The notes under the pieces: model-generated
What the model was told of the DNA's origin: nothing
Database searches by the model: none
What the model saw: only the letters and a program-made list of their open reading frames with translations
Made by a program: the position numbers and the translations under genes
Shown: positions 1 to 18,337 of the stretch, piece by piece
Layout of the letters: each line of letters begins with the position of its first letter
Numbering within the stretch: the stretch's first letter is position 1
Assembly: GCA_046542505.1 (NCBI GenBank)
Contig: JBKHBH010000036.1
Coordinates: forward strand, 1 to 18,337
Source of the DNA: Thermovirgaceae bacterium
Lineage (GTDB): Bacteria; Synergistota; Synergistia; Synergistales; Thermovirgaceae
DNA length: 18,337 bases
Direction: 5' to 3'

Positions 1-66
1 ACAGACGGCAGCCGGGTTTCCGCCGAATGGGCGGTCCGTAAAAGCATCCACCTGGCAGAGTTTCAT
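1..66 (-). CDS. PhzF-family (phenazine biosynthesis-like) isomerase, 5' end only; runs off the window edge
   Basis: Not in the ORF track. The reverse complement from the ATG at 66 reads MKLCQVDAFTDRPFGGNPAAVC, the characteristic PhzF N-terminus (VDAFT..PF.GNPAAV). GGAGG RBS at 76-80. Confidence 0.9.
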   Translation of the reverse strand, partial: MKLCQVDAFTDRPFGGNPAAVC

Positions 67-105
67 ATCTGGAGACCTCCTCCCTGCGTTACGGTCCCTT
101 TTGGC

Positions 106-134
106 ATTATAGATTCACAAAAGAGGGCTGAAAA
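106..134 (-). promoter_or_regulatory. Putative sigma70 promoter for the PhzF-family gene
   Basis: Minus strand TTTTCA-N17-TATAAT (-35 at 129-134 inside the cls 3' end, -10 at 106-111). Confidence 0.5.
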
Positions 135-1560
135 GCTTGGTTATACCCTGGATCGTTTCCATTACCAGCGAGCGGTCCCGCCATTCTTCCAGGGAAAGTC
201 TGCGCGACTCCTCCATGTAGCTCTCCTGAAGGTTCCTCAGTGACCAGAGGGATTCCCCGTGATAGAGGATCATGTTGAGTTCGAAATTTAGGGCGAAGGA
301 ACGGATGTCGAAATTGCTTGTGCCGATAAAGGCGGTGTCACTGTCCACAGTCATGGTTTTCGAATGGAGTATCCCCGGCTGATACAGGTAAAGTTCCACG
401 CCGAGCTCCATGATCTGCTCGTAATAGGATCTGGCGGCGTTTCCGACCAGAAACTGGTCAGATTGTTCCGGGACGATGAGCTGGACCCTGGCCCCGCCGA
501 GGACTGCGACCTCCAGTGCTTCGATCAGGCCTTCGTCGGGGATGAGGTAGGGGGTGGTGATGATGACCCGCCGCCGGGCGGCGTGGAGAGCTGAAACGAC
601 AAGACGCTGGTAGTTTTCCGTAGGGTATGAAGGTCCGCTCGGGACGGTCTGGAGGAGTGCGGAACCGGGCAAGGCCATGTCCGTGAAGGAGAAAACGTCC
701 TCTGACATGTCATTTGTCTCGACATACCAGTCTTCCAGGAAAACCCTCTGGAGCTGGGTTGTTGCCGGGCCTTCGATGGCTATGGTGACATCATGCCATG
801 AGCGCCCCCGGGCCTTTCCGCCATAGGTCGGGTCGATGAGATTATGGGAGCCCGTGTAGGCCTTTTTGCCGTCGATGACAGCAAGCTTCCTGTGGTTGCG
901 GAGGTCAAAGCGGGCCGTTGCCCTGATTCGTCTGAAAAGTGACGGGGGTAAAGCGCCGACGACGGAAATTCCCGCTTCCCGAAGCCGTGGCGCCGTCTTT
1001 TTTAAAAACTTCTTGGATCCCAGCGTATCTGCCAGGATGCGGCAGGTTACTCCCCTTCCTGCGGCACGTTCCAGGGCCTCGAAAAGGGGGCGCGTTAACT
1101 TGTCCTCGTTCAGAATGTAATACAATAGGTGAATGTGTTCCGAGGCATTGTCGATATCTGAAGAAAGTCGTTTCACAAGTTCTTCCGAGGAAGTGATAAA
1201 TTGCACGTCATTCCCGCCCGTGATGGGCATGTCGCCAAGGGTTGTCGCAAGGTTGCAGAACCGTTCCAGCCTTTCCGGAAGGCTGGGGGGTGCGCTTTCA
1301 CGTATCTTCCGTATGAGTGCCGTTTCCCGTTCGAGGCGCGCAAGCATTCGTTCGTGCCGGGCGATTCTCTCCCCGGGCAGTTTGCTGCCCCCGATCAACA
1401 GATAGAAAAAAAGCCCGGGGATGGGCCAGAAGAAAATGACGAGAAGCCATGCCGTTGCGACCGCAGGCTGGTGCCATCTCGGGATAAGTGCGATCATGGC
1501 GAGACGGATGCCTATCGACGTGATGTTATGGATGAGAATCAAAAAAGGGCTCCAGGACAT
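115..1560 (-). CDS. cls: Cardiolipin synthase (PLD family, ClsA type)
   Basis: Two N-terminal TM segments (PLDc_N-like AWLLVIFFWPIPGLFFYLLIG) and two HKD motifs (RNHRKLAVIDG; LHSKTMTVD...GTSNFDIRSF). Start moved from 1596 to ATG 1560, which follows a GGAGG RBS. Confidence 0.93.
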   Translation of the reverse strand: MSWSPFLILIHNITSIGIRLAMIALIPRWHQPAVATAWLLVIFFWPIPGLFFYLLIGGSKLPGERIARHERMLARLERETALIRKIRESAPPSLPERLERFCNLATTLGDMPITGGNDVQFITSSEELVKRLSSDIDNASEHIHLLYYILNEDKLTRPLFEALERAAGRGVTCRILADTLGSKKFLKKTAPRLREAGISVVGALPPSLFRRIRATARFDLRNHRKLAVIDGKKAYTGSHNLIDPTYGGKARGRSWHDVTIAIEGPATTQLQRVFLEDWYVETNDMSEDVFSFTDMALPGSALLQTVPSGPSYPTENYQRLVVSALHAARRRVIITTPYLIPDEGLIEALEVAVLGGARVQLIVPEQSDQFLVGNAARSYYEQIMELGVELYLYQPGILHSKTMTVDSDTAFIGTSNFDIRSFALNFELNMILYHGESLWSLRNLQESYMEESRRLSLEEWRDRSLVMETIQGITKLFSPLL

Positions 1561-1634
1561 GCCTTTTTGTCCTCCGTCGTTTGACGCAGGGGCCATCCGG
1601 ACAGCAGGTCTGGAAAACCCCTGAACTCGGCTTC

Positions 1635-1643
1635 AGTATAACA
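1635..1643 (-). promoter_or_regulatory. Putative extended -10 promoter upstream of cls
   Basis: Minus strand TGtTATACT in the yitT-cls intergenic gap. Confidence 0.4.
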
Positions 1644-1662
1644 TTGTCGAAGACGGGACGGC

Positions 1663-2574
1663 TCAGTTTGAGCGGATGTCGGAAAAGCCTTCACCGAGTA
1701 CTTCGTGGATGGACTGGACGCTGATGAAGGCATCGGGATCGATCTCCCTGATGTAGTTCCTGAGCCGGATGAATTTCCTCCTGTTTACAATGGTGGAGAC
1801 CACGTCCTTCGGTTCCCCCGTGTAGGCGCCTCTGGCTTCGTAGATGGTGGCGCCGCTTTCGAGCTCATCGATGATGAAGGTCGAAATACGTTCGCTTTCG
1901 CGGCTGATGATCATGACGTATTTGTGGACTTTCATGCCCAGGATGAACCAGTCCACCAGAATGCCGTTCATGATGACGCCGAGGAGTGCGTACATGCCGA
2001 TCCGAGGTCCGAAGACGGCTATTGCACCGGCGACGATGAGGAAATCCGATAAAAGAACACCCTTCCCGAGGTCGATGTGGAAGAACTTGTGGAGAATCTT
2101 CGCCGTAATATCCGTTCCTCCCGTGGAGGCATTCTGGTTGAACACGATGGCCATACCCATCGCGGAGCAAAGGACGCCGAAGACAAGCTGTACCAGGATG
2201 TCGTCTGTAAGGGGGCCCGGTACGGGGAAAAACGTCTCCAGGAACCAGGCGAGGCCTGACACGAAGAAGCTGGTGTAGACCGTTTTGGCGCCGAAATCCC
2301 TGCCTATGAGGAGAAACCCGGCGACGAAAAGCACCATATTCATCCCCAGCATCATGAATCCGATTGGGATTTGGGGCCAGAAGGCGCCGAGCACGATGGC
2401 GAGGCCGCTGACCCCGCCGGCTGCCAGGTTGTTCGGTACCAGGAAATAAACGATCCCGGCTGCCACAAGAAAGGCCCCGCCGTGAATCAGGGTCCACTCC
2501 CGGAAAAAACGCCGGGAAGGGCGCCAGTGCAGGATGTTTTTGATTTTTTGAGCCAATGTCCTTTGTTCTGTCAT
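1663..2574 (-). CDS. YitT family membrane protein (DUF161 + C-terminal DUF2179)
   Basis: GGVSGLAI and STGGTDI motifs, several TM helices, C-terminal GAYTG...IDPDAFI...EVLGEGF. AGGAG RBS upstream. Confidence 0.9.
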   Translation of the reverse strand: MTEQRTLAQKIKNILHWRPSRRFFREWTLIHGGAFLVAAGIVYFLVPNNLAAGGVSGLAIVLGAFWPQIPIGFMMLGMNMVLFVAGFLLIGRDFGAKTVYTSFFVSGLAWFLETFFPVPGPLTDDILVQLVFGVLCSAMGMAIVFNQNASTGGTDITAKILHKFFHIDLGKGVLLSDFLIVAGAIAVFGPRIGMYALLGVIMNGILVDWFILGMKVHKYVMIISRESERISTFIIDELESGATIYEARGAYTGEPKDVVSTIVNRRKFIRLRNYIREIDPDAFISVQSIHEVLGEGFSDIRSN

Positions 2575-2623
2575 TTCTTTTCTCTCCTGGCAGGGACCTG
2601 GAGTGGTCCCTTTTCCTCTGACG

Positions 2624-4282
2624 TTATGCCCCCGTCGAGATTCGGACCACCTGGGTGACGGCCTCTTTCAGGAGGACGGGGTACGTCTCGACCGAGTAGG
2701 GCAGGTGGATTCGCTCCGTGTTCTTGTGGGCATCCTTCCCGAAAGGGCCGAGGTTCAAAACCGGGATGTCCAGCCTGAGCAGATCCTCTTCAGGGAAACG
2801 GTATAGCGTGCCCCAGCCAGGAAGGTTCTCGCCTACGGTGCGGATTTCGTCGGCGTCCCCCTCGAAACCGCAGTAGCTGAGGTCCGAAACCCCCTCGAAA
2901 AGGGTACGGATCTTCAACTCGATGCCGTGAGCGGTTTTTGCTTTTTCGCGGACCTTTTCAGCCGCATGCCTCATGGCCGACTCCTTTTCGTTCCGGCCCT
3001 GATTCGTCCGGTGAGGATACCAGGGGGGCAGGAACCCGACGATACCAAAAGGCGGCTGAAGGCCGCAGGCGTCGGCGAGATGCTCGATGGCTGCGAAGGC
3101 GCGTTCCCTTTCGTCGGCATCGGGGGGGCTGGAGGCGTGGGCCTGCTCGAGGACGGTCCGGATTTCATCTTTTAACAAGGTTTCGGCCTTTTGTACAAGC
3201 TCTCCGTAAGTATAGACCTTTGGCGTCCAGGAGGAGCAGGCGGCCCCGGAACCATTCCTCTCCATGTATCCCCGTGCGAAACGGTTGTACTGTCCTATGG
3301 CGCTCTTTTGGGCCTCCATGGCCAGTTCTTTCAGCTCCGCGAGGATTTGACCGGGCATTTTCCGGGCCGTCAAATAGCTGTAGAATGCCACGGCGCGGGT
3401 CATGATTGTGGCGGAATATTCCCGTCTCAGGTCGTGCTGGCGCATACAGCCGTAGGGCGGGTAGGCCGTTCCTTCCAGCATGTCCGCGTAATGCGGGTTC
3501 CCGTCAAGCATGATATTGAGATGGGAGACGATGGGCGCGGCGCAAAGCCCCTCGTAGTATTCTCCAACGTGGGTTTCCTTGCCTGCGAAGTAGAAGAAGG
3601 GATTGATCTTGCCGATGCTCCCAAGATAGATAGAGGGTCCGGCTTCTGCTCCCCCGGCGAAGGTGGGCTCGGTATTGATGCAGGAAAGGAACCGAAGTCC
3701 TTCCGTTTCCTGGAGTTCCGCCAGGACGGGAACGGCCGCCAGCATGCCTCCGGAATTGTTCTCCTCGTCGCATACGTAAAGCACGGCCAGGTTCGCGCCG
3801 GGATCGAACTCGCCACGGGAGGCTTCCGCGAGAATGGAAAGGCCAGTTGCCACACCGGTCTTCATGTCGGCTATCCCGCGCCCGAAGATCCATTCACCGG
3901 ACTCGAGGTCCCTTCTGGCTTCGGGGTGTATATCTGTTCCGGCAATTCTCCTGGTGTATTCCTCAGCGTCGAAAGCGATTTCCTTGAGGCTCCCGCAGGC
4001 ATCGGTGCCCACCACGTCCATGTGCCCCATCAAAAGGACCGTGTCTGCAGTTTGTTTCTTTGCCCTGACAACGGCAAATACGATATGCCGCTCGTAACGG
4101 TCGCCTTCCATTGGGATAATCCTGACATCCCCGGGGTTTTCCTGAAAATAGGGCAGTTCCCTGAGGGTATCGAAGACGAATCGGGCGATCCGGTTTTCTC
4201 CGTCTTTCGAGGGGGATACGCTGGGGATTTGTACGAGATCCAGCATGAGCCGGTACAGGTGTTCTTTCTGAGTGCTGATCAT
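2624..4282 (-). CDS. M20/M25/M40 metallohydrolase, RocB (arginine utilization protein)-like
   Basis: Metal-binding motifs GHMDVV, GRGIADMK, DEE and TEP, plus GKETHVGE and C-terminal GPFGKDAHKNTER; ~552 aa. Start placed at ATG 4282 after AAAGGAGG. Confidence 0.85.
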   Translation of the reverse strand: MISTQKEHLYRLMLDLVQIPSVSPSKDGENRIARFVFDTLRELPYFQENPGDVRIIPMEGDRYERHIVFAVVRAKKQTADTVLLMGHMDVVGTDACGSLKEIAFDAEEYTRRIAGTDIHPEARRDLESGEWIFGRGIADMKTGVATGLSILAEASRGEFDPGANLAVLYVCDEENNSGGMLAAVPVLAELQETEGLRFLSCINTEPTFAGGAEAGPSIYLGSIGKINPFFYFAGKETHVGEYYEGLCAAPIVSHLNIMLDGNPHYADMLEGTAYPPYGCMRQHDLRREYSATIMTRAVAFYSYLTARKMPGQILAELKELAMEAQKSAIGQYNRFARGYMERNGSGAACSSWTPKVYTYGELVQKAETLLKDEIRTVLEQAHASSPPDADERERAFAAIEHLADACGLQPPFGIVGFLPPWYPHRTNQGRNEKESAMRHAAEKVREKAKTAHGIELKIRTLFEGVSDLSYCGFEGDADEIRTVGENLPGWGTLYRFPEEDLLRLDIPVLNLGPFGKDAHKNTERIHLPYSVETYPVLLKEAVTQVVRISTGA

Positions 4283-4457
4283 CTGTGGTCCTCCTTTTCT
4301 TTCCTCTGGAGCTGAGGATGTCTCGGCGGATAATATTCTATCGGGTCCGCCGGGAAAGATCCTGTGTGCCATTTTACAGCTCAAAAGAAGCCTCTGCTAC
4401 CGTGGCTTCAGGATACATTGCATTCAGCGGGGAGATAAATCCTGCCGAAGGACGTTC

Positions 4458-4486
4458 TTGACCGGTTGCCGGCGTCGCCTCATACT
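4458..4486 (+). promoter_or_regulatory. Putative sigma70 promoter for the aminotransferase
   Basis: TTGACC-N17-CATACT, about 50 nt upstream of ATG 4538. Confidence 0.6.
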
Positions 4487-4537
4487 TGAAACTACGTGAA
4501 TCAACGGCGAAACCGCAAATTTTCGGGAGGGAACACG

Positions 4538-5683
4538 ATGGATATCAAGACCTTTGCCGTAGAGGAATGGATGAACACACACGAAATGGAAGCGGTCCAC
4601 AATATCGCGGAAACATGCGTGGATTCTCTGACAGTGGAGGAATTGCTGGAACTTTCCGGCGAAAAGGAGAAGATCCTCGAAAAGATTCTCGCCACGCGCC
4701 TTACATATGGTTTCATTCCGGGCACACCCAGGCTCCGGGAATTGCTGACGGAACTTTACGGGAATGCGAAGCCGGAGAACATCCTCGTCACAAGCGGCGG
4801 GATCTCGGCGAATTTCCTGGCCTTGTATACCCTGGTGCGGCCAGGTGACAGGGTCGTCTGCGTGGCTCCCACGTACCAGCAGCTTTATAGCGTTCCCGAA
4901 TCTTTCGGAGCCGACGTGAAACTGTTGCCCCTTCGCCCCGAGAAGGGTTTTTTGCCCGATCCGAAGGAGCTGGAGCGACTTGCCTCAAACGGACTCGATC
5001 TGGTCGTTCTCAACAACCCGAACAACCCCACGGGAGCCCTTATGGACGAAAAGCACCTGAAGGAGATCGTCGGCATCGCAAAAAAGAAGGGTGCATGGAT
5101 TCTGTGCGACGAAGCCTATAGGGGCCTTGAGCATGACCCCGAAGACAGCGTCCCGTCCGTGGTTGATCTTTATGAAAAGGCCGTTGCCACGGGCAGCATG
5201 TCAAAGGTCTTTTCCCTGGCCGGGCTTCGCCTCGGGTGGGTTTCGGGACCCGAGGAGTTTATCACCGACTGCTTTCATCACCGTGACTACACGACCATCA
5301 GCTGTGGACGCATCGACGAGGTACTGGCCGTAACGGCCCTGGAGAAACGGAAAAAGTTGCTTGAAAGGAACCGGAAGATTGTCACGGAAAGCGTGGCCAT
5401 TGTTGACGAGTGGGTGAAAAGGGAGGAACGGGTCGATTGGGTCAAGCCTCGCGCAGGTACCACGGCCTTCCTCTCCTACGATTACGACATCCCTTCAGAA
5501 GAATTCTGCATCGGTCTTTTCCGAATGAACGGGACGTTTCTGGTCCCAGGGAAATGTTTTGACAGGGAGTACTGGCTCCGGATCGGCTACGCCTACGGCA
5601 AAGAGACACTCAAAAAGGGGCTTGACGGGCTTTCGGCCTGGCTCAGGGAACTCGAAAAGCAGGGAGTTGGTCGACGGCCCTAG
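4538..5683 (+). CDS. PLP-dependent aminotransferase class I/II
   Basis: NNPNNPTG, CDEAY and GSMSKVFSLAGLRLGW (PLP lysine). Start at ATG 4538 after GGGAGG. Confidence 0.92.
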   Translation: MDIKTFAVEEWMNTHEMEAVHNIAETCVDSLTVEELLELSGEKEKILEKILATRLTYGFIPGTPRLRELLTELYGNAKPENILVTSGGISANFLALYTLVRPGDRVVCVAPTYQQLYSVPESFGADVKLLPLRPEKGFLPDPKELERLASNGLDLVVLNNPNNPTGALMDEKHLKEIVGIAKKKGAWILCDEAYRGLEHDPEDSVPSVVDLYEKAVATGSMSKVFSLAGLRLGWVSGPEEFITDCFHHRDYTTISCGRIDEVLAVTALEKRKKLLERNRKIVTESVAIVDEWVKREERVDWVKPRAGTTAFLSYDYDIPSEEFCIGLFRMNGTFLVPGKCFDREYWLRIGYAYGKETLKKGLDGLSAWLRELEKQGVGRRP

Positions 5684-5697
5684 CGACCAGCTTCCTG

Positions 5698-6615
5698 TCA
5701 GGACTTCGGTGCGAATGAAATGATAAGAAAGACGGCGGCGATGATAGTTCCCGCCGCAAAAAGCGTCTGAACCGTCAAGGGGTCCCCCGCGACGAGCCAC
5801 CCGAGGAAAACGGCTCCAACGGGGTTTACGTAGGCATAGGTGGCGACACGTGAGGGGCGGCAGTTTCGCATGAGGATCATGTAACAGACGAATCCTACCA
5901 GTGATCCGAAAACGACAAGGTAGGCCCATGCCAGAATGGAAGCCGTGCTGACAGCGGACGGGTTGAACCGAAAAACTTCCCCGGTGAGGACCGAGGCGAC
6001 GGTCAGAAGCGCTCCCCCGGCAAGCATTTGGAGAGAGACGGCAAGAAGCGGCGAGGACGGAGTGTGAGCATGCCGCGAGTAAAGAGACCCCGTAGCCCAG
6101 GAAACGGCGGCGAAAAGGACAATAGCGATCCCGAAGGGGTGAAAAGCTTCAGAGGCGCTTGTTTTCGTGAAACCGATGAGAAGGGCGACACCCGAAAAGC
6201 CCAGGATGACTCCTGCCGCTTCCGCAAGTGTGGGCCGGGCCGCCCGAAAAAGCAGCCAGTTCAAAACCACGATCCAGAGTGGGACTGTTGCCACGAGAAG
6301 AGCGGCGAGGCTTGACGGTATGAACTGTTCACCCCAAACGACATTCCCGTTGCCAAGCATGACGACCAGTCCACCGGTAATGAAGGCGTCCCTCCATTGG
6401 AGGCGGGACGTCTTCGGTGCGTCGGGTCGCGTGGCCGCAAAGATATAAAGCAGCCCGCCCGCCGCAATGAACCTGAGGCCTGATGAAAGATAGGGGGGGA
6501 TGGTCTCCACCATGTAAGCGATGGCCAGGTAGGTTGTGCTCCATGTGGCGTACAGCCCCAGAAACATGAGAAAAATCAGTCCCCGGGAGAGTCCCGGGGT
6601 TTTATCCTTTTTCAT
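5698..6615 (-). CDS. EamA/DMT family transporter (YedA-like)
   Basis: About 10 hydrophobic segments; YATWSTTYLAI, GLRFIAAG, YLVVFGSLVGF, YAYVNPVGAVFLG. Its ATG overlaps the upstream TGA (ATGA at 6612-6615). Confidence 0.9.
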   Translation of the reverse strand: MKKDKTPGLSRGLIFLMFLGLYATWSTTYLAIAYMVETIPPYLSSGLRFIAAGGLLYIFAATRPDAPKTSRLQWRDAFITGGLVVMLGNGNVVWGEQFIPSSLAALLVATVPLWIVVLNWLLFRAARPTLAEAAGVILGFSGVALLIGFTKTSASEAFHPFGIAIVLFAAVSWATGSLYSRHAHTPSSPLLAVSLQMLAGGALLTVASVLTGEVFRFNPSAVSTASILAWAYLVVFGSLVGFVCYMILMRNCRPSRVATYAYVNPVGAVFLGWLVAGDPLTVQTLFAAGTIIAAVFLIISFAPKS

Positions 6616-7508
6616 AATGACAGTCCTTCCGTATTTCCGTCAGGTCTTGCCACGCTTCGCCCAAAATGTAACTCGAGGAGTGCAGGGTCTTCCATGTGCC
6701 CTTCGTAAACGAACTCGGCAGGGCCGGTGAGTGTTACCGGAAGAGTTTGGAGCCCCCTGTCGTTGGGGAAGCTCACGATATTGACCCCGCCGGGATTCTT
6801 TACAGAGACCGGCGGTTTGACCAGTCCTTCAAGCCAGGCGGCTACAGCAGAGGCCGCCGAGCCTGTGCCGCAGGAAAGGGTGAAATCTTCCACACCCCGC
6901 TCGAAAGTTTGAACATGAAGAGACTCGGCTGTTCCGGTGATGAAATTCACGTTCGTTCCTTCGGGAAACTTTTCGGTGTCGGCCTGGATGGTCTCCGCCA
7001 ACCGCCTGAGGCCCGGACGGTCTTTTCCTTCGATGCATTTCGGGAAAACAACCGTGTGAGGAACGCCCAGGGTGAGATGTGTATATTGGATTTTTTCGTC
7101 GGAGAAAGAAAAAATTTCCTTCCTTCGGACCGAAGGCAGATCAACGGTACCCATGTCGAGGGTGACGGATTCCCTTGTGACACTTGCCCGTACCGGTCCC
7201 GCCAGGGTCGAAAAGGTCATTTCCGAGGGGGCGATACATTTTTTCGAAGTGTATCTCGCGATGCACCGGGCCCCGTTCCCGCACATTTCGGCCTCGGTGC
7301 CGTCGCTGTTGAAAAGGCGTATGGTGAAATCCGCTTCTCCACTTACTTCTACGGCGATCAGCCCGTCGGCTCCGACGGATCGCCCCCGCGGGCACAGCAC
7401 GACAGCCAGGCGGGAGAGTTCCCGCTTTGAGAAAGGGCATTCCCTGTTATCAATCACGATGAAATCGTTTCCGTTTCCCTGCATTTTCGTGAATTCGAAG
7501 GCGGGCAT
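6612..7508 (-). CDS. dapF: Diaminopimelate epimerase (DapF) family protein, intact Cys/Cys dyad
   Basis: FTKMQGNGNDF, GADG, FNSDG.EAEMCGNGARC (Cys76), GVPH, NVNF, ERGV..TLSCGTG (Cys213). Confidence 0.82.
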   Translation of the reverse strand: MPAFEFTKMQGNGNDFIVIDNRECPFSKRELSRLAVVLCPRGRSVGADGLIAVEVSGEADFTIRLFNSDGTEAEMCGNGARCIARYTSKKCIAPSEMTFSTLAGPVRASVTRESVTLDMGTVDLPSVRRKEIFSFSDEKIQYTHLTLGVPHTVVFPKCIEGKDRPGLRRLAETIQADTEKFPEGTNVNFITGTAESLHVQTFERGVEDFTLSCGTGSAASAVAAWLEGLVKPPVSVKNPGGVNIVSFPNDRGLQTLPVTLTGPAEFVYEGHMEDPALLELHFGRSVARPDGNTEGLSL

Positions 7509-7524
7509 TGGAACGCGTTCCTTC

Positions 7525-8370
7525 CTACAGTCCGTCGGGATACAAGGAGCCTTCTGCGATAAAGGCCGTCACGCCCTCGAGCCTGATCCTGAGGATCGAA
7601 GGCGACGTCTCCTCCATGATGATCGTGTTGGTGCCTCCCGGGTTGTAGACGTCCACCGGTGAATCACACCAGCCGTTGAGCCATGCCGCCACGGCTGCGG
7701 CAATGGATCCGCTCCCGCAGGAAAGGGTGAAATCGTCGACGCCACGCTCGTAGGTGTAGACTTCAAGCGCTCCGTGCCCCAGGATCTTGAGGAAATTGAC
7801 GTTGGTTCCATCCGGAAACCGGGAGGTGTCTTTCTGAAGCGCCCGGGCGAAGGGCGCCAGGGTTTCCAAAGGCCTCCAGTCGGATTTTTCCAGAAAAACC
7901 ACTGTGTGGGGTGCCGCCTCGTTCCCGTGCCCGAGTTCCATGTGGTTGACGGGGAACATTTCCCCCATGTGGCTGAATGATTCATCCAGCACCACCAGGG
8001 ACGTGTCGATGGTCCCGGTGTCCAGGGTAACCCTGGCCCCTTCGACTATGGCGTCAAGAGCGCCCCCTATGGTGTCGAAACGCATGTTTTTGGGAGCGAT
8101 CCCCTTCTCATAAGCGTACCGTGCGATACATCGGGCACCGTTTCCGGACATGGCGCTTTCCGATCCGTCTCGGTTGTAAAAGCGCATGGCGAAGTGAGAA
8201 CCTTCCTCCGAAGGCCTCCCCACCGTCATCAATCCGTCGGCCCCGAGGGACAGGCGTCTCCGGCAAGCCTTGACGGCTGTTTCCCTGATTTTTACATCCT
8301 CATACAGGCCTTCCTGATTGTCGATGATGATGAAATCGTTTCCATTTCCCTGCATCTTGGCGAAGTTCAT
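7525..8370 (-). CDS. DapF paralog with the first catalytic Cys replaced by Ser
   Basis: FAKMQGNGNDF, GADG, YNRDGSESAMSGNGARC (Ser75, codon TCC at 8146-8148), NVNF, ERGV..TLSCGSG (Cys218). GGAGG RBS upstream. Confidence 0.88.
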   Translation of the reverse strand: MNFAKMQGNGNDFIIIDNQEGLYEDVKIRETAVKACRRRLSLGADGLMTVGRPSEEGSHFAMRFYNRDGSESAMSGNGARCIARYAYEKGIAPKNMRFDTIGGALDAIVEGARVTLDTGTIDTSLVVLDESFSHMGEMFPVNHMELGHGNEAAPHTVVFLEKSDWRPLETLAPFARALQKDTSRFPDGTNVNFLKILGHGALEVYTYERGVDDFTLSCGSGSIAAAVAAWLNGWCDSPVDVYNPGGTNTIIMEETSPSILRIRLEGVTAFIAEGSLYPDGL

Positions 8371-8429
8371 GAATGGGCCTCCGAATATGTCACAAAGTAG
8401 AAAACCGGCAAGGCAACCGCCCGCCTGTC

Positions 8430-8460
8430 ATTATAGGGCAAAAAATCCGGGGAGTTGCAA
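8430..8460 (-). promoter_or_regulatory. Possible internal promoter for the dapF-like/dapF/EamA genes
   Basis: TTGCAA-N19-TATAAT on the minus strand; the spacer is longer than optimal. Confidence 0.35.
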
Positions 8461-8466
8461 GGGGAG

Positions 8467-9423
8467 TTACCAGTTTCCCGCAAAGACCGTTCCCTCGGAG
8501 GTTATTTCCACCAGGCTGTGGGAGAAAACAGCCCGCAGGACGTGGTCCTTTTCTTTTTCGATGGTGACACGGGTTGTGTCCGGGCCTCCCAGCACAGGCT
8601 CTCCGCCTGTTTCGAGAACAACATCGATGCGGTTTTCGTCCGCCAGGCCCCGGGTTTTGCCTTCGCCTGAAAGAAGCAGGGCCAGAGCGAGAGCCACGCT
8701 TCCCGTTCCACAGGCTGGTTCGATGTGGCCCGTGGTGATGCTGTGGGGATAGAGGGCACGCAAATGGCCTGACCCGGAACTCAGACCGTCATACAGCGAA
8801 AAGTGAAGGCTGCCGCTGCCTGTGACACGATGGAATGCGCGTTGCAGCCCGACCAGGACATCCCTGGCTTTAGGATTCATTCTGTCGAAGTCCGCGTCAG
8901 GATGCTTCTTTCGGACTTTTTCCGCGTCAAGGACGAGGTACATGCCTGACTGAAAGGCCGGTATCCCGTCAAGGCTGACGGGCTTCGTGCCGATCTTTTG
9001 GAGAAGCCGGGCGAATCCGGCAAGGTCGCTGCCGGTGATGAAGGTTCCTCCAGCCGTTTGTCCGATTTCAAGCGGGGTTTCTCCCGATTCCGTCTCGAGA
9101 ATAATGGTGCCCCCGGTCCCGGCGGTTTCCAGTCCGAAACGTTCAGCCCAGTTGGTTGTGGCGAAAGCCAGTCCTGCTACCTGGGTGAACCCGCCGCAGG
9201 CCGGGATGTAATCCTTGTTGGTGATATCGGCAATAAGGGCCTTCACATGGCCGGGTTCTTGAGACGGGAAGAGCACTCCTGCCTGGTGCCCCCAAAGTCT
9301 GAGAGGCCCCAGCGCCTCCAGGGCGGCCTCGAGAATCTTCTGCCTGCTGCCTGAGACCTGCCGTCCATCGAGCAGAAGTATCAGGTTTCCCCCCATGTGT
9401 CCCTTCAGATAATCCAGCTTCAC
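8467..9423 (-). CDS. Divergent DapF/proline-racemase-fold protein (putative PLP-independent racemase/epimerase)
   Basis: GTG start after GAGGAGGT. N-terminal K..MGGN motif and two Cys-Gly motifs (IPACGG, Cys76; EPACGTGS, Cys238) at positions matching a two-Cys racemase dyad. Lacks the DapF-specific GNDF and ERG motifs. Confidence 0.7.
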   Translation of the reverse strand: MKLDYLKGHMGGNLILLLDGRQVSGSRQKILEAALEALGPLRLWGHQAGVLFPSQEPGHVKALIADITNKDYIPACGGFTQVAGLAFATTNWAERFGLETAGTGGTIILETESGETPLEIGQTAGGTFITGSDLAGFARLLQKIGTKPVSLDGIPAFQSGMYLVLDAEKVRKKHPDADFDRMNPKARDVLVGLQRAFHRVTGSGSLHFSLYDGLSSGSGHLRALYPHSITTGHIEPACGTGSVALALALLLSGEGKTRGLADENRIDVVLETGGEPVLGGPDTTRVTIEKEKDHVLRAVFSHSLVEITSEGTVFAGNW

Positions 9424-9609
9424 CGGAACGACCTCCTCATGTCCAGGAATGCGTTCATTTTAAACGCTTTTTGTCAAATTGACCTTGCGGGTTTTCGCCA
9501 GAGTATATCGTTATGGTGCTCTGGACAAACCGTGCAGAAAAGTGCAATATAGACCGCAAACCCCAAAGGGTAATAATATTCAGATATATATATCAGGGAG
9601 GGTATGAGG

Positions 9610-11298
9610 ATGACCAGGAAGGTTCTCATTATCGGGGGAGTCGCCTGCGGCGGAAAGACGGCAGCCCGACTCATGAGAGTCGACCCCGAAGCGCAAGTGA
9701 CCATTCTCGAAAAAGGTGACTACCTGAGTTACGCGGGGTGCGGACTCCCGTATTACGTAGGAGGGGTTGTGAAGGAGTACAAGGACCTGATGAGCACCCC
9801 CATCGGTGTGATCAGGGACGCGACCTTTTTCAGAAAGGTCAAGCACGTGGATGTCCACACCGGCCATATGGCGACGAAGATCGACAGAACGAACCGTATC
9901 GTTACGGCGCTGGACGTTGCTTCCGGGGAGGAGAAATCTTTTCCTTATGACAAGCTTGTAATCGCGACGGGAGCATCTCCCATCAGGCCACCCATCCCGG
10001 GCGCCGATCTCCCGAGGGTTTTCACCCTGTGGAACATGCCCGATGCCCTGGCCATGCGTTCGGCAATTGACAGCGGGAATGTGAAGCGGGCCGTCATCAT
10101 CGGCGGAGGGCTCATCGGGATGGAAGTTGTGGAAGCGTTGTGTAACCAGGGACTTGAAGTGTCAGTCGTAGACCTTTTGGAAACGCCCCTGCCGGCCATG
10201 ATGGACAAGGAATTCGGCACATACCTTCTGAACGCGCTCAAGGCCAGGGGCGTCACCTTCTACGGCGGCGAAAAGGTTGAAGAAATCGTCGGCTGCAACG
10301 CCGAACTTTCGGCCGTCAAAACGGACAAACGGGAAATCCCCGCCGATATGGTACTTATGGCCGTGGGTGTTCGTCCCAATACCTCCGTGGCGAAAGATGC
10401 GAACCTTCAGGTCGGTGAAAAGGGCGGAATCGTGGTGGATGCCCACATGCGAACCAGCGACCCCGACATCTTTGCCGGGGGAGACTGTGTCGAAGTGGAT
10501 CACGTCTTGACGGGCAAGAAAACCTGGCAGCCCATGGGCTCCGTAGCGAACCGCCAGGGACGAGTGATCGCCGACAACATTGCGGGTATTTCCTCGACCT
10601 TCCACGGCGTGGCCGGGACGGCCATCATGAAGGCCTTCGAGTACACCATCGGGAAGACAGGGCTCACAAAAGAACAGGCCCGGGATGAAGGGTTTGACGC
10701 AGAGGCGGTAACCATAGTCGACGCCGATACGCCGCATTTCATGCCCGGTTCTGCCCCGATAACCATCAGGCTTGTGGCTGACAGGAAATCCCGAAAGGTC
10801 CTCGGCGGCCAGGTATTCGGCCCTGGAAGGGCAGACAAGCGCCTCGATATCCTGGTGACAGCCGTGACAGGTGGCCTGACCATCGATATGCTCGGGAACA
10901 CCGACGTGGCCTATGCTCCGCCCTATTCGACGGCGCTGGATCCCGTTACTCATGCCGCCAATTCACTCAAAAACAAGCTCGACGGAATGATGAAGTCTCT
11001 CAGCCCGTCGGAATTGCTGAAAAGGCTCGATGAAGGGTGGTACCCCGTCCTTCTGGATGTGAGAACGCCCGATGAAATCAGCACTCAGGGACAGCTCCCC
11101 TTCGACTGTGTCAACATCCCCCTCGGCATGCTCTGGGAAAAGGCGGCGGAACTCCCGAAAGACAGGGAGATCGTCACCTATTGCAAGATTTCCGTGCGCG
11201 GCTGGGATGCCTATGCAATTTTGTCGCGACTCGGGTTCGATCGGGTTTTTGTCCTGGAAGGTGGCACCGCGGGATGGCCCTTTGAAATGAGAAAATAA
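9610..11298 (+). CDS. CoA-disulfide reductase/NADH oxidase family flavoprotein fused to a C-terminal rhodanese domain
   Basis: IIGGVACG FAD motif, SYAGCGLPY redox Cys, ATGA, IIGGGLIG NAD(P)H motif, FAGGDC, YAPP; rhodanese LLDVRTP...YCKISVR...LEGG. ATG 9610 is better spaced from AGGGAGG than ATG 9604. Confidence 0.92.
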   Translation: MTRKVLIIGGVACGGKTAARLMRVDPEAQVTILEKGDYLSYAGCGLPYYVGGVVKEYKDLMSTPIGVIRDATFFRKVKHVDVHTGHMATKIDRTNRIVTALDVASGEEKSFPYDKLVIATGASPIRPPIPGADLPRVFTLWNMPDALAMRSAIDSGNVKRAVIIGGGLIGMEVVEALCNQGLEVSVVDLLETPLPAMMDKEFGTYLLNALKARGVTFYGGEKVEEIVGCNAELSAVKTDKREIPADMVLMAVGVRPNTSVAKDANLQVGEKGGIVVDAHMRTSDPDIFAGGDCVEVDHVLTGKKTWQPMGSVANRQGRVIADNIAGISSTFHGVAGTAIMKAFEYTIGKTGLTKEQARDEGFDAEAVTIVDADTPHFMPGSAPITIRLVADRKSRKVLGGQVFGPGRADKRLDILVTAVTGGLTIDMLGNTDVAYAPPYSTALDPVTHAANSLKNKLDGMMKSLSPSELLKRLDEGWYPVLLDVRTPDEISTQGQLPFDCVNIPLGMLWEKAAELPKDREIVTYCKISVRGWDAYAILSRLGFDRVFVLEGGTAGWPFEMRK

Positions 11299-11303
11299 CG
11301 ACC

Positions 11304-11347
11304 ACAAAAAGAGCCTTCCCGTGAGATCACGGGAAGGCTCTTTTTGT
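11304..11347. terminator. Bidirectional intrinsic terminator between convergent genes
   Basis: Perfect 21-bp inverted repeat ACAAAAAGAGCCTTCCCGTGA-GA-TCACGGGAAGGCTCTTTTTGT, giving a U-tract on both strands. Confidence 0.92.
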
Positions 11348-11370
11348 CTTTCCGCAGTAAAGCTCCGGCT

Positions 11371-12858
11371 CTACTTTGGCGGTTCCTTGACGGGCTCGCC
11401 ATTCGGGCCGATGTAGCGACGACCGAAGCCCGTCAGTGCCGCGATGAGCATGACGATGACAAGGAACCATCCATGGAACACATAAGGGACCACTTCGACG
11501 GGGTTGACAGCAGAGATGAATTCATACTCGCTTGTCAGACCCTGGATGGTGGAAATTCCCAGAAGCGTGCCTCCGGCCCAGGGGAAGATATATCCCAGCG
11601 CCGACGTCATGGCGTCAAGGAAGTTGGCCCGCCTGTACGGGTGGATTTTCATGGAAACGCCAATTTCATAGACAAAGGGAGCCGCGAGGATCTCGGCGGC
11701 GGTGTTGATGGTGATGAGGGAATTCAAAACACCGACCAGTGCCCATATGGCGATTTCGGCTCTCCTTGCGACACCCTGTATTTTTGACATGGTGAACTTC
11801 CTCAGGGCTTCCATCGTGCCGCCCAGGTTGATGATGTACCCGCAGGCGACGACGAGAAGGATCAGGACCGCCATGTTGACATATCCCAGGATCCCGTCCA
11901 GTAATGCACCTTCCACGGTGCCCTCGGCAAGATTGAACCAGAGAATGTCGCGCATGGACCCCAGTCCGGCGACAAGAATGAGGATACATGCCGAAATGAT
12001 GCCCCACGTCAGTGATGTGATCAGGTGATGTCCCTTGAAGGCTATGATCAAAACCAGAGCGAAGGGGACCAGAAGAACGAGTCCCTCAGGTTGTCCGAGA
12101 GCGCCCACGTCGACTGCCGCCTGCTGTGTTTCACCGCCTCCCCCGAAGAGCATGAAGGCGATTATCGCCGGAATGGCGGCTGCGATGGCATAGCGGAAAC
12201 GGGATTTGACGACGCCAATGATGTCCGTTTCCTGGGTGACCGCCGAAACGATGGTGGTGTCCGATACGGGGGCCAGGTTGTCGCCGAAGGCCGCACCGCT
12301 GAGGATCGCTCCGAGGAGAACGACGGGATGGCTTCCCATGGCGACTCCCGCCGGATACATGAGCATGCAGAATGCCACGGTGGTCCCGTACCCGGTTCCG
12401 ACGGCCGTTGCAAAGAGCGCCGACAGAAGGAAGGTCACAACGGTGAACATGGCTCCCTGCACACCGGTCCGAAACCCTATCCAGACAAGCCCCTCAACGA
12501 GGCCGCCTGCCTGGAGAACCGAAGCGAACATGCCCGCCCAGAACCAGGCGACGATAGCGACAACACCGACGGTCTGCGTCATGCCTTCGAAAATCCCCTG
12601 GGCATAATCTTTCCACGGGGAGAGGCACAGGAACATGCCGATGGCAAGACCCAGTACGCCGCCCATGATAAGGCCCTGTTCGGTCACGATGTCCAGGACG
12701 CTGAGCGTAACAGCCCAAATCATGAAAAAGAGCATCGGGACAGCCGCCCCGAAATGACCCAGGCGGAAGTCAAGATGCGTTACCGTGTTTCCGTTGTTCT
12801 GGTTCCCTCCCTGGCTTTTGCTCGGTGCGTCCGTGTTTTGTCTCTTTTCTGGAGACAT
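11371..12858 (-). CDS. NhaC-family Na+/H+ antiporter-like transporter (probably amino acid/solute transport)
   Basis: Polytopic membrane protein with ATAVGTGYGT and SGAAFGDNLAPVSDTT NhaC motifs. Start at ATG 12858 after AAAGGAGGTG. Confidence 0.87.
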   Translation of the reverse strand: MSPEKRQNTDAPSKSQGGNQNNGNTVTHLDFRLGHFGAAVPMLFFMIWAVTLSVLDIVTEQGLIMGGVLGLAIGMFLCLSPWKDYAQGIFEGMTQTVGVVAIVAWFWAGMFASVLQAGGLVEGLVWIGFRTGVQGAMFTVVTFLLSALFATAVGTGYGTTVAFCMLMYPAGVAMGSHPVVLLGAILSGAAFGDNLAPVSDTTIVSAVTQETDIIGVVKSRFRYAIAAAIPAIIAFMLFGGGGETQQAAVDVGALGQPEGLVLLVPFALVLIIAFKGHHLITSLTWGIISACILILVAGLGSMRDILWFNLAEGTVEGALLDGILGYVNMAVLILLVVACGYIINLGGTMEALRKFTMSKIQGVARRAEIAIWALVGVLNSLITINTAAEILAAPFVYEIGVSMKIHPYRRANFLDAMTSALGYIFPWAGGTLLGISTIQGLTSEYEFISAVNPVEVVPYVFHGWFLVIVMLIAALTGFGRRYIGPNGEPVKEPPK

Positions 12859-13011
12859 CGTCCCACCTCCTTTATTTTTTCCCCATACGCCAGGCTCCCG
12901 AATAGCACCCAGGCCGGTCGGCAGCATCGTACAGGGTTATGGGAATAAATGAAATGGAAGACGGTGCGCCTGATACGGCACAAGCGTCTCCGTCGTCGCA
13001 GCGAGCGTGAT

Positions 13012-13027
13012 TGCAAGGGTTTTGCCG
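13012..13027 (-). promoter_or_regulatory. Putative sigma54 (-24/-12) promoter for the NhaC-family gene
   Basis: Minus strand CGGCAAAACCCTTGCA: GG-N10-GC spacing with TTGCA, close to the consensus TGGCAC-N5-TTGCW. Confidence 0.65.
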
Positions 13028-13210
13028 GAAGGTTTTGGTGTTGTTGGGTGTTTGCAGGTTGATTTTTCTTTTGTACGGCAGATCGAAGTCAGCAAGATTT
13101 GTAAACTATTTTGTTGCCAAGTTTCCTTATAATGATATCAAGGGTTCTGGCGGCAGACAAGGCAAAATAGACGCTGATCATTTCTCGGGAGTTTTTGTGC
13201 AGGAGGGCTT

Positions 13211-14809
13211 ATGGCAGAGAAAAAATTTTATCCGTGGCAGCTCAATGCTTTTGACAGCCTTCGAGGCAGGGATGGTGTTCTCGCGGCCCCCACAGGGTCC
13301 GGGAAGACCTGGGTCGCCTACTTGTGGGCGGGACTTTTGGACCTTGACGGAAATGTGATTCACCCAGGCGGACGGCGGATCATTTTTACGGCGCCGATCA
13401 AGGCCCTGAGCAACGAACGTTATCTGGACCTCAGGAAAATGGGTCTTGACGTCGGTATTGAAACGGGAGATTTCAAGAAAAACGAAGAAGCGCCGATCAT
13501 TTGCTGTACCCAGGAGATCTACACCTTGAAATATGCGGGAAGGCCTAACCTCTCGGTCATTGTGGACGAGTTCCACTACATCTTCGGTGATCCCGAGCGG
13601 GCCAGAACGTACATCGAGGGGCTCAGAGACACGCACCCGGAATCCCGGCTGCTCGTCATGTCGGCCACCTTCGGGGGGACCCGTGACGTGGGAAGGTACC
13701 TCGCACGGGTTACCGGCCGCGATTTCAGCGTTTACGAAGGCAAGGAACGCGTGACCGATCTTGTTTTCCTCCCCAGAAGACCCTTCAGGCTGGAAGGGAT
13801 TCACGATGCCCTTGTTTTTGTGTTTTCCCAGAAAGGTGCCGTCGACCTCGCCTACAAGGCCGCAAGAAAGAGAAAAAGACGCGGCCGGTCTTTCAGAAAA
13901 CGACTTTATGACCTGGCAGACATTCTTGACGTCCCCAAGGTGCATATGCCGCTCTTGCGCGGGGTGGGAGTCTATCACGGCGGCATGCTTCCGAAGGAAA
14001 AGCTGCTCGTGGAGGCGGCCTTCAGGGAAAGGATCCTGGACGTTGTGGTTGGGACAAACGCCCTGGCGCTTGGGGTGAACCTGCCGGCGGAATACGCTGT
14101 TTTCGCGCAGCTTGTCAGGTACCATGACAGGGAGCCCATTTCGAAGAACGATTTTCTCCAGATGGCGGGACGTGCGGGGAGGAAGGGCCTTTTCGACACG
14201 GGCTACGTGACGTGGCTCAAGGATTCCCCCTACGAACAGCGCAAGGCGAACACGGGGGCGGTTTTCAAAAAACTGGTCAAGGCGCCCCCGGAAAGGGCCT
14301 TCGTCAATCTCCAGCCCGATTACGGAAAACTCCTAAAAAAACAGAGAACAGTCGCTGATGAAGCGAAATTCATCGCGGAATATTCGCTTCCTCCGATGGA
14401 TGTCTCGATTGTTGAATCGGAATTGCGTCGGGGACTCAAATATATTGACCGGTCGGTGAAGGACATGGTCTCCTCGGGTGAGCGAGAGCGATTCAAATCG
14501 GTGCTTGCAGATATCTGGTACGGAGAAATGGAGATAGGTGAGAACCTTGAAATGGCGCAGCTGTTTTATTGGGACGGCAAGGCGGATGCCCTTACGGCAG
14601 CGCAGGTCATAAATCTCTTCGAGAAAAATTATCTGAAGGCGCTCCTCAAGGTCAAGCGCTTTGCCAATCATCTTCCCCGAGGATATGAAATAGTCGGGAT
14701 GCACTATCTGGATCGCACAGTGGAGGAAATCGATGGGACGATTTACGGTTTCGAGGAAAAGATTCGAGAAATCGAATGGAGTGGAGCCGCTGGAAGTGGG
14801 CCGGAATAA
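13211..14809 (+). CDS. Ski2-like SF2 DEAD/DEAH-box helicase
   Basis: Motif I APTGSGKT, Ia TAPIKALSNE, Ib CTQEI, II DEFH, III SAT, YHGGM, V TNALALGVNLPA, VI QMAGRAGRKG. AGGAGG RBS; TATAAT at 13128-13133. Confidence 0.93.
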   Translation: MAEKKFYPWQLNAFDSLRGRDGVLAAPTGSGKTWVAYLWAGLLDLDGNVIHPGGRRIIFTAPIKALSNERYLDLRKMGLDVGIETGDFKKNEEAPIICCTQEIYTLKYAGRPNLSVIVDEFHYIFGDPERARTYIEGLRDTHPESRLLVMSATFGGTRDVGRYLARVTGRDFSVYEGKERVTDLVFLPRRPFRLEGIHDALVFVFSQKGAVDLAYKAARKRKRRGRSFRKRLYDLADILDVPKVHMPLLRGVGVYHGGMLPKEKLLVEAAFRERILDVVVGTNALALGVNLPAEYAVFAQLVRYHDREPISKNDFLQMAGRAGRKGLFDTGYVTWLKDSPYEQRKANTGAVFKKLVKAPPERAFVNLQPDYGKLLKKQRTVADEAKFIAEYSLPPMDVSIVESELRRGLKYIDRSVKDMVSSGERERFKSVLADIWYGEMEIGENLEMAQLFYWDGKADALTAAQVINLFEKNYLKALLKVKRFANHLPRGYEIVGMHYLDRTVEEIDGTIYGFEEKIREIEWSGAAGSGPE

Positions 14810-14844
14810 AACAGGCGGCGGCAGAATGGAGCTGCCGTCGCCTG
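14805..14844 (-). terminator. Terminator-like hairpin between the convergent helicase and Ntn-hydrolase genes
   Basis: 13-bp GC-rich inverted repeat CAGGCGGCGGCAG/CTGCCGTCGCCTG (one mismatch, 7-nt loop), followed on the minus strand by TTTTATT. Confidence 0.65.
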
Positions 14845-14873
14845 CGGTGGGTCAGATCAGGACCCGGATTGTG

Positions 14874-15785
14874 TTAACTGTCGTTTCGTGCTGCAGATGC
14901 TGTGCGTACGCCCCAGAATTCGGCGTCGAGGCTTCCTGAGTAAGCGCGAAAATCTTCTCCGGGGTCTTTCATCTTGACGTAGAGTTCCGGAGAGCCCTCT
15001 TTCGGAATGGCGATAATCCATGTGGCCACAGTCCGGGATTTCCGCGAGTCGCTTCCGGTTCTGAAAACGCTGTTGTCGGTGCCGGCGTTTCGGTCTTCGC
15101 TGAATGTGACGAAATCTTCCATTGCGAGTTGTCCCTGCCGGTCCGAGAGAAGACTCGTTATCCGCTCGTAGCGGGTTTTGCTGCTTTTCGAAGCGCGGTC
15201 GTTGAACCACTTGAGCTCGGAAGAAACGTAGTGGTTCGTCTGGGCGAGGAACCCGTTGTCGATGACCCTGACGGCCGTCTTGCCGTCGGGCGCCCCTTCG
15301 AAGACGGCAACCTTCCGGGCGTCGGCAACCATATAATACGATGAGCGGGTGAACCGGTCTTTCTGGGCGATAACTTCGTCAACGGTGGCGTAGGATGTGA
15401 GAATTTCGTTGGACGAAATAGGATCTCCGCCGTCAGCGCTTCGATCGTTTTTCGGGATGACCGAAGCAGTAGCCGTAACGACGGCCAGACCCTTTTCGTT
15501 GATTCCGCCCTTGAGCCCGGGGCTGTCTCCATCAAAGGCAAAAAGCCCAAGATATGAATATCCCTCACGAGACCTGACCTGCTGCAGGGCATGGCTTTGC
15601 CCCGGTTTCCAGTCCCTGTTTTTGGCCAGGATGGTGTATCCTTCGGCTGTCCCGGAACCCGTTGCCGCCCACAATGTGCAGGCTTCGATGGGCGCGGCCC
15701 ACATGAGGAAGACAAAAAGAAGGATGGCCGCAAGGACTCTTTTTGCTCCGATACGTTCAATAAGTTTTCTTCTGACTGGCTTCAT
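14874..15785 (-). CDS. Secreted C45-like Ntn-hydrolase (acyl-CoA:6-APA acyltransferase/carcinine hydrolase family)
   Basis: Basic plus hydrophobic signal peptide ending PIEA, then CTLW (Cys36, N-terminal nucleophile), AKNRDW, GINEKGL, QTNHY, SSKTRY. Start placed at ATG 15785 (AGGAG at 15796-15800); the longer ORF runs into the riboswitch. Confidence 0.82.
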   Translation of the reverse strand: MKPVRRKLIERIGAKRVLAAILLFVFLMWAAPIEACTLWAATGSGTAEGYTILAKNRDWKPGQSHALQQVRSREGYSYLGLFAFDGDSPGLKGGINEKGLAVVTATASVIPKNDRSADGGDPISSNEILTSYATVDEVIAQKDRFTRSSYYMVADARKVAVFEGAPDGKTAVRVIDNGFLAQTNHYVSSELKWFNDRASKSSKTRYERITSLLSDRQGQLAMEDFVTFSEDRNAGTDNSVFRTGSDSRKSRTVATWIIAIPKEGSPELYVKMKDPGEDFRAYSGSLDAEFWGVRTASAARNDS

Positions 15786-15881
15786 GATTCTGACGCTCCT
15801 GTTTTTCGAAACGGGACGCGTCCGGGTCTTTCGCAAACCTGCTGCCTCTGGAATCTTTGGGGAATCTTCCTGGAAGGCGTG

Positions 15882-15910
15882 AAAAAGCCTTCGGGAATTT
15901 TCCCGAAGGC
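15882..15910 (-). terminator. Intrinsic terminator (expression platform) of the downstream riboswitch
   Basis: Minus strand GCCTTCGGGAA-AA-TTCCCGAAGGC-TTTTTC. Confidence 0.85.
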
Positions 15911-15920
15911 AAAGAAACGG

Positions 15921-16012
15921 TGCCTTCGGCAGCTCGGCGGTCATGGCCTTTTTCAGGCTTTAGACCCGTAGCTTTGCGTCATCGCCTTTCAGCGATTTTG
16001 CCGTTTCGGGCA
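15921..16012 (-). ncRNA. c-di-GMP-I (GEMM) riboswitch aptamer, downstream copy
   Basis: Minus strand TGCCCGAAACGGCAAAATCGCT-GAAA-GGCGATGACGCAAAGCTACGGGTCTAAAGCCTGAAAAAGGCCATGACCGCCGAGCTGCCGAAGGCA. It has GGCAAA, GNRA-capped P2, GACGCAAAGC, the CTAA/ATG tetraloop receptor and a 3' GCCG. Confidence 0.93.
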
Positions 16013-16045
16013 TATTTTTTCTTTCAAAGGTGCGCGGAAGGCGTT

Positions 16046-16091
16046 AAAAAAAACGGTGCCTTCCGGAATCTTCATCCGAAAGGCACCGTTT
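16046..16091 (-). terminator. Intrinsic terminator (expression platform) of the upstream riboswitch
   Basis: Minus strand AAACGGTGCCTTTCGGA-TGAAGAT-TCCGGAAGGCACCGTTT-TTTTT. The single non-Watson-Crick pair is U.G only on the minus strand. Confidence 0.88.
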
Positions 16092-16105
16092 GGAAACATT
16101 TTAAT

Positions 16106-16193
16106 CTTCGGTGGCCCGGCGATCATTGCCTTTTCAGGCTTTAGACCCGTAGCTTTGCGCCATCGCCTTTCGACGATTTTGCCCTTTCGGATG
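16106..16193 (-). ncRNA. c-di-GMP-I (GEMM) riboswitch aptamer, upstream copy
   Basis: Minus strand CATCCGAAAGGGCAAAATCGTC-GAAA-GGCGATGGCGCAAAGCTACGGGTCTAAAGCCTGAAAAGGCAATGATCGCCGGGCCACCGAAG; the same GEMM hallmarks as the downstream copy. Confidence 0.93.
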
Positions 16194-16238
16194 GTGATGC
16201 TGTACTTTACACTGCGAAACACTCTTGGTTGCTTACAT

Positions 16239-16266
16239 ACCTTACCATGTTTTTTGTCTTTGTCAA
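16239..16266 (-). promoter_or_regulatory. Putative sigma70 promoter driving the tandem-riboswitch leader
   Basis: TTGACA-N16-TAAGGT with TG at the extended -10 position; the predicted TSS lies about 40 nt before the first aptamer. Confidence 0.6.
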
Positions 16267-16387
16267 GATAGCTGGATGTAAGCAATTCTCGTGCTTTCCT
16301 CCCCCTTTCGCTGCCTGTACATGGGAAGGCCTTTGTCGCTATACTCCAGGTGTGATTCAAAATTCCAATGTCTATGGAGGCAACATC

Positions 16388-18181
16388 ATGCAGCGTTTCT
16401 GGCTGAAAAAGACGCCGTTTTGTGTCGGAATCATTTTGGCTGCTCTTTTCATTCTGGCGGATTTTTCAAGTGGAGTTTCCTCAGCTTTTACGCCAGCCGA
16501 ATGGATAAAGACAGTTGGTCTTGATGTGGTCTTGACCCGGGAGGAAAAGGAAAGTCTTTTGGATTACGCGTCTTCGAAGCTGTCTTCCAAAGAAGCGACG
16601 GGAAGGTCCCTGAAAGGTCTCCCTTCTGATGACCAAAAGCGTGTTCTTTTCGTCAGTGCAAGCGACGGAAAAAGTCCTGCGGTTATTGGCATCGGAGAAG
16701 GAAACGGTTACCGGGAAGCCCTCGATGCAGCCATTTCGAAGCTGCCTAAAAAAACCGAAAACCCTTTGTGGATCAAGATCGACATAATCGACGGCTTGCA
16801 ATTCAGATGCAAGGAGCTGCTGACCGAACCGGTTGCGATACAAAAAGGTATCGAAGGAATCATTTTCCCAGGATGCCCTTCCTGTGTTTTTTTGCCTGAG
16901 ACGGTAGTGGTAAAAAAAATCATCGGTGAAGACGGTTTCCTGAGGGCGGAAAACTTTGTCAGCGAGGGTGGGCCTCAGGCGCGGGAATTCTTCAAGCACT
17001 TGCTGGATGTTCACTCGGCGGACCGATTGGATTTCCGGACGACTTCCTTCATAAAGGACGAGACCGGTTTTCGGGACGTGTCTCGAGGGAAGCAACAGGG
17101 AACTTTTTCTTCAGATGAATTGCTGGCGGCTTCCGGAAGCGCCGCGGGTTATCTCGCGAGGATGGTGGACGCGTCGGGTCGGTTTGTGTATCGATATGAT
17201 CCGCTCGAAGATAAAAAACTTGGAGGGTATAACATCCTGCGTCATGCCGGGACGCTTTTTTCCATGCTCGAATATTGCCAGATCGAAAAAGATAGCCGGA
17301 CGCTCGAATCGGCACGGCGAGCCTTGAGGTATCTTTTGGGGCAGATAGAGACAATACGGAGCAACGGGGTCGAAATGGCCTGCGTCGTAGAGGACGGCGA
17401 GGTCAAACTCGGTGGTAACGGGCTCGCAGCCCTTGCGATCGCCAAATACATCGAGGTGACAGGCGACAGGAAAAATCTTCCCGTTTTGCGGAAACTGTGT
17501 GAGTGGATGGTGCACGTCCAGGATTCGTCCGGGCGGTTTATTGTCCACAAACAGGATTTTCCCGATGGCCGGGTTTCTGATTTTCGGTCGTCCTATTATC
17601 CGGGCGAGGCGATTTTCGGCCTGATGAGAACCTTCGAAATCGATAGCGATGAGAGATGGCTCCAGGCGGCCGATGCGGCGGCAAGATACCTGATCACCGT
17701 TCGGGACAGGGGACTCCCCGATGTCCAGTTACCTCATGACCATTGGCTGCTCTATGGATTGAATGAGCTTTACCATCAGGAGAAGGGCCGGCTTTTCGCA
17801 AATCACGCATTCAGGATCGCGCGAGCCATCATTGGCGCACAAAACCAGAAGATGGCTTCAGTGGACTGGAATGGCGGATTCGGGTTCAACCCGCGTTCCA
17901 CACCGGCGGCGACACGTATGGAAGGAATGGGGGCGGCATACCGAATTGCCCTCGCAGTCAATGACGAAGAGATGAAAAAACGCATCCTCGAATCCCTTCG
18001 GTTGGGAAACGGGTTCCTTCTGCGAACCCTGATCGATCCCTCATGGGCCATGTATATGAAGAGTCCTTCCAGGGCCGTGGGCGGGGTCCGCAAAAGCCAG
18101 AACGATTTCGAAGTCCGTATCGACTACGTGCAACACAGTCTTTCGGCCTTTCTTTCCATGCATTCCATTCTTGAAGAATAA
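16388..18181 (+). CDS. Exported protein of unknown function; possible AMMECR1-like N-terminal region and C-terminal (alpha/alpha) toroid domain
   Basis: ATG 16388 after GGAGG; signal-peptide-like N-terminus. Helical repeats with GRFVY, YNILRHAG, KLGGNGLAALA, QDSSGRF, YYPGEAIFGL, DHWL and RIDYVQH motifs; ~597 aa. The domain calls are by resemblance only. Confidence 0.75.
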   Translation: MQRFWLKKTPFCVGIILAALFILADFSSGVSSAFTPAEWIKTVGLDVVLTREEKESLLDYASSKLSSKEATGRSLKGLPSDDQKRVLFVSASDGKSPAVIGIGEGNGYREALDAAISKLPKKTENPLWIKIDIIDGLQFRCKELLTEPVAIQKGIEGIIFPGCPSCVFLPETVVVKKIIGEDGFLRAENFVSEGGPQAREFFKHLLDVHSADRLDFRTTSFIKDETGFRDVSRGKQQGTFSSDELLAASGSAAGYLARMVDASGRFVYRYDPLEDKKLGGYNILRHAGTLFSMLEYCQIEKDSRTLESARRALRYLLGQIETIRSNGVEMACVVEDGEVKLGGNGLAALAIAKYIEVTGDRKNLPVLRKLCEWMVHVQDSSGRFIVHKQDFPDGRVSDFRSSYYPGEAIFGLMRTFEIDSDERWLQAADAAARYLITVRDRGLPDVQLPHDHWLLYGLNELYHQEKGRLFANHAFRIARAIIGAQNQKMASVDWNGGFGFNPRSTPAATRMEGMGAAYRIALAVNDEEMKKRILESLRLGNGFLLRTLIDPSWAMYMKSPSRAVGGVRKSQNDFEVRIDYVQHSLSAFLSMHSILEE

Positions 18182-18239
18182 TGCCTGAAAACCCCGGGCA
18201 GTGAAATCTGCAAAAGAGTATTGCTCTTGCAAGGTGAGC

Positions 18240-18269
18240 TACAAAGACACCTGGCCAGGTGTCTTTGTA
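18240..18269. repeat. Perfect 30-bp palindrome downstream of the last CDS (terminator-like hairpin or operator)
   Basis: TACAAAGACACCTGG|CCAGGTGTCTTTGTA is exactly self-complementary; any U-tract is weak. Confidence 0.8.
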
Positions 18270-18337
18270 ATCATTTCAGGTATGTCAACGGACAGGGAAA
18301 ATGTCATGGGTAAAGTGTCTGTATGGGACAGGGAAAA

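Follow-up and report, generated by a model that had tools for sequence, protein, structure and literature searches.

A tandem pair of DapF genes, one with Ser in place of the first catalytic Cys, and a neighbouring racemase-like gene in a Thermovirgaceae bacterium

Organisation of the locus

We describe a 3.7-kb run of four co-oriented genes on the minus strand of an 18,337-nt stretch of DNA (hereafter the window) from a heat-loving Synergistota bacterium of the family Thermovirgaceae. The genes encode, in order, X318 (8467-9423), a 318-aa two-Cys, cofactor-independent racemase-like protein of the DapF/proline-racemase fold; DapF_SC (7525-8370), a 281-aa DapF paralogue with AMSGNG as its first and SCGSGS as its second catalytic motif; DapF_CC (6612-7508), a Synergistota-type Cys/Cys DapF of 298 aa with the motifs EMCGNG and SCGTGS; and a 305-aa, YedA-like transporter of the EamA/DMT family (5698-6615). 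An earlier interpretation made from the DNA alone (the sequence-only reading) had proposed the same four open reading frames, with a Ser/Cys DapF paralogue preceding a Cys/Cys DapF, and all four were confirmed at these positions. The intergenic distances are 96 nt between X318 and DapF_SC, 16 nt between DapF_SC and DapF_CC, and -4 nt between DapF_CC and EamA. The last of these is an ATGA in which the EamA start codon overlaps the DapF_CC stop; the coupling proposed on this basis is real at the level of the overlap, but the overlap is confined to this genome, and DapF_CC of congeners ends 47-67 bases before EamA. As had also been claimed, the window holds no lysA, dapA or dapB that Pfam or NCBIfam profile searches could find. 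Gene order over the surrounding 18 kb is conserved as a whole with L014 and G008, the reading frames of the DapF-fold genes are all intact, and many independent assemblies yielded orthologues of them.

Within the 96-nt spacer lies a 19-nt promoter-like element (8425-8443, minus strand) consisting of a T-run, GCCC, TATAAT and GACAG. The element is identical in the window, in L004 (G013) and in G010, and G010 carries it even though X318 is absent there and the sequence upstream is unrelated. A scan for the generic consensus passed over it, and the closest -35-like hexamer is 19 nt off. We suggest that this putative promoter heads DapF_SC, conserved with or without X318, and would thereby separate X318 from the DapF pair. 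X318 itself starts with GTG, has a ribosome-binding site (AGGAGG) 7 nt upstream, and is probably its own transcription unit.

The EamA product belongs to PF00892 at the family level (two repeats, 119.8 bits), and its best NCBIfam match is the YedA equivalog NF008432, at 217.4 bits against a cut-off of 270; the two EamA repeats are thus shared with the YedA/EamA DMT amino-acid exporters, whereas the score falls under the YedA cut-off and the linkage to DapF is found in one genus only. EamA follows DapF_CC in G010, G012, G013 and G014, and is absent from this locus in the second genus with a DapF pair (g5) and in genera with a single DapF. Convergent with the operon is a plus-strand gene for a PLP-dependent aminotransferase-fold protein of the PRK07324 type (4496-5683; NF005593, 487.7 bits, cut-off 476). 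Among solved structures its closest relative is 3op7, to which no function is assigned, with GntC (8fft) next. This gene adjoins DapF in L004, L008, L010, L014 and G008 and is syntenic across Thermovirgaceae, as is an M20 hydrolase gene near the locus; we treat the aminotransferase gene as genomic context.

The two DapF copies

Both copies match the DapF profile TIGR00652 (cut-off 114.65) as well as PF01678, DapF_CC with 215.3 bits over profile positions 2-268 of 270 and DapF_SC with 183.8 bits. Both also match solved DapFs (EC 5.1.1.7; 9mro from Anabaena, 8qzy from P. aeruginosa) at E values of 1e-31 to 2.5e-33, and keep the GNGNDF, FN-DG, GNG-RC, TNVNF, ERG and SCG(T/S)GS motifs. The EMCGNG and SCGTGS motifs of DapF_CC align with C75 (8qzy, 9mro) and the second catalytic Cys (C219, 8qzy), whereas in DapF_SC a Ser aligns with C75 and the second Cys is kept. 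DapF_SC therefore cannot be filed as an ordinary two-Cys DapF and, with only its first residue a Ser, it is not a Ser/Ser DapF either.

The DAP-binding residues were taken, in Anabaena numbering, from the passages available of PMC12039745 (Asn13, Asn66, Asn164, Asn197, Glu215, Arg216 and Thr226). DapF_CC keeps six of the seven, and both copies have the equivalents of Asn13, Asn66, Asn197, Glu215 and Arg216, as well as the backbone donors Gly-Asn and Gly-Thr/Ser. The exception is Asn164, the distal-carboxylate residue, which is Val in DapF_CC and Ala in DapF_SC. DapF_CC had been described as canonical, which holds for its catalytic Cys pair but not for this site. The Val is common to all Cys/Cys relatives examined (108/108), and because DapFs of other Synergistota encoded next to lysA (L115 and L116, at 14 and 24 nt) carry it too, we regard it as probably a normal DapF variant. 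A 17-aa C-terminal extension of DapF_CC is peculiar to this genome, the open reading frames of congeners being 279-285 aa long. The best reading of DapF_CC is a predicted housekeeping, ordinary two-thiol DAP epimerase.

The Ser at the first catalytic site of DapF_SC is present in 7/7 Thermovirgaceae orthologues and in 12/12 close database relatives, the best 120 database matches dividing into these 12 Ser/Cys proteins and 108 Cys/Cys proteins. Six orthologues encode it by TCC, which a single step separates from TGC, and one (G010) by the synonymous TCG; the residue is fixed across two genera between which DapF_SC is 62% identical. Five alignment columns only distinguish the Ser/Cys from the Cys/Cys proteins, and two of these lie in the active site, namely the Cys-to-Ser exchange and, at the Asn164 position, a change from Val to Ala.

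Across all three DapF-fold genes dN/dS is 0.08-0.19, at dS of 0.6-2.1. In the four within-genus comparisons the values are 0.08-0.11 for DapF_SC against 0.12-0.19 for DapF_CC; dS was saturated in the fifth, cross-genus comparison. By amino-acid identity DapF_SC is the more conserved copy in all five (81-86% versus 67-78% within the genus, and 62% versus 53% across genera). Since DapF_SC is under stronger constraint than DapF_CC and keeps the DAP-binding residues, we conclude that it is not decaying.

One DapF normally suffices, and in the Synergistota sample the majority of genomes have just one match. A profile search of the whole genome, as the sequence-only reading had recommended, returned two DapF matches only, both at this locus. 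The tandem pair occurs in two Thermovirgaceae genera, g1 (this genome and 4/5 others) and g5 (2/2), and DapF_SC and DapF_CC are always found together. The Ser/Cys proteins share a single origin (SH-aLRT 100; 100/100 in a second tree) and, because their clade is nested inside the Thermovirgaceae Cys/Cys DapFs, the Ser arose within that family; as judged from these trees, the pair is a tandem duplication specific to Thermovirgaceae. In the maximum-likelihood tree the Ser/Cys clade is joined (98/90) to the DapFs from other, single-copy genera and the tandem Cys/Cys copies fall outside, so that DapF_CC rather than DapF_SC may be the diverged copy; the AU test is not decisive on this topology (p = 0.11). 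No DapF was found in three of the 19 Thermovirgaceae genomes, including two with a completeness of 93% and 96%, and DapF may be dispensable in the family.

lysA was detected in 0/19 Thermovirgaceae genomes (0/9 of the high-quality ones), and exceeded its cut-off in 61/81 genomes of the phylum sample. Elsewhere in the genome are asd (389 bits), dapB (128 bits), a dapA-like gene (176 bits, cut-off 206), a DapL-like gene (395 bits, cut-off 593) and a MurE with DNPR, which would mark a meso-DAP-specific enzyme. With the dapA-like and DapL-like genes scoring under their cut-offs, the upstream DAP route is a candidate and not a proven pathway. The hosts use peptides and amino acids, and have 17-18 aminotransferase matches.

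X318 and its linkage to DapF

X318 has no Pfam or NCBIfam match in profile searches, and at E<=0.1 no match to the proline racemase family PF05544, to which it is consequently not assigned; PF05544 weakly matches 9/32 members of the X318 family (best E 1.2e-5). The same genome carries a canonical PF05544 gene (355.6 bits) and two further X318 paralogues. An AF2 model (pLDDT 94.4, pTM 0.93) has the DapF/proline-racemase fold, and Foldseek aligned it with DapF, PhzF, ProR, LigU and HisR at TM 0.57-0.69 and 12-19% sequence identity. At E<=0.001 the model matched 106 PDB chains, all those listed being of the DapF/ProR/PhzF-fold superfamily and including the trans-3-hydroxyproline dehydratase 6r76. 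The two-domain fold, with a conserved Cys starting each central helix (Cys76 and Cys238, neither of which varies among 32 relatives in an alignment), places X318 in that superfamily and bears out its earlier description as a divergent Cys/Cys protein. Its nearest named relatives are proline racemase/hydroxyproline epimerase (PF05544) and HisR/CntK, and HisR 9cr1 is the best solved match of the X318 family profile (E 1.6e-4). X318 shares with these a pseudo-symmetric architecture with one Cys N-terminal to each central helix, but differs from them in its distant TM scores, its lack of profile matches and its own conserved motifs (GHMGGN, ACGGFTQV, FPH, EPACGTGS and FSHS). The family is rare, with 86 representatives at E<=1e-3 among 1.84 billion proteins.

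In six Thermovirgaceae genera X318 precedes DapF, with a gap to DapF_SC of ~44 nt in g5. This adjacency could reflect a functional link; we put it down to inherited gene order, since L014 and G008 share synteny with the window across all 18 kb. X318 is absent from 3/5 congeners (G010, G012 and G014), which keep DapF_SC-DapF_CC-EamA, and no X318 homologue was found anywhere in one of these, a closed, 99%-complete genome. Outside the Thermovirgaceae lineage DapF was found near X318 at 0/73 loci within the flanks fetched, and in the single-copy-DapF genera a GAF/PAS gene lies between X318 and DapF. Going by these genome comparisons, X318, which belongs to a rare racemase family without a name, is separable from the DapF pair.

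Interpretation of the locus

We put at roughly one in two the probability that the locus comprises two units in which DapF_SC is a DAP epimerase isozyme that is proof against oxidation, biased in direction, or both, and DapF_CC is the housekeeping enzyme. The first unit would be the DapF_SC-DapF_CC operon, joined in this genus by EamA, with its own promoter-like element; the second would be X318, a separate two-Cys racemase not needed by the DapF pair. That both copies keep the DAP-recognising residues points to DAP, not lanthionine, histidine or others, as the substrate. LysA is not detectable in Thermovirgaceae, and the pair would therefore serve the LL-DAP/meso-DAP pool for peptidoglycan, the lysine role of DapF being gone here. 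Because its recognition residues are kept, DapF_SC is predicted still to bind DAP and to be a functional, strongly constrained enzyme. Its single catalytic Ser would preclude the Cys-Cys disulfide that inactivates ordinary DapF, and would probably make the enzyme slower or biased to one direction. In this genus alone, EamA may act as the membrane transporter of a DAP isomer or a related amino acid.

Precedents exist for parts of this reading. Disulfide-inactivated DapF monomers have been described, and DapF is dimeric, with half-oxidised dimers known, according to passages of PMC13728532. The passages of the same article that cite Lamer et al. (J Mol Biol 437:169375, 2025) state that Ser/Ser DapFs are active on DAP and that Anabaena has one alongside a Cys/Cys copy, and suggest for them a role in oxidative stress or insensitivity to thiol oxidation. 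The organisms are anaerobes from mats, for which an oxidative-stress role is not obvious. The present locus likewise has a Ser-bearing DapF of the same fold beside a Cys/Cys DapF in one genome, but here the second residue stays Cys, the two genes are adjacent, and the Ser arose inside Thermovirgaceae. A second precedent is EcL-DER, the E. coli Thr/Cys aspartate/glutamate racemase, which works irreversibly and in one direction only in the account available from PMC8142540. It too is a cofactor-independent racemase with a natural hydroxyl/thiol catalytic pair, but it belongs to the Asp/Glu racemase superfamily, with an unrelated fold, another substrate and Thr instead of Ser, and serves as an analogy only. 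No natural Ser/Cys DapF hybrid was found in the literature, in which Lamer et al. is represented by the citing passages. We tentatively consider, at less than even odds, a fuller version in which DapF_SC is the first such natural hybrid, one-way or direction-biased and disulfide-proof, EamA moves a surplus or scavenged isomer, and X318 founds a new racemase family whose substrate would be some amino acid.

It is unlikely, if conceivable, that DapF_SC instead works with one base and has taken up a different chemistry on a substrate resembling DAP, either as an irreversible meso-to-LL (or LL-to-meso) converter for DAP salvage or catabolism, or as an eliminase or dehydratase comparable to the Cys/Thr hydroxyproline dehydratases in the proline-racemase family. 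The irreversibility of EcL-DER, the presence of 6r76 among the fold relatives, the missing LysA, the amino-acid-using hosts with their many aminotransferase matches and the syntenic aminotransferase and M20 hydrolase genes would all suit such an enzyme. Set against this, only five columns set the Ser/Cys proteins apart from the Cys/Cys ones and the rest of the pocket is the same, no catabolic partner is apparent, the closest solved relatives of the aminotransferase are of unknown function or cyclodehydratases, and synteny within a family is weak evidence.

Because a Cys-to-Ser mutation in these enzymes "hinders catalysis" and serves to trap them for crystallography, as stated in the passages available of PMC12039745, DapF_SC could by analogy be near-inactive as an epimerase. 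We doubt, however, that it is a dead or weak subunit that forms a heterodimer with DapF_CC and regulates or stabilises it, or that it moonlights in the manner of E. coli DapF, which is reported to bind RppH in the relevant passages of PMC13728532. The 16-nt spacing and constant co-occurrence of the two genes and the dimeric state of DapF would fit a heterodimer, yet fully kept binding residues and a constraint above that of DapF_CC would be unusual for a purely structural subunit.

The sequence-only reading had envisaged the three DapF-fold enzymes and EamA as one undescribed pathway for non-standard amino-acid stereoisomers (lanthionine, D-amino acids or DAP analogues). Tight, co-oriented spacing, X318 upstream of DapF in six genera and the capacity of DapF-annotated proteins such as HisR for other substrates (in the passages available of PMC11602996) speak for it. 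We nevertheless hold it improbable, since the synteny survey that it called for recovered the DapF-DapF-EamA unit in congeners without X318 in most of them and confined EamA to one genus, and since the promoter-like element, the interposed GAF/PAS gene, the DapF-free X318 loci of other lineages, the block synteny and the DAP-recognising residues all count against a single pathway. Decay of one or two of the three DapF-fold genes, which redundancy might suggest, can be dismissed almost entirely in view of the intact frames, the low dN/dS of all three, the Ser fixed in two genera with one synonymous codon change, and the many independent assemblies with orthologues.

If DapF_SC is indeed an oxidation-proof or direction-biased isozyme, a lysine-auxotrophic anaerobe would balance LL- and meso-DAP for its cell wall by means of DapF_SC beside the reversible DapF_CC.

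A Ser/Cys DapF beside a Cys/Cys DapF

The window corresponds to contig C81 of a MAG of 2.14 Mb (93.5% complete), and its closest protein relatives carry Thermovirgaceae or Synergistota labels. The four co-oriented, head-to-tail genes described in the sequence-only reading were confirmed as open reading frames, all on the minus strand: the two-Cys DapF-fold protein X318 (8467-9423, 318 aa), the Ser/Cys DapF designated DapF_SC (7525-8370, 281 aa), the Cys/Cys DapF designated DapF_CC (6612-7508, 298 aa) and EamA, a DMT-family transporter (5698-6615, 305 aa). That reading had also raised the matter of a further dapF elsewhere in the genome; the window's two DapF genes are its sole DapF matches. 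Both exceed the cut-off of 114.65 for the DapF profile TIGR00652, with 215.3 bits for DapF_CC and 183.8 bits for DapF_SC. The GapMind entry "DapF2" is another protein, of the Alr2 type.

When the two are aligned to solved DapFs, position C75 of 8qzy and 9mro, the first catalytic Cys, is matched by Cys in DapF_CC and by Ser in DapF_SC; both have the second catalytic Cys. Taking as reference the DAP-holding residues of Anabaena DapF, as set out in PMC12039745, we found the equivalents of Asn13, Asn66, Asn197, Glu215, Arg216 and the Gly-Asn backbone donors retained in both proteins; that of Thr226 is unchanged in DapF_CC and replaced by Ser in DapF_SC. At the site of Asn164, which holds the distal carboxylate, DapF_CC has Val and DapF_SC has Ala. 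Of the 120 best database matches, all 108 Cys/Cys relatives have Val here, as do six of seven fetched Synergistota DapFs from outside the family; two of the Val-bearing Synergistota proteins are encoded 14 and 24 nt from lysA, and in 13 of the sampled genomes a comparison of coordinates put DapF and lysA no more than 10 kb apart. This prevalence and adjacency argue that the Val form is a genuine lysine-pathway DapF in other members of the phylum.

The host genus g1 (the window genome and four of five others, the genome without a pair being 73% complete) has tandem DapF pairs, as does a second genus, g5 (2/2); the other genera have a single copy. The 22 distinct DapF ORFs of the family divide into seven Ser/Cys and 15 Cys/Cys proteins, and the 120 best database matches to DapF_SC into 12 Ser/Cys, all with at least 62% identity, and 108 Cys/Cys. 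The Ser/Cys proteins are monophyletic, with an SH-aLRT of 100 in one tree, of 65 rows, and support of 100/100 in another, of 29 rows, and are nested within a Thermovirgaceae DapF clade. In the 29-row tree they join the single-copy DapFs (98/90) and not their own tandem partners; an AU test did not reject the tandem copies as one clade (p = 0.11). The catalytic Ser codon is TCC in six of seven genes and TCG in the other, and the three Cys codons checked are TGC, so that the replacement, as judged from the codons, took one transversion and then a synonymous change.

DapF_SC is under strong constraint, with dN/dS of 0.08-0.11 against 0.12-0.19 for DapF_CC in four within-genus comparisons (dS was saturated, giving no ratio, at the cross-genus locus L014 in g5). 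By identity it was the more conserved of the two in all five comparisons, at 81-86% within the genus and 62% across genera, compared with 67-78% and 53% for DapF_CC. Ser/Cys and Cys/Cys proteins are told apart by only five alignment columns. In one, Ser replaces the catalytic Cys, and in another, three residues before it, Ser replaces Gly; Ala replaces Val at the Asn164 site, and the other two columns hold conservative changes. The pattern is that predicted of a functioning enzyme whose active site has been subtly retuned. Recruitment of the paralogue to a new substrate does not fit this combination of constraint and five-column difference, and neither does a pseudogene.

Probable transcription units and the place of X318

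A GGAGG-like ribosome-binding site precedes each of the four starts, and the genes are separated by 96 nt (X318 to DapF_SC), 16 nt (DapF_SC to DapF_CC) and -4 nt (DapF_CC to EamA, the ATGA overlap). The run lies between a divergent CoA-disulfide-reductase/rhodanese gene upstream and a convergent PRK07324-type aminotransferase gene downstream; no Rfam family matched at the operon, and no tRNA gene was found in the window. Within g1, X318 stands between the CoA-disulfide reductase and DapF_SC in the window genome and G013 only; in G010, G012 and G014 the reductase gene abuts DapF_SC directly, and no X318 homologue was found anywhere in G010, a single contig that is 99% complete. Alignment revealed a 19-nt element containing TATAAT before DapF_SC that is identical in the window, G013 and G010, and preceded in G010 by unrelated sequence. 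A consensus promoter scan, which was not the means by which this element was found, gave none for the operon and one plus-strand site against 1.3 expected. The DapF_SC unit probably has a promoter independent of X318, and from the absence of X318 in congeners and the conserved TATAAT element we read DapF_SC-DapF_CC-EamA as a predicted operon in g1, with X318 as its neighbour. Between this element and the DapF_SC start lies a terminator-like hairpin with a T-run (8425-8407, minus strand), kept in G013 and not in G010, which could be a leader structure or chance.

EamA is YedA-like (217 bits, under the cut-off of 270) and is found after DapF_CC in each of the five g1 genomes that have the locus, with dN/dS of 0.04-0.08 and 78-89% identity within the genus. 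It was not found in L014 and is absent at the locus in g5 and the single-copy genera, where a convergent aminotransferase gene directly follows DapF. The ATGA overlap exists because DapF_CC of the window genome, unlike that of its congeners, carries 17 extra C-terminal residues; congener DapF_CC ORFs encode 279-285 aa and stop 47-67 nt short of EamA.

X318 matched no Pfam or NCBIfam model, and a sequence search of the PDB gave a chance-level match alone (E 0.98). Its structural model (pLDDT 94.4) resembles DapF, PhzF, ProR, LigU and HisR about equally, with TM scores of 0.57-0.69 at 12-19% identity; the best PDB match to a profile of its family was HisR (E 1.6e-4), 9 of 32 relatives weakly matched PF05544, and an atlas look-up listed only the unnamed clusters of X318 itself and, after them, leads to CntK and ProR at 0.87-0.88. 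Cys76, Cys238 and several X318-specific motifs are invariant among relatives. Judged from these comparisons, X318 belongs to an unnamed family, and a rare one: 1.84 billion proteins yielded 86 representatives at E<=1e-3. A role as the cell's proline racemase was rejected, as the genome carries a canonical proline-racemase-family gene (PF05544) and no PrdA was detected over the cut-off.

Adjacency of X318 and DapF is retained in six genera, and X318 itself is conserved (dN/dS 0.15 and 84% identity within the genus, both against the G013 locus L004 only; 56% across genera). Since synteny with g5 extends over the full 18 kb, this adjacency within one family counts as weak evidence. Among 80 X318-related loci, DapF lay in the fetched flanks of seven, all from the Thermovirgaceae lineage, and of none of the 73 elsewhere. 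Recurrent neighbours elsewhere are a Thr-synthase-like PLP enzyme (27 loci), a SerA-type dehydrogenase (22), an FTR-like/Zn-ribbon protein (21), a glutaredoxin (20), an ECF sigma factor (19), a saccharopine-dehydrogenase-like protein directly upstream (9) and an ADI/DDAH-fold protein (7). The single three-enzyme pathway envisaged by the sequence-only reading is not supported by these loci, nor by the three congeners that lack X318.

The single-copy genera carry a GAF/PAS gene between X318 and DapF (382 aa, L009 9060-10208, with equivalents at L008 and L010-L012), a slot that DapF_SC fills in g1 and g5. The window genome holds two further members of the family, at 45% and 36% identity to X318, on contig C49 (L124 5378-10915), in the order saccharopine-dehydrogenase-like gene, X318b (4-nt overlap), ADI/DDAH-fold protein gene, MFS transporter gene and X318c. 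Upstream of that locus are genes for a LarA-like protein, a GntR regulator and an enolase; downstream is a trp operon.

Elsewhere in the window, a 586-aa M20-like protein (2624-4384, minus strand) and a 650-aa ORF with no Pfam or NCBIfam match (16229-18181, plus strand) retain synteny in g5. Ties to DAP metabolism were rejected for the M20 protein, whose DapE/ArgE scores of about 51 bits are far under the cut-offs and which has no solved sequence relative, and for the convergent aminotransferase, whose nearest solved relatives are 3op7 (of unknown function), GntC and 4m2j. Tandem c-di-GMP-I riboswitch aptamers on the minus strand, at 15925-16012 (87.5 bits) and 16107-16193 (82.6 bits) against a gathering score of 35, precede a C45-family autoproteolytic acyltransferase/hydrolase gene (14874-15944, minus strand); the proximal aptamer overlaps its longest-ORF start, so that the true start is probably farther downstream.

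Proposed roles of the pair and their meaning

No lysA was found in the window genome, in any of the 19 Thermovirgaceae genomes, or among the nine of these at least 90% complete; it exceeded the cut-off in 61 of 81 genomes sampled across the phylum. Lysine synthesis via LysA is, on this gene content, not plausible in the host. The genome does contain asd (389 bits, over the cut-off), dapB (128 bits, barely over), a dapA-like gene (176 bits, short of the 206 cut-off), a DapL-like aminotransferase gene (395 bits, under a strict cut-off of 593) and a MurE with DNPR, which we take to be a mark of meso-DAP enzymes. This inventory makes a meso-DAP route for peptidoglycan plausible. DapF was not found in three of the 19 family genomes (93%, 96% and 73% complete), and may be dispensable in part of Thermovirgaceae; the two more complete are G001 and G003, the latter still carrying an X318-family gene. 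In four other Synergistota genomes (G090, G078, G073 and G054), the C-terminal ~280 residues of 1350-1390-aa ORFs match DapF at 177-202 bits. The ORF in G090 (L122 28-4143) has Gly at the first catalytic position and differs at several binding residues, and these long ORFs may carry a fused, non-epimerase DapF domain.

What the comparisons establish is a pair of constrained DapF paralogues with DAP-type pockets, as predicted by alignment, one of them a thiol short, and no detected LysA. DapF_CC would act as a conventional reversible epimerase supplying meso-DAP to MurE, and DapF_SC would still act on DAP. The Ser-bearing face of DapF_SC is presumably that of the L-centre, as reportedly shown by H. 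influenzae work. With a hydroxyl on one face, DapF_SC would probably be slower or direction-biased, by analogy with the Thr/Cys racemase EcL-DER as described in the accessible part of PMC8142540. It would also be unable to form the Cys-Cys disulfide, an inactivating bond observed in solved DapFs (PMC13728532, in excerpt). Alternatively, DapF_SC is possibly weak or non-catalytic, for example a heterodimer partner, and an excerpt of PMC12039745 states that Cys-to-Ser mutation "hinders catalysis" in such enzymes. As a precedent for an active DapF_SC, DapFs with two catalytic Ser are active, and Anabaena has one plus a Cys/Cys copy, a Ser-type enzyme beside a Cys/Cys enzyme in one genome as here (PMC13728532, in the part consulted, citing Lamer et al. 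2025).

The literature search returned Ser/Ser DapFs, HisR, PddB and the Chlamydia bifunctional DapF; it gave nothing relevant on Cys-to-Ser DapF mutants and nothing specific on DAP in Synergistetes. No natural Ser/Cys DapF was found in the literature searched, though Lamer et al. 2025 may mention hybrids. Cofactor-independent racemases are textbook two-thiol enzymes. Ser-based DapFs first reached print in 2025 (Lamer et al. 2025, cited in PMC13728532). Pathway logic as known would stand until activity is measured. The X318 family, lacking a Pfam model, is a separate target for function discovery. Current models name both genes "diaminopimelate epimerase" in a family in which lysA was not detected. 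A fixed, strongly conserved natural Ser/Cys hybrid beside its Cys/Cys twin would provide a ready-made pair for the question of hydroxyl-for-thiolate replacement at a carbon acid, and would allow one to ask whether the asymmetry serves directionality or redox insurance.

Follow-up and report, generated by a model that had tools for sequence, protein, structure and literature searches.

The window, that is, the whole stretch of 18,337 nt of DNA that was analysed (contig JBKHBH010000036.1, from a genome whose closest named records are Thermovirgaceae), probably contains two independent, complete c-di-GMP-I riboswitches arranged in series, both of them transcriptional OFF switches, in the 447-nt leader of a gene for a predicted secreted hydrolase; a rise in c-di-GMP would most likely shut this gene off. 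A sequence-only reading of the locus had claimed that one leader of about 450 nt holds two complete tandem c-di-GMP-I riboswitches with a terminator each, and this claim is borne out by the matches to the Rfam model RF01051, the terminators, the predicted folds and the conservation among relatives. Unless indicated otherwise, all features described below are on the minus strand.

Two complete aptamers in one leader

A cmscan search of the whole window against Rfam 15 yielded exactly two matches above the gathering score (35 bits for RF01051), both to the c-di-GMP-I model RF01051 on the minus strand and both covering all 87 positions of the model (1-87). Aptamer 1, listed as promoter-distal, occupies positions 16193-16107 (82.6 bits, E = 2.7e-15), and aptamer 2, the gene-proximal one, positions 16012-15925 (87.5 bits, E = 1.7e-16), close to the minus-strand intervals of ~16106-16193 and ~15921-16012 that had been predicted for covariance-model matches. 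Given the E-values of 1e-15 to 1e-16 and the conservation described below, a chance or spurious repeat is ruled out. The aptamers are separated by 94 nt (16106-16013), are encoded on one strand and both lie upstream of the gene start at 15785. The GAAA loops and the conserved junction letters agree with the consensus in both aptamers, and each shows the two-hairpin architecture, with a GNRA tetraloop on P2 and an internal hairpin in P3. In the RF01051 alignment, every model pair of aptamer 2 is standard; the sole non-standard pair of aptamer 1 (NC line of the alignment) is an A-C mismatch at model pair 40-81 (16154 with 16113), which adjoins the junction and through which the affinity of this aptamer may be lower. 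The closing helix P1 lies outside the Rfam model; P1 helices of 5-6 bp can be drawn for both aptamers (16192-16188 with 16110-16109 and 16106-16104 in aptamer 1; 16012-16007 with 15928-15927 and 15924-15921 in aptamer 2).

The aptamers form a direct repeat with a spacing of 181-182 nt, in agreement with the imperfect repeat of ~180-nt period noticed previously, which includes blocks of 60 nt and 29 nt with 93% and 83% identity, respectively. In P2, the copies differ by an exchange of two neighbouring stem positions, and either version pairs with the same 3' strand via G-U wobble, so that the differences in P2 keep the pairing, as had been stated. The further proposal that the whole unit was duplicated can be retained for the aptamers, which are in register, but not for the platforms, whose repeats have spacings of 136 and 164 nt and are out of register with the aptamer repeat.

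Terminators and competing pairings

Each aptamer is followed by a stem and a U-tract, as in the sequence-only reading. Terminator 1 (T1, 16091-16046) is a 17-bp hairpin (16091-16075 with 16067-16051) with a 7-nt loop and eight U at 16053-16046; this stretch has a predicted energy of -29.9 kcal/mol (z = -7.28), and none of 200 shuffled sequences was equally stable. Terminator 2 (T2, 15910-15882) is a hairpin (15910-15900 with 15897-15887) with five U (15886-15882) directly after it. The terminator scan counted 10 pairs in the T2 hairpin (15910-15887), and by repeat search its arms are 11 nt long and 100% complementary; its energy is -18.4 to -19.6 kcal/mol in separate folds, and the 51-nt stretch that contains it has an energy of -22.6 kcal/mol (z = -3.79), with 0 of 200 shuffles equally stable. 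A loose scan for terminator-like sites found 2 in 900 nt, compared with 2.2 +/- 1.6 in shuffled sequences, a count that is not above chance, so the case for the terminators is made by their position, strand, stability and conservation rather than by their number.

The same nine-base word trails both terminators, as had been noticed, directly after the U-tract of T1 (16044-16036), where it is complementary to part of the T1 3' arm, and after the U-tract of T2 (15880-15872); the two copies sit within a 15-nt repeat of 93% identity. No convincing role could be assigned to this word either as an anti-Shine-Dalgarno sequence or as a partner of a terminator 3' arm, and it is only partly conserved in two sister species.

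Both terminators compete with upstream pairings. In unit 1, the segment 16083-16073 pairs with the 11 nt at the start of aptamer 1 (16193-16183), among which are the P1 5' strand and the junction including the specificity G discussed below, and it shares 9 nt with the T1 5' arm (16091-16075); an inverted-repeat search delimited these arms as 16068-16083 and 16183-16198, with 88% complementarity. In unit 2, the antiterminator (15929-15903) is a 9-pair hairpin, 15929-15921 with 15911-15903, with a 9-nt loop; the 3' strand of the aptamer 2 P1 serves as its 5' arm, and most of the T2 5' arm as its 3' arm. The antiterminators of the two units are thus built differently, with opposite P1 strands as partners. 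Each of them shares 8-9 nt with the 5' arm of its terminator and draws on P1 nucleotides, antiterminator and terminator being mutually exclusive, and each is the minimum-energy fold of a transcript cut before the 3' arm of the respective terminator. Across 5 family members, the 11 pairs of antiterminator 1 are formed in 55 of 55 cells with one compensatory pair (CG in 3, AU in 2), and the 13 pairs counted for T1 in 64 of 64 cells, also with one compensatory pair; these counts, for structures derived from one of the five counted sequences, are to be read against weak controls, given that shuffles matched the observed score in 59 of 500 cases for antiterminator 1 and in 97 of 500 for T1.

Putative promoter, ribosome-binding site and the regulated gene

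A putative sigma-70-type promoter (16266-16239) was recognized by eye, with a TTGACA -35 element at 16266-16261, a 16-nt spacer, a weak -10 element at 16244-16239 and a TG two bases ahead of the latter. This promoter is absent from the consensus scan of the minus strand, and the -10 element chosen by eye matches at only 3 of 6 positions; the -35 block, the TG and the first bases of the -10 element are invariant in three leaders of the same genus, and other related leaders have a TTGACA about as far ahead of their aptamer 1. The position of these elements implies transcription from about 16232 and, hence, a leader of about 447 nt. The consensus scan of the minus strand detected no promoter-like sites between or after the aptamers. 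At the other end of the leader, predicted folds contain a Shine-Dalgarno hairpin (15822-15792) in which the Shine-Dalgarno sequence (AGGAG, 15800-15796) is paired with 15822-15814. No other part of the leader is as conserved as this hairpin (95-98% identity to two sister species, versus 89-94% for the aptamers).

The leader is overlapped by open reading frames 15989-16360 on the minus strand and 15857-16144 and 16056-16271 on the plus strand, as well as by the real gene when its frame is extended upstream to 15944; overlapping frames of at least 60 aa were taken as mechanical, in line with the earlier warning that spurious ORFs lie over the leader.

The product of the regulated gene (15785-14874) is a 303-aa hydrolase of the C45 family (AAT, Ntn), which matches PF03417 (86 bits, E = 4e-24; cut-off 23.2) and positions 85-307 of the 313-position profile NF040521 (102.8 bits; cut-off 85). 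The closest solved structure is that of the uncharacterised protein CV2077 (PDB 3gvz; E = 1.9e-48), in which the motif around the Cys is aligned. A hydrophobic, signal-like N-terminus ends just before the Cys of the conserved motif, and this Cys aligns with the start of the catalytic domain; on these sequence features, the N-terminus is a putative signal peptide and the Cys a candidate nucleophile. The N-terminal pro-region typical of C45 autoproteolysis was not found, the signal-like segment standing directly before the Cys instead, and the Cys would presumably be exposed by signal peptidase. The genome encodes 12 GGDEF matches and one EAL match and thus makes c-di-GMP. This small genome contains only three c-di-GMP-I aptamers, two of which precede the hydrolase gene.

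Conservation of the tandem arrangement

Among the 18 Synergistales genomes that have a homologue of the hydrolase, 14 carry at least two aptamers directly upstream of it. These are 5 of the 7 genomes from the same family and all 9 from a second family; neither of the 2 genomes from a third (homologues 38-41% identical) shows this arrangement. One of the related leaders (G042) carries a triplet. No c-di-GMP-I aptamer was found within 1.5 kb upstream of the homologues at nine loci outside Synergistales (L040-L048), which were drawn from Vulcanimicrobiota, Syntrophobacterales, Leptospirales and Chromobacterium. Among the groups searched, the link between the aptamers and the hydrolase is therefore specific to Synergistales. 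Within the genus (three species), the aptamers are 89-94% identical whereas the spacers are only 33-59% identical, which points to selection on the aptamers. Across relatives, P2 shows U-A to C-G changes, and by inspection, the letters that flank the aptamers (P1) vary in concert. The copies of aptamer 1 within the genus are 89-92% identical, compared with 85% identity between aptamers 1 and 2 of the same genome; given that aptamer 1 is closer to its counterparts in other species than to its neighbour, the duplication is old.

The terminator that follows the gene-proximal aptamer has a much narrower distribution, being found only in this genome and in one sister species (G005), where its U-tract is interrupted. 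T2 has no counterpart in the sister species G001, and the other nine informative relatives have no canonical terminator after the last aptamer. What G001 lacks is the counterpart of 15920-15886, that is, the antiterminator loop and the whole of T2. In the window, identical 8-nt words (15929-15922 and 15894-15887) flank this stretch, a pattern that slippage or recombination would be expected to leave. It could be argued from this distribution, as well as from the presence of only five U in T2 and the formation of T2 without help in the full-length fold, that only the first unit works and that the leader acts as a single riboswitch, with aptamer 2 and T2 being redundant, in decay or a side effect, confined to this lineage, of a repeat-mediated insertion of 35 nt. 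We consider this scenario unlikely because aptamer 2 outscores aptamer 1 and is 91-94% identical in the three species amid spacers of 33-59% identity, the gene-proximal aptamer is kept in all 14 leaders that have any aptamer, and antiterminator 2 is the best fold before the 3' arm of T2 exists. In the full-length fold, T2 forms regardless, alongside an alternative closing helix of aptamer 2, so that antiterminator 2 would have to act kinetically. Two functional units remain the preferred reading. In two other members of the family, the last platform, when folded without the aptamer tail, sequesters the ribosome-binding site, and when the tail is included, an anti-aptamer helix forms instead; this predicted behaviour is the same OFF logic implemented by a translational route.

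Polarity and ligand of the two units

The polarity of the units can be predicted from the folds of cut transcripts and from overlaps between coordinates. In the absence of c-di-GMP, nucleotides needed for P1 (the 5' strand and the junction in unit 1, the 3' strand in unit 2) would pair with the 5' arm of the downstream terminator, and the resulting antiterminator would allow RNA polymerase to read through. When c-di-GMP is bound, P1 would be held in the aptamer, the 5' arm would be free and the terminator would form, so that liganded transcripts would stop near 16046 or near 15882, the stops that had been predicted and that coincide with the ends of the two U-tracts. The full-length mRNA would require both units to be unliganded, and the output would, therefore, be the product of two read-through probabilities. 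Compared with one unit, two in series would repress the gene more tightly when c-di-GMP is high and make the response moderately steeper. In a simple equilibrium model of two independent OFF switches, the 90-10% span narrows from 81-fold to 40-fold; most of the benefit lies in the floor, which drops from 0.1 to 0.01 at 90% termination by each unit. The narrower response and lower leak that had been anticipated are thus reproduced by the model, but the description of the control as near-digital is too strong. The sequence-only reading was silent on whether the units are ON or OFF switches; the anatomy indicates OFF/OFF.

The opposite polarity, in which c-di-GMP blocks termination at one or both units such that the gene is induced at high c-di-GMP or the pair has a band-pass response, is a less probable scenario still. 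Both polarities occur among c-di-GMP-I riboswitches, according to the accounts in PMC9262584 and PMC9481103, and the polarity proposed here comes from predicted pairings only. Against an ON switch, neither terminator has nucleotides in common with its aptamer: T1 begins 15 nt and T2 14 nt past the end of the respective aptamer. Moreover, the competitors of the terminator 5' arms are P1 nucleotides, so that a formed P1 would free the terminator, and the translational platforms of the two relatives give the same OFF polarity.

With respect to the ligand, the specificity position (model position 11) is G in both aptamers (16183 in aptamer 1, 16002 in aptamer 2) and in all 20 complete aptamers that were aligned. 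From the numbering of the Cd1 riboswitch, Rfam column 11 appears to correspond to the Vc2 G20 / Cd1 G11 residue; in PMC9262584, the Cd1 residue is described as the equivalent of Vc2 G20 and as a factor of selectivity among cyclic dinucleotides, and PMC9481103 describes this ligand-contacting position as G in c-di-GMP binders and A in c-AMP-GMP binders. Given the G in both aptamers, their reading as cGAMP aptamers is rejected. That the two aptamers sense different ligands, one of them, for example, 3',3'-cGAMP or an unknown variant ligand, and form a two-input logic gate is highly improbable: GEMM-I variants of altered specificity are known (as described in PMC9481103), the proximal aptamer of one relative (G063) scores best with the variant model RF03167 and aptamer 1 has the A-C mismatch near the pocket, but beyond the invariant G, both aptamers score at least 47 bits above the RF01051 cut-off and in the window RF01051 outscores the variant models of its clan.

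Implications

The locus is a further case of a tandem type already catalogued in hundreds of genomes, and the known workings of tandem riboswitches are unchanged by these results. A tentative extension, which we would not put above a possibility worth pursuing, is that the doublet is an old, order-level module of Synergistales, with the secreted C45 Ntn hydrolase as a dedicated output of low c-di-GMP. Should this be the case, three features would characterize the module: (i) the first unit is always transcriptional; (ii) the last platform is exchangeable between sequestration of the ribosome-binding site and a true terminator, via the 35-nt repeat-bounded indel; and (iii) the use of opposite P1 strands and the differing pocket-adjacent pair may mean different thresholds and, hence, a two-step response rather than one that is merely steeper. 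For the study of riboswitch evolution, the 14 related leaders represent a natural series, including doublets and a triplet, last platforms of the terminator and translational types, and an indel, flanked by repeats, by which a terminator is created or lost. The locus ties c-di-GMP signalling in a little-studied, thermophilic, amino-acid-fermenting lineage to one predicted secreted hydrolase, which provides a handle on the role of this enzyme family. Annotation of the locus should show two riboswitches in the leader and have the gene begin at 15785, not at the in-aptamer ATG (15944).

Comparison with known tandem riboswitches

Tandem TPP riboswitches are reportedly independent OFF switches for the same ligand that act in series and produce a steeper response without true cooperativity. 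They are cited in Table 1 of PMC9481103 and differ from the system described here in the ligand and the aptamer class. For c-di-GMP-I riboswitches, 347 doublets and 12 triplets are listed in the same survey (Sherlock et al. 2022, PMC9481103), which ranks this class first among all riboswitch classes in the frequency of same-class tandems and uses the term 'pseudo-cooperative'; like the tandems it describes, the present locus combines two complete riboswitches of the same class, with separate terminators, in a single leader. A 2025 survey (PMC12452182) reports that c-di-GMP riboswitches are significantly enriched as tandem complete units, an effect that it ascribes to Thermodesulfobacteriota and Deinococcota; for Bacillota, it names COG1305. 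A Synergistota example or a C45 hydrolase target is not named in the consulted passages of these surveys, and the supplementary lists of PMC9481103 may include one. A 5' UTR that naturally carries several complete c-di-GMP-I riboswitches in series was described in 2016 (PMC4759541) and, as reported in PMC9481103, gave more digital expression; it resembles the present locus in this arrangement and differs in having three units, in another phylum and upstream of another gene, with the triplet of the relative G042 being a three-unit counterpart of the present type. A mechanistic parallel is the Cd1 riboswitch of Clostridioides difficile, which is described in PMC9262584 as a validated transcriptional OFF switch with a terminator (T+H) and an antiterminator that uses the aptamer-stabilising strand A and is only transiently stable, resulting in kinetic control. 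Unit 2 is similar to Cd1 as described there, with a terminator downstream of the aptamer and an antiterminator formed from the P1 3' strand, whereas unit 1, unlike the single-unit Cd1, would use the P1 5' strand and the junction.

Tandem aptamers and terminators

The tandem c-di-GMP-I element described in the sequence-only reading is real. Scanned in full against Rfam 15, the 18,337-nt window gave exactly two matches above the gathering score (35 bits for RF01051), both to the c-di-GMP-I riboswitch (RF01051) on the minus strand and both spanning model positions 1-87 of 87: promoter-distal aptamer 1 at 16193-16107 (82.6 bits, E 2.7e-15) and gene-proximal aptamer 2 at 16012-15925 (87.5 bits, E 1.7e-16). 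These are the two minus-strand matches that the earlier reading had predicted, with coordinates off by 1-4 nt. The direct repeat it had claimed is present as well, with a spacing of 181-182 nt and blocks of 60 nt at 93% and 29 nt at 83% identity, and so is the difference it had named in stem P2, where two neighbouring stem positions are swapped and the same 3' strand is paired by either version via wobble. Aptamer 1 contains one non-standard pair (A-C at model pair 40-81, beside the junction). Both aptamers carry G at model position 11, which is equated with G20 of Vc2, the position that discriminates c-di-GMP from c-AMP-GMP according to passages of PMC9262584 and PMC9481103.

Each aptamer is followed on the minus strand by a terminator: T1, behind aptamer 1, is a 17-pair hairpin (16091-16051) with eight U at 16053-16046, and T2, behind aptamer 2, is a 10-pair hairpin (15910-15887) with five U at 15886-15882. 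Transcription stops had been predicted near 16046 and 15882, which are the ends of these U-tracts, and the nine-base word expected behind both tracts was located at 16044-16036 and 15880-15872. Predicted folding energies are -29.9 kcal/mol (z -7.28) for the stretch with T1 and -22.6 kcal/mol (z -3.79) for that with T2, with 0 of 200 shuffles equally stable in either case. A loose terminator scan returned 2 sites per 900 nt vs 2.2 +/- 1.6 in shuffles, so the number by itself is uninformative, and the case for the terminators is made by placement, strength and conservation rather than by the scan count.

Predicted switching mechanism

Each unit was folded as a transcript ending just ahead of the 3' arm of its terminator, which mimics the polymerase's view. 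In the best such fold of unit 1, the first 11 nt of aptamer 1 (16193-16183), which hold the 5' strand of the closing helix P1 and the junction including the specificity G, pair with 16083-16073, a segment that shares 9 nt with the 5' arm of T1 (antiterminator 1). The best fold of unit 2 contains a 9-bp hairpin, 15929-15921 with 15911-15903 (antiterminator 2), in which the 3' strand of P1 serves as the first arm and most of the 5' arm of T2 as the second. Given that neither terminator overlaps its own aptamer and that P1 strands are part of both antiterminators, unit 1 and unit 2 are most likely both OFF switches: P1 stabilised by the ligand would deprive the antiterminator of its partner and thereby free the terminator.

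In the full-length folds both T1 and T2 form regardless, as expected if control is kinetic, and in unit 2 an alternative closing helix of aptamer 2 is also present. Unit 2 shares the layout of the validated OFF switch Cd1, the antiterminator of which is likewise only transiently stable (PMC9262584, in part); in contrast to Cd1, antiterminator 1 recruits the other strand of P1. Window segments 16047-16063 and 15911-15927 form a 17-nt repeat (94% identity, spacing 136) that makes the 3' arm and U-tract of T1 resemble the tail of aptamer 2 and the loop of antiterminator 2, with the consequence that the 12 nt at 15915-15926 are a second perfect complement to the 5' arm of T1, a match that might let the two units cross-talk.

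Under a simple equilibrium model of two independent OFF switches, the ligand span between 90% and 10% response would shrink from 81-fold for a single switch to 40-fold for two, and residual expression at 90% termination per unit would drop from 0.1 to 0.01. Near-digital control had been proposed for this leader; the model bears out tighter and moderately steeper control and not a near-digital response.

Conservation and evolution of the units

Pairing in unit 1 was counted across five genomes of the same family, with structures derived from one of the counted sequences. Every cell is paired and one pair is compensatory in both antiterminator 1 (11 pairs) and T1 (13 pairs counted), with slid controls pairing at most 58%, and the shuffle controls are weak (59/500 and 97/500, respectively). 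Between species of the genus, aptamers at matching positions share 89-94% identity vs 33-59% for the spacers. Aptamer 1 of the window resembles aptamer 1 of the two sister species more (89-92%) than it does aptamer 2 of the same leader (85%), which implies that the duplication is older than these species.

A terminator behind the last aptamer was found only in the genome of the window (G000) and in one sister species (G005). The other sister (G001) has no counterpart of 15920-15886, a 35-nt stretch that comprises the loop of antiterminator 2 and the entire T2; given that identical 8-nt direct words (15929-15922 and 15894-15887) flank this stretch in the window, the comparison suggests that a single repeat-mediated event added or removed T2. 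In the folds of two further family members (G010 and G014), the tail of the last aptamer is engaged in a long helix with downstream sequence, and when this tail is omitted, the downstream sequence sequesters the ribosome-binding site instead; the last platform in these genomes is predicted to be an OFF switch at the translation level.

The leader and the regulated gene

A candidate minus-strand promoter, with a -35 TTGACA at 16266-16261 and a weak -10 at 16244-16239 preceded by TG, implies a leader of about 447 nt. A consensus promoter scan did not call this candidate (16266-16239); three same-genus leaders agree fully in the -35 and the first part of the -10, and the other relatives' leaders examined have TTGACA ahead of aptamer 1. 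Conservation in the leader peaks, above that of the aptamers, at a minus-strand hairpin (15822-15792; 95-98% identity to the two sister species) that is located downstream of both terminators and pairs the Shine-Dalgarno sequence; no alternative pairing partner for this hairpin was identified.

The regulated gene (15785-14874, minus) starts behind AGGAG (15800-15796); a mechanical ORF list prolongs it to an ATG at 15944 within aptamer 2 and places three more ORFs over the leader. The gene encodes a 303-aa protein of the C45/AAT family (PF03417, E 4e-24; NF040521, 102.8 bits), and the nearest solved structure is 3gvz, the uncharacterised CV2077 of Chromobacterium (E 1.9e-48). The NF040521 match starts at profile position 85, and the usual pro-region is replaced by a hydrophobic signal-like N-terminus that ends right before the conserved Cys. 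We infer a secreted Ntn hydrolase, the nucleophile of which would be exposed by signal-peptide removal. Upstream of the leader lies a divergent 596-aa ORF (16391-18181, plus, start at about 16391) for which Pfam and NCBIfam gave no match; on its strand there is a promoter-like site at 16316-16345.

The assembly (2.14 Mb, 142 contigs, 93.5% complete) encodes 12 GGDEF matches and 1 EAL match, so c-di-GMP is made by the organism. It contains only three RF01051 aptamers, namely the two in the window and a single one on another contig (L003, G000:C117:7350-7445, minus, 79.4 bits). By eye, the latter comes with a terminator-like hairpin and U-tract of its own, and it precedes an ORF.

Distribution among relatives

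Among named records, assemblies of Thermovirgaceae and Thermovirga (order Synergistales) come closest to the hydrolase locus. In a sample of 61 relatives' genomes, RF01051 was detected in 22 and a hydrolase homologue in 12. Across the order, homologues (E <= 1e-30) are present in 18 of 261 genomes, and in 14 of these 18 at least two aptamers of the c-di-GMP-I clan lie directly upstream (5 of 7 in the family of the window, all 9 in a second family, and neither of the 2 in a third, whose homologues are 38-41% identical). As for the exceptions in the family of the window, one contig ends at the 5' end of the hydrolase gene (G012) and is thus uninformative, and the complete same-genus genome G004 lacks RF01051 genome-wide and has a degenerate gene, with only the C-terminal two thirds left as an ORF. 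This 210-aa remnant begins at about residue 102 (L034, G004:C1:1952000-1954600), without the signal sequence, the Cys or an upstream riboswitch. Nine homologue loci outside Synergistales have no aptamer upstream.

In the second family, G042 has an aptamer triplet upstream of the hydrolase gene (L005, G042:C5, 94528-94612, 94669-94753 and 94810-94894; units 2 and 3 at 90.7 bits each). Units 2 and 3 are identical 141-nt copies, terminator included, suggesting that they were duplicated very recently. The leader of G050 is broken by a run of N. The proximal aptamer of G063 (L059:1308-1392) gets its highest score (77.5 bits) from RF03167, the c-di-GMP-I-GGC variant model, not from RF01051, and this doublet may combine two differing binding pockets in one leader. 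Four genomes of family f6 in the same order (G041, G049, G056 and G023) carry 12-18 c-di-GMP-I aptamers each, some clustered a few kb apart; one doublet (G056:C128:29-284) lies away from the hydrolase gene.

Comparison with known systems

Tandem complete c-di-GMP-I riboswitches are an already documented arrangement. Passages of PMC9481103 count 347 doublets and 12 triplets, above every other class, and classify them as pseudo-cooperative with multiple expression platforms; part of PMC12452182 reports significant enrichment of tandem complete units among c-di-GMP riboswitches, and a Bacillus thuringiensis triplet has been characterised (PMC4759541, in part). In the literature on c-di-GMP riboswitches, Thermovirga, Synergistota and peptidase C45 we found no description of this locus type, which the supplementary lists of PMC9481103 may contain; in the portion of the Thermovirga lienii survey available (PMC6429828), c-di-GMP appears only in the reference list. 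Relative to these systems, the present locus makes modest additions: the conserved link to one putatively secreted hydrolase, the predicted OFF/OFF polarity, two antiterminator designs and an apparently exchangeable last platform.
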